49,322 nucleotides of DNA, taken from positions 1 to 49,322 of IMG/VR virus record IMGVR_UViG_3300016476_000832; one strand, 5' to 3'. Shown one piece after another: positions 1 through 49,322 of this stretch. The position numbers and the translations under genes were made by a program. This DNA is from a virus. Its lineage: Duplodnaviria; Caudoviricetes. The notes under the pieces were generated by a model, which saw only the letters and a program-made list of their open reading frames with translations, was not told the DNA's origin and made no database searches. The first letter of the stretch is position 1; the number at the start of each line of letters is the position of its first letter.

Positions 1-2
1 AA

Positions 3-491
3 ACCCACTATAACGAAGACGGGACAGTAATTTATGATTCCGGATATTGGGACCATCGAGTAGCCACCGAGCCAACCCTAAAAAAGGTAGATCCAACCAT
101 CCCTGATGTTATTAAGGGAATGCAAATAAGACTTAAAGAAAAGGTAGACGCTTTCTTTAAAGTAGATGCTCATCCGACTAGCCCCGCTATTGTTAGATGG
201 CTGCCAGGGCAGCGTCAACAGCCTCATGCAGATAAAGAGTTGCACGAGGGGCCAAACAAGGGGAAACCTAATGATTTTCCGTACTACGACATCGCCGGTC
301 TTTTCTATATCAATGATGATTACGAAGGTGGAGAGCTTTACTTCCCAAACCAGGGGCTACAGTTTAAGCCCAAAAAAGGCGCTGCCTACTTTTTCCCAGG
401 GGATATGAATTATATCCACGGAGTTACGGAAATCAGATCAGGCATTAGATACGTATGCCCGTTCTTTTGGACCATCGAGAAGCACCTCTAA
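3..491 (+). CDS. 2OG-Fe(II) dioxygenase, prolyl-4-hydroxylase-like (5' truncated by window edge)
   Basis: Frame is open from nt 3 (THYNEDG...). Motifs: HAD, FYINDDYEGGELYF, distal H (YIHGV), 2OG-binding R (GIRY). Confidence 0.88.
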   Translation, partial: THYNEDGTVIYDSGYWDHRVATEPTLKKVDPTIPDVIKGMQIRLKEKVDAFFKVDAHPTSPAIVRWLPGQRQQPHADKELHEGPNKGKPNDFPYYDIAGLFYINDDYEGGELYFPNQGLQFKPKKGAAYFFPGDMNYIHGVTEIRSGIRYVCPFFWTIEKHL

Positions 492-542
492 AGCATAAAA
501 AATTGATATAGAATAATACCCGACCCCTTTCAGAGCCTAGGA

Positions 543-1325
543 ATGACTATGAAACCAGTACAAAAGCTACATGAAGAAGTTTTCTTATATGAGGACGTTA
601 TAGACGACCCGCAAAGACTAGTTGCTTTGGTAGAGGAACTAGATCTAGATGAGAGCGTTCACTCTGTGATCCCAGAGTGGGGATTCTGGTTCTCGAATAG
701 TGCTGATGGTCACAGCTTCGGCAGCAAAAAAGATTTTAATTTAGAGGGGTTAGCTACACTAGAGTCGGACAGAAAAGAAGACGTCGAATACGTAGTAGGC
801 CAAATCACCTCGGCGATTGAGAAAGTAGCAAAAGCTTACTACAAAGATAGGCAATTAGAGGGCGAGCCAAACATCTCCCCGTTTGCTGGAGTTATGAAGT
901 ATCGCCCAGGCTGTGAAATGGGTGCACATTTTGATGCACAGGCTGGTGATCAAACACTTAAGTACTCAATTGTTGTCTACCTAAATGATAACTACGAGGG
1001 AGGAGAGATCTCTTTCATCATCAGAAAGCCAGATCTCAGAAATCCAAAGAATTCTGACCTCAGGCCAAAGGCAGATTTAGCTGACCCCCACAACGAGGGA
1101 TTAATTGACTTTACATTAAAGCCAAAAGCTGGATCAGCACTAATTTTTCCATCTACGCATCCATATAACCACCAAGTACACAAAATTTATTCAGGTGATA
1201 AATACATCTTCCCTGGATTTGTATTTATTGATGAGTTTGATCAGAATAGCGAAGAGGACAGGAAGAAATATAACGCCGGATCAGCGATTGCCCAGGAAAC
1301 TGATAAGTACTTAGACGAAGATTAA
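543..1325 (+). CDS. 2OG-Fe(II) dioxygenase, P4H-like
   Basis: HFD, VYLNDNYEGGEISF, HQV, GDKY motifs. Confidence 0.88.
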   Translation: MTMKPVQKLHEEVFLYEDVIDDPQRLVALVEELDLDESVHSVIPEWGFWFSNSADGHSFGSKKDFNLEGLATLESDRKEDVEYVVGQITSAIEKVAKAYYKDRQLEGEPNISPFAGVMKYRPGCEMGAHFDAQAGDQTLKYSIVVYLNDNYEGGEISFIIRKPDLRNPKNSDLRPKADLADPHNEGLIDFTLKPKAGSALIFPSTHPYNHQVHKIYSGDKYIFPGFVFIDEFDQNSEEDRKKYNAGSAIAQETDKYLDED

Positions 1326-1326
1326 A

Positions 1327-1974
1327 ATGTCACCTGAATACCAAATACTTCATAAGGACGTTTACTACTTCCCGGGAATTATATCTAACATTCAGTCTCT
1401 TCTTGAAGAGATAGAAATCTTTGATAGTGTGGCGGTAAGTCCATGGGAAATCTGGTACGCAGATAACACCCCAGAAAGTCACCCATACGGTAACCTAAAG
1501 ACATTTAAAACTCATCTGCTTAATGACGAAACAGATCTAGAGTCAAAATCTAGAGCTGAAAATTTAATTTATTCAATACTAAATGCAATAGAAGAGTCTT
1601 GCAGAATTTTTATGCAAGGCCACGGGGCCTCAGAAGAAGAGCTAAATTTCCTGCGTAACTGCATTTTCGAAGATAGAAATATATACGGTATCCGTAAATA
1701 TAATCCAAACGAGTCCATGGGGCCACATCAAGACATGGTAGACCCTGATAGGGACACAATAACAGTCTCTGTGTATCTAAATGACGACTACGAAGGCGGA
1801 GAGATTGCAGTAGTAGAGCCAGGAGTCGGCGTGTCTGTAAAAGCCCAAGCTGGATCAATTTTAGTTTTTCCTTCCTCATACCACCATGAGTCTAAGCAGC
1901 TTTTTTCCGGAAGAAAAATGATTATTACTCATGTGCACATGACACTAGGAAAAATAGGGATAGGGGTTCAATAA
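1327..1974 (+). CDS. 2OG-Fe(II) dioxygenase, P4H-like
   Basis: HQD, VYLNDDYEGGEI, YHHES, GRK motifs. Confidence 0.88.
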   Translation: MSPEYQILHKDVYYFPGIISNIQSLLEEIEIFDSVAVSPWEIWYADNTPESHPYGNLKTFKTHLLNDETDLESKSRAENLIYSILNAIEESCRIFMQGHGASEEELNFLRNCIFEDRNIYGIRKYNPNESMGPHQDMVDPDRDTITVSVYLNDDYEGGEIAVVEPGVGVSVKAQAGSILVFPSSYHHESKQLFSGRKMIITHVHMTLGKIGIGVQ

Positions 1975-1975
1975 C

Positions 1976-2824
1976 TTGAAAACAGTATCCCCGATATTTT
2001 ATTCATCCCTAGACGAGCTTAAATTAGATCTAAATACTATAAAAAATAGATATATCTCCGATTCCATAGTTTTAATTAGGGGACTTCATCTATCAAAAGA
2101 CGATCATTTAAGCCTAGTAAAAGCCCTGGGCGACGTCATGGGATGGACCCCAAACACTAAAACTGACTTTAACCATAGATACAATGAAAGCCACGTAACT
2201 AATACAAAATTAGACAATTCATTACCAGAGGATTTAATTTTAGGGTGGCACTTAGAGCACGTTGATTACGATCCATATAGCCCACTAGTGGCTGGAGTGT
2301 GGAATATGCAAAAATTTAAGTGCGACCCGAACGCCGGTATGACGTATTTTATGGATTCTAGGAAACTATACAATCTGCTGTTCAATGAATCAGAAAAAAA
2401 TTTCTTGCGAAACTGTACTGCCTCCTGGGAAGAGAAATACTCTACGGGGGTTGTAGTAAAAAATGAAGTTAGGGTAGTAGCACCACATTGGATAACGGGA
2501 GAAGAGCAGCTTAGATTAGAGATGCATCACGTGCCCCCACTATTAACATTGGCTAGGTATGAAGACAGAGAGCCTACTGACTCTGAATCAAAATATTTTG
2601 AAGAGCTAGCAAATCGATTCATATTTGAGCACTATAAAAATGAAGACCTGAGGATAGTACAAAAATGGAATGAAGGAGATATTTTAATTCCAGACCTATA
2701 TTCTCTGGCACATGCGGTTACTGGAGGATTTTCCCCACAAGACCGAGAGTTCACTGGTTTATGGTGTTACATAAACTATCCGGAAAATCTTGATTCATCA
2801 TCTGTACATCCGAGTTGGAGATAA
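1976..2824 (+). CDS. TauD/TfdA (clavaminate synthase-like) 2OG-Fe(II) dioxygenase
   Basis: GWHLEH (HxE) and the TauD-type C-terminal motif KWNEGDILIPDLYSLAHAVTG...DREF. TTG start. Confidence 0.8.
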   Translation: MKTVSPIFYSSLDELKLDLNTIKNRYISDSIVLIRGLHLSKDDHLSLVKALGDVMGWTPNTKTDFNHRYNESHVTNTKLDNSLPEDLILGWHLEHVDYDPYSPLVAGVWNMQKFKCDPNAGMTYFMDSRKLYNLLFNESEKNFLRNCTASWEEKYSTGVVVKNEVRVVAPHWITGEEQLRLEMHHVPPLLTLARYEDREPTDSESKYFEELANRFIFEHYKNEDLRIVQKWNEGDILIPDLYSLAHAVTGGFSPQDREFTGLWCYINYPENLDSSSVHPSWR

Positions 2825-2826
2825 AA

Positions 2827-3753
2827 ATGGAAAAAATCACCCTAGGAAACTATAGTGTAAAAGTTCTAGACCCCAAAATTTTAGTTTTTGAGGGCGCCCT
2901 TAAAGATCCAGAAGCACTAATTAACTATTACGAGACCTGGGACCAATGGAAGGGTTGGTACGGTTTTGGGGCTCAGTCTGCCGATGAGCACATGGAGGGG
3001 GACACTGTAGTAGCCACAGATCACTTCCCCACAGAAAAAGACTTTGAGGCAATCCTAAATATTTCAGAGAATCCACTTCGAGACGAGATTCACAAAAGTT
3101 TTAGAGAAATCTCTGAGCTTTATGTAAATTACACCGGAACAACAATGCCAAACTGGCTTTATGAGGCAAACTGGTGTCTAGCAAAATATACACCCGACGT
3201 AGATCACATTAATAATGATGAACAAACTATGGGCTACCACACGGATTACCAGCAAGACCGCCACGGGCAGCCAGGAAATAAGTTTGCAATCACTGCAGTG
3301 TATTACCCCAACGATGATTATGAGGGAGGGGAGATATCATTTAGAATTTTAGTTCCAGGAACTTTTATTTTGGATAAAGAGATAACCTACAAACCAAAAA
3401 AAGGTGAAGTGGTAATTTTTCCATCTGGGAACCCCTACTATCACGGGGTAAAGAGGATTTGGAATAAGCACAAGTACATTGTTCGAGTTTATTGGACTTG
3501 GGATGATCCAGGACTAGAAGAGTGGCATGCGCTACGTAAAAAGTATGGAAACGAAAAATTTGAACAGCTAGAGTCAGAGCGCGTAAGAAGACATGACTTA
3601 CTGATGTATGACCCAGTCCAAAGACCAATCCTTACTTTTGATCAATACTATGATCTACTCGAAAAAGGTAAATTACCTGCCCCAACAGACGAGGCAGCCA
3701 TAAATGAGCTACGCAGAAAAATCATCGAATCTAACGGTAAAATTTATGAGTAG
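2827..3753 (+). CDS. 2OG-Fe(II) dioxygenase, P4H-like
   Basis: HTD, YYPNDDYEGGEISF, YYHGV, KHKY motifs. ATG at 2827 preferred over TTG at 2815. Confidence 0.88.
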   Translation: MEKITLGNYSVKVLDPKILVFEGALKDPEALINYYETWDQWKGWYGFGAQSADEHMEGDTVVATDHFPTEKDFEAILNISENPLRDEIHKSFREISELYVNYTGTTMPNWLYEANWCLAKYTPDVDHINNDEQTMGYHTDYQQDRHGQPGNKFAITAVYYPNDDYEGGEISFRILVPGTFILDKEITYKPKKGEVVIFPSGNPYYHGVKRIWNKHKYIVRVYWTWDDPGLEEWHALRKKYGNEKFEQLESERVRRHDLLMYDPVQRPILTFDQYYDLLEKGKLPAPTDEAAINELRRKIIESNGKIYE

Positions 3754-4231
3754 TTCAACTGAAGGAGATCTTAACTTCTCTCATGTAGATATGGTAGAAG
3801 ACTATAAGTCTCAGGTAAGACAAAAAATAGCTCAACACTACATGATGACTATAGCCAGAGATGGTGAGTCCCCCGTCAGGTCTATATATTTTTATGACAA
3901 TGCTGTAGACGCCGCTATCGGTTATGGTGCATATAAAGACTGGGGATTTGCTAAAGACTATCTAACCGTAGAGTTGTATGAGCCGACAGGCAGAGTACAC
4001 ACTAAAGTTCTAAGCAGACCAAAGGGCGGAGAGTGTGTCTTTGAGAGGGAACAGTACTACAAAATTTCTGACATACTGCTAAACATAAAGAATAGTATGA
4101 AAGAAGAAGATTTTAACTATCTAGCCTACGAGTTTGCTAAGCTATTCTCAAGGGATAACCAAAGATTTAATCCAGAGCGATTTCTATCAACGCTAGGGTA
4201 CACAGGAGAAATAAATGACAGATCTGTCTAA
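3746..4231 (+). CDS. hypothetical protein
   Basis: Fills the gap between oxygenase genes and overlaps both neighbours. No recognised motif. Confidence 0.7.
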   Translation: MSSSTEGDLNFSHVDMVEDYKSQVRQKIAQHYMMTIARDGESPVRSIYFYDNAVDAAIGYGAYKDWGFAKDYLTVELYEPTGRVHTKVLSRPKGGECVFEREQYYKISDILLNIKNSMKEEDFNYLAYEFAKLFSRDNQRFNPERFLSTLGYTGEINDRSV

Positions 4232-4949
4232 AATTGAGACAACCCCAACCGAGTTTGGAGATAAGGGTTTTATAAAAGAGGATGTTGTTTTTTATAACAA
4301 CTTTCTTACCCCCGAAGAGTGCGAAACCTTAGTAAAAGTTTTCGAGGATCCAGAGCAACCTTGGAGTATGTCAGCGTTCTTTGAGTCCTATGGAATGAGC
4401 ATCATGCCAGAAGACCCAATTTTGGAAAGATATGGTCTGCCTAGAGATTACTTTGGTAAACTTGCAAATAGGTTGCACAAAGTAGTTGAAGACGCACATC
4501 AGCGGCCAGTCAAGTCTGTGTCATCTCACGCTCAAAAGTGGCAAGTAGGGGCGTTTGCTCCATTTCACTCAGATAACACCGATATGGAAGGAAACCCCTC
4601 CGCCTGGGAAAAGAGCAAGCTAGTTTGCCTCCTATACATCAATGACGACTATGAGGGCGGTGAACTTGACTTTAGGGATCACGACATCTCTATTAAGCCA
4701 GTTGCCGGTCAGCTAATAACTTTCCCTGGAGGCTTCGAGAATATTCACCAGGTACTACCAGTCAAGGGGTCCACTAGGCACACGATTGGAGCATTCTGGG
4801 ACTACGCCGAGTCTGTCTACTCGGAAGAGCGCATGAAGGCCTGGGAAGAAGAGATCCAAAAGGTCCGAGAAGAGCAGAAAATAATGCAGGATGAGTGGAA
4901 AGAAATGGTGGCCAATGGGGTTCACCCCACCGATCCAGGGGCTCAATAG
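4215..4949 (+). CDS. 2OG-Fe(II) dioxygenase, P4H-like
   Basis: NFLTPEEC N-terminal motif, HSD, LYINDDYEGGELDF, IHQV, STRH. AGGAG RBS upstream. Confidence 0.9.
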   Translation: MTDLSKIETTPTEFGDKGFIKEDVVFYNNFLTPEECETLVKVFEDPEQPWSMSAFFESYGMSIMPEDPILERYGLPRDYFGKLANRLHKVVEDAHQRPVKSVSSHAQKWQVGAFAPFHSDNTDMEGNPSAWEKSKLVCLLYINDDYEGGELDFRDHDISIKPVAGQLITFPGGFENIHQVLPVKGSTRHTIGAFWDYAESVYSEERMKAWEEEIQKVREEQKIMQDEWKEMVANGVHPTDPGAQ

Positions 4950-4967
4950 TCAATTTAGTTAAATTGC

Positions 4968-4975
4968 GGTAAAAT
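4968..4975 (+). promoter_or_regulatory. GGTAAAAT motif (putative late promoter -10)
   Basis: The same octamer recurs upstream of other virion or late genes (7819, 34472, 41146, 45761). Confidence 0.5.
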
Positions 4976-5012
4976 TGTAGGGACTAGTCTAATCCCTGTT
5001 AGGACTTTCCGC

Positions 5013-5390
5013 ATGAGCTATTTGCGTGGCAATATCCATGATCTAATCACAGATCAGGGGTCTACTGTACACCAGGTATTTACCATCAAAAACTCAGCTC
5101 GTAGGATAATTCCCCTAACTGGATATACGGCTCGTATGCAAGTCAGACGTTGGGATGTGGAAACCAGGGATCCTGTTCTAACTACTATTGCCGAATATAC
5201 AACAGAAAACGGGTATCTAACCGTTAATGGAGCTGCAGGTACCGTAACTCTTCTTATTCCACCTGCAGATATGGCAGCATACGAGCCTGGTTCTTATGTT
5301 TACGATATTGAAGTCGAGACAGCTAATGCTGGAGATACCACTCGGATCATCCAGGGTAAATTTATTGTGAGAGCAGAGGTAACCAAGTAA
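5013..5390 (+). CDS. virion Ig-like/BppU-like adaptor protein
   Basis: DQGST...[11 protein letters not shown]...GTVTLLIP...YVYDIEV...RIIQGKFIV is a pattern typical of phage fibre-anchoring beta-sandwich proteins. TAATG-coupled to the collagen gene. Confidence 0.7.
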
Positions 5391-7366
5391 TGGTACTCTC
5401 CGACAATTTTGCGTATGTTGATGTAAAAGGTCCAGGACCCCAAGGACCAGCTGGTCCAACCGGCCCCGCCGGGCCTGCAGGTGGTCCAACTGGAGCTACC
5501 GGAGCTACTGGCCCAGCGGGTGCAACCGGTCCAACCGGCGCAACCGGTCCACAGGGTCTAGCTGGACTTTCTATAACCGGACCTACTGGCGCTACAGGAC
5601 CTCAAGGAATTCCAGGTCCCACAGGTCCAACTGGTGCGCAAGGTATAGCAGGACTATCAATCACTGGACCTGCTGGTTCGACTGGTGCTACTGGCCCAAC
5701 GGGTCCCACAGGTCCAACTGGTGCGCAAGGTATAGCAGGACTATCAATCACTGGACCCACTGGAGCTTTAGGTCCTACAGGTCCAACTGGTCCACTAGGT
5801 CCAACTGGTGCACCTTCTAATGTCACAGGTCCTACAGGTCCAACTGGACCTACTGGTCCCCAGGGATTAGTTGGTCCGACTGGTGCAGACTCTACAGTTA
5901 CAGGACCAACAGGACCAACAGGACCAACAGGACCAACAGGCCCGATTGGTCCGACTGGTGCAGACTCTACAGTTACAGGACCAACAGGACCAACAGGACC
6001 AACAGGTTCTCAAGGTATATCGCTAACACTAATTGGTTCCGTCCAAAACGTAGAAGATCTTCCACCAAGTGCTTCACTGAACGAAGCATATATTGTTCAG
6101 TCAGACGGCAACCTATATGTCTGGGATGGATCTGGCTGGGTAGATGCAGGACAGATTGTGGGACCAATTGGTCCTACTGGCCCTACAGGTCCTCAAGGTG
6201 AAATCGGCCCTACAGGTCCTCAAGGCATCCAGGGTGAGCAGGGCATTCAGGGTGAAGTCGGCCCTACAGGCCCTACGGGTCCCCAGGGTGAGCAGGGCAT
6301 CCAGGGTATTCAAGGAATTCAGGGCGAGATTGGACCAACTGGTTCCCAGGGTGAGATTGGACCTACTGGACCACAAGGTGATCAAGGTACTCAAGGTGAA
6401 CTTGGACCAACTGGACCTACTGGACCTCAGGGTGATCAAGGTATTCAAGGTGAACTTGGACCAACTGGACCTCAGGGTGATCTCGGACCAACTGGACCTA
6501 CTGGACCGCAGGGTGAGCAGGGCATCCAAGGTATCCAGGGAATCCAAGGCGAGCTTGGACCTACTGGACCGCAGGGTGAGCAGGGTATTCAGGGTATTCA
6601 AGGTGAAGTCGGTCCTACTGGACCACAAGGTGAACTAGGACCCACTGGACCTCAGGGTATTCAGGGTGAGATTGGACCCACTGGACCTCAGGGTGAGATT
6701 GGACCTACTGGACCTCAGGGTATTCAGGGTGATGTTGGCCCTACGGGAGCCACGGGACCAACCGGAATGGGCGTCCCACTCGGTGGAGATACCGGACAGA
6801 TTCTTGCAAAAGAATCTAATGCTGATGGTGACTTCATTTGGATTGACAACTATGCTGACTGGACTGCTGTAGTTAAGCATCAAGTAAGGGCAGATCAGAT
6901 CCTAACTAAGGGTCAGGCTGTATATATCAGCTCTTCTGATGGAACCAATATGAGAGTGTCTAAGGCCTCGAATTCTGGAGAGATGACATCCAGCAAAACA
7001 ATGGGAGTCATAGCCCAAGACCTGGCTATTAATGGCCTTGGGTTTGTTATAACAGAAGGTCTTCTATCTGGACTAAACACATCTACTGCCACTATTGGTG
7101 ATCCTATTTGGCTAGGAACCGACGGTAACATGATTTTTGGTCTAGCAAACAAACCAACCGCACCCGCTCACCTAGTATATCTAGGAGTTGTAACCAGAGT
7201 AAACCTAAATAATGGTGAAATTTTTGTCAAGGTCCAGAACGGCTTTGAGCTAAATGAACTCCACGATGTAAAATTCAACGATCTACAAAACGGAGATTTG
7301 CTATCCTATAATTCATCCACCAACCTATGGCAGAATATTAGCGTTGTTGACGGGGGCACCCCATAA
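5390..7366 (+). CDS. collagen-like fibre protein (Gly-X-Y repeats)
   Basis: Two Gly-X-Y blocks (GPT-rich, then GPQ/GEQ/GIQ-rich) separated by a short globular insert ([13 protein letters not shown]). C-terminal globular domain ends in DGGTP. Confidence 0.92.
5615..6006 (+). repeat. nucleotide-level duplications within collagen gene
   Basis: 56-bp exact repeat at 5615 and 5702; about 60-bp repeat at 5871 and 5946; tandem GGACCAACA 9-mers. Confidence 0.85.
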
Positions 7367-7385
7367 ATTAGCGCTAAAAGTTCCT

Positions 7386-7772
7386 TTAAATAGCAGTGCG
7401 CTTTTTTCTGATTGGCTTCTTTATTGGCTCGACAATCGGAGCCTCTGTCGGGGTAGGGATAAAGACAGTGCCAGAGTTATTTTGAGCGGTGTGAAGGCCC
7501 ATAGTGAGGTCTTTAATAAACTCGATCTCAGTTGAAACCTTAACTACGTGCTTTTCGATGTTGTTAACTCGATCTGCCAAAGAGCTCCCACCATTCTCCC
7601 AAAGCTGGTGCTCAACCCTATCTAGTCGATCAGAAATAGTCCTACCATGAGCATCGGTACCCAGGACGTCGCCTATTTTCTTTGCAATTCTATAGATAGC
7701 AATTATGGAGGCAGCCAAAACACCAAACGCGCTTATTGCAGCCGAAATAGCCATTACTAGTTCAGAAGTCAT
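7386..7772 (-). CDS. membrane protein (possibly lysis-associated)
   Basis: One N-terminal hydrophobic helix, then RLDRVEHQLWENGGSSLADRV, resembling actinophage single-TM proteins. Confidence 0.65.
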   Translation of the reverse strand: MTSELVMAISAAISAFGVLAASIIAIYRIAKKIGDVLGTDAHGRTISDRLDRVEHQLWENGGSSLADRVNNIEKHVVKVSTEIEFIKDLTMGLHTAQNNSGTVFIPTPTEAPIVEPIKKPIRKKRTAI

Positions 7773-7818
7773 GTATACTATTCCCTACACAGGTCGAGCA
7801 ATTAAATTTGCTTCGTCT

Positions 7819-7826
7819 ATTTTACC
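7819..7826 (-). promoter_or_regulatory. GGTAAAAT motif upstream of membrane protein gene
   Basis: ATTTTACC on +, overlapping the inverted repeat ACCCTA-T-TAGGGT (7824-7836). Confidence 0.45.
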
Positions 7827-7905
7827 CTATTAGGGTATTCCCTATTTAGTGGGTCTAGCCGTTAAGTCGGTCACCAACTAAATTCAAAAAAATCTAATTT
7901 TTGTG

Positions 7906-7933
7906 TTGCACCTGCACCCAAAAGGTGTATTAT
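7906..7933 (+). promoter_or_regulatory. sigma70/SigA-like promoter for primase operon
   Basis: TTGCAC-N16-TATTAT. Confidence 0.45.
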
Positions 7934-7990
7934 GAAGAAAAGTTTTGGAGAGTTTATGGATCTTTTTAGTGGCGCGGAGGCTTTGAGATA

Positions 7991-10675
7991 GTGGCTGGCT
8001 GGGAGAGCGCGAACGGAAGATTGGCTGCAGGCGCTGAATGGTACGCAAAAAATAACTGGCAAGTACTGCCGGTTCATGGTATCGACAAAAATGGAATGTG
8101 TACATGTGGTAAAACCCACAAGGATCCAAAAGAGAATGCAAAACACCCAGCGTCAGTCAACGGACAAAAAGATGCAACAAACGATGTATCGATGGTTCAA
8201 GCGTGGTGGTCAGAAAATCCTGACTATAACATCGGTATTTACGCCAAGGACTCCGGATTTTTAGTTATAGACGTAGACCCCAGACACAACGGACACGAGT
8301 CCCTGATTAAGCTTGAAGAACGCGCTAACGGAAATCTTCCAAAAACCGTAGAGGCAATTACTGGAGAGTATTCAACCAAGACTGGTCCTATGCGTGGCCG
8401 CCACCTAATCTATAAGTGCGATCCAAACGAAAAATTTATTGGAAACTTTAAGGCTCAGGGTCTTGATGGCATTGATGTCAAACACAACGGATACATTCTT
8501 GTTGCTCCGTCTCGCCACTCCACGGGGCACTGCTATGAGTGGAAACCTGGCCACGCACCATGGGAGATTGAAATTGCAGAAGCACCAGAGGAGCTGCTCG
8601 CAATTATCCGAGCAAAAAGTTTAAAAAAGCCAGGCAGCTATAACGGATCAAATTACGAGCTCACAGACTGGGAGTTTTTACGAGACCTAAAGTTTGGTAC
8701 AGGAAACGAAAAGTTAGACATTGACAAGATTCTTGAAGAAGGAATCGACGAAGGTGGTAGAGCTATAGGCCTCTATGCCCTAGCCTGTGCTCTAGCAAAT
8801 AAGTTTGGTACAGATGTTGCGGGACGCGCTTCCGTAGAAGCAATGATGCTTAAGTTTAATGCAGAAATGGTTAGACCCCCAATGGACGTCGAGGGTACTA
8901 ACGGGCTTTTGATGCACACCAGGAGAGCCATAAACTTTGTTGCCGACAACCCTGTGTGGGCAAAGTGGTGGGAAGGCATTAAAGACTATGTACCAGAGAA
9001 TGGTATGGATTGGGCAAAGAAAGTTTCTGCAAACTTCATACAATCGCCATCTCCATCTACTTCTTTTAACTACACCTACTCCTCTGACCAGGTTGACTCG
9101 GATACTCTAGAGGTTTTTGACTCAGCGAATGCTGTTGGGGATCAGGTAGCCTCTTTGGCTGCTAAAGGCAGGTCGTTAAAAGATATTACTTCCGGAGGAA
9201 ACCTGGATTTACCAAGAGATCCAGATGCAATCAGCTCGGAAGCTGGGGGCCGCCCAGGGGGTCGAAGCTTAACTGATGTCGGTAATGGAAGAAGATTAGT
9301 AGACGCTTTCGGAGCGACAATCAGGCACACAGACAATGTTGGGTGGTTCGTATGGAACGGCAATTACTGGCGTCCAGACGGTCAAATGACTCAAATTAGG
9401 GAAATCGCGAAATCTGTATCTACAGTTATAGCAAGAGAAGTTGCAGAGCTAAAGAGTGCTGACGACCCTAGAGGGGCAGAACTAGTTAAGTGGGCCAACT
9501 CTGCAAAATCTAATTCTCGCATCAATGCAATGATCGAGCAGGCAACAACAGACCCACGAATCACTATGGACCTAGAGGACTGGGACAAAGATCCTTACCT
9601 ACTCGGTGTCAGAAATGGTGTAGTAGACCTGAGGACTGGAGCATTGCAGAGCGGTGACATCGAGTCTCACATCACCAGAATCTCCCCGATCTCATACACA
9701 CAGGGACTTACAAATGTTAGATGGACGAACTTCTTAAATGAGGCATTTAATGGAGACCAAGAGTACATCAACTGGATACAAAAAGCTGTGGGATATACCG
9801 CAACTGGACTAAACAACCAAGACGTTGTGTTCATCATTTATGGACCTCCAGGATCTGGTAAAAACACTTTCATCGAAACAATCTTCGAGGCCCTAGGAAA
9901 AGCTCAGCACGCGTGGGCTTTAGACTCAAACGTTCTAGCCTTGGGGGACAAAGTAAGTAACACCGATGAATACCACATGGCTGAGCTTCGCGGTCGCCGC
10001 ATGATCTGGGTAGATGAGCTGCCAGAAAATGAGCGAATCAAGGAAAATCAAATCAAGAAGCTAACAGGTTCTGGAACTATTCAAGGACGATCTCCAGGAG
10101 AAAAACCGATTCAATTTACCTCTACCGGAAAGCTTTGGATATCCACAAACCACAGGCCGATCATTACAGATGAAGCTATGTGGCGTCGTCTATTGCCAGT
10201 ACCTCTGACCAATAAGCCAGCAAAGCCAGATCCAGGACTAAAGAAGTATCTTGCAGATCCGGATGGTGCCCTTCCAGCAGTATTAGCATGGATTGTAGAG
10301 GGTGCGGTCAAGTACTTAGCATCTACATACAGCCAGGAAAATCCACTAGAGATGTGCACCGTTGTCAAGAATGCGCACGAAATCTATCGAAAGAATGAAG
10401 ATAGAATTGGTGCATTCATGGAGGAAGAAACCATTAGCGGTGAGAGCGTAAATGTTAACGCTCTATATAAGAGATACAAGCAGTGGTCAGACTCCAGAGG
10501 AGAAAGACCGATTACCCAGATTTCTTTCCACAGAAAACTTGCCGATAGGGGTCTAGAGGTTTTAGGTAATGGAAATAGGGCGATCGTAAATGGCATAGCT
10601 TTAGCCCTATATGAAGCCCCTACTTATGATCAAGTAGATTTCTCTACAGCCGCAAGATTCTCCACTGGATTTTAA
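7991..10675 (+). CDS. bifunctional primase-polymerase (Prim-Pol) / D5-P4 family SF3 helicase
   Basis: N-terminal CTCG...KHP, NIGI, VIDVDPRH, GRHLIY, GIDVK. D5_N motif LTDVGNGRRL. Walker A GPPGSGKNT. Confidence 0.95.
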   Translation: MAGWESANGRLAAGAEWYAKNNWQVLPVHGIDKNGMCTCGKTHKDPKENAKHPASVNGQKDATNDVSMVQAWWSENPDYNIGIYAKDSGFLVIDVDPRHNGHESLIKLEERANGNLPKTVEAITGEYSTKTGPMRGRHLIYKCDPNEKFIGNFKAQGLDGIDVKHNGYILVAPSRHSTGHCYEWKPGHAPWEIEIAEAPEELLAIIRAKSLKKPGSYNGSNYELTDWEFLRDLKFGTGNEKLDIDKILEEGIDEGGRAIGLYALACALANKFGTDVAGRASVEAMMLKFNAEMVRPPMDVEGTNGLLMHTRRAINFVADNPVWAKWWEGIKDYVPENGMDWAKKVSANFIQSPSPSTSFNYTYSSDQVDSDTLEVFDSANAVGDQVASLAAKGRSLKDITSGGNLDLPRDPDAISSEAGGRPGGRSLTDVGNGRRLVDAFGATIRHTDNVGWFVWNGNYWRPDGQMTQIREIAKSVSTVIAREVAELKSADDPRGAELVKWANSAKSNSRINAMIEQATTDPRITMDLEDWDKDPYLLGVRNGVVDLRTGALQSGDIESHITRISPISYTQGLTNVRWTNFLNEAFNGDQEYINWIQKAVGYTATGLNNQDVVFIIYGPPGSGKNTFIETIFEALGKAQHAWALDSNVLALGDKVSNTDEYHMAELRGRRMIWVDELPENERIKENQIKKLTGSGTIQGRSPGEKPIQFTSTGKLWISTNHRPIITDEAMWRRLLPVPLTNKPAKPDPGLKKYLADPDGALPAVLAWIVEGAVKYLASTYSQENPLEMCTVVKNAHEIYRKNEDRIGAFMEEETISGESVNVNALYKRYKQWSDSRGERPITQISFHRKLADRGLEVLGNGNRAIVNGIALALYEAPTYDQVDFSTAARFSTGF

Positions 10676-10694
10676 TTAGATAGGATAGGTAATT

Positions 10695-11525
10695 ATGAAA
10701 CTATATATAGCCACTCCAATGTATGGCGGAATCGCCAAGAATAACTACACTATTGGACTACAGAATCTGATTGTTGCCTTATCCCAGGCTGGTCATTCTA
10801 TAACCACTACGACAATAGGAAACGAAAGTTTGATTACCAGAGCCAGAAACACTCTGGCGCACAAGTTTATGAAGACAGACTGCGATGCTCTTCTTTTTAT
10901 AGATGCCGATCATGGCTGGGATGCATCTGATGTCGTAAAAATGATCGAATCCGGAAAAGATTTAATTGGCGCTATCTATCCGATGAAGGGGATTAACTGG
11001 GAGAACGTTAGAGCAGCGGCTTTAGCAGGAAAACCAGCAAATGAGCTAGAGCAGTATTCCGGTCACTTTGCAATAAATCTGCTACCAGAGAGTCAGCAGT
11101 TTAATGAAAATGAACCATTTAAGGTCAAAGACATCGGAACTGGAATGATGTTTATTTCTAGAAAAGTATTTGAGGATCTAAAACCTCACTGCAAGAAGTA
11201 TAGAAATAACAACGTTGGGAATACCGGAATCGAGTTCGGTGAAATGATAACCGAATACTTTACAACCATTATCGACGAAAACGATATCCTACTTTCAGAG
11301 GACTATGCGTTTTGTAGGATGTGGCAGAACATTGGCGGGGAGGTTTGGTCAGCCCCATGGGTAAGAATTACCCACTCTGGTGACTACAACTTCTCAGGAA
11401 GATTTGCTCGAATGATCGAGGCTAACAACATCAAGAGAGCAATGGAACAGGCCCAGGCGGCTAGACAAGACCTTAAGCAAGAAAATAGTACAGAAGAGGA
11501 ACCAAAAGAACCTTCTACAAAATGA
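10695..11525 (+). CDS. GT-A fold glycosyltransferase-like protein
   Basis: IATPMYGG, SLITRARN, DxD motif (LLFIDAD), GTGMMFI, LSEDYAFCRMW. Confidence 0.8.
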   Translation: MKLYIATPMYGGIAKNNYTIGLQNLIVALSQAGHSITTTTIGNESLITRARNTLAHKFMKTDCDALLFIDADHGWDASDVVKMIESGKDLIGAIYPMKGINWENVRAAALAGKPANELEQYSGHFAINLLPESQQFNENEPFKVKDIGTGMMFISRKVFEDLKPHCKKYRNNNVGNTGIEFGEMITEYFTTIIDENDILLSEDYAFCRMWQNIGGEVWSAPWVRITHSGDYNFSGRFARMIEANNIKRAMEQAQAARQDLKQENSTEEEPKEPSTK

Positions 11526-11572
11526 GAAAATAGATCATAAGGGAAATACCCTTAGATCGAGGTAACTGAATA

Positions 11573-11689
11573 TTGGCTAATGTAAAAGACTATGTTTGTG
11601 CAGTCTGTTCAAAACAATATGTTGTTCCTAGCTTGGCTAGAGATTGTGAAAAACGACACGAAGTAGTAATTTTACGAAAAGCTAGCTAA
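11573..11689 (+). CDS. small zinc-finger protein (38 aa, not in ORF track)
   Basis: TTG start with GAGGT RBS. MANVKDYVCAVCSKQYVVPSLARDCEKRHEVVILRKAS contains C-x2-C-x12-C-x3-H. Confidence 0.65.
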   Translation: MANVKDYVCAVCSKQYVVPSLARDCEKRHEVVILRKAS

Positions 11690-11740
11690 ATTCTCATTTT
11701 AGTAGTACCATAGGTTCAACCATTGGTTGAAGGAGAGGCT

Positions 11741-12022
11741 ATGGCTCTAGCAGATCGACTCAAGACTGCTCAGTACAGGTATAAAGAAGATAACTTTGCC
11801 TGCAAACTGATTGCAATTACCAAGGACACTAGACTAAGCGACAAAGACGTTGAAGCACTGCTGTCCATTATTAATTCACGGCCCGGTGATGAGGACCATG
11901 TGCCGAACATACGACTAGCATACGCTCTTCGCGAAGAGGGATATGACATTAGTCCAAGCACGGTAGATAGACATAGAAATGGCATCTGCGCTTGCTCAAG
12001 GGTTCAGGGAGGAACTAAGTGA
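11741..12022 (+). CDS. small HTH-like protein with Cys/His tail
   Basis: AGGAGAGG RBS before ATG 11741. Motif YALREEGYDISPSTVDRHRNGICAC. GTGA overlap with next gene. Confidence 0.7.
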   Translation: MALADRLKTAQYRYKEDNFACKLIAITKDTRLSDKDVEALLSIINSRPGDEDHVPNIRLAYALREEGYDISPSTVDRHRNGICACSRVQGGTK

Positions 12023-13218
12023 GCCTATCGGAAAAACTAGAAAAGCTACGCTCACCAGGAGCCAGCGGTTCCGACGCAAGAGCCATTAAGCAGCCGGAAG
12101 ATTGGCGTCCAAGAATGGACATCGATACAGTTCGCGGCGGTTTTGTTATTGGCGCACCAAGACCGGAGCATGAAATGGTAGACGCCACTACCGTTCTTGC
12201 AGAGTTTGGATTAAACCCACTAGAGTGGGCAGTTACATCCCTTAGACGGGGAAAGTGGCAAAAGTATGATGGCGAGTGGCTGGAGTCAGTTCGAGTAAAT
12301 ATTGTTCCAGCAAACTATATGGCTACAGATGAGCTAGATATTGAAAGCCTTGTAGATCATATTAAGAAGTGGCGTCCAGCTAAGGGCTATAAGAAGTCCA
12401 GTGGCTCGGGCGCTTTTTTGGTTGCCCCTAGCGACCAGCAGATTGGTAAGAAGGCAAATGGTCAAGGAACAGAGCAGTCAGTTGGCCGAATCCTTCAATT
12501 GACAGAGAGTGCGGTAAATAAGTTTGAAGCTTATAAAAAGATGGGCCTTTCTCTTGGCACTATATGCCTTGCGCTACCAGGCGACCATGTGGAAGGAACT
12601 ACCAGCCAAAACGGAAGACTCCAAGGGCAAGCTGCGTCGGATCTTGGAATCACGGAGCAAACGCGAGTCGCAAGAAGACTACTACTGGCGCAGGTCAAAG
12701 CCCTAGCACCGCTAGTGGATCGAATGATTATTCCAGTAATTAACGGAAACCACGATGAGGCAACTCGCCAGGTTGTGACTGATCCAGCTGATGGATGGAA
12801 CGTAGAGATTGCTTCTGCAGTGCAGGACATATGCGCCGAGAACCCTGAACTATCTCATGTCGAGTTCCGCTACCCGAGCTCTGGCCACCAGACACTTACT
12901 GTAGACGTCTGCGGTACTATGGTTGGACTATTTCACGGCCACCAGGCCAGCCAGAACAACACACTAAAATACATCTCTCAGCAATCTGCAGGTCAGACTG
13001 CACTAGGTTCAGCAGATCTGTGGATCTCCGGGCACTACCACAATTTCCGTACTATGGACATTGGCGAGCGCCTCTGGGTGCAGGCTCCAACGACTGACCC
13101 TGGAAGCGAGTGGTTCCGCGACCGAGCTGGGCTAGAGTCAAAGCCAGGACTCCTTACTATGGTTGTCGGAGGAGACTTCGAGCCCAGAGAGTTCATAAGT
13201 GTTTTAGCGGTAAAGTAA
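12019..13218 (+). CDS. calcineurin-like metallophosphoesterase (Mre11-like)
   Basis: SDQQIG, GDHVEG, GNHDE, FHGH, GHYH motifs. Confidence 0.88.
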   Translation: MSLSEKLEKLRSPGASGSDARAIKQPEDWRPRMDIDTVRGGFVIGAPRPEHEMVDATTVLAEFGLNPLEWAVTSLRRGKWQKYDGEWLESVRVNIVPANYMATDELDIESLVDHIKKWRPAKGYKKSSGSGAFLVAPSDQQIGKKANGQGTEQSVGRILQLTESAVNKFEAYKKMGLSLGTICLALPGDHVEGTTSQNGRLQGQAASDLGITEQTRVARRLLLAQVKALAPLVDRMIIPVINGNHDEATRQVVTDPADGWNVEIASAVQDICAENPELSHVEFRYPSSGHQTLTVDVCGTMVGLFHGHQASQNNTLKYISQQSAGQTALGSADLWISGHYHNFRTMDIGERLWVQAPTTDPGSEWFRDRAGLESKPGLLTMVVGGDFEPREFISVLAVK

Positions 13219-14288
13219 TGCCAAAAATTGCTGTCTACACTATTGCCTTAAACGAGGAGCAGTTCGTAGAGCGATGGTATGAAAGTGCTAAAGACGCTGA
13301 CTATCTCTTAATTGCAGATACGGGCAGTACAGATGATACCCGTGAAATCGCAAGTAAGCTTGGAATCAATGTAATACTGATTTCAGTAAAGCCTTGGAGA
13401 TTTGATGATGCAAGAAATGCGTCTCTAGCAGCTTTGCCAGACGATATCGATATGTGCATACAGCTAGATATGGACGAGGTTCTTCTACCAGGTTGGCGTC
13501 AAGAAATAGAAAACGCCATTACTCAGGGGGCAACCAGAGTCAGGTATAACTACACCTGGAATTGGAAAGATGAAGCAGAAACAATTCCATCGACAACATT
13601 TGGCGGAGACAAAATCCACGCCAGATTTGGCTACAGATGGAAACACCCAGTACATGAGGTAATAGTTCCCTACGGATCTACTATAGAAAAACAGGTTTGG
13701 ACAAAGCTAGAGATACATCACCACCCCGACAAAACTAAATCAAGATCTCAGTATCTCCCCCTCCTAAAGCTTTCCATTGAAGAGTCACCAAATGACGATA
13801 GGAACGCTTATTATTATGCTAGAGAGCTTTATTTTCACGGCCAGTATGATCTAGCCAAAAACGAATTTAAACGTCACCTAGAGCTTCCTACGGCCGTTTG
13901 GCCCCCGGAGAGGGCAGCTTCCATGAGGTATCTAGCTAAGATTGAGCCGGACCAGAAAGAGCACTGGCTGATGCAGGCTCATTTGGAGGCTCCGTGGAGA
14001 CGAGAGCCTTTAGTGGAGCTTGCTCAGCACTTCTATGAGGTTGAATCCTGGGCATCTTGTTTGCATTTTTCAGAGAAGGCATTGGCCATAAAAGAAAAGC
14101 CACTTGACTACCTTTGTGAAGATTTTGCCTGGGGATACTTACCTTGGGATCTTGCTGCAATATCTGCGTACAGATCTGAAAGCTATAACAAGGCCTATAA
14201 ATATGGAAAAATGGCAAGCCAATTAGATCCGAAAAATGAAAGATTAAAGAATAATCTTAAGTATTATTCTGTGGCGGTCTCTTCTTAG
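13218..14288 (+). CDS. family 2 glycosyltransferase with C-terminal TPR-like repeats
   Basis: True start is ATG 13218 (TAATG coupling). IALNEE, DTGSTDDT, FDDARN, LDMDE, VHE motifs, then helical repeats (YYYARELY). Confidence 0.9.
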   Translation: MPKIAVYTIALNEEQFVERWYESAKDADYLLIADTGSTDDTREIASKLGINVILISVKPWRFDDARNASLAALPDDIDMCIQLDMDEVLLPGWRQEIENAITQGATRVRYNYTWNWKDEAETIPSTTFGGDKIHARFGYRWKHPVHEVIVPYGSTIEKQVWTKLEIHHHPDKTKSRSQYLPLLKLSIEESPNDDRNAYYYARELYFHGQYDLAKNEFKRHLELPTAVWPPERAASMRYLAKIEPDQKEHWLMQAHLEAPWRREPLVELAQHFYEVESWASCLHFSEKALAIKEKPLDYLCEDFAWGYLPWDLAAISAYRSESYNKAYKYGKMASQLDPKNERLKNNLKYYSVAVSS

Positions 14289-14730
14289 TTTCTAAAGCGT
14301 GGTAGGCATCAACAGCATTTGCACTAGTCCGGCTTTGCCAAGTGAACTGGCACTCACTACATCTAACTATTCTCATGGTTGCCCATCTGCCGCCCTCTGG
14401 ACGATCCACAGTTGCAGTCATGAGCTTGTCAGTTTTACATCTACAGTTAGGGCAGAGCGGGAATCTTTTGTATCTAATCTCCTGCCCCTCCCAGTTCACA
14501 GATAGGGTGTTCCTAATTTTTTGTGGATCTAGGCCACCCCAAATTCCCCAAATTTGTTTGTTATTCAGTCCCCACTGAAGACATTCTTTCCGAACCGGGC
14601 ACTTATTGCAAAGCTTTTTCGCCTCCCACTGCTGAGAAGGCTTATTTGCAAAGAAGTTATCTATTTTGTCAGAGTTTTCTGGCTTTGCACACTCCGCATC
14701 TTCATGCCAATCTGGAGTATCAAAAAACAT
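14257..14730 (-). CDS. whiB: WhiB family transcription factor with C-terminal zinc ribbon
   Basis: W..AEC...FF...AKKLCNKCPVRKECL...GIWGG, plus extra CPNC...CSEC. Confidence 0.93.
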   Translation of the reverse strand: MFFDTPDWHEDAECAKPENSDKIDNFFANKPSQQWEAKKLCNKCPVRKECLQWGLNNKQIWGIWGGLDPQKIRNTLSVNWEGQEIRYKRFPLCPNCRCKTDKLMTATVDRPEGGRWATMRIVRCSECQFTWQSRTSANAVDAYHALETKKRPPQNNT

Positions 14731-15058
14731 ACGGTACCTCTACGAATGTCGCGTCCCAGTCGTAGTTGTCGTCATCCAACGAGCAGTATGTAGGAAAACG
14801 ATCCTCGTCTTCCGGATACCAATAACCAGCCAGCTCTACAACTGAATCTTCTATCAGTTTGTACGATTCGCCAAGAGAATAGGCTATTCCCTCTTGCTGT
14901 ATAGCCCGTGCCAAAGCCCTGCGAGACTCTGGATCATTGTCTAAATAGACATGCTCATTTATATAGAAAACTATAGAGTCAGAGTGCAGCTTATTTGGGT
15001 AGTCGTTGCCCTCCCAGATAAGCCAAGATGGCAAAGCTATAACTTTTTTGCGCCTCAT
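14720..15058 (-). CDS. hypothetical protein
   Basis: 112-aa ORF overlapping the whiB start. Confidence 0.7.
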   Translation of the reverse strand: MRRKKVIALPSWLIWEGNDYPNKLHSDSIVFYINEHVYLDNDPESRRALARAIQQEGIAYSLGESYKLIEDSVVELAGYWYPEDEDRFPTYCSLDDDNYDWDATFVEVPYVF

Positions 15059-15108
15059 AAAAACTAAACATATCTATAAGGCAGATAACCTTACCGTAAA
15101 TTACAAAA

Positions 15109-15600
15109 TTACTTTACGGGCCAGATATAGTCATATGTTTCTGGACGCTTTCCAGAATCTTCCTCCCAGCCGAACTGGCTGTACCATTCATAGTCCTTAT
15201 TCAAAAGCGCCATTCTATGGCTAGAAGCAACCTGAGCAAACAACTCTCGATCGCGCATCCAAGCAGGGTAGCGGTGGCTTTCTCTAGTGATGCGTCCTAG
15301 CTTTACTGCCTGAATGTAGGTCTGAAGTGTCTTCTGTCCAATAGTGGACTTGTAGCCGCGCTTTTCCCACTCCAAAACCATCTTGAGAATGTACGAAACT
15401 AAGGCACCTTCGTGGCCACGCCACATTTTGACAGCAGGATGGTTAGACCAACCCTTCGAGACACGGTGGTTACCCTGGGGATCCAACTGAACCAGGTTCA
15501 TAAGGATCTGCCAGCCCTCAAGGGCTTGCTTGTTCAGACGTGCTCGGTCCAGTACTTGTGCAGTATCCGCCGAGCCAAATAGCGGTACAAATGTTTGCAT
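15109..15600 (-). CDS. MSMEG_6728-like / pyrimidine dimer DNA glycosylase (endonuclease V) family protein
   Basis: MQTF.P...LD..RL.KQ..E..QIL...GW.NHPAVKMWRGHE...SHR..LL.KD..WY pattern. Confidence 0.8.
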   Translation of the reverse strand: MQTFVPLFGSADTAQVLDRARLNKQALEGWQILMNLVQLDPQGNHRVSKGWSNHPAVKMWRGHEGALVSYILKMVLEWEKRGYKSTIGQKTLQTYIQAVKLGRITRESHRYPAWMRDRELFAQVASSHRMALLNKDYEWYSQFGWEEDSGKRPETYDYIWPVK

Positions 15601-15606
15601 AACTAG

Positions 15607-15635
15607 AAGTTAGCAGACGGTAGTTAGTTTGTCAA
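15607..15635 (-). promoter_or_regulatory. SigA-type promoter giving a leaderless transcript
   Basis: On - strand: TTGACA-N17-TAACTT-N6-ATG(15600), with no RBS. Confidence 0.65.
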
Positions 15636-15636
15636 G

Positions 15637-15891
15637 CTAAAAACCAAAAGGTTTTGCAACACTCTGCTTTACAGAACCATAAGCCAAAATCTGAAAGATC
15701 TGAGACTCCACTGCAGCTTCGATCTCAGTTACGGTTTCTGCCTTTGTGTATGAGACCTTAAGCTCTATACTTACTCGATCCTCGACTTCTGAGACATCAA
15801 TTTTTAGGAATCTAGCAATCTCCGCTATTGCTCTCTCTTTTGCCTCATCGATATCAGAAGCAAGAATTTTAAGCTCGAAAGATGTTCTCAT
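15637..15891 (-). CDS. hypothetical protein
   Basis: 84-aa ORF, TAATG-coupled to the upstream gene. Confidence 0.7.
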   Translation of the reverse strand: MRTSFELKILASDIDEAKERAIAEIARFLKIDVSEVEDRVSIELKVSYTKAETVTEIEAAVESQIFQILAYGSVKQSVAKPFGF

Positions 15892-16328
15892 TATCTTGTC
15901 TTTCTAATGCGCTTCTCTAGCTTGTACGGCGAGTAGTGGACGCCCCTAAGCTCTGGACTCTTTCCGTCTGTGTCGTTGAAGATGACATCGCCATAGCGAA
16001 CTGCAACCACTGTGCCGCGGCGGCCGTTGTGTATGGGTCCGAGCTTGTCTGTGTAAGCATCTGCCTTAACGCGTACGACATCTCCAACGGCGATTTGCCC
16101 TGGCTGTAGTGGTATCCAGGTGTAGTCATCTTCATTTTCCTCTTGCTTTATTACGTGTCCCATAGCTAAAACCGGGAATACGCTTAGTACTTCTTTTTTC
16201 ATGGCATCACTAAGCTCGGGTATCTCGGCCCAAGCGTCCATCAGTTTCATGATGGCTTTGCCAGACCCTACTTTTACTTTTGCTGCTTGTAGCTGATCAG
16301 CTACCCAGTTCTTATCAAATTCAGGCAT
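15891..16328 (-). CDS. hypothetical protein with SH3/KOW-like C-terminal barrel
   Basis: IAVGDVVRVK...HNGRRGTVVAVRYGDV pattern. Confidence 0.7.
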   Translation of the reverse strand: MPEFDKNWVADQLQAAKVKVGSGKAIMKLMDAWAEIPELSDAMKKEVLSVFPVLAMGHVIKQEENEDDYTWIPLQPGQIAVGDVVRVKADAYTDKLGPIHNGRRGTVVAVRYGDVIFNDTDGKSPELRGVHYSPYKLEKRIRKTR

Positions 16329-17334
16329 TTTGTAACCTCTCCAATGTAGATCCTAGCAGAAGTTTAGTTACTTCAGCTTCTAATTCGTTGTTCGACGGTA
16401 TTGACTCTAAATAAACCCCCCGCTGAGTAGAGGCGAGTTGCTGCCTTTGGGCAGGAGACATGTCTTCTACCTGGTAGGGGAGAAGTGACCAGCTGTCGCT
16501 AAAGTTTTTGGTATCTAGCCAGTTGGTAACGATGGGGGTAGATGTATTTAAAGCTTGAATGATTCTGTAATTCCACCAAGTGGTCATATTTCTTTCCTGA
16601 GGCGGAACTATTAGCCCAATCCCATCTCTGATGGTTTGTAGTGCATATAAATCATCAGTTTTTCGTCCTACTTTTGTAGCAGCCTTTGGAAAGACGGTAG
16701 TCTTTTCTAAAGAATCCACCCAACTATTTTTTATGTTTTCTACCGACCAGTAGTCTTTTCTGCCGATCCTGGGAACTTCCGGATCTACTATCAAAGAGTC
16801 AAAATTAACCCCATAAACTTTTTCAGGGTTACCGAATCCAAGTATGGATCTAATCTTCTGATCAGTATTCCATGGTAGAGCCGGATAAATTATGGATGGC
16901 CACTCGGACACCAACATGTGTGCCGTGGCTTTTTCTACAACTGACGGAGTTTTTAGAATTGTCTGATATCCCTCACGCCTAGAGTAAAAAACTCCAAATA
17001 AGATTGATGGATCCTTGACTACAGCAGCAATGCTGTTTTTGTATTGCCATATCTGAGGACTGTCGACAACTATTTTTAGTTTTGGTGAGTCAAACATCAG
17101 TCCCAAAACATGTAGTCCACCATAAACTTTGTTGGCGCTAAGAGAAGTTGGCGGCAGAAAGCCAAAAATGATGTGATCGTACTTCTCTAAATCTTCTTTT
17201 GTCCATGACAGACTAGGGGACGCCCAAGTGACCTGAGCGTACTCAGATAAAACAGAGTCTAATACTGTAAAAAAGCTTGTGTTATCCGGCCTCTTGCAGT
17301 GGTGAGAACCCATACCGGTAAATAAAATATTCAT
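16321..17334 (-). CDS. hypothetical protein, possible GT-B fold glycosyltransferase
   Basis: Rossmann-like start MNILFTG. C-terminal WWNYRIIQALNTSTPIVT resembles the GT-B donor-binding helix. Confidence 0.45.
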   Translation of the reverse strand: MNILFTGMGSHHCKRPDNTSFFTVLDSVLSEYAQVTWASPSLSWTKEDLEKYDHIIFGFLPPTSLSANKVYGGLHVLGLMFDSPKLKIVVDSPQIWQYKNSIAAVVKDPSILFGVFYSRREGYQTILKTPSVVEKATAHMLVSEWPSIIYPALPWNTDQKIRSILGFGNPEKVYGVNFDSLIVDPEVPRIGRKDYWSVENIKNSWVDSLEKTTVFPKAATKVGRKTDDLYALQTIRDGIGLIVPPQERNMTTWWNYRIIQALNTSTPIVTNWLDTKNFSDSWSLLPYQVEDMSPAQRQQLASTQRGVYLESIPSNNELEAEVTKLLLGSTLERLQNA

Positions 17335-17355
17335 ATAGACCCTAAAAATAGTGTA

Positions 17356-17381
17356 GGCGGGGTGCCTTTCGACACCCCGCC
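17356..17381 (-). terminator. intrinsic terminator after SSB gene
   Basis: On - strand: GGCGGGGUGUC-GAAA-GGCACCCCGCC stem followed by UACACUAUUUUU. Confidence 0.75.
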
Positions 17382-17388
17382 AGACTCA

Positions 17389-17931
17389 TTAAAACGGAGC
17401 GTCACCAGTCTGTGCGACAGGCGATGCTGGAGCTGGAGCCGGAGCTGGGGCTGGGGCAGGTGCCGGAGCCGGAGCTGCAACAACAGGAGCTGAAGGAGCA
17501 GAAGCGATTCGAGCAGCTGAAGATGCGTAGTAGTTCTTGATCTCGTTGCCAGGCTTGCCCTGGTAGCTGCGAATTGCGACCTTACCCCTAAAGGTACGTC
17601 CAAGAAGAGCCTGCTCGATCTGTGCAGGAGACGGGTTAGCCAACCAGTACTCCTTACCAAGACCGATAGCTGCGCCCTTAGCAAAGAAGATGTTCATAGC
17701 GGTCTCGTTCTCCGGAGAGACGACCCACTGGTCCCATACACGACGCTTGTCGTGTGGGCCACCCTGGACCTCATTAGTTAGCTTGAACATCAACTTTCCA
17801 GTAGATGCGGTAGTGGCCGTAGCCTCAATTACCTTAAACTCGTAGTCGCCCTCTGGGAGCGGCTCGTAGTTAGTTTTTGCAGCTGCATCTCCAGCCTTCT
17901 GGACTAGTGCTGCGAAATTGACCGTAGTCAT
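17389..17931 (-). CDS. DUF669-type ssDNA-binding protein
   Basis: YEPLPEGDYEFKV...GKLM OB-fold pattern; (AP)n tail ending DAPF; adjacent to the AAA recombinase. Confidence 0.82.
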   Translation of the reverse strand: MTTVNFAALVQKAGDAAAKTNYEPLPEGDYEFKVIEATATTASTGKLMFKLTNEVQGGPHDKRRVWDQWVVSPENETAMNIFFAKGAAIGLGKEYWLANPSPAQIEQALLGRTFRGKVAIRSYQGKPGNEIKNYYASSAARIASAPSAPVVAAPAPAPAPAPAPAPAPASPVAQTGDAPF

Positions 17932-17933
17932 AG

Positions 17934-18704
17934 TTATCCTGCTTTCTTAGTTGTTGTGTCCGTCTTCTTTTCGCCGAAGACCATGTCCAGCATGCGTTCA
18001 ACCCCAAGGTCTTGCTGCTGTACTACCTTACCTAGACGTCCTTGTACGCGCTCGCCAGCCTCATACTCTGGAGTTCGCTCAACATACATTTTGCGAACCT
18101 TGTATGGGGGCTGTAGTGGATCTGGATTAGGCTCCGTTTCCACAGTGATAGCTCCAAGAATGTCATAGAAATATGGGGCCTGAATCGCTAGCTGGCCTTG
18201 TAGGTAAGGACGGTATACGCCATCCTGTCCCTTACGTGCCATAGCGGTCAGTACTACAGCCTCGAGAGGCTGAGTTGGGTGCATCGTAAGGTCGCGGAGG
18301 TCACGAAGTAGTGCGCCCATGTGGCGAAGAAGTTCGCCCCACTGCTGCATCTTCATTTGCTCTGTACCTGCGATGTTGTCCATGCACTTGACCTGAAGCT
18401 CCGAAATGGAGTCAATGATCAAGGACTTGAACTGGTGCTTTCCTGACTGAAGCCACTGGAAGGCCTTCATAACAACCTCATAGTCATTTACCTTGACTAC
18501 AACGGTGTCCCAAGTGCCATCTGCTAGTGGTGGTTCTTCGGTCAGGGGGTCCCAGTACTTAATGTTGATTGGTAGGAATCGGTGCCCACCCTCAACATCG
18601 AGCATTAGGCGTGGGTATGGTGCCGTTACTGCAAAGCTGGACTTACCAACCTTAGATTCGCCATAAACCATAATTGTTAAACTGCGATCTACTGCACTAG
18701 ACAT
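17934..18704 (-). CDS. AAA_24 / Sak4-like ATPase recombinase
   Basis: YGESKVGKS Walker A, LDVEGG, IIDSISE. Confidence 0.88.
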   Translation of the reverse strand: MSSAVDRSLTIMVYGESKVGKSSFAVTAPYPRLMLDVEGGHRFLPINIKYWDPLTEEPPLADGTWDTVVVKVNDYEVVMKAFQWLQSGKHQFKSLIIDSISELQVKCMDNIAGTEQMKMQQWGELLRHMGALLRDLRDLTMHPTQPLEAVVLTAMARKGQDGVYRPYLQGQLAIQAPYFYDILGAITVETEPNPDPLQPPYKVRKMYVERTPEYEAGERVQGRLGKVVQQQDLGVERMLDMVFGEKKTDTTTKKAG

Positions 18705-19636
18705 TACTCACTTCCCTTCTCTTTTTCTATTCCGTAGTATCCGTAAGGGTCGGCGACCACAAACGCATCACTAATTGCTGCTTCAGCTGCCGAACCATCG
18801 TCAACCAGCGGACAAATAGCGAAGAATTGGCATTTCCACTTGCAGTCCCTTGTGGGGCGTGGATATGCATGCTTATAGTGACTCTCTCCGGCATCCAAAG
18901 CGTCTCTAACTCGCAGGATGTCATCTAGAGTCCCCTCCAACCGCTCATAGAAAGAGCGGAGAGTAAACCTATTGTGTCTAACTTCGATTTGATCATAGAA
19001 CGGTGGCTTAGCATACGCACCACGCTTGACCTTGCGAAGCATTGTAAAGATCGCCCCATCCGAGCGCTCACCCTCCTGGTTTTGAGCCTCCTCAAGAACC
19101 ATATAAGTCAATACCTGCTCGTTCATGTGAGATATGGACCCAAAGTCAGCAAATGAGCCACCGACAGTCTTAAAGTCACGGAACATACGAGCACCGTCAA
19201 TCTTTCGGCGGACACGCATGTCAATCTTTCCCTGAAGAATTACTCGGCCGTCCATCATCGGACGTTCGATAACCTCTTCAGTAGAGATCTTTTCCAGCTC
19301 AGCGTCAATACCATTGAGCTCAACCCACTCTAGATACCCCTCGAGCATTACCCTACCGAGTTCGGCTTCCGTCTCGAGAGTAGATGTGTCACGAAAAGCA
19401 TCGTTCATCTTTTTCATATCTTCTTTGACTAGCTCAGCGTGAGCCTCTAGAAGATCTTGACCGGTCGAATAATACCGATCCAAAGCCTCGTGGATTCTAG
19501 ATCCTAGAGCCAATGCCCCAGTAAAGTCCTCAATCTTTGGCCGTAACCGTCGATAGTACGTAAACCACCACCGCCTGCGGCAGTCTTTAAATGTTTGAAT
19601 TTCTGAGTTAGAAATTCTTACCGGTTCAGTCGTCAT
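18704..19636 (-). CDS. PD-(D/E)XK Cas4/RecB-like exonuclease
   Basis: SNSEI..F..C.RRW, GSRIHEAL, GKID, DFKT, Q...Y, CKWKC......C. Confidence 0.9.
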   Translation of the reverse strand: MTTEPVRISNSEIQTFKDCRRRWWFTYYRRLRPKIEDFTGALALGSRIHEALDRYYSTGQDLLEAHAELVKEDMKKMNDAFRDTSTLETEAELGRVMLEGYLEWVELNGIDAELEKISTEEVIERPMMDGRVILQGKIDMRVRRKIDGARMFRDFKTVGGSFADFGSISHMNEQVLTYMVLEEAQNQEGERSDGAIFTMLRKVKRGAYAKPPFYDQIEVRHNRFTLRSFYERLEGTLDDILRVRDALDAGESHYKHAYPRPTRDCKWKCQFFAICPLVDDGSAAEAAISDAFVVADPYGYYGIEKEKGSE

Positions 19637-21462
19637 TACTTGTCCTTTAGCAGCTTTAGAAGCTGTTCTTTGTCTTTAACTATTTGTTGGAAATTGTAGT
19701 CTTTGGCACCTAAAGTGTCAATAACCTTTTCTTCCATGGTTCCCTCAGTCACATAGTCGGTGATGATGATTGAATCGTGAATCTCGGAACCAATTCTGTG
19801 AACGCGGTCCAAGGCCTGCTTGTAGTCGACCAGTGACCACGGTCTTTGGAGCATAACAAGGCGTCTTGCTGCTGTCAAAGTGACACCCACACCACCAGCC
19901 TGGGCGGTGAATAGGATCCACTTAGTTCTACCAGTCTGGAAATCATCGATAGCCTGCTGACGCTCAAACTCATTCTGAGCACCAGTTATGAGGCCATGCT
20001 TAATTCCCGCTTTAGTCATGTGTGCGCTAAGAAGCTCAATAAGCTGCCTAGACACAGCACAGACAGCAACCGAGTCATCACCAAAGTCGCCGTTACCAAT
20101 ATCATCCATCAGAGCATCGACCTTACAGGACGGGTCTGACAAAAACATCTTTTCGCCATTTTCGGTGTACTCAATTTGACCGTATGCACTGGCAAACTGA
20201 ATAAGTCTTCCCATTTGAACCATAGGATTGGTGGCCACTACTAGATCACCAGAGTAGTCACCCTCTTGCATTTCTGCAGCTTCCAGGGCATCTGCAGGTG
20301 TGGACTCAAGCATTGCCATCATATTGTCTAGCATTTGCTTGTACGCCTTCTCTTGCTTAGCTCCCATCTCGACATCTCGTCGATCATTGATGACCTCCGG
20401 GAGCCATGGAAGAACCTTTGCCTTAAGCATTCTTCTCATGCGTGGATTGATTCCAGCAAAAAATTCTGATTCCATAGCTGGCTTTAACCCGAGCACCATG
20501 AGAGCTCCGAATGCATTTGGAAAAGTATTTATATACCGATCAATCCACTTGGTTTTGCTTGGCCACTCCCTCTCATCAAGCCAGTGGAGGATTGGCCAAA
20601 GATCTACAACATCGTTAGCTATGGGAGTTCCAGTAAGTGCAAATCTAATTTCAGCCTTACCAGAAGCTGACCATAGCGCTCTAGTCTGCTTTGATTTAGG
20701 GTCTTTTGATCGATGTATCTCGTCTGCAATAACAGCCTTAAACGGAATGTTATTCAGCTCTCGGTTATGAACTTCGCATCTCGCAGGAGTTATCTTCGAG
20801 TCGTGACCACCGCATTCAGTGCAGTGAGCCAATGCAATAGATCCATAAGAAACCAGACGAGAGTGGCTTCTTAGTGACTCCCAGTTGATTACGTACACCT
20901 GAGCCTCGTGGTCGAAAGCTTTGCGCCTCTGAGTTGCAGATCCCTTGATTACTTGTACATCAACCCCAGGCCACCACTTATCGAACTCACGCTCCCAGTT
21001 TGTTTTTAGAGTGTTCGGGCATACAACTAGAGCAGGGAAAACTTCTTCTCCGTTGTCTTTTAACTTTTTGAGAGCTCTAATTGCCTGAGCAGTTTTACCG
21101 AGACCGGGTTCGTCAGCTAAAAGGCCCCTCTTACTTTTTGCTAGCCACTCAACACCGGCACGCTGATGCGGGAACAGATCCTGGTCGCCACCATCCATTG
21201 CCTCTACTTCCCTTAAAAAGTTGGAAGGATCAATTCTGGAAGACTTCTCATTGGTGGCCCATTCTGCTAACTTTGGGCCGATCTCTAACTGTTGACCAAA
21301 AGTAGATCTAAGCGACAAACATCCAGTCCACGAGACGGGGATACGCCAGACGTTTCTATCAGAGTCCCATCTGGACCCAGGAAGAGCCCTACAAACCTCT
21401 TTTAGACGCCATTCAGCGTTGATGATTATGTGGTTATCTTCTAGTTCTACAAAAACGCCCAA
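19636..21462 (-). CDS. SNF2-family DNA helicase
   Basis: LADEPGLGKT, DEIH, LTGTP, QALDRVHRIG. Likely TTG start at 21462, 5 nt after GGAGG. Confidence 0.93.
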   Translation of the reverse strand: MGVFVELEDNHIIINAEWRLKEVCRALPGSRWDSDRNVWRIPVSWTGCLSLRSTFGQQLEIGPKLAEWATNEKSSRIDPSNFLREVEAMDGGDQDLFPHQRAGVEWLAKSKRGLLADEPGLGKTAQAIRALKKLKDNGEEVFPALVVCPNTLKTNWEREFDKWWPGVDVQVIKGSATQRRKAFDHEAQVYVINWESLRSHSRLVSYGSIALAHCTECGGHDSKITPARCEVHNRELNNIPFKAVIADEIHRSKDPKSKQTRALWSASGKAEIRFALTGTPIANDVVDLWPILHWLDEREWPSKTKWIDRYINTFPNAFGALMVLGLKPAMESEFFAGINPRMRRMLKAKVLPWLPEVINDRRDVEMGAKQEKAYKQMLDNMMAMLESTPADALEAAEMQEGDYSGDLVVATNPMVQMGRLIQFASAYGQIEYTENGEKMFLSDPSCKVDALMDDIGNGDFGDDSVAVCAVSRQLIELLSAHMTKAGIKHGLITGAQNEFERQQAIDDFQTGRTKWILFTAQAGGVGVTLTAARRLVMLQRPWSLVDYKQALDRVHRIGSEIHDSIIITDYVTEGTMEEKVIDTLGAKDYNFQQIVKDKEQLLKLLKDK

Positions 21463-21535
21463 GAGGGCCTCCAATCGTCACTAAAACTATATTATCAGAA
21501 AAAAATGATGCTTGCAACTATTTTTTTGATAATAA

Positions 21536-22003
21536 CTAGTTGTCAAGCAATCTTACTGGTTTCCAGCCTAGTTTTATACACCTTAGTAGGGCGTGTCGGA
21601 TAGCATCTAGAGCGTGTCCGCCTCCACCTACATGCCAATACTCTAGTTTTTTAAGCTTTTTATTGTCAAACATAGTCATTGCATCAGCGGGAGCTTGAAA
21701 GAAAATGTCATCCATTGGACGCCCATTATCTTTTAAGCACTGCTTTACTATCCCAATAACTTCCAGCGAATACGGGGCTTGCGAGTTTCTAACTGTTTGG
21801 GCGTTAATTATGAATCGTTCACAGACTACATCCACAAAAAGCCTTTTGTCAGGGGCCCATAAAACGCTCCGTACGGCCTCGGCCACCTGATCCTGTTCTA
21901 GCTCCTTAGACCACTCTAAAACTGGCTCAGAAGGCGATTCTAGGCTGATTAGGGCCATTCCAGTGACCTTTCCAGGGTCAATAGCTAGAACATATTTAGG
22001 CAT
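21536..22003 (-). CDS. RuvC-like Holliday junction resolvase
   Basis: LAIDPGKVTG, VVCE, HALDA motifs. Confidence 0.85.
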   Translation of the reverse strand: MPKYVLAIDPGKVTGMALISLESPSEPVLEWSKELEQDQVAEAVRSVLWAPDKRLFVDVVCERFIINAQTVRNSQAPYSLEVIGIVKQCLKDNGRPMDDIFFQAPADAMTMFDNKKLKKLEYWHVGGGGHALDAIRHALLRCIKLGWKPVRLLDN

Positions 22004-23816
22004 ACTTAGCGCCCCAGTTTTCTAGGGGGCCATCTACATCCGCCGTTAGGGGGACAGCCCAGCCGTCGCTAGTAGTCATACACTTCCTTACTAGTTGCTT
22101 TATTTCCTCGGCATCATTTCTTGGAGCATTTAGCACAATTTCATCATGTACGGGGACAATTAGCAAATCCGTGAGATCCTGCTGATCGAGCTTTACAAGG
22201 TTTGCCTTAAATACTTCGGCTGCTCCGCCCTGAATTAGGTAGTTGACTAGCGTGTATACACGGTCTTCATCACACGGAAGCCTTCTACCGGTCCAGGTGT
22301 TTACATACCCCTGCCCCTCAGTCTCTAACCTCATGAGACCCTTCTGCTCTACAGCTTTTTGGAATCGCTGCATGCCAGGATAACTCTCGTCAAAAGCATT
22401 AGATACTGCACGCATTTGCTCTTCAGGAACACCAGCAGTAAGGGCCTGCTTGGCAACACCTGCACCATACAAACGACCGTACACAACTCCCTTAATTAGA
22501 GCACGGCGCTTGTCTGATTTTTGCATGCCCGGATCCTGATAAACCTCGCGTCCAATCTCAGTGAAAGGGTCTGAACCAGTAGCATCAGCTCTTCGGAAAA
22601 GTTGAATCAAGTTTGGGTCTTGAGATAGTGATGCAAACATACGGAACTCAACCTGATCGAGGTCAGAGGTCACAATTACGTGGTCGTCATCCTTAGGCAA
22701 GAACGCACGGCGGACAGTGTCATCGCCCTTAGGGAGAGTCTGTAGCGCAGGGTTCTGGATTGACATACGACCAGTACGAGCCCCCATCGTATTGATAGAT
22801 GGGTGAACAAATCCGTTTATGTTGTCATTTATAAAGTTAAAGAAATAGGTGTTCGCAATTTTTAATGCTTGTCTATACCCGAGAGTAGCATTAGCCAATT
22901 CTTTTGCCTCTGCATTTCCATCTCGAGCAATCATCTTTAGCTGATCAGCATTTGCAGACTTTTGGCCTTTTTCGGTACGTTCGGTAATTTCAACTTCTAA
23001 TTTTTCGAATTGGGCAACAAGTTGCTGATTGCTTCCAACACTGATCCCGTAACTGCTCTGAGCCCACGACGCAACATTCTCGGTATATCTAATTAGCTCC
23101 TCGTATTTTTTTCTGGAGTAATTCAGATCCAGTCTTGCCCCATTCATTTCCATCTTTGTGGCAATTCTTCTAGCATTCATCTCTAGCTCATACGCATAAC
23201 TGTATGGCTTACCTGGAGCACACTTATCCCAAAAGCGCTCAAAAAGTTTCATAGTCAAAACAGGGTCCAGAGCACCATATGACCAGTAAGGCTCGAACTT
23301 AATTGGTACGGTACCCCAAGTCCAACCATTGTCCAACAGACTGTTATCAAGAACTGACTGCAAGGCAGCTGCTCTAGGGTCAACAAAAGATTCGGTCAAG
23401 ACCTTCAATGCACCAGACCCCAGTGGGTCAATGATCTTCGACATAATCATCGTGTCATGTGCCCGGTGCCAAGGCATTTTCCATGAAGAGTGGAGTTCTA
23501 GCCATCTAGATTCAAAAGCAATATTGTGACAGACAATAGGCCCATCGAATCGGCTCATTGCGTCATAAAAGACGCCCTTCCAATCATCCCAGGGGATGGA
23601 CCAACCCTGCCTAGAGTCTCCGACCTGGATTAAACGCAATCTTCCATGCCAAGGAGATAGAGCATGATTTTTTGGGTTTCCAGGTAGTTCGCCAGTTTCT
23701 GTATCGATTGCTATTGCGTTAAGTGGTCTACGCTCGCCCAGCCAAGAAATAAACTCGCTGGCTTTCTCTACCGAGTCAACTAGGTGGAGTTGAACTCCGT
23801 CTAGCTCTTGTGTCAT
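21996..23816 (-). CDS. polA: DNA polymerase I (family A) with 3'-5' exonuclease domain
   Basis: AIDTET, HN..FE, TGRMS..NP.LQ, DLDQVEFR, K...YG..YG, NYLIQG.AA, VHDE. Confidence 0.96.
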   Translation of the reverse strand: MTQELDGVQLHLVDSVEKASEFISWLGERRPLNAIAIDTETGELPGNPKNHALSPWHGRLRLIQVGDSRQGWSIPWDDWKGVFYDAMSRFDGPIVCHNIAFESRWLELHSSWKMPWHRAHDTMIMSKIIDPLGSGALKVLTESFVDPRAAALQSVLDNSLLDNGWTWGTVPIKFEPYWSYGALDPVLTMKLFERFWDKCAPGKPYSYAYELEMNARRIATKMEMNGARLDLNYSRKKYEELIRYTENVASWAQSSYGISVGSNQQLVAQFEKLEVEITERTEKGQKSANADQLKMIARDGNAEAKELANATLGYRQALKIANTYFFNFINDNINGFVHPSINTMGARTGRMSIQNPALQTLPKGDDTVRRAFLPKDDDHVIVTSDLDQVEFRMFASLSQDPNLIQLFRRADATGSDPFTEIGREVYQDPGMQKSDKRRALIKGVVYGRLYGAGVAKQALTAGVPEEQMRAVSNAFDESYPGMQRFQKAVEQKGLMRLETEGQGYVNTWTGRRLPCDEDRVYTLVNYLIQGGAAEVFKANLVKLDQQDLTDLLIVPVHDEIVLNAPRNDAEEIKQLVRKCMTTSDGWAVPLTADVDGPLENWGAKYA

Positions 23817-23842
23817 TTAATGTCTCTCCATCGGTGGTCAGA

Positions 23843-24304
23843 TTACGGAGTATACACACTCGCAATCTTTTTGTCCACCCTAGCAGCTTTTTCTAGTAAA
23901 CGCTGCGCCACGCTGGTTAAGTAGTAAACGCTGTTTTTCTCATCGTATTTATATAGAGACTGGACAACAGCATCTGGATCGTCTGTAACTAGCGCCCAGT
24001 GTCTATATTTCTCTGGAAAAATCAATCCCAAGCTAGCATCGGGCTGACACTCTTCGCAGGGGGTCGAACTACCATGCAGCGTAAGAGCATTCGCTTCAGT
24101 TAGCTTGTATTTCGAGACTATCTGACATGCAGCACCGTGGAAAATTAAAGATACGCCAGTTCTAGATAATATGTAGGATCCAGTCTCGGTTTTATATAGT
24201 TCAAACTCTATCCAACGATAAGCGTCCCTACGCTCCGATGTGGACTTAGCGAGTAGGGTGCCATTGAATTGAAGAGTCCTATCCCCGTCTTTTACTGAAA
24301 ACAT
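23843..24304 (-). CDS. hypothetical protein
   Basis: 153-aa ORF with H...C and CxxC; TAATG-coupled. Confidence 0.72.
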   Translation of the reverse strand: MFSVKDGDRTLQFNGTLLAKSTSERRDAYRWIEFELYKTETGSYILSRTGVSLIFHGAACQIVSKYKLTEANALTLHGSSTPCEECQPDASLGLIFPEKYRHWALVTDDPDAVVQSLYKYDEKNSVYYLTSVAQRLLEKAARVDKKIASVYTP

Positions 24305-24468
24305 TAGCTATTCTCTTTTTTAGCTACCTTCTCAAGCTCATCGACTCTTCTTTGGAGCTCCGATATGATGGCTTCTAGTTCGGTATTTAGGACCACTGCT
24401 GAAACAAGCTTCTGTCTAGTAACTTGAAGTAGTGTCTCTAGGTCTACGGTCATTCTGTCGTCATTCAT
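24304..24468 (-). CDS. small coiled-coil protein (54 aa, not in ORF track)
   Basis: MNDDRMTVDLETLLQ...ELEKVAKKENS. ATGA overlap upstream and TAATG overlap downstream. Confidence 0.75.
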   Translation of the reverse strand: MNDDRMTVDLETLLQVTRQKLVSAVVLNTELEAIISELQRRVDELEKVAKKENS

Positions 24469-27350
24469 AGGTTTTCTACCTTAGCTTTTAGTTCTGCTAT
24501 TTCTTCCTTTAGTCGCTTTACTATAGGAATTAGCATTACACCTATTCTAGTGTAATCTAGTCCTTCTACAAGATTAGGATCCTGAGAGCTATAAGCTACA
24601 AGAACATCTAGGCCAGCTTCAGCCACCTCTTCCGCGATTAGACCTACCTCTAACTTACCTAGCGGCATAGAGTCGCCATCTTCTTCTGACATACCGTAAG
24701 CCGCAGGATTTGCCTGGTAGGTCACTGCTCTGAGATCCAAAATCTTATCCATGGGATCAGAGTAGTCATTGATATTTGTCTTGTAGCGTCTACTAGATCG
24801 GTTTACCCACGAAACCGCGGATCCATTGCTCAGAATCCAAAGCTGGGTAGTTCCAGCCGAAGCAGCTGAAGTATCAAAATATGCTATAACAGTTCCAGCA
24901 GATGTGATGTAGTTTATTTGGCCATTTGCACCAGCTCTTCGTATAACCGATGTTCTAAACTGCTGACCCTCGGTAACGACTAATCCGGCGTCAGCCGTAA
25001 CTAACCCAGCTGAGGTCAGACCGCCTCCACCAGTAACCTTGACAGCACCATTGGCCTCAAGATCCATTCCACCGTTGTAAGCAAAAACTCCAGATATTCC
25101 AGTACCAAAATACATGGTAGCTGCTCGTCCGGCCTCTCCGGCAGTCACCCTACCACTGAGAGCGCCATTACCGTCAAAAAAGTTAGCATTGCTGCCGGAT
25201 ATCTCAACTCTACGAGTGCCGGAGGTTATCAAAGTTCCACCGGACACCGTTGTACCGGTGATGGTTCCTCCGGATATACGATCACCGCTAAAAGTTCCAG
25301 TGGTGATTGCGCTGGCACTTAAATTTTGTACAGTTACGTTATTGCCGTTTAGAGTTCCAAATGTAATGTTGCTAGCATTTAAATTAGTTACCGAGATAAC
25401 GTTTGCATTAATCGTGCCAGAAGTTATGTTACTAGCGTTTAAATTAGTTACCCCTATAACGCTTGCATTAATCGTGCCAGAAGTTATGTTATTAGCATTA
25501 ATGTTTTGGACCGAAATTAGGCTACCGTTGATTGTGGTATTGGTTATACCAGCGCCGATAGTTACAGCACCATTAGATGTCTGCATCTTAAAAGTCTCGG
25601 CTCCAGTGCTTTTATTTACTGCCCGCAAGAAGTTAGCATTTAGCTCGATTTGGAAAGGGCTAGTGTTAGATGTAGCGACTATTGTTTCGCCTTCTAAAAT
25701 TTTTGCCGAGATGGCACCAGCCTTGATGGCAGCCCCATCAACCTGAGAAATTCTTCCGATCGTCTGCCCGGATCCGGTTGTCCTATTTCCAGAGGCATCC
25801 ACAGCCACAAACTTAAAGTAATAGTCGGTCTCGTAGGCCATGTTCTGAAGGGTGCCTAGGCCATTTCTAAACTGATAGACAGAGCTATAGTTGTCAGTAC
25901 TTGCAGTCATAGACGCAACTCTGGTGCTTAAGCTAGGAGTAAAGTTATTTGTCGTACTGACGTGAGTTTCAATCAGTCGAATAGATGGATGTGGGATTAC
26001 TCCTGTATTGTCTAAGCCATTCCACCTAGCGGTAACCACTCCCAGGTCAGACTCTAGAATCGGTGCACTAGGGGGATTTAAAACTGAAGCATATGATCCG
26101 CTAACAGCACTAAAATCTACGGCAGTAGATCTATTTAAGCTACTGTCCACAGCATATACTTTGAAATATACCGTTCTAGCTGGATCTAGGTTGGTGGCAG
26201 TGTACTTTTCCTCGCCTACAATTACACCACTCTTAATCCACTCAGAGCCATTTGTGTATGAGTACCAGACCTCATATCCAGCTAAATCAGTAAGTGGATC
26301 GCCATCAGAGTCTTGTGTCGGGGCTTCCCAAGATAGGGTTATTCTAGCTCTTGGAGTTCCGGAAGAGTCAGCATAACTTCCTGACTCTGCTACAACAACC
26401 GCAACGTTCGCCACCGGATTAGGCGGCGTAGTGTCGGCACCAGCCCCCGTGCTAGTGGCAGTAAACTCTGTCCATCTAATTCCAGACCAGTAATAAGTTA
26501 CTTCAGATGCACCGCTAGTGTCTACCCAAGTATCTCCTACCGCACACCAACTTCTTGCCGTAGCAAAAACATAAACATCAGATGCAGTGGGGACTATTGT
26601 TCCGGTTGGTAGACCTACACCAGCAGGAATTTGCCAAGAAATAGTATTTGAAGTTACGGCCGAGATTCTAAATAAACCATCTACGCCATATGCAGTTGAT
26701 GCAACAGGATTAAATATCGCATCCTCATTAAGGTTGTTGTAGACTACATCGTCAACTTTAAATCTGTGGGTGGTTGGAGTAGTTATGGTTACAGTAGTGC
26801 CAGTTACTTCATAAGATTGAATTGCCGCTCTAGTTTCTAGGCGCAATCTTGTATTTAGACTAGTCGGTGCTAGAGTTTCGGGCACCACGGAATATGCGTA
26901 ACCAATCACCACTCCTGGAAGTTGATCCTGAGTAGGATTATGTTTGTAGCTTGCTCTTCCGGTCCAGGGAGATTCTTCAACTTCGACAACACTAAAGTTA
27001 GTGTTGCTTACATCTATGATGGAGCTGGCACTACCATGAATGCCGCTTATCTCGATTCTTTCGTCAACACTACGATTTAGCGACCCCTGAGTGTAAATTT
27101 CTACTAAATCATTGTCTTTTCCAGTCAGCTTTTTTGGATAGTAGTATGCATCGTGAACAACGTTATAGGTATTGGGGGCGTCATCTCCAATAAAAAATCT
27201 ATCCTCCACCTGAGTAACAGGAGTAGTCACGGCAGCATTAACTTGCTCTGTAGTTAGAAGACTAATTGGACGAAGCTCGACACTTTTTAGTCGAGTCTCC
27301 ATGCTAGTTAGCGTGGTAGTTAGCTTTCTGCGTCTACGTCTAATACCCAT
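24465..27350 (-). CDS. tail spike/central fibre with FN3 domains, beta-helix repeats and C-terminal peptidase S74 chaperone
   Basis: FN3-like (ITLSWEAP...LAGYEVW...VYAVD); NASNITSGT repeats; SSRRYKTNI...GLIAEEV...LDY and terminal coiled coil. Confidence 0.88.
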   Translation of the reverse strand: MGIRRRRRKLTTTLTSMETRLKSVELRPISLLTTEQVNAAVTTPVTQVEDRFFIGDDAPNTYNVVHDAYYYPKKLTGKDNDLVEIYTQGSLNRSVDERIEISGIHGSASSIIDVSNTNFSVVEVEESPWTGRASYKHNPTQDQLPGVVIGYAYSVVPETLAPTSLNTRLRLETRAAIQSYEVTGTTVTITTPTTHRFKVDDVVYNNLNEDAIFNPVASTAYGVDGLFRISAVTSNTISWQIPAGVGLPTGTIVPTASDVYVFATARSWCAVGDTWVDTSGASEVTYYWSGIRWTEFTATSTGAGADTTPPNPVANVAVVVAESGSYADSSGTPRARITLSWEAPTQDSDGDPLTDLAGYEVWYSYTNGSEWIKSGVIVGEEKYTATNLDPARTVYFKVYAVDSSLNRSTAVDFSAVSGSYASVLNPPSAPILESDLGVVTARWNGLDNTGVIPHPSIRLIETHVSTTNNFTPSLSTRVASMTASTDNYSSVYQFRNGLGTLQNMAYETDYYFKFVAVDASGNRTTGSGQTIGRISQVDGAAIKAGAISAKILEGETIVATSNTSPFQIELNANFLRAVNKSTGAETFKMQTSNGAVTIGAGITNTTINGSLISVQNINANNITSGTINASVIGVTNLNASNITSGTINANVISVTNLNASNITFGTLNGNNVTVQNLSASAITTGTFSGDRISGGTITGTTVSGGTLITSGTRRVEISGSNANFFDGNGALSGRVTAGEAGRAATMYFGTGISGVFAYNGGMDLEANGAVKVTGGGGLTSAGLVTADAGLVVTEGQQFRTSVIRRAGANGQINYITSAGTVIAYFDTSAASAGTTQLWILSNGSAVSWVNRSSRRYKTNINDYSDPMDKILDLRAVTYQANPAAYGMSEEDGDSMPLGKLEVGLIAEEVAEAGLDVLVAYSSQDPNLVEGLDYTRIGVMLIPIVKRLKEEIAELKAKVENL
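25365..25500 (-). repeat. 60-bp tandem repeat (20-aa beta-helix unit)
   Basis: TTGCATTAATCGTGCCAGAAGTTATGTT and AAATTAGTTACC each recur with a 60-nt period. Confidence 0.8.
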
Positions 27351-27351
27351 G

Positions 27352-29661
27352 TTATACCCCTAAGAAAGGCTTTCCATCAATAATCTGTACGCCGCTAATT
27401 GGAATAGACGGCTCAATAATTAGCTCCAGATTTACCTCTTCAGGGAAGCTAGGCACGTCCGGTACTCTTACATCGAATGATTGAATCTTTCTGACCAATG
27501 CGCCACTGTCAGTCCCATAGTCTTGCTCTAAACTGCTTGCTGCTCGTAGGGCTACAAACTGGTCATTTAGCTTAACCGTACACCAATCACCCGGATTAAA
27601 TGATCCAATAGATGGTCTAAGAGATCCATTTATTGAAATGGTAAAGGTGCTGATTGGAGGAACTGATTCCTCTAAAAGCCTAGCAGCTTGCTTATATAGG
27701 ACTGTCTCATCTTCCGAATCTAGAGTGTCTACTACATCCAAAATTGGCCAACCGTCATTTAAAAGGATGTGGTTAGAAGCACCTGAGTATGGCTGGCTCG
27801 CATCCGAGGACAAGTTTGGATCTTTTCCCTGCACAAAGAACCTAGTACCAGAATCTTCAGCCGTTTCCTCCATGTTAGCTTCAAGAATATTTCCTGGATA
27901 TTCAAAAATTAAGTTAGTTGCCCCGTAGGCACTAGCAGGAATCGGACCGCTATATCCATTTTCTTGATCCGCCAACCACGCAGTCAGTGATGCCGGTACT
28001 AGAGGTAGAAACTTAAACTGACGCTTAAATGAATTTGTGGTTTGGTCGTAAGCACAGTCTATTCTGTATTCAAAACCGTTCGGCTTTGTAGAGTAGTCTT
28101 CTAGAATTTCAGCTACTGTTTTTAGTTCAAACCCTCTAATTACTGGATTTGCTTCTAGATTACCGCTGGTCATATTGGTGGCAGAGAAATCTAATCCCAG
28201 GTCACCTAAGGTGGTGTGTTCTCCAAATGTTCCATAAGTAACTGCAGCTCTTCTAGTCACGGTGGGGGGCTCAGATTTAGCAGTACCACCAGAGACGTAT
28301 GAGTCTGAGTTGTACCCGCCGACGGTGAATGTGCTGTTGGTTCTGGCAGAGACAATATAGTAGCCGTTGTACGAGCTAGGAGTTACGCCAGTGATTTCTA
28401 CAGTCATACCCGGAACAAAAGAGTTGTTTCCGGAGAAAGTTATTGTAGCTACTCCAACAGTTGCTCCAGTAATGGTTACGGTCTGGGCTGGTGCTGTATT
28501 GCTCGGGACAATATTTGTGCCAAACATGACAGTTTGAAAACTAGTAGATCCAGGGACGGCGTATACATTAAAGTATCCATCAAAAGTTTCGCTTACGTTA
28601 TCGACATACACAATGTCTCCGACGGCAAGGTCATGAGCAGTGGATGTATTGTAGGTAGCTATGTTGTTTGTTCTAGAAAAAGAGGTAATGCTGTATTTAT
28701 ATACACTTTCCGCTGTGTTAGAAAGATTAGACCCGGTGCTTGCATAAGTAAGAGTGTTACTTGTTGGAGTAGACAAAACTACTGCCTCAGCGGCGTTAAA
28801 TCCTGGAGCTGATTTGACATCAGTTACAGTAATTTTTTGTCCTACAACTAACTCGTGCTTTTTGGTTAGGTTTAACGTAGCAATATTGTTTTGTCTAGAG
28901 ATAGATGAAATCTCGTTGAAGAGATCTATGCCAGGCCTAATTTCATCATTTGCAAAGTCGAAATCAAAAAGATCGGTAGTTAGCTCTTGAAGAAGATCTC
29001 TAGCATATTGGTAAGTATCTTGTCTAGTCTCTACCGTTATCGGGGTATCAGTTCCCAGCGTCATGTTTGGCATGACTCTTTCCACACCGGTAGCATCTAC
29101 ATATCTGGCTTCTGCAGTAAAGAATGACCTATCGTCTTCAGTCAAGCCGGTACCAGTTACAACAAAATAGCCAGTGTATTTGGCATATTCGGTGCCCCAG
29201 TCGATCCAAACTGCCTCTCCAACTGTAAATCCATATTGACCTAGGGACAGGGTAACAGTGGCAACTCCAGACGAAACTAGTGCGGTAGCCTCATAAGCAC
29301 TGTTCCAAGTCTTCCAAACCACCCGATGCGAGAAGTAGCTAGTAAACTCTGAGGCGCTAACGGAAAGAACTTTGTCGACCAAGCTATAAGTTCTGGACCA
29401 AATTATTCCTCCCCAGACACAAACTCCATTTCTGACCACATAAATTGCAGTTTTTCCAGGAAGAGTAGTTTCGTACAGGTTTAGATTAAAAGTATCCTCG
29501 GTTACAGCGATGTCTCCAGTGAAGGTTCCCGCTTCATTTACGGACCTAGAATAAGAGACACCCTTAAATGGCACTTCCGCCAAAAGACGATTGGTCCTTA
29601 AGTCGCAGACGAAATACCGATAATCAACAAACTGATTATCTGGGGCTGTCAATACTGGCAT
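27352..29661 (-). CDS. minor tail (baseplate hub/Tal-like) protein with inserted beta-barrel repeats
   Basis: YRYFVCDLRT.RLLAEVP...SYSRSVNEAG...VWGGIIW pattern; located after Dit. Confidence 0.82.
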   Translation of the reverse strand: MPVLTAPDNQFVDYRYFVCDLRTNRLLAEVPFKGVSYSRSVNEAGTFTGDIAVTEDTFNLNLYETTLPGKTAIYVVRNGVCVWGGIIWSRTYSLVDKVLSVSASEFTSYFSHRVVWKTWNSAYEATALVSSGVATVTLSLGQYGFTVGEAVWIDWGTEYAKYTGYFVVTGTGLTEDDRSFFTAEARYVDATGVERVMPNMTLGTDTPITVETRQDTYQYARDLLQELTTDLFDFDFANDEIRPGIDLFNEISSISRQNNIATLNLTKKHELVVGQKITVTDVKSAPGFNAAEAVVLSTPTSNTLTYASTGSNLSNTAESVYKYSITSFSRTNNIATYNTSTAHDLAVGDIVYVDNVSETFDGYFNVYAVPGSTSFQTVMFGTNIVPSNTAPAQTVTITGATVGVATITFSGNNSFVPGMTVEITGVTPSSYNGYYIVSARTNSTFTVGGYNSDSYVSGGTAKSEPPTVTRRAAVTYGTFGEHTTLGDLGLDFSATNMTSGNLEANPVIRGFELKTVAEILEDYSTKPNGFEYRIDCAYDQTTNSFKRQFKFLPLVPASLTAWLADQENGYSGPIPASAYGATNLIFEYPGNILEANMEETAEDSGTRFFVQGKDPNLSSDASQPYSGASNHILLNDGWPILDVVDTLDSEDETVLYKQAARLLEESVPPISTFTISINGSLRPSIGSFNPGDWCTVKLNDQFVALRAASSLEQDYGTDSGALVRKIQSFDVRVPDVPSFPEEVNLELIIEPSIPISGVQIIDGKPFLGV

Positions 29662-29696
29662 ATTCGTCCTTAAGTGTCTTTAAACTATTTTATCAG

Positions 29697-30674
29697 CTAC
29701 GAGAGCCACCCTGATCGGTAGTAAATTGTACAGGTACTCCCGGAAGGGAAATTTGCCAGGGTTATAGTATTTGTGCCTGGTTGTAGATATATCCAGTCGA
29801 CTAAAACTGAAACTTTAGATCTGGCATTAGTGACATTAGTTACTTCATCCAGACTAGTTTCTGGATTAAGGGTGTATTCGACATCTAGAACCTCCCTGTT
29901 GTAGGTATCAATTTCTAACTTAGTATCTGACTCGGTGCCCTCAATTACAGTGATTACCTGGTCACTCGCAGTGTTAGTTATCGTGGCCGGGAGATCTGGA
30001 TCATCGACAATAAATCCCTTGGAAAGCTCTATAACTATTGGAACCGCAACATCTCCGCTATTCACAACGTTAGCCGTGGCCGTACCTCCGCCAGTAGCGG
30101 TTAGGGTAGTTACTCGATATCCGTCTTCGCTTCCATCGACATACTCATACTTGATCGGGTCATTAGCAACTAAACCAATAGAGAAGTCGTGTCTACCCCT
30201 AGCACTAACGCTTTTAATCTGAGGGGAGTCTGTTAGTCGAACATATGCAGCCTTTTTAGGGTTCTCGTCAACAATTAACCATCCACCGCTTTTTACTAAG
30301 TTAACTGCATTTAGTAGAGCAGATCTAGCTGCAGGTACTTGGCTAGGATCCTGAGTTAAGAAAGATCCAACCAAATTTATATTTCTGGTAGAGAATCGGC
30401 CAATGGCATCGTAGGACCCATCTCCCCAGCCTCTAGGTAGATCTGGAATTTCAGACTCAGGTAAGTTCCACCAACCCTGAATATCTGACACTACCCAAAC
30501 TACATTGTTTTCGTCGATCGTATTTAGTGTTAGCCCATTTATTTCGATGTCGGCATTTAACTTTAGTCCAGAGATATATGGCTCTGGAAGCTTTGTAAGG
30601 GCTTTTCTTACAAGTTTATTCTCTAACGATTGAGCATCTTGATCAGCGATCGTTGGCTCATAGTAATCGCTCAT
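29697..30674 (-). CDS. distal tail protein (Dit)
   Basis: Directly after the tape measure gene. L.A.DP.KY, VNSGD...P.., WIYLQPGTNTI motifs. Confidence 0.85.
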   Translation of the reverse strand: MSDYYEPTIADQDAQSLENKLVRKALTKLPEPYISGLKLNADIEINGLTLNTIDENNVVWVVSDIQGWWNLPESEIPDLPRGWGDGSYDAIGRFSTRNINLVGSFLTQDPSQVPAARSALLNAVNLVKSGGWLIVDENPKKAAYVRLTDSPQIKSVSARGRHDFSIGLVANDPIKYEYVDGSEDGYRVTTLTATGGGTATANVVNSGDVAVPIVIELSKGFIVDDPDLPATITNTASDQVITVIEGTESDTKLEIDTYNREVLDVEYTLNPETSLDEVTNVTNARSKVSVLVDWIYLQPGTNTITLANFPSGSTCTIYYRSGWLS

Positions 30675-33600
30675 TAGATCGTACCTCTTCTCATCTCAAA
30701 TGCTAGTCTGCGCGAAACTGCAGCTGCTAAAGCCTTCTCATCCATTCCAGGTGAAGGATAGACGTTTACAGTAATGCCACCAGCCATTCCACCAGTCAGC
30801 TCGGCAATCATGGCCCTGTCTCTAGTGGAAAGGCCGCTAGGATCTAGAGGCTCGATGCGCTCTGGTCTTCCCGCTTCTGCCACATTAACAATAGATCCAC
30901 CATAGGACGGCATAACGATTCCACCCTTGGCCAACCTAGGTAGGGATATCTCGGAGACTCTGGAGATATTAAAACCAATCTCTTTTTGTCCACCAAACAA
31001 TGGCCTCATCAGCTCGGGGATGGCCAATTTAATTGTGTTGATTCTGTCGATGATGAAGTTCAAACCTCTAATGAAGAAGTTTACAAAGCCTTCAGCGAAT
31101 CCGATGTATGTGTTAATTACAGTTCTTAAGAAGTTCTTGACGTTGTCAAATACTGTCTTAAAGAATCCAAAGACTTTGTCCAATGGACCCTTTATCCAGT
31201 CAACAAACTTTTGGAATCCATCTTGGATTCCCTTCCAAACAGTTCCTACAAAGTCTCCAATACCCTTAAAGATAGGATCGAAGAACTTCTTGATACCTTC
31301 CACTATTGGCTTGAGGAAGTCAGATACTGCTTTGAATCCGGCTTTAATTCCATCCCAAACCACCTGAACAGCAGTTCCAATACCTACAAAAATAATTGTA
31401 AAGATAGCAGCAAATACTTCTACGATTCCTCGGATTATGTCGAAACCAGTAGTAAATGCAGTAACAAAAAAGTCAATTACTGGCTGGAAGGTTTCTTGTA
31501 GGCCTTGCCATATTCCAGTAAAGAACTCGCCAATTCCGGTGAAGATCTCACCCAAAACTGTTCCGGCATTGTTCCAGGCTTCGATGATCCAGTCAACAAC
31601 CCCTCCCAGGAAGTCCATGAATCCTTGCCAGATCTCTTTACCAAGTTCAGTCTGAGTAAAGAAGAAGGTAAGAGCCGCTACAGCCGCACCAATAGCTATC
31701 CCCCACGGTCCAGCTAGGAACATTCCAGCTCTACCTAGAATTTGTACAAATCCGCCAAAGACTCCACCCAGGTTCTTTCCAGCAAGGAATAAATTAAGGA
31801 AGAAGGTCTGAATACCTCCCATAGCCCCCACTAAACCACTTATCTTGTCAAATAAGAATATAAGGTTTCCACCAAGGACATTGAAAATAAATTTAACTGG
31901 ACCAAACGCAGCTCCAATAGCCAAAGCAAATGCGAAGAGTCGTCCAGTAATAGTGAATACAGCCTGCCCTAGTTCGCTCTTAAAGAAGTCCGCGGCTATC
32001 TTGGCAAGATCGGCCAATGTGCCAAAGAATATTTCCATAGCACCAGTGTCTTGAAGCGCATTTCCTAGCTCGATTAGCTGTCCGACAAGTTCAGCAAATG
32101 ATGGTCCTGCTTCTAGGCCTTTTTCAAGAAGGTCTCCAAATGCAGGCGCGTTTTCTTTTAGGATCTCGAAGGTTTCTTTAATTGCAGGGTTATCTGCAAG
32201 TTTAAAGATTTCACCTAGATAAGCACCAATAGTATCCAGGATGGTGGTAGCGTTAGTGGCAGCCCCCTCAAAGAAGGTCGTTAGCGCTGCCCTTCCCTCC
32301 TCGGTTCCGCCACCAAGATTTGCAAATTTTCCGGTTACTTTGTCTAGCCAGTCAAGGATTACCCAGCCGCCGCCTTGGCCGTTCTCGCCGAAATTAAGAT
32401 CAATTAAATTGCCTAATCCAGATAGGATGTTTCCAACAATTCCAGCAAAGCGTCCTAATACTTCATAGCCCCGCTCAAACATGGCCGTGAGTTCGCCGCT
32501 CTTGTTCATGCGGTCTATCTCATCGCGCCACTCGCCAGTAACTCTAATTAGATCTTCGGTGAAGAGCTCGACAACTGGATTCAGCGCCTCAGCGATGTCT
32601 AATGCAATTTCGTAGACGTTGCCAAAAATGGTTCCCCAATTTTCAATGCTAGGAACCATTCCTTCGAGTACCCTACCCAGCTGGGAAATGTTCTCCTCTT
32701 TGAGTAGAGCATCTGTAAAGTTCTTTGCTGCAGTACCAAGCGCACCTGAAATTAATGGCAGCTTTTCCTCTAGCATCGGGAAGAGTTCTTCTACAATTCT
32801 TCCTATTTGCTCTTCTAGAGGTCCTAAGAACGCTGCAGCAACGGCATCTCTTAGTTTTTGGATTTCTGGTTGGATGCTAACTAAGAACTCTGCAAATTTC
32901 TTTTGAGCGGCAGTCAGACCAGCGAATGGGTCGGATCCACCGCCAGCTGCAGGACTTACGCCATTTTCAATCTGGTCTTGGAGGTCTGCGTTTCGGTCTT
33001 TAGCTCTTCTGTACGCTAAGTCTGCTTCTTTGAATGCTAGTTCGGCTTCACGTCTAGCTTTTGAATTCGGTGGAAGGTCCTGAACCCTGCGAAGAGACTC
33101 ACGGGCCTTCTCCAGATTTAATGCGGCTCGCTCTTCACTTAAAGCAGCCTCTTCAGAGTCAAACTTGAGTTGCTGAAGTTCTTCTCTAATCTCTTTGATA
33201 GATTTGCCATAGGCAGAAGATGCTCCAGTAGCCTGAGCAACGGCCTGACTGATCCCCTTTAAGGCAAAACTTGCAGTAAAAGCAGCAACACGTAACTGTA
33301 TAAAGCTAGCAACTACTACACCAAGACCCTGAACGGCTGCTCCAGCAGCTGCAACTAGGGATAGAAGCCCTGAACCAAGAGAAGCTATACCACCAGCTAA
33401 AATGCCTAATGCGGTGTTTAGGGTGTATCCAGTCTTTACTAGACTTCTAAATTGCTCCCTAGATTGCTCGGCGCTGGGGGCCAGCGCCCTAAGACCATCA
33501 GCAATTTTTCCGAACACATCGTTAGCACCACTGCGCCTAAACCCCTGAGAAAAAGAACGGCCAATAGTCGCACCAGCCCGCGAAGCAACATTCTGATCTA

Positions 33601-33685
33601 AACCATTAAACCCGCGGCGGATGTCATCCGCAACCTTACCGGTTATGGCTCTAACTATAATATGGGCTTCGCCGACTACTGCCAC
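30674..33685 (-). CDS. tape measure protein
   Basis: 1003 aa, helical, periodic W/F repeats, LPRLAKGG...AEAGRPE C-terminus; follows the tail chaperones. Confidence 0.95.
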   Translation of the reverse strand: MAVVGEAHIIVRAITGKVADDIRRGFNGLDQNVASRAGATIGRSFSQGFRRSGANDVFGKIADGLRALAPSAEQSREQFRSLVKTGYTLNTALGILAGGIASLGSGLLSLVAAAGAAVQGLGVVVASFIQLRVAAFTASFALKGISQAVAQATGASSAYGKSIKEIREELQQLKFDSEEAALSEERAALNLEKARESLRRVQDLPPNSKARREAELAFKEADLAYRRAKDRNADLQDQIENGVSPAAGGGSDPFAGLTAAQKKFAEFLVSIQPEIQKLRDAVAAAFLGPLEEQIGRIVEELFPMLEEKLPLISGALGTAAKNFTDALLKEENISQLGRVLEGMVPSIENWGTIFGNVYEIALDIAEALNPVVELFTEDLIRVTGEWRDEIDRMNKSGELTAMFERGYEVLGRFAGIVGNILSGLGNLIDLNFGENGQGGGWVILDWLDKVTGKFANLGGGTEEGRAALTTFFEGAATNATTILDTIGAYLGEIFKLADNPAIKETFEILKENAPAFGDLLEKGLEAGPSFAELVGQLIELGNALQDTGAMEIFFGTLADLAKIAADFFKSELGQAVFTITGRLFAFALAIGAAFGPVKFIFNVLGGNLIFLFDKISGLVGAMGGIQTFFLNLFLAGKNLGGVFGGFVQILGRAGMFLAGPWGIAIGAAVAALTFFFTQTELGKEIWQGFMDFLGGVVDWIIEAWNNAGTVLGEIFTGIGEFFTGIWQGLQETFQPVIDFFVTAFTTGFDIIRGIVEVFAAIFTIIFVGIGTAVQVVWDGIKAGFKAVSDFLKPIVEGIKKFFDPIFKGIGDFVGTVWKGIQDGFQKFVDWIKGPLDKVFGFFKTVFDNVKNFLRTVINTYIGFAEGFVNFFIRGLNFIIDRINTIKLAIPELMRPLFGGQKEIGFNISRVSEISLPRLAKGGIVMPSYGGSIVNVAEAGRPERIEPLDPSGLSTRDRAMIAELTGGMAGGITVNVYPSPGMDEKALAAAVSRRLAFEMRRGTI

Positions 33686-33694
33686 TTACATCAC

Positions 33695-34102
33695 CTAGCC
33701 TAAAGGTGCGTCTAAAGCAGCACCAAAGGGCATGCTTGACTCAGGGTCGAATTCGGTCGGTGGAATGTATGGCTTCACTTCGTTAGAAGGGAAGTCATCA
33801 AAGCTAGTCGGATCATTGTCGGAGACGTAGCGTCGACCAGCAGACGAAGAGCCCTTATTGTAGGCATACTTATATGTCGTGCCATACATAGTTCTGTATA
33901 CAGAGCTCCTCAAATTACTTACTGCTTCTGCCTCTTCCCCAGACTGATATCTGGAGTCTTCTTCGAAGAAGTAGTGCAAAACATCTACCATCTCAGGAGC
34001 CTCCATGTCCGCTAACCGTAGGCCGTATGTTAACGCTTTGCCGTTAACGTATGGCCAGAGGTCTACTGCCCAACTGATTAGTCCTCTGGCTGCTGATTTG
34101 GG
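33695..34102 (-). CDS. tail assembly chaperone, -1 frameshift extension (G-T type)
   Basis: Lies in the -1 frame relative to 34078..34410 and is entered at C CCA AAT. Confidence 0.8.
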   Translation of the reverse strand, partial: PKSAARGLISWAVDLWPYVNGKALTYGLRLADMEAPEMVDVLHYFFEEDSRYQSGEEAEAVSNLRSSVYRTMYGTTYKYAYNKGSSSAGRRYVSDNDPTSFDDFPSNEVKPYIPPTEFDPESSMPFGAALDAPLG

Positions 34103-34410
34103 CGATCTGCGTACTGCTCGATCAACCAAGCCGTAATCTCAGCTAGAGTTTCAGTTGTAACAATTCTTTGCTTATCCTGTAGTAGGACATTAAATCTCTC
34201 CAGGCTCTCGTCCTCTAGAACCTTGGTGAAAAACTCATCGACAACCTGAGCCTGATCTGCAGGATTCTCGGAAGATGATTTTGAAATTAGGTCCAATAGA
34301 ACCTTGCCCTGTAGGGCCTTTACGCAGTGAAAGTCCTCACCGTGTAGCTTAAAAGATACTGGCTCTCTGTCTTCGACATTGCCAGACCCGAAATCGCGAA
34401 ACTTTGTCAT
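34078..34410 (-). CDS. tail assembly chaperone
   Basis: Upstream of the tape measure gene; ends WLIEQYADRP at the slippery site. Confidence 0.88.
   Translation of the reverse strand: MTKFRDFGSGNVEDREPVSFKLHGEDFHCVKALQGKVLLDLISKSSSENPADQAQVVDEFFTKVLEDESLERFNVLLQDKQRIVTTETLAEITAWLIEQYADRPNQQPED
34096..34102 (-). other. programmed -1 ribosomal frameshift site CCCAAAT
   Basis: In-frame X XXY YYZ heptamer (CGC CCA AAT) five codons before the chaperone stop. A -1 slip reads on into SAARGLISWAVD. Confidence 0.82.
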
Positions 34411-34471
34411 TGTTTGTATGTCTTTCTTTGTAGTTAGGTGTCAATTCTGCTTTTTACAAAGCATTGCTACT

Positions 34472-34479
34472 ATTTTACC
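34472..34479 (-). promoter_or_regulatory. GGTAAAAT motif upstream of tail chaperone
   Basis: ATTTTACC on +, overlapping the stop codon of the upstream gene. Confidence 0.45.
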
Positions 34480-34999
34480 GCCTTATGTGGACCCTCAGTT
34501 GGTCGGAGAGGTAGCGGTTAGGTTTAGTGCCTGGGTGCCTAACTAGGGTAGTTTTTATGACTCTAGAACCTTTGGAAAATACAAGTACCCCGTTAGCCTC
34601 TTTGGGTGTTATAAGGTGCGGTCTCGTACCCTCATGGTGTAGGTATGCATAAGACTTCTCTGATCCAATCCAGAGATATTGCCCATAGGCATTGCCAAGA
34701 TGCCTCATATGGATTGATTGACGGAGAGCTCCGGTCTTTACCCCCACCTGTCTCTTTGCGCCAGCAACTATGCGCCTACCAAGAAGGTCCATATGACGCC
34801 AAACCATGCCGCCAGATTGGTTCAATTGAAAATTGAGCTGAGGTCTATAAATAATCACCTTACTGAGAGTAAGGTTTAGTCCTATTGGTGCCTTATCAAA
34901 GGTAGATCTTGCAGATCTAGCAGCCCTGCTGATCTTATTTATGTACTTTTGGCCAGCATAAATTATAGGGCTATCGTTTATGAGCCCCCACACTGGCAT
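34475..34999 (-). CDS. HK97 gp10-like neck/tail completion protein
   Basis: VKTGALRQSI, YAYLHHEGTRPH.I, VRHPGTKPNRYL. Confidence 0.8.
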   Translation of the reverse strand: MPVWGLINDSPIIYAGQKYINKISRAARSARSTFDKAPIGLNLTLSKVIIYRPQLNFQLNQSGGMVWRHMDLLGRRIVAGAKRQVGVKTGALRQSIHMRHLGNAYGQYLWIGSEKSYAYLHHEGTRPHLITPKEANGVLVFSKGSRVIKTTLVRHPGTKPNRYLSDQLRVHIRR

Positions 35000-35000
35000 T

Positions 35001-35510
35001 TTATGGAACCGCCATTGTGACTACAAGATTTGTGGTCTGGAATCCGCCCTCTGGAGGGGTAACTTCTAGGGTAGCAATAACGCCGACCCCATACCCAGTC
35101 TCATCCCACTGATCTAGCTGATTAATAGATTCCATCAAAACCCATGCGTCGATAGCTAGAACCTCAGATGCTGCTTCGATACGCTCTGGCGATGGCGGCC
35201 TACCATTTTGCTGAGCAATCGGCGTGGCCCTAGATAAAGATATAGTCATAGTGGCACTCCTGGGCACGTGGCAACGCTGCGGTTCGCCAACCTGCGCACC
35301 TGGAGGGCCTAAGTAGAGCTGCTGAAAATAGATAACTAACTGTTCACAGTCGATCGCTGGAAGTCCCATCATCCAATACTGGCGTGCTGGTAGTTCAACG
35401 TTATATGACTGAAAAACAGACTGTACCCTCTCCAGGACACCCTGCATTAAGTCTCTGAGGTGTACCGCATCCTCGGAGACTCCAGTTAGATCTAGTTCTT
35501 GGCTTGGCAT
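35001..35510 (-). CDS. putative tail terminator
   Basis: Position in the neck module; DCEQL.I...P.GG pattern. Confidence 0.6.
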   Translation of the reverse strand: MPSQELDLTGVSEDAVHLRDLMQGVLERVQSVFQSYNVELPARQYWMMGLPAIDCEQLVIYFQQLYLGPPGAQVGEPQRCHVPRSATMTISLSRATPIAQQNGRPPSPERIEAASEVLAIDAWVLMESINQLDQWDETGYGVGVIATLEVTPPEGGFQTTNLVVTMAVP

Positions 35511-35513
35511 TGA

Positions 35514-35693
35514 CTACTCCTCGTTAGAGGTTTCCTCTGTCTTTACGTCCTCGACGACTGCAACTGGCTCTACAACTACTGGCTCAACCTTTGGGGCCGG
35601 AGTAGAAATGCGTGGAGCAGGTGCAGCCTTCTTTGCTTTAGGCTTCGCAACACCCAGCATGTCCTGGGCACGGAAGTTAGTCTGAATTGACAT
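35514..35693 (-). CDS. small Pro/Ala/Glu-rich protein
   Basis: GAAGGAACC RBS before ATG 35693; 59 aa. Confidence 0.7.
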   Translation of the reverse strand: MSIQTNFRAQDMLGVAKPKAKKAAPAPRISTPAPKVEPVVVEPVAVVEDVKTEETSNEE

Positions 35694-35706
35694 GGTTCCT
35701 TCTTTC

Positions 35707-36819
35707 TTAGTACATCTTGATCTGGAGGTTTCCAGATGCAAGTTCGACCAGGCTCTCTACGCCATCCTCGGTTTGAGAGGCGTAAAGTGTCCAGGTTCCT
35801 GGGTCCACCATCCCCAAAGCCGAGTAGGCCTTGTCGTACGGAATAGTGAAATCTAGTGTTTCATTCTCGTAATCTAAAGTAATGCTTCCACTCTCTAGGG
35901 ATACAGAGGTGCCTTCTCCGTAGTTTCTTAGGACTACTTTCGGGGTCCAATCTGGATTTTGAGGGAAAAAGTTACTAAGGTCAGTGCCGCTACCTTCGGA
36001 TGTCCAGCTAATCGATCCATCCAGCGTAGACAAAACTAGATCGAAGTCGCCATTTTCTACCAGCTTTAGTGGCTTAGGAGTATACTTTCTTGCTCGAGGG
36101 GTATCTACAGAAAATACTTTGGACTTTCGTCTTGCATTGTCTGGATTGACGGTCTTGAGGAATAGGTCAATTTCATAGAGTCCGGTGCGGAGTTCGTCAA
36201 TAAACTCTTGGTTGTCAAGAATGGTGTAAGAGACACCCTGACGTGAAACAGAGGTTACGCGCTGAGGAAGCTCGCACATCTCGTCGCCCGCCCAGAGTCG
36301 AGCAAACTCGATGGCCAACTTTCGAGCCGCCATTTTTCCAGCGGTAGGAACGGGAATGCCATACGCGTAAGTTATTTCTACGTTACATGGAGTCCATGGG
36401 GTTCCGGCCTTAATGTGGATTGTAGAGTGGTCCACTAAGTAATAGCTAGAAGGATCTAAAACTTTTCCATTTTTGTTTCTAATTGTATAAATTCTAGTTA
36501 CTGGACGACCGCGGAGCTTGATTCTCGCGTCAGGCGAGAGACCATCAGACACAAGCTCGGAATACTCGTCGTAATCACCGGAAGGAATGTTGTAAACATC
36601 CCCACCAAATAGTACAGGACTATTAGTTTTGTCTGAAGGTCCCATCCGGTTATTGCGTAGGGTACAGGTGTAACGCTCGGTGACAATTGTTTCTCCCGTG
36701 TATTTTCTGCCCGACATAGCCCAAAGCAGGTTAGACGCAACCTGAGCCGCCTCGGCGGTATATTCGGTGTACGAGTAGTCTCCCATTTCCTCGGGGAGAA
36801 TCCATAGGTTGCTAGTCAT
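35707..36819 (-). CDS. head-to-tail adaptor with C-terminal Ig-like extension
   Basis: AS.LLWAMSGR.Y, LA.EFA...C.LPQRVTSVSRQGVSY, TGLYEIDLF...NP motifs of actinophage adaptors. Confidence 0.85.
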   Translation of the reverse strand: MTSNLWILPEEMGDYSYTEYTAEAAQVASNLLWAMSGRKYTGETIVTERYTCTLRNNRMGPSDKTNSPVLFGGDVYNIPSGDYDEYSELVSDGLSPDARIKLRGRPVTRIYTIRNKNGKVLDPSSYYLVDHSTIHIKAGTPWTPCNVEITYAYGIPVPTAGKMAARKLAIEFARLWAGDEMCELPQRVTSVSRQGVSYTILDNQEFIDELRTGLYEIDLFLKTVNPDNARRKSKVFSVDTPRARKYTPKPLKLVENGDFDLVLSTLDGSISWTSEGSGTDLSNFFPQNPDWTPKVVLRNYGEGTSVSLESGSITLDYENETLDFTIPYDKAYSALGMVDPGTWTLYASQTEDGVESLVELASGNLQIKMY

Positions 36820-36842
36820 ATTTTTACCTCTTAGATAATTTT

Positions 36843-36885
36843 AACGGGTGGTAGCCCTAGTAAGTTTCTAGAGCCACCACCCGTT
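36843..36885 (-). terminator. stem-loop after major tail gene
   Basis: 18-bp stem that pairs fully on the - strand RNA (two G-U pairs), 7-nt loop, weak U tract. Confidence 0.7.
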
Positions 36886-36896
36886 CGTTCTAGTGA

Positions 36897-38009
36897 TTAG
36901 CTAGGGTCTTCCTCGGAAGCAATGATGTTGTCAATTGCTACGTCAGAGTTGTAGTTCATGTTTCCAGGAACGTTGTAGTCGGATCCACCTGCAGGCAAGC
37001 TGGTAACAGCAGTGTAGGTTGGAGCCTCGGTTGCGCTGTTGACAACAGTCACCTTAGCGCCACGAGAGACGTTGAAGGAGTTGATGTCAGCAGTGATTGC
37101 GTTAGAGGTGTAGCTAACGGTGTTTCCAGATACTCCACTAACTGGAACAGTAAACGTTCCATTGAGAGCAGGGTTAACGTTCTCGACCTTGATCTCGTCT
37201 CCAACAGCGATGTTAGGGTTAGCGCTGAAGGTAAGAGTTGCAAGGGTGTTAGCCAGAGTTGCTGCAGCGCTAACAACGTTAACAGTGCTTGGGTTGGTAG
37301 CAGTAGCGGAAGTGAAGTATACCTGTCCGGTTCCGTCAGTCCATGTGTAGAAGCCATTTAGACCGGTTGGAGCCCAGTCAGTGCGTGCATAAGAGTAAGG
37401 ACGCTCTGCAGCAACAGGGAACTCCCAGCGGCCGTCAGGACCAGCCTGGAAGCTTGGGTTTCCAAGACCGTAGCCCTCGAAAGTGTTGGCCATTAGGCCG
37501 TTCTCGATCACACGGTCACCAGATTGACGCATCTTCACGAATGGGAAGATCCAGTGGAAGTAAGGAAGCACTGCTGCCTTCTTTCCGTTCTTGATCGCGT
37601 GTGACCATACCTCTAGGGCAACACCGTTACCAGCAGGGTCGTCACCAACGCCAGGAGCAGCCCAACCAATTGACTTGTTGTCTGGGTTCTGTGCAGTTCC
37701 TAGGTTCTTGCGAAGAAGCAGACCACCCGAGATCAGAGCGGAAAGCTCTGGGTCTGGCTCACAAATAGCGAGCTCCATGGTGATACGCTTTAGGGTGTCT
37801 GGGGCCTTGTATGTTACGCATACAACACCGTTGGCACCCTTCTCAGTGATTTCGTCGCCTTCCTCATATTCAGGAGTAAACGAAACCCTCATGAACGCGG
37901 AAGTGGTGTATGAGTCACCAGGTCCCGTCATTAGGTTACCAGCAGCATCTAGGCGGGTGACACGGATCGACACACCCTGAATGCTGGCTGCATATTCTTG
38001 AGTAGCCAT
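36897..38009 (-). CDS. major tail protein with C-terminal accessory domain
   Basis: RVTRLD..G, EYEEGDEITEK.ANG.VC, C..DP motifs. AGGAG RBS. Confidence 0.88.
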   Translation of the reverse strand: MATQEYAASIQGVSIRVTRLDAAGNLMTGPGDSYTTSAFMRVSFTPEYEEGDEITEKGANGVVCVTYKAPDTLKRITMELAICEPDPELSALISGGLLLRKNLGTAQNPDNKSIGWAAPGVGDDPAGNGVALEVWSHAIKNGKKAAVLPYFHWIFPFVKMRQSGDRVIENGLMANTFEGYGLGNPSFQAGPDGRWEFPVAAERPYSYARTDWAPTGLNGFYTWTDGTGQVYFTSATATNPSTVNVVSAAATLANTLATLTFSANPNIAVGDEIKVENVNPALNGTFTVPVSGVSGNTVSYTSNAITADINSFNVSRGAKVTVVNSATEAPTYTAVTSLPAGGSDYNVPGNMNYNSDVAIDNIIASEEDPS

Positions 38010-38034
38010 CTAGCTATTCTCCTTATTTCTTAAC

Positions 38035-38910
38035 TTAAGCTGTTAGGTCAACCCGAACAGCGAGGTGGATGGATGTGTCAAAGTAAACCGCAGCCGGGCG
38101 GATTGCTTTGAGTCTCATGTCATTTGCGTTTCCAGACACATCGTAAGCTTGGCTTAGATTGTCGTTTACGACATCGACGTTGCCGAGATATACTCGAACA
38201 GTGCCGGTGGCGTACATCCATTTATTGGTGTCTGAAGCGGTTGCACCAGAGGCACCATCTGGGCCAACACCAGAGTAGCCATTGCCAACTACTACTGGAG
38301 TGCCGCCCAAAGTCTGTAGGTGCTCTTTTTCCTTGTCGTGGAAAAGCATGTTCGAGTTGCTTGAAAGAAGGGCAGCAACGTCGCGAGTGATGTGGATTAG
38401 GCCCTGCTCGCCAAATTGAGAGGCCTGCGCGATTCCCTGCTCGAGTAGTGCTAGAGCACGCTTTGGTGAGTAGGCCGTACCTCCACCAAGAATAGTGGCG
38501 GAAGCATCAGAAAGAGCTAAATTGTCGTGGCCCTCACCCTTACGAACACCACCATCCCACAGCTCTTGCTCTATAGCCTTCTGGGAGCCAGCCTCGATCT
38601 GTCTGGTGATCCTAGCAATTCGATCGAGAGCTAAAAATCCAAAAGTAGATACGTCTTCAGTAGCTTCAATGAAAAAAGGCTTAATTCTTGTGTGTCTAAC
38701 AGGGTTAGCCCTAGTCGCAACAACATCTACAGTAGTGTCAGTGTCGTCCCAGTTTACGAGATTGCTTACTTCTGTTTCCCACTCTTGGGAAAATCCTCTA
38801 ATCCAGCGGTCCTCATCAGCTGAGTTCTCTGGCTTAACTACAGCAAGTAGACCAAAAGCGGAGGGCACTACCTTTGGTGCCTCTACTACGCCGTTATTTG
38901 GGAAAGCCAT
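38035..38910 (-). CDS. second capsid protein (major capsid pentamer-type)
   Basis: Directly after the major capsid gene. FGLL, PF.IEA...ST, ALALLE, T.GGTPVVVGNGY, WMYATG.V.V match the pentamer-type protein of cluster-B-like actinophages. Confidence 0.7.
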   Translation of the reverse strand: MAFPNNGVVEAPKVVPSAFGLLAVVKPENSADEDRWIRGFSQEWETEVSNLVNWDDTDTTVDVVATRANPVRHTRIKPFFIEATEDVSTFGFLALDRIARITRQIEAGSQKAIEQELWDGGVRKGEGHDNLALSDASATILGGGTAYSPKRALALLEQGIAQASQFGEQGLIHITRDVAALLSSNSNMLFHDKEKEHLQTLGGTPVVVGNGYSGVGPDGASGATASDTNKWMYATGTVRVYLGNVDVVNDNLSQAYDVSGNANDMRLKAIRPAAVYFDTSIHLAVRVDLTA

Positions 38911-38943
38911 TTAAAATCCTAACTTAAAAGTTTTTTGTGGGGA

Positions 38944-38969
38944 GCCCCCGGGGCCGAAGCCCCGGGAGC
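38944..38969 (-). terminator. GC-rich hairpin with cUUCGg loop after major capsid gene
   Basis: CCCGGGGC-TTCG-GCCCCGGG on - strand. Confidence 0.72.
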
Positions 38970-38989
38970 CAACCCTATTTAGTTATGGT

Positions 38990-41041
38990 TTAGAGCTCGA
39001 TAGCAGCTGCAGTTGCGCCACCAGTGGTGTCGCGTAGAGCAGCAGCAACACCGTTGACGTTAACAGTCTGGGTGATTACTAGAGACTCAATACCTACCTT
39101 GGCGATACCCTCGAAGGTCTCAACGAACATCTTGTAGTCGTTGGTTCCAACTAGTGAGGAGTCGCGGATGATACCTAGGTCTAGAGTGCCACCGTCTAGG
39201 AACAAGAAGGTGCCCTCTGCGAAGAGGTACCACTTGAAGGTGTCTGGGAACTCTAGTAGGCCGGTTGCACCCTGTGCACCGAATACGTTCTGGTCTGGAG
39301 TAGCAACCATGTCAACGTTTAGAGAAGCAAGGTAGCCCTCGATCTCTGAACGGCTGACGTTTAGGGTGCCATCACCAGGCATTGCTACAGCCAAGTCAGC
39401 TGCCATTGCGTCAGCAACCCATGAAGGAATGAATGCCTTCAGGCGGGTGTCAACGGATAGGCGGTGACGTGAACGGTAAGCAGCAGCTGCCTTACGAACG
39501 GTGACCAGGAAGTCACGGCCAAAGCCGATTAGGGTGCCGGAGGTAACTGCAGTTGAGCCGCTCTCGATCTTGCCGAGCAGGTACTGCTCTGCCTCACGAG
39601 CGTGCTGTACTAGAGCTAGCTCGTTGTGGCGAGCAATCAACTCTGGGTAAGCGCGGGTCATCAGGTTACCAAACTGTAGCTGTAGGGTTACAGCGTCAGT
39701 TACAGCAACGTTCTCCTGGGCTGCAGATACGGTCAGAGAGGTCTTGCTCGAAGGAGAAGGGGTCTCAGCTGAGTCGTTAGCTGCGGTCCAAACGCCAACA
39801 GCGTTAGCGTAGGAGCCATCTGCGAAAGATGGTGGGGTTACGAAACGAACACCACCGCGGTCAGCCTGGAACTTAGGTAGAGCGTCGCGCACTGGACGAG
39901 CAGTGGTTGAGCCGATACCGTAAATGTCATACTTGACCTCGACTGGGGCAGCGTGTCCACCGGAAGCAACAAGTGCCTCGCGGCCTACAACGCCCTCAAT
40001 CTTTGCGGCGTTCTCTAGTGGGTCGGTACCGAGGAAACGAGTCTCTGGGTACTGGGTTGAGAAGGATGCAACAATGTGCTGCTCTCCGTCTCCACCGTTG
40101 ACGCGGCGAAGAGAGTGTAGTCTCTTCTCCATAAGCTGAGCTACCTCAGCCATGTCCTTTACTGGGCTTCCCGCGCTGTATCCAGGGATGTCAGCACCAG
40201 CAGTGATTGCCACTGGAGCCTCGGTTACCTGAACTACAGGCTGACGGTCGGCTGGTGCCTCGAAAGGCTGTTCAGCTGCAGCGGTCACTGCCTGCTCCTT
40301 CTGCTCTTCTACAAGAGCGGTTGATGTTTCGATAGTTTCGTTTGAAGAAAGCTCTGCGGCCTCTTCGTTTGTGGTTGATAGTTCAGAACCGTCTTCTTGA
40401 TCGGTTGATGCTTCTAGGGCTGCCTCGGCCTCAACAACAGTCTCATCGACTGATGCCTCTGCCTCGACTGGAGCCTCTGCAACGGTCTCGCTTACAGAAA
40501 TTTCTGCAGATACATCTGCTGAAAATTCTGCATCTGCGACCGATGCCTCCGGAGCTGCGTCAGTAACAGCCTCAGGAGTAGACTCCTCCTCAGAAGCGGA
40601 TGCTGCGATAGTCTCATCTACAGACATTTCTTCTTCTTTCTTGTCTTCTTCTTCGGTTTCTACCTCTGCTGGCTCTTCTGTCTCAGGTGCCTCAACCTCA
40701 GGTGCCTCTTCGGCAACCGGGGTCTCCTCTACCTGCTCCATTGGCTCGTCTTCGGTCATAGCCATTTCCTCTCCATTGTCGCCTGCTGCACCCTTGACGC
40801 GAGCAGTAGCTTCAGCTGCCTTAGCAGCAAGCTCTGCTGCTAGAGCTTCACGGCGAGAAAGCTCGCCACGAACAATGTCAAGTGAGTCGGCAAGTGACGT
40901 CATAGCATCAACTGTCTCAAGAGTAGGGTCTTCGCCCTCAACCATCTCAAACTGGCTGATAATCTCTGACTGTAGCTCGGCGATCTGCTCGTCGCTCAGC
41001 TCAGAGATAGTATCAAGCTGAGTTTTAATCTGGTCGTACAC
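38990..41041 (-). CDS. major capsid (hexamer-type) protein with N-terminal acidic scaffold-like region
   Basis: GGAGG RBS before GTG 41041. Coiled coil and E/A-rich region, then ALVASGG..AP....YD...LP.FQ..RGG.RF and LDLGIIRDS.L...NDY.MF.E.FE. Confidence 0.9.
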   Translation of the reverse strand: MYDQIKTQLDTISELSDEQIAELQSEIISQFEMVEGEDPTLETVDAMTSLADSLDIVRGELSRREALAAELAAKAAEATARVKGAAGDNGEEMAMTEDEPMEQVEETPVAEEAPEVEAPETEEPAEVETEEEDKKEEEMSVDETIAASASEEESTPEAVTDAAPEASVADAEFSADVSAEISVSETVAEAPVEAEASVDETVVEAEAALEASTDQEDGSELSTTNEEAAELSSNETIETSTALVEEQKEQAVTAAAEQPFEAPADRQPVVQVTEAPVAITAGADIPGYSAGSPVKDMAEVAQLMEKRLHSLRRVNGGDGEQHIVASFSTQYPETRFLGTDPLENAAKIEGVVGREALVASGGHAAPVEVKYDIYGIGSTTARPVRDALPKFQADRGGVRFVTPPSFADGSYANAVGVWTAANDSAETPSPSSKTSLTVSAAQENVAVTDAVTLQLQFGNLMTRAYPELIARHNELALVQHAREAEQYLLGKIESGSTAVTSGTLIGFGRDFLVTVRKAAAAYRSRHRLSVDTRLKAFIPSWVADAMAADLAVAMPGDGTLNVSRSEIEGYLASLNVDMVATPDQNVFGAQGATGLLEFPDTFKWYLFAEGTFLFLDGGTLDLGIIRDSSLVGTNDYKMFVETFEGIAKVGIESLVITQTVNVNGVAAALRDTTGGATAAAIEL

Positions 41042-41145
41042 TGTACCTCCTAGGCCAGTTAGTAGTGGACGCATTTACGTCCGGTTTTTCAGTCAAGGCC
41101 GAGGGACTCAACGCAACAAGGCGTGAGGCGCTCCACCTAGGGATA

Positions 41146-41153
41146 ATTTTACC
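41146..41153 (-). promoter_or_regulatory. GGTAAAAT motif upstream of major capsid gene
   Basis: ATTTTACC on +, about 105 nt upstream of the GTG start. Confidence 0.55.
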
Positions 41154-41160
41154 TTATTTT

Positions 41161-44100
41161 TTAGGTAAGGAGTCGGAGTAGCTTGCTCATCTCAGATTGG
41201 ATCTCTCCCTGAGAGTAAACATCTGCTCCGGACATGTAGGACTTCAGACTCTTTGTGGCGATATCTGCGTCCTCTTTACCGATCTTGGCCTCGACTCTGG
41301 TTATCATCTGCTCAATTAGATCCTTGAGTCCGACCGGTAGATCGCTAAATCTAAGTTTTGAAGACTCTTTTCCGAATGGTAGCGGTAGGTTAGCAATGGT
41401 CTTGCCCAACTCTGCCGCACTCAAACGGACGTTCTCCAAAGATCTAGGGTTTAGTGCCTTAGCATCAATTCTATCAATCATGTCTAGAAGCTCACTGCTT
41501 GCCTTTGCTGATTTGGCGTAGTCACCTGCAAAGTCAAGGTTCTCGGCCTCTTCGACCTTCTTGAGTGCACGAGAGAGCCCTGCAACGCCTAGATCCTGCT
41601 TTAGGCGAGCTAGAACCTTGCGGTACTTACCTTTAGCATCACGAGGCTGGTTTACACCAGAAACATACTTAGGTCTACCGTCTTCATCTCTTTCGACTGG
41701 CTTTCCTTTATTAGCTTTAACCTCTTCAGCGGCCTTGATCTCTTCCTCGGTTTGCTTGTCAGCTTCTTCTTTTGCCTTACGAAGCTTCTCCAGCTCCTCG
41801 TCCGAGATCTCTTCTACTTTTGGGCCAGCAGCCACCACCGCCTCAGATGCAGCTTTAGCTAACTTCCTCATAGTAAATGCTTTACGCTCTAGCTCTAAGT
41901 TGGCCATCTCTTTCCACTGCTCTGGGATTAGCTTCCACTGACCTAGCTTACGAGCCTGCTTCATGATGTGCTTACGAACTTCGCGACGCTCTGATGCTTT
42001 TGCGCGGCCGTATGCTTGAATAGCATTCTTTAGATCTTCAACGTTGCGAATTGGGTAGGCACCATCTGGCATAGCCTTGCCTTCTTTGGCTAGAGACATA
42101 CGCTCTTCCTCAGAAATCTTTGCCATCTCTGCTAGTGCAGCAGTTAGAGCTGCCTTCTCTCGCATTCTCTCTGCGCTAGCAGTTAAAGATTGCATGTTAG
42201 ATGCGCGGAGCTTCTTCTTGGCTTCCTTGACTCTTGACTTTAGATCTGGAGCAGTAGCTGCCAACTCTCCAAGCATTTCTGCCTTGGTGGATAGTGCGCA
42301 TGCAGCGCCAGAGCACTTCATCATAGCTAGGTAGCTGGCACCAGCTGCAACTAGAGCTAGAACCTTACCGGAAGCAATCATCGCACGGGCAGTTGGGAAT
42401 CCTGGAACGTTTACCTGGCAGATAGCAACAAGCTCAAGGGAGCCATTGATTGGACGCCAGTCGCCTGAAGGAGCAGATGCACGAAGAGCGCGGATCTGAA
42501 GCTCATCTAGGTTTGGTCGTAGCGATCCTGCACACCAAATACCGTACTGGTCCTCACCGACGTGGATGTCAGCCACAGCTGAGGCAGTGTCGTCGTAATG
42601 CTTTGCAGCAGATGCTGCATCAACATTTAGAGGAGCATGTCCGCCAGCCAGTGTTAGTTGACCTACTGGAACATCCGTACCATCTTCGCAGCGGATTACT
42701 CCAGTGTGGAAGTAAGCATACTTGCTACGCGAGCGTGGTGGCTTGGTTGCGCGTGGGAGACCAATGTGGTTGACATTCCAAGCGGCAATGTGGCCATAAA
42801 CACGACCATCATCTGTGACAGTTAGCGGAGTAGGTCCAGTCAGCTGAGGGTACTTAAACCAGTCTGCTGGCGGGGTCATAGGAATTTCAGACTTAAGGAA
42901 GCCTGATGCTAGGATCGGCTCTACATCAGAAAAGTCTTCTAAAGACTCCTCATAGATTCCATCTTCTGGGGTCACGTTTTCCTCCTGATCCCCCTCATTT
43001 TGCAGCGAAATAGCGCATTCTTGGAATGCAGGCTTAGCTACAATTGTAGCAGCCATTATTCTTGCCTTATTTATGGTAAGTTTATCCTTACCCAAGGTTT
43101 CTCCATCTTCAGAGTTTTCGGTCTTCGCTGGCTTATCTTCTTTTGCCTCGAACTGATCTAAATCTACAGAAACTCCTCTTAGGAACCCGTGACGAACTAG
43201 ACGCTCTGCCTCTCTACCATAAGGTCCAGTATCGAAAACTCCATAGGCATTGCCCATGCCGCCCTCGATGCGCTCGATGTAGTCAATGCGGCCGACTACA
43301 ACGGACCCATCGTGACCCTGACCAGTTTTGATCTGCCAGAGTAGCGGTACAGGTAAGTCCCTGATAGAAATAGCACCAGACTTAAACTTACGTCCGTCCC
43401 CAGATTCCACCTCTTCCGGGACCAGCATAGGGATAAAGAATCTAGCACCCTCCTTAGCTGGAGGAGCAGCAGCAATTAGAGCAACTTTTTGCCTTACCTC
43501 TGCAAATTTAGCTGTTACCTCTGCTTTTTGGATCATAAGCTGAGTAAATTGCTCTTCATTAGAGAAATTAAGGGAGGCAGAGGCTCTAACACTCTTTTTT
43601 CTACCTGGATTTAGCTTGCTTCCAGTGTAGACACCAGTAGCTTCCTTGTGACGAAGCTGGCAATAGCCCTTCGCACGGGGTCCCATATACTTAGAAAGCT
43701 GACGAACGCAGCGGGTCCAGTCACCAGGGGTGCCCCAGCGAATCTTGGCAGCGCCCTTACCGCGGGTCCAGTAGCGACGAAGTGCTTCAGCGTTTCCGCG
43801 GTTACGGTCTAGGCCACCAGCAGCAATAATCGCGTTGTCAATGTCTCCAGTAGACGCAAACCACAATCTCATTAGAGCTGATGCAGCAACAGCATTGGCC
43901 TTTGCCTCTAGCCCATCTACCTCAATTAAAACATCATTTAGTGCAGTCTTTGGGAGTTCTACGACTGGCGGTGGGGCAGGGGATCTTAGATCACTAAGAA
44001 TCTGTGGGTCTGGTACCCACTTCTTGTCTTGACGCTTATATGTTACTGGCTGAGTGCTACTTGCAGAAGCCGGGACGATTGCAACCAAATCCATTACAGC

Positions 44101-45726
44101 CTGGACATCGTCAGGGGATACAATGGCTAGATACTTAATTACGTCAGCGGTATCTGGAGTCATCTGCTCTTCTTTAGCAGATGCCAGTATGGATAGATCC
44201 ATACCATAACGCTTCTTCATGTAGTCGCGATCAATCTTGGTGATACCCTTACCGCGATACTGCTTAGGAATATCCTTATCCTCGAAAAGCTTGTATTTCC
44301 TTTGAGATGCAACCCACGCAGGCCAGTCGTTCATCATTTGCTGAACTTCTTTTTGTCCTAGTGGAGGTAGGGTTCCAGAAAGTCTAGCCTTAGCTCCAGA
44401 TGGGGTTCTTGGCTCACCTAAAATTCCAGATAGATCAAGCGGAGCATTAGATCTAGGGACCATAGTTGGACCATCAAAATCTGCCTCGGACCTTAGGTAA
44501 TTGGGGGCAACCGAAATCATTTTGCCGCTGTCTAAGCGGAAATTGATTTTGTTTTTGTCGTAGTCAATCGAATCGATTGTTCCGCTACCTCTACCAGGGT
44601 CGTTCCCTACAACGGCTCGGCTTCCTACTTTAATAAACTTTCCGCCAGCATCTCTCGGCTGCGTCTCGGCCTTCTCGGATAGAAATTCTGGATCGAGTTT
44701 TCCATCTCCGTCTTTGTCGGCTTTTGATGCAGGAGCCGCAGCGGTCATGGGGTCTCCGCCCAAAGCCATGACGCGATCAACTAGCTCCCAGTCCTCTTCT
44801 GGTAGGCCTTGCTTAGCTAGGAAGTGCTCTTCTTCATCCAGCTCCTCGATGGTGACCTTCACGTTAGGATCTACAGATAGTTTGGATGCAATTAACATAG
44901 CAGAGTCAACATCTACTACAACGTGAGTGCATTCGGGACTGTGGCCTTCATCCAACTCATAGTCATATTTCCAGATATTGGCGTCAACATTTCCCATGTC
45001 ATCCCAGATGTTGTCGTCCCAAACATAGACTTCACCATCTGCTTCGATCTTATATAGACGGTCAATCCCAGAGCCATCCATGTGGATTCGAACCATAAAC
45101 TCTGGTCCGTACCCCTCTTCAAGTTCGTATGCTGCCCTAAATGAGTCTACATATCCAGAAGCTCTAACAGCTTTTTCTTTTTTATTTTCGCGCTCAACAA
45201 TTGCAGAGGCCCAGCGCTTAGCTGCGTCGCCACCCCAAAGTGCCCAGGCAATACGACCATTTGATGGGAAGTTGTCTTCGCCTGGAGCCCAGCCCTTACC
45301 CTTCTTGTCAACTTCGTGACGAGGGAAGTACTTGGCAATGTGACGAACTTTTTCAATTCCAATTTGTCCACCCTTAGCAAGGGTTCTGGCAGTGTTGAGC
45401 CCTACAGACGTGCCACCACGCTTGTGCTCTTTTCTCCACTCCAAAGCTTTTTTTGCTTCTTTTTGTACACCCTCTGGAATGCTATACATACGCCGGCCAG
45501 ATGAGACTGCAAAGTCTTTAAGTTCGTGTGACTCCAGAGCTAGATCACATAGGCGAGCCTGTCCATCGCTCAAAGGGGTGTCTGCGTTGTTCCAGTCAGT
45601 AAAAGAAATAAGCCCCTGGGGGGCACCTGAAGCGACAATAAGATCGAGTTCAGTGTTTAGGACGACAGCATAGCTATCATTTCCATACAGCGCTAGATTA
45701 GCGTTGCGTCCTAGAAGAATATTCAT
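41161..45726 (-). CDS. large multidomain capsid maturation protease protein
   Basis: Central protease-like domain (SGDGR.F, P.PLLWQ, GHDG..VVGRI, GVSVDLD), several other phage head-associated modules, located directly upstream of the capsid gene. Confidence 0.85.
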   Translation of the reverse strand: MNILLGRNANLALYGNDSYAVVLNTELDLIVASGAPQGLISFTDWNNADTPLSDGQARLCDLALESHELKDFAVSSGRRMYSIPEGVQKEAKKALEWRKEHKRGGTSVGLNTARTLAKGGQIGIEKVRHIAKYFPRHEVDKKGKGWAPGEDNFPSNGRIAWALWGGDAAKRWASAIVERENKKEKAVRASGYVDSFRAAYELEEGYGPEFMVRIHMDGSGIDRLYKIEADGEVYVWDDNIWDDMGNVDANIWKYDYELDEGHSPECTHVVVDVDSAMLIASKLSVDPNVKVTIEELDEEEHFLAKQGLPEEDWELVDRVMALGGDPMTAAAPASKADKDGDGKLDPEFLSEKAETQPRDAGGKFIKVGSRAVVGNDPGRGSGTIDSIDYDKNKINFRLDSGKMISVAPNYLRSEADFDGPTMVPRSNAPLDLSGILGEPRTPSGAKARLSGTLPPLGQKEVQQMMNDWPAWVASQRKYKLFEDKDIPKQYRGKGITKIDRDYMKKRYGMDLSILASAKEEQMTPDTADVIKYLAIVSPDDVQAVMDLVAIVPASASSTQPVTYKRQDKKWVPDPQILSDLRSPAPPPVVELPKTALNDVLIEVDGLEAKANAVAASALMRLWFASTGDIDNAIIAAGGLDRNRGNAEALRRYWTRGKGAAKIRWGTPGDWTRCVRQLSKYMGPRAKGYCQLRHKEATGVYTGSKLNPGRKKSVRASASLNFSNEEQFTQLMIQKAEVTAKFAEVRQKVALIAAAPPAKEGARFFIPMLVPEEVESGDGRKFKSGAISIRDLPVPLLWQIKTGQGHDGSVVVGRIDYIERIEGGMGNAYGVFDTGPYGREAERLVRHGFLRGVSVDLDQFEAKEDKPAKTENSEDGETLGKDKLTINKARIMAATIVAKPAFQECAISLQNEGDQEENVTPEDGIYEESLEDFSDVEPILASGFLKSEIPMTPPADWFKYPQLTGPTPLTVTDDGRVYGHIAAWNVNHIGLPRATKPPRSRSKYAYFHTGVIRCEDGTDVPVGQLTLAGGHAPLNVDAASAAKHYDDTASAVADIHVGEDQYGIWCAGSLRPNLDELQIRALRASAPSGDWRPINGSLELVAICQVNVPGFPTARAMIASGKVLALVAAGASYLAMMKCSGAACALSTKAEMLGELAATAPDLKSRVKEAKKKLRASNMQSLTASAERMREKAALTAALAEMAKISEEERMSLAKEGKAMPDGAYPIRNVEDLKNAIQAYGRAKASERREVRKHIMKQARKLGQWKLIPEQWKEMANLELERKAFTMRKLAKAASEAVVAAGPKVEEISDEELEKLRKAKEEADKQTEEEIKAAEEVKANKGKPVERDEDGRPKYVSGVNQPRDAKGKYRKVLARLKQDLGVAGLSRALKKVEEAENLDFAGDYAKSAKASSELLDMIDRIDAKALNPRSLENVRLSAAELGKTIANLPLPFGKESSKLRFSDLPVGLKDLIEQMITRVEAKIGKEDADIATKSLKSYMSGADVYSQGEIQSEMSKLLRLLT

Positions 45727-45760
45727 TGAGCAGATCCTAGTTCATATAGAGGACACAATA

Positions 45761-45768
45761 ATTTTACC
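45761..45768 (-). promoter_or_regulatory. GGTAAAAT motif upstream of protease gene
   Basis: ATTTTACC on +, 35 nt upstream of ATG 45726. Confidence 0.55.
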
Positions 45769-45787
45769 CTATAACAACTATATGTGT

Positions 45788-45934
45788 TTATTTAGCGGGC
45801 TCTTCTGTGTCGTCGTCGATCTCATTTGTAGGATTACCTACAATTTTTGCCAATAAAACCCAGTATTCCGGGTCATCCTGAGTGTATCCGCCAAGAGTCT
45901 CAATGCTGAGCTTGGGCTTATTTTCTTCAGCCAT
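45788..45934 (-). CDS. small acidic protein (48 aa, not in ORF track)
   Basis: MAEENKPKLSIETLGGYTQDDPEYWVLLAKIVGNP...; TAATG-coupled to the ArdC ORF. Confidence 0.65.
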   Translation of the reverse strand: MAEENKPKLSIETLGGYTQDDPEYWVLLAKIVGNPTNEIDDDTEEPAK

Positions 45935-48207
45935 TATTCTTCATCTCCTTCTTGGCCTTGTTTACCTAGATATGTATTATATCCCTCTAGAGGACTCCAG
46001 TCTCCTAGATCCATTCCAAGCAGATAATCCACAGCTTGCTGAGCCTTAGAAGCGGAGAGCTGAAGAATCTCAGGGTTTCCGTCCTTTAGAACCCTAAACC
46101 AGCTCTGCATATATGCCTGAGTATTGTCGACATCGTAATTAACGCCAAACATTTCACCCAGGATTGCAGCTCCCATTTCAGCAATAAGCTCTTCCTGAGC
46201 CCTAGCCTGACCATCTGGGTTACCGTAATCTTTTACAAGCTCGGAGCGGTCCAATCTGCTTGGGTGTCCGGTGCTGTGGGTTAGCTCGTGCATTAAAGTG
46301 TCGAATATCTCTTCAGGAGACTCAAACTGAGCCAGCCCAGGAAGAGTGATTCTATCTGAGAAAGGCGACCAGTTGGGGGAGCTGGAGTGATCTGAATAGT
46401 CGCCAACATATGAATAGTCAATAAGTGGAGCCTTTAGTCCCTTTGCTTCCATGCTCTTTATGTATCGATCAATAATAAACTGCTGAGCATCTACTGGCTT
46501 CATGTCAGTGCTTGGCTTATCATCTGGAAGATTTAAGCCATCAATCTGAGAAACGTTAAAGACAGTTGCCGTCTTAAAGTAAAGCTTGCTAAACCCTGTG
46601 GGCTTTCCGTCTTTGTCTAGCAGTGGATCGCCATTTTTATCTTTAGTGACTAAGAACTTGACAGGAACAAGAATCGGCACACCCTTTTCTCCCTTGCGAA
46701 CCTGTCCGCCTAAGTCTTTGGCTTGGTTGTAGGTCATCCAGCGAGAGTCAGTGTATCCCTCAGACATTGAAACAATCTTCAACCAGAATGAGTTGAAACC
46801 GCTATATAGTCTCTTGCTAGACGGGTTTCTCGGGATTCCGCTACCGCCAGTAAACTCGAAGCCGTCTTTAAACCCCTTGCGCCATGGAATTATGGAATTT
46901 CCAAGCTTATTCAACTTTTCAATCAAAGCATCATAAACTTTTTGCTTAGCCTTATCACTACTAGAGACATCTTGGTCTAGCGAAACCTCAACTAGGTCCA
47001 TCGCTTCAATCGAAGCCTGGCTAGTGTCGGGGTTAATGCTGGAAGCCAACGGGGTAAGCTCTGTGTTTCTGAACTCGGTTGGGGTCTTCGGCTTCTTAGT
47101 CTCTGATGGGTTCCATTTCGGCATAGTGTCTATGTCGTTACCGAGCATGTAGTCGATAGCAGCCTGAGCCTTAACGGAAGCATCAGCAATGTCTTCGTCA
47201 GACAGACCCTCGTTTAGCGCCTGGGTCTTGATGTAGTTAGCTGAGTTTCTGGTGTCGTAGTCCAAGCCAAACATCTTCATAAGCATTGCAGATGCCATCT
47301 CTGCAATTACTTCCTCGCGGGCTCTCTGAGCTGAATCAGTTCCAGCCTGCTGAGTCTCAGGGCGGTTCTGGCGGAAAGCTGCTCCGGTGCTGTGGATCAG
47401 TTCGTGTGCAAGGCTTTGTACCCAAGCTTCGTCGCTCTTGAACTGGCTACGAAGAGGTAGCTTTACCCTGTCCCTGGAGTAGTTAGGGCTGCGGATCGGT
47501 CTGCCCGTGTCTGGGTTGACAGATGTGTCATCAATCTTCATTCCTAGGATTGAAGGAATACCGCGACGCTTGCGCTCAATCTCTGCTCGGTTGAATCTGT
47601 CTAGGATTACTTCGAAAGCCTCTTTAGGAGTGTACTTAACAGTCTCGGGGGCTTCGTAGGTTGGCATGCCGTCAAACTGCTCGGCGTTGAATACCTCTAC
47701 AGGAGTGAACTTAACAGTCTCTAGCTTGTTGCCGTTCTCGTCTTCGTACGAGTGGAGAACCGGAACTGCAATCATTGTTGGCGCAGCTTCAGGCTTTAGA
47801 GATGCTCCGTAAGACTTTTCTGCTTCCGCCTTTGTCAACCAGCGAGGGTCCGAGTAGCCAGCCTTGTCGGCAGCAGCCGAAAGGGCAACTAAGTTGAATG
47901 CCTTGTACTCTTGACCGCTCAGTGGGTTTACTGGACTGCGTCGGTCAGTCTTTGTAAAGTTCCTGAGCCACTGAGCAGGAGACTTGAAAGCGTCCTTAAC
48001 TTCCTGCATGATAGACGCGACTACGTTTTTGTTTGTAGATACGTCTTCAGCTGCCTTGTTTGGTAGCTCTGCAGAAGTTACCTTTTCGGTGGGCGCGGAA
48101 GATAACCTTAGCCTTAGTTCGCTAAATACGTCGTCAATCTCTTTCTGAGATATGACAGCGTTTTGGTCAAATCCGTCGACCCCCGTGTCGGGGGTTACGC
48201 TTTTTTT
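45934..48207 (-). CDS. tandem ArdC-like (ssDNA-binding domain + zincin metallopeptidase) x2; probably the frameshift-fused C-terminus of the upstream protein
   Basis: Two units, each with N....Y..FN...L......GY.D.RW.T...A and VFN..Q.DG, then HELIHSTG or HELTHSTG and EE.IAEM. Frame is open to 48252 with no start codon upstream of ATG 48009. Confidence 0.85.
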   Translation of the reverse strand, partial: KKSVTPDTGVDGFDQNAVISQKEIDDVFSELRLRLSSAPTEKVTSAELPNKAAEDVSTNKNVVASIMQEVKDAFKSPAQWLRNFTKTDRRSPVNPLSGQEYKAFNLVALSAAADKAGYSDPRWLTKAEAEKSYGASLKPEAAPTMIAVPVLHSYEDENGNKLETVKFTPVEVFNAEQFDGMPTYEAPETVKYTPKEAFEVILDRFNRAEIERKRRGIPSILGMKIDDTSVNPDTGRPIRSPNYSRDRVKLPLRSQFKSDEAWVQSLAHELIHSTGAAFRQNRPETQQAGTDSAQRAREEVIAEMASAMLMKMFGLDYDTRNSANYIKTQALNEGLSDEDIADASVKAQAAIDYMLGNDIDTMPKWNPSETKKPKTPTEFRNTELTPLASSINPDTSQASIEAMDLVEVSLDQDVSSSDKAKQKVYDALIEKLNKLGNSIIPWRKGFKDGFEFTGGSGIPRNPSSKRLYSGFNSFWLKIVSMSEGYTDSRWMTYNQAKDLGGQVRKGEKGVPILVPVKFLVTKDKNGDPLLDKDGKPTGFSKLYFKTATVFNVSQIDGLNLPDDKPSTDMKPVDAQQFIIDRYIKSMEAKGLKAPLIDYSYVGDYSDHSSSPNWSPFSDRITLPGLAQFESPEEIFDTLMHELTHSTGHPSRLDRSELVKDYGNPDGQARAQEELIAEMGAAILGEMFGVNYDVDNTQAYMQSWFRVLKDGNPEILQLSASKAQQAVDYLLGMDLGDWSPLEGYNTYLGKQGQEGDEE

Positions 48208-48221
48208 GAGAAGTGTTCCTC
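48179..48221 (-). other. putative programmed -1 frameshift cassette
   Basis: On - strand: GAGG-N10-A AAA AAA-GCGUA-ACCCCCG-ACA-CGGGGGU. Confidence 0.72.
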
Positions 48222-49322
48222 GACTAGCTTCTGAATCTCTGAAGCTAGCTCGTCAGAGAAATTGAAGTTACCTGAACCAATTGTCTGGCCATCAACCTTT
48301 ACGGAGTAAGCCGAACGCTCGTTATCAGAGTCAATATCTACTGATACACGGCCGTCCTCCGATGTGTAGGTGCCATCGCTAGGCTTCTCAGCTCCGCCCC
48401 CAACTGGATCAACAAGCTCGTTGCGGTCGAACTGATCAAACAAGTCAGAACCAACAGACTCGGCATAACCAGCTGGGTTAAGCTCAGGGTCGGTAGCCAT
48501 TTCGTCCATAGTTTCTGGAGTTGTTGGCTCATCTGGAACTTCTGCCTCGGCGGCTGCCTGCTTTTTTGCAACCAAGCCGCGGAGTCGGTCTGCATAGTCT
48601 TCTAGATCATTTGCTAGATCTCGGTCTCCACGGTTTTCACGAAGATCCTTAACAAGCTTGTCGATTCTATTAGCTACGTCTAGTGCCTGCTCTGGGGTTC
48701 TAGCATTATCGCCATCTTCCACAAGACTGTCGATCTCTTCTGGTCGGTAGCTACCGGGTCTAACATCTAGGTTGTAATCTGCAGCTTCGTTAGCAGCCCA
48801 AGCTAGTGCCTCATCCCTGTCTTCGAAGGTCATCTCGTCGCGAGAACGGTCATACTGAACAGTAGCAGTGAAGGTTCCGTCCTCATTCTCTGATACACGG
48901 GCCTCTGCTCCACCAGATCTAGAGTCTCCATAGGCTCCAGTGTCGTCAAGCTTTTCTACTATGGCATCTACGTCAGTCTCGAAATAAAGCTCGCGCTCTA
49001 TCTCTACCTTGTCGTAAATTTCATCTAGATAGAATCCTATTGATCCATCCTCGTGCCTAGCTGCAACTCCAAATCCGAACTTATCAATTAGGTCAGACTC
49101 CATTCGGTCAGCCAATTCATTTATGCTCTTAGATAACTCTGGAGAAATGTCTCTAGAGTTTGCTAGGTCTCGCATTTCATTCACGATGTCGCTTGCAATT
49201 CCAGCATTATCCGTCTCAGAGAATTCCTTGTATTCGTCTGAAATTGTGTTCTGACTTACACCCACTAGGTCTAAAGCATCTAGTTCTTTGGAAAGTCTAT
49301 CTGCAATGTCTTTGGTGCCGAT
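48195..49322 (-). CDS. large acidic protein, C-terminal part (start lies beyond window)
   Basis: Frame is open to the window end; D/E-rich; no recognised motif; lies upstream of the head genes. Confidence 0.85.
   Translation of the reverse strand: MGTKDIADRLSKELDALDLVGVSQNTISDEYKEFSETDNAGIASDIVNEMRDLANSRDISPELSKSINELADRMESDLIDKFGFGVAARHEDGSIGFYLDEIYDKVEIERELYFETDVDAIVEKLDDTGAYGDSRSGGAEARVSENEDGTFTATVQYDRSRDEMTFEDRDEALAWAANEAADYNLDVRPGSYRPEEIDSLVEDGDNARTPEQALDVANRIDKLVKDLRENRGDRDLANDLEDYADRLRGLVAKKQAAAEAEVPDEPTTPETMDEMATDPELNPAGYAESVGSDLFDQFDRNELVDPVGGGAEKPSDGTYTSEDGRVSVDIDSDNERSAYSVKVDGQTIGSGNFNFSDELASEIQKLVEEHFSKKA

Follow-up and report, generated by a model that had tools for sequence, protein, structure and literature searches.

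A predicted −1 frameshift cassette between a giant head-region gene and tandem ArdC-N/metallopeptidase units in an uncultured phage

Giant head-region ORF and its extension in the −1 frame

The window, a 49,322-nt stretch of viral DNA (Caudoviricetes; IMGVR_UViG_3300016476_000832), is from a freshwater phage whose hosts are likely actinobacteria. All features described below lie on the − strand. Positions 48195..49322 contain the 3′ end (375 codons) of a giant head-region ORF cut by the contig edge. Since the contig stops within this ORF, its full length was taken from relatives, in which the complete ORF has 1,565–1,943 codons; in L033 and L034, about 3,300–3,500 codons precede the junction. 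The window part showed 49% identity with residues 1333–1702 of L103, and the giant protein is acidic (pI 4.1). Neither the window part nor the upstream ORFs of the relatives had a Pfam or PHROG match above the cut-off, and the ESM Atlas gave no usable match (best TM by query, 0.27). No MuF domain was found when the complete upstream ORFs were scanned against Pfam and PHROG. One PDB sequence match was discarded (E 0.025), and the 375-aa window part used as a query against viral contigs returned no confirmed relative.

The giant gene is located between the portal and head protease genes in every locus that reaches far enough. Its downstream neighbor in the window encodes a head maturation protease-like protein of 1,521 aa (41161..45726) with two RDxxG[KR][FY] motifs; in relatives, the giant protein also carries such motifs N-terminally. 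The motif RDxxG[RKQ][FWY] is common to the giant protein and the head protease. The head protease gene of L025 contains a break, and the giant ORF of L026 an in-frame TGA. A tRNA scan covering three short stretches found no tRNA.

The −1 frame is open from 48252 to 45934 (772 codons), and its 757 codons from the slippery heptamer onward (45934..48207) comprise a linker of ca. 60 codons and two ArdC-N/MPTase units. Unit 1 (47137..48030; HELIH at 47406-47392) matched the ArdC structures 6I89 and 6SNA (E 3.5e-15, residues 42–287), and unit 2 (46057..46953; HELTH at 46290-46276) matched phrog_7245 (E 6e-100). PF08401 and PF18818 scored above the cut-off, giving two ArdcN and two MPTase-PolyVal stretches, and the HExxH motifs and the downstream Glu are intact. 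Among the relatives, variable cassettes encoding ART (PF03496) and ParB (PF02195) come and go before the ArdC units, and the predicted long form thus combines several conflict domains in one large polypeptide of varying architecture. Just past the junction, the DNA is a hot spot at which domains (ParB-like, ADP-ribosyltransferase) are swapped, while the ArdC units that follow stay constant.

Slippery heptamer and hairpin at the junction

The heptamer A_AAA_AAA (48207-48201) is read as TCA AAA AAA GCG TAA, with the frame-0 stop TAA (48197-48195) as the second codon past it. An SD-like GAGG (48221-48218) lies 10 nt before the heptamer, and a 7-bp GC-rich hairpin, ACCCCCG-ACA-CGGGGGU (48195-48179), the predicted 3′ stimulator, starts 5 nt after it. 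The minimal cassette is 30 nt long. The short form ends in ...HFSKKA*, and the transframe peptide is ...HFSKK/SVTPDTGVDGF. The positions of GAGG, the A7 run, TAA, and the hairpin, together with the transframe sequence, had been given in an earlier sequence-only reading, and all of them were reproduced on the − strand.

The hairpin was present in both the MFE and centroid structures of 48120-48200, and folding of this region gave z = −4.0, a score of the whole 81 nt including a second hairpin, with none of 200 shuffles as stable. The SD-like element (−5.9 kcal/mol) falls at the 10th percentile of its background; the relative X2 has AGGAG at its position. A 74.6-kb contig from another study crosses the site with A7 and no indel, a comparison made at the contig level, at which rare A8 reads or mRNA variants would escape. 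The contigs X8, X9, and X10 extend only 7–19 nt beyond the A run and were left out as bridging evidence.

A candidate tail-assembly-chaperone shift site, C_CCA_AAT (34102-34096), lies between ORFs 34410-34078 and 34129-33695 with a −1 offset and adjoins the tape measure gene on its upstream side. The giant-gene junction is thus a second candidate recoding site besides the tail chaperone, as had been proposed from the sequence.

Forward-polarity sites in related phages

Sixteen family loci were retrieved from alignments of the protein, with the DNA motif left out of account; 144 loci with at most 37% identity (single ArdC units) were kept outside this count. The forward cassette, X_XXA_AAA-G-NN-stop-CCCCC(loop)GGGGG, was found in 12 of the 16 with the same −1 offset, at protein identities as low as 42%, and eight of these 12 have only A4. 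Two further loci carry the cassette in reversed polarity and two are plain fusions. A −1 cassette that would join the giant protein to the tandem ArdC/metallopeptidase module, first proposed from the window, is conserved in the family, although the loci are related to one another and hence are not independent trials.

The heptamer is A_AAA_AAA in one clade (support 100/100) and C_CCA_AAA in the others; the latter is the shift site of Lactobacillus phage A2. The pattern XXXYYYZ is retained while the A run shortens to 4 in the C_CCA_AAA clades. Because X is A or C depending on the clade, the slippery pattern has outlasted a base change, which, lying on one branch, counts as a single event rather than many. 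In all 14 forward sites, the heptamer is in the frame-0 register and a frame-0 TAA or TAG stands at the identical place. The A7 run occurs in the window, L023, L024, L103, L183, and L216, and the A4 sites (8/14) share spacer, stop, and hairpin with them.

Structure prediction showed that the CCCCC/GGGGG stem is kept in the relatives with variable loops; the base pair beneath it is broken in L023, L024, and L032. Pro CCC and Gly GGG stand in the −1 frame at 14/14 forward sites, whereas CCC accounts for 8.5% of the Pro codons and GGG for 6.5% of the Gly codons of these ORFs, and they are kept while 60–70% of the synonymous sites near the cassette are changed. We took the X_XXY_YYZ sites (Y = A/T) that lie in frame within ORFs of at least 250 aa, 219 sites from 22 sequences, and ranked their 3′ hairpins. 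The 12 strongest all belong to family giant-gene sites, including that of the window, with three of these loci coming from motif scans; the ranking took in five of 16 extra loci, the others being mostly the same genomes or short of the site. When a motif scan left the first three heptamer bases free, XXXYYYZ appeared in all 16 matches lying between a long frame-0 ORF and a long −1 ORF, a set that includes repeats of the same genomes and one small two-ORF gene resembling a tail chaperone (L018/L213), compared with 2 of the remaining 35 matches.

An SD-like signal within the top 10% of its own ORF background was seen at only four of the 14 sites, and the SD was therefore rejected as a required element. 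A second break in L031, a 115-nt deletion relative to the 99.96% identical L032, was taken as an error or lesion.

Relatives encoding the long product in frame 0

In the two loci with reversed polarity (one lineage), the long product is in frame 0 and a stop follows right after the −1 slip. L033/L035 and phage DSL-LC01 have a frame-0 C_CCA_AAA, a −1 stop one codon on, and a strong hairpin. The L033 cassette is located at the homologous junction, and L033 is sister to the forward-polarity L032 (support 99/98). The sequence-only reading had expected a minority long form; this is not supported, since these relatives encode the long form in frame 0 and the slip would truncate it. The reversed polarity suggests that both forms matter.

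L030 and L104 are plain fusions without any cassette, implying that having two products is dispensable in some lineages. In-frame giant N-domain–ArdC fusions were found in L030, L104, P0046, and eight more sequences with a weaker N-domain match, which indicates that the fused product is a natural protein. Phages unrelated to these have a candidate reversed cassette in portal–NUDIX/MuF-like fusions and in further portal fusions (L257, L267, L258, and L265).

Probable programmed frameshifting and its two predicted products

The best reading of these data, which we hold with high confidence, is that the giant gene undergoes programmed −1 ribosomal frameshifting and yields a short acidic form and a longer ArdC-N/metallopeptidase form, both probably head-associated. 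What is observed directly is the sequence and its conservation, the frame offset, the reversed polarity of relatives, and the domain content; the slip itself and its efficiency are inferred. Ribosomes would pause at the hairpin, 5–6 nt beyond the heptamer, and both bound tRNAs (P and A sites) would slip back one base (Lys/Lys on A_AAA_AAA and Pro/Lys on C_CCA_AAA). Unshifted ribosomes would terminate two codons later (...HFSKKA*), while shifted ribosomes would read ...HFSKK/SVTPD... and gain about 755 residues. Judged by the complete relative L103, the products would be about 1,700 and 2,450 aa, and the cassette would set the ratio of carrier to carrier plus cargo. According to PMC5009743, A_AAA_AAA shifts far less readily than A_AAA_AAG in E. 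coli, which counts against this reading.

An anti-restriction or self-processing role may be supposed for the long form. We consider it an even chance that the long form is packaged as counter-defence cargo, a proposal for which the grounds are where the gene lies, a short motif in common with the head protease, and analogy. The frameshift may also be real with the long form acting in the infected cell after late expression, in DNA protection or head-assembly processing, rather than being injected; this concerns function only, is compatible with the frameshift mechanism, and seems to us an appreciable possibility, though one well short of even. Forms of 2,400–5,000 aa are large for injection, and the giant protein showed no MuF domain. 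Against this alternative stand the position between portal and head protease, the motif common to the giant protein and the protease, and the cargo domains (ART, ParB-like, and MPTase), which are those described for virion-borne polyvalent proteins (PMC5512222).

Other explanations for the frame break

If the ArdC ORF were a separate gene with its own start (ATG 48009, a rare codon, or re-initiation), the hairpin could be merely an antisense terminator or processing site. Gene callers annotate the ArdC part as its own protein from the ATG at 48007..48009, the first ATG/GTG/TTG of the −1 frame, 66 codons past the heptamer; on the + strand, the hairpin followed by a T run scores as terminator-like, and many of the other 35 motif matches carry a T run behind the stem and resemble terminators. 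However, this Met is replaced by Leu in 9/9 aligned relatives, and 15 of 16 database proteins matching the flanking pattern have Leu at its position. In a profile alignment of the two units, it also falls within the segment matched to the first unit 2 helix, and its anti-SD duplex is +0.6 kcal/mol versus −1.2 to −8.2 kcal/mol at nine other starts in the window. Purifying selection acts on the 66 codons that precede it (pN/pS 0.20/0.61 and 0.27/0.70), and the coding constraint of the −1 frame begins at the heptamer. The first start codons of the −1 ORF fall at unrelated places among the relatives. In L183/L216, a GTG with an SD before it (−7.4 kcal/mol) stands 43 codons into the −1 frame, a point against the frameshift reading. 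ATG 48009 thus probably encodes a Met inside the first ArdC-N helix rather than a start, in agreement with the sequence-only reading. The C_CCA_AAA sites, moreover, leave only T4 on the opposite strand, and a terminator leaves the fixed −1 offset, the stop position, and the reversed cassettes unexplained. We regard separate genes as unlikely.

Transcriptional slippage, in which the polymerase adds an A on A7 and the resulting A8 mRNA is translated normally into the fusion, would suit the six A7 sites and is used by dnaX of T. thermophilus (PMC5009743). The bacterial cases described there are tied to runs of nine A or T, however, and at eight of the 14 forward sites the run is down to A4 although spacer, stop, and hairpin are the same. 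Every one of the 14 heptamers is also in the register in which ribosomes read frame 0; slippage is very unlikely. A homopolymer assembly error or recent inactivating deletion in a plain fused gene, to which the A run at the break, the ending of contigs from the possible source run X1 at the site, and the plain fusions L030 and L104 might point, is already refuted by the offset shared across the family, mostly at A4 sites, with the independent A7 contig and the intact HExxH motifs speaking against it as well.

Implications

Frameshifts of −1 type in phages and polyvalent proteins are both known, and their combination is apparently unreported: judged by titles and the starts of abstracts, supplements aside, the literature searched held no report of this cassette or of a polyvalent protein with ArdC and a frameshift, and the word "frameshift" is absent from the main text of the polyvalent-protein paper (Iyer et al. 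2017; PMC5512222). If programmed frameshifting is true here, a group of uncultured 110–140 kb freshwater phages is mis-annotated, their "ArdC gene" being the tail of a 2,400–5,000-aa protein; plain-looking giant ORFs such as WJZ48510 of DSL-LC01 would conceal a truncating frameshift; and translational recoding would be linked to phage polyvalent conflict proteins. The forward, reversed, and lost cassettes offer natural pairs for studying the evolution of shift efficiency and polarity.

We tentatively suggest, at somewhat less than even likelihood, that X_XXA_AAA and a short GC hairpin together form a portable switch, found in head-associated polyvalent genes, that controls a product ratio. This switch would dose effector cargo on a capsid-targeted carrier in either polarity, flip between sister phages, and mark a landing site for swappable conflict domains (cf. 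the portal fusions above). If the reversed cassette is general in portal–MuF-like fusions, it would provide an unannotated route to mixed portal or head-cargo populations.

Comparison with known systems

E. coli dnaX (PMC5009743) likewise combines X_XXY_YYZ with a nearby stem-loop and nested short and long products, and both polarities occur. Its own features are A_AAA_AAG, a 5′ SD, and a 3′ stem-loop, whereas the sites here have A_AAA_AAA or C_CCA_AAA and the SD is not conserved. The label "dnaX-style" of the sequence-only reading thus fits the heptamer pattern and the hairpin but not A_AAA_AAG, which never occurs, or the SD. Furthermore, dnaX encodes a replisome subunit, whereas here a phage head-region gene is involved and the slip in the window makes the long form. 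Carboxysome CsoS2A/B (PMC5009743) is a functional analogy only: a −1 shift at a site that has a 3′ stem-loop but lacks an SD yields a short and a long version of this large scaffold-like protein.

ArdC of plasmid R388/pSa (6I89, 6SNA; PMC7213743) shares the ArdC-N and HExxH metallopeptidase domains. It works when expressed in the recipient, and its protease is described as not needed (PMC7213743). Unlike it, the predicted module here is doubled in tandem, would be joined to a giant protein, has no start of its own, and lies in the late region of a phage. Polyvalent proteins such as P1 DdrB, N4 virion RNA polymerase, and MuF fusions (PMC5512222) also carry ArdC-N, MPTase, ART, and ParB-like domains in very large virion-region proteins. 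However, ArdC-N here is C-terminal and doubled, while in the account of PMC5512222 it is mostly N-terminal. By the same account, it is an ssDNA-binding domain found for the most part with conjugative elements, whereas the window is from a dsDNA phage, a point against the reading preferred here. Unlike MuF-fused effectors, the carrier lacks a detectable MuF domain.

Phage capsid and tail genes outside the chaperones already have frameshifts (PMC5009743). In T3/T7 gene 10, Lactobacillus phage A2, Listeria A118/A500/PSA, and the tail chaperones, a virion protein gains a C-terminal extension through a shift close to the end of its gene, as proposed here, and in-frame and shifted versions coexist among relatives (PMC5009743). 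In contrast to these, the extension here would consist of 750–1,800 aa of enzymatic and DNA-binding conflict domains, where they have an Ig-like domain or the tail of a chaperone. The carrier, with 1,500–3,500 aa, lacks a family match, and the polarity flips between sister phages.

Slippery site and −1 frame of the giant gene

The sequence elements named by the sequence-only reading, which had proposed a dnaX-style −1 frameshift, are all present on the minus strand of the window: GAGG (48221-48218), an A7 run (48207-48201) in the register TCA AAA AAA GCG TAA, and a 7-bp stem (ACCCCCG/CGGGGGU) beginning 5 nt past the heptamer. The 81 nt after the heptamer folded at −28.7 kcal/mol (z = −4.0). 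The upstream ORF, encoding a giant acidic head-region protein (the carrier), is cut by the contig end 375 codons before the site. The −1 frame runs without a stop for 772 codons. It encodes two ArdC-N domains and two MPTase-PolyVal domains, and the HExxH motifs are intact. The first common start codon in this frame, ATG 48009, lies 66 codons past the heptamer; as had been claimed, it has no RBS and sits within the stretch aligning to the first helix of ArdC unit 2. The position of this Met is Leu in 9/9 relatives. The segment from the heptamer to ATG 48009 (pN/pS, 0.20/0.61 vs relative L103 and 0.27/0.70 vs L023) is, judged from these comparisons, under purifying selection.

Conservation of the cassette

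A ~95% identical 74.6-kb contig from another study crosses the site without an indel; by this contig comparison, the site is not an assembly artefact. Protein-alignment searches yielded 160 loci, of which 16 with at least 42% identity were analysed and 144 single-unit ArdC hits were left out. Heptamer, hairpin, and frame offset were conserved as a forward cassette (−1 slip to a long product) in 12 of the 16, including near-identical genomes (L031, L032, and L034); two carry a reversed cassette, and two have none. One layout, X_XXA_AAA, G, two bases, a stop (TAA or TAG), CCCCC, loop, GGGGG, is shared by all 14 distinct forward sites (family loci, motif-derived loci, and the window). The same A_AAA_AAA-stop-CCCCC/GGGGG layout was seen in an unrelated small two-ORF, tail-assembly-chaperone-like gene (L018:9528-9555, minus strand).

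The clade uniting the window with L103, L023, L024, and L216 (100/100, head-protease tree) has A as X, a single evolutionary change rather than several. Because X is C elsewhere, XXXYYYZ is preserved while the A run drops to four, and polymerase slippage as described in PMC5009743 needs a longer run. When the first three heptamer bases were left free in a motif scan, XXXYYYZ occurred in 16/16 matches bordered by long ORFs in frame 0 and frame −1 and in only 2/35 remaining matches. The stem imposes Pro CCC and Gly GGG on the −1 frame at 14/14 forward sites; these codons account for 8.5% and 6.5% of their synonymous codons, respectively. Of the 219 slippery heptamers found in frame across 22 sequences, those with the 12 strongest hairpins were all the giant-gene site, and all 15 cassette sites ranked within the top 19. 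We therefore hold with considerable confidence that the predicted conserved −1 frameshift is real and probably functional.

The dnaX likeness stands for the slippery heptamer with its hairpin. It does not extend to the A_AAA_AAG heptamer of E. coli dnaX, never seen at cassette sites here, or to a family-wide SD: the nearest independent relative reads AGGAG at the GAGG position, and the SD-like signal was in the top 10% of its own ORF background at only 4/14 sites. GAGG is at most a lineage-specific helper. A_AAA_AAA is a weak shift site in E. coli (PMC5009743); we infer that its strength may be different in hosts possessing two lysine tRNAs.

In L026, an in-frame TGA (7488-7490) divides the giant ORF into 902 + 580 codons, a possible error, lesion, or readthrough. 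A possible further shift site, which would truncate the product, lies at L026:9712 inside the −1 extension: A_AAA_AAG is followed there, one codon on, by a −1 stop and has a hairpin of −11.4 kcal/mol.

Reversed polarity and cassette loss

Plain fusion in relatives proved true for only some of them. L033/L035 look like plain fusions, but at their homologous junction lies a frame-0 C_CCA_AAA with a −1 stop one codon further on and a 7-bp stem unlike the forward one; the predicted products are about 3,470 and 4,800 aa. L033 and forward-polarity L032 are sisters (99/98). Both wirings carry a slip signal; therefore, short and long products are predicted in each. The same reversed wiring was found in giant ORFs of phage DSL-LC01 and of a relative, L271, in which no ArdC was detected (the L271 ORF is open at both locus ends). 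In DSL-LC01, the unannotated cassette (L234:13439; OQ999401.1, about 59,438) consists of C_CCA_AAA, a −1 stop, and a GC hairpin inside WJZ48510, an annotated 3,289-aa ORF, with predicted truncation at about residue 2,215. The earlier view of the long form as a minority product is unsupported, since among dnaX genes such role reversal occurs where shift efficiency is near 50% (PMC5009743).

L030 and L104 are shorter and genuinely plain fusions: each has a single ArdC unit and lacks the cassette, which argues that not every lineage requires two products. The portal tree places L030 next to L103 (moderate support, 92/94), suggesting that the cassette was lost in its lineage. At both loci (L030:6809-11101, L104:1501-5454), the giant gene is also fused to the small gene before it (229 codons in L103), giving one ORF through to the single ArdC unit.

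A reversed-cassette scan gave 31 matches, family members included; the pattern itself imposes the −1 stop in most of these and many are chance Pro-Lys-Gly codons, so the matches outside the family are leads. C_CCA_AAA, a −1 stop, and a GC hairpin occur in large head-region ORFs of unrelated phages: before the MuF-like part of portal-NUDIX-MuF-like ORFs (L257:5001; L267:5001-5030, minus strand), in a 2,793+-aa portal fusion (L258:5001), at the portal domain end (L265:4536-4565, minus strand), and in a large gene adjoining a portal-like gene (L266:5001-5033, minus strand/L278). Portal could be produced with and without an extension in these phages.

Genome context and host

Same-strand genes in the window encode head protease, major capsid, tail, and tape measure proteins, marking a tailed-phage fragment. 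The gene order in relatives is terminase, portal, ferritin-like gene, small gene, giant gene with ArdC extension, head protease, and capsid; the ferritin/Dps-like gene lies directly 3′ of the portal gene (L103:3510-3983). The head protease gene, a single ORF in the window, is in two ORFs in L025 (14312-14403) and three in DSL-LC01 (L234:17804-22723). Elsewhere in the window, a 658-aa ORF (5390-7366, plus strand) contains eight collagen triple-helix stretches, and C_CCA_AAT (34096-34102, minus strand) is a candidate tail chaperone shift site, at which inspection by eye revealed nothing resembling the GC hairpin of the head-region site.

WhiB, a marker used for calling freshwater actinophages (PMC6802176), was present in 4/5 related records, and DSL-LC01, a metagenome-derived assembly whose predicted host is Actinomycetia (PMC10611076), was the only one of 50,697 phage records to match the giant N-domain; the host is therefore likely actinobacterial.

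Possible role of the extension

Family and structure searches gave no match for the carrier, an acidic protein (pI 4.1-4.4). Modules right after the cassette differ among relatives (ParB-like and ADP-ribosyltransferase among them), and the ArdC units behind are constant. In a related phage, the forward cassette (L183:1661, L216:5998) precedes a different −1 extension without ArdC, ending in an HEFGH motif; L216 lacks ~230 residues found in L183.

Whether the long form is packaged counter-defence cargo stands at about even odds. Polyvalent proteins, many of them thought to be packaged (PMC5512222), use ParB-like, ADP-ribosyltransferase, and ArdC domains as hubs. Speaking against injection, however, ArdC-N is described there as largely N-terminal and plasmid-borne, R388 ArdC, whose protease is dispensable, is required in the recipient rather than in the donor (PMC7213743), and no MuF domain was found in the giant protein. 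Of 36 occurrences of R[DH]xxG[RKQ][FWY] in the 196 ORFs of the loci, 33 lie in the giant N-terminus or head-protease genes; the motif may be a common head-targeting signal. RDxxG[RKQ][FWY] occurs twice in the head protease (window 41161-45726, minus strand) and in giant N-termini of L103, L024, L025, and others; comparable strings are found close to the junctions of L258, L265, and L266.

Comparison with known systems

Phage −1 frameshifts beyond tail chaperones are known from T3/T7, A2, and Listeria phages (PMC5009743), and 2,397/2,476 annotated actinophage frameshifts are in tail chaperones (PMC10885494). Polyvalent proteins are also already known. The text of the DSL-LC01 paper (PMC10611076) has 0 occurrences of "frameshift" or "ArdC", and a search of mostly open-access literature gave no report combining frameshift, polyvalent protein, and polarity switching.
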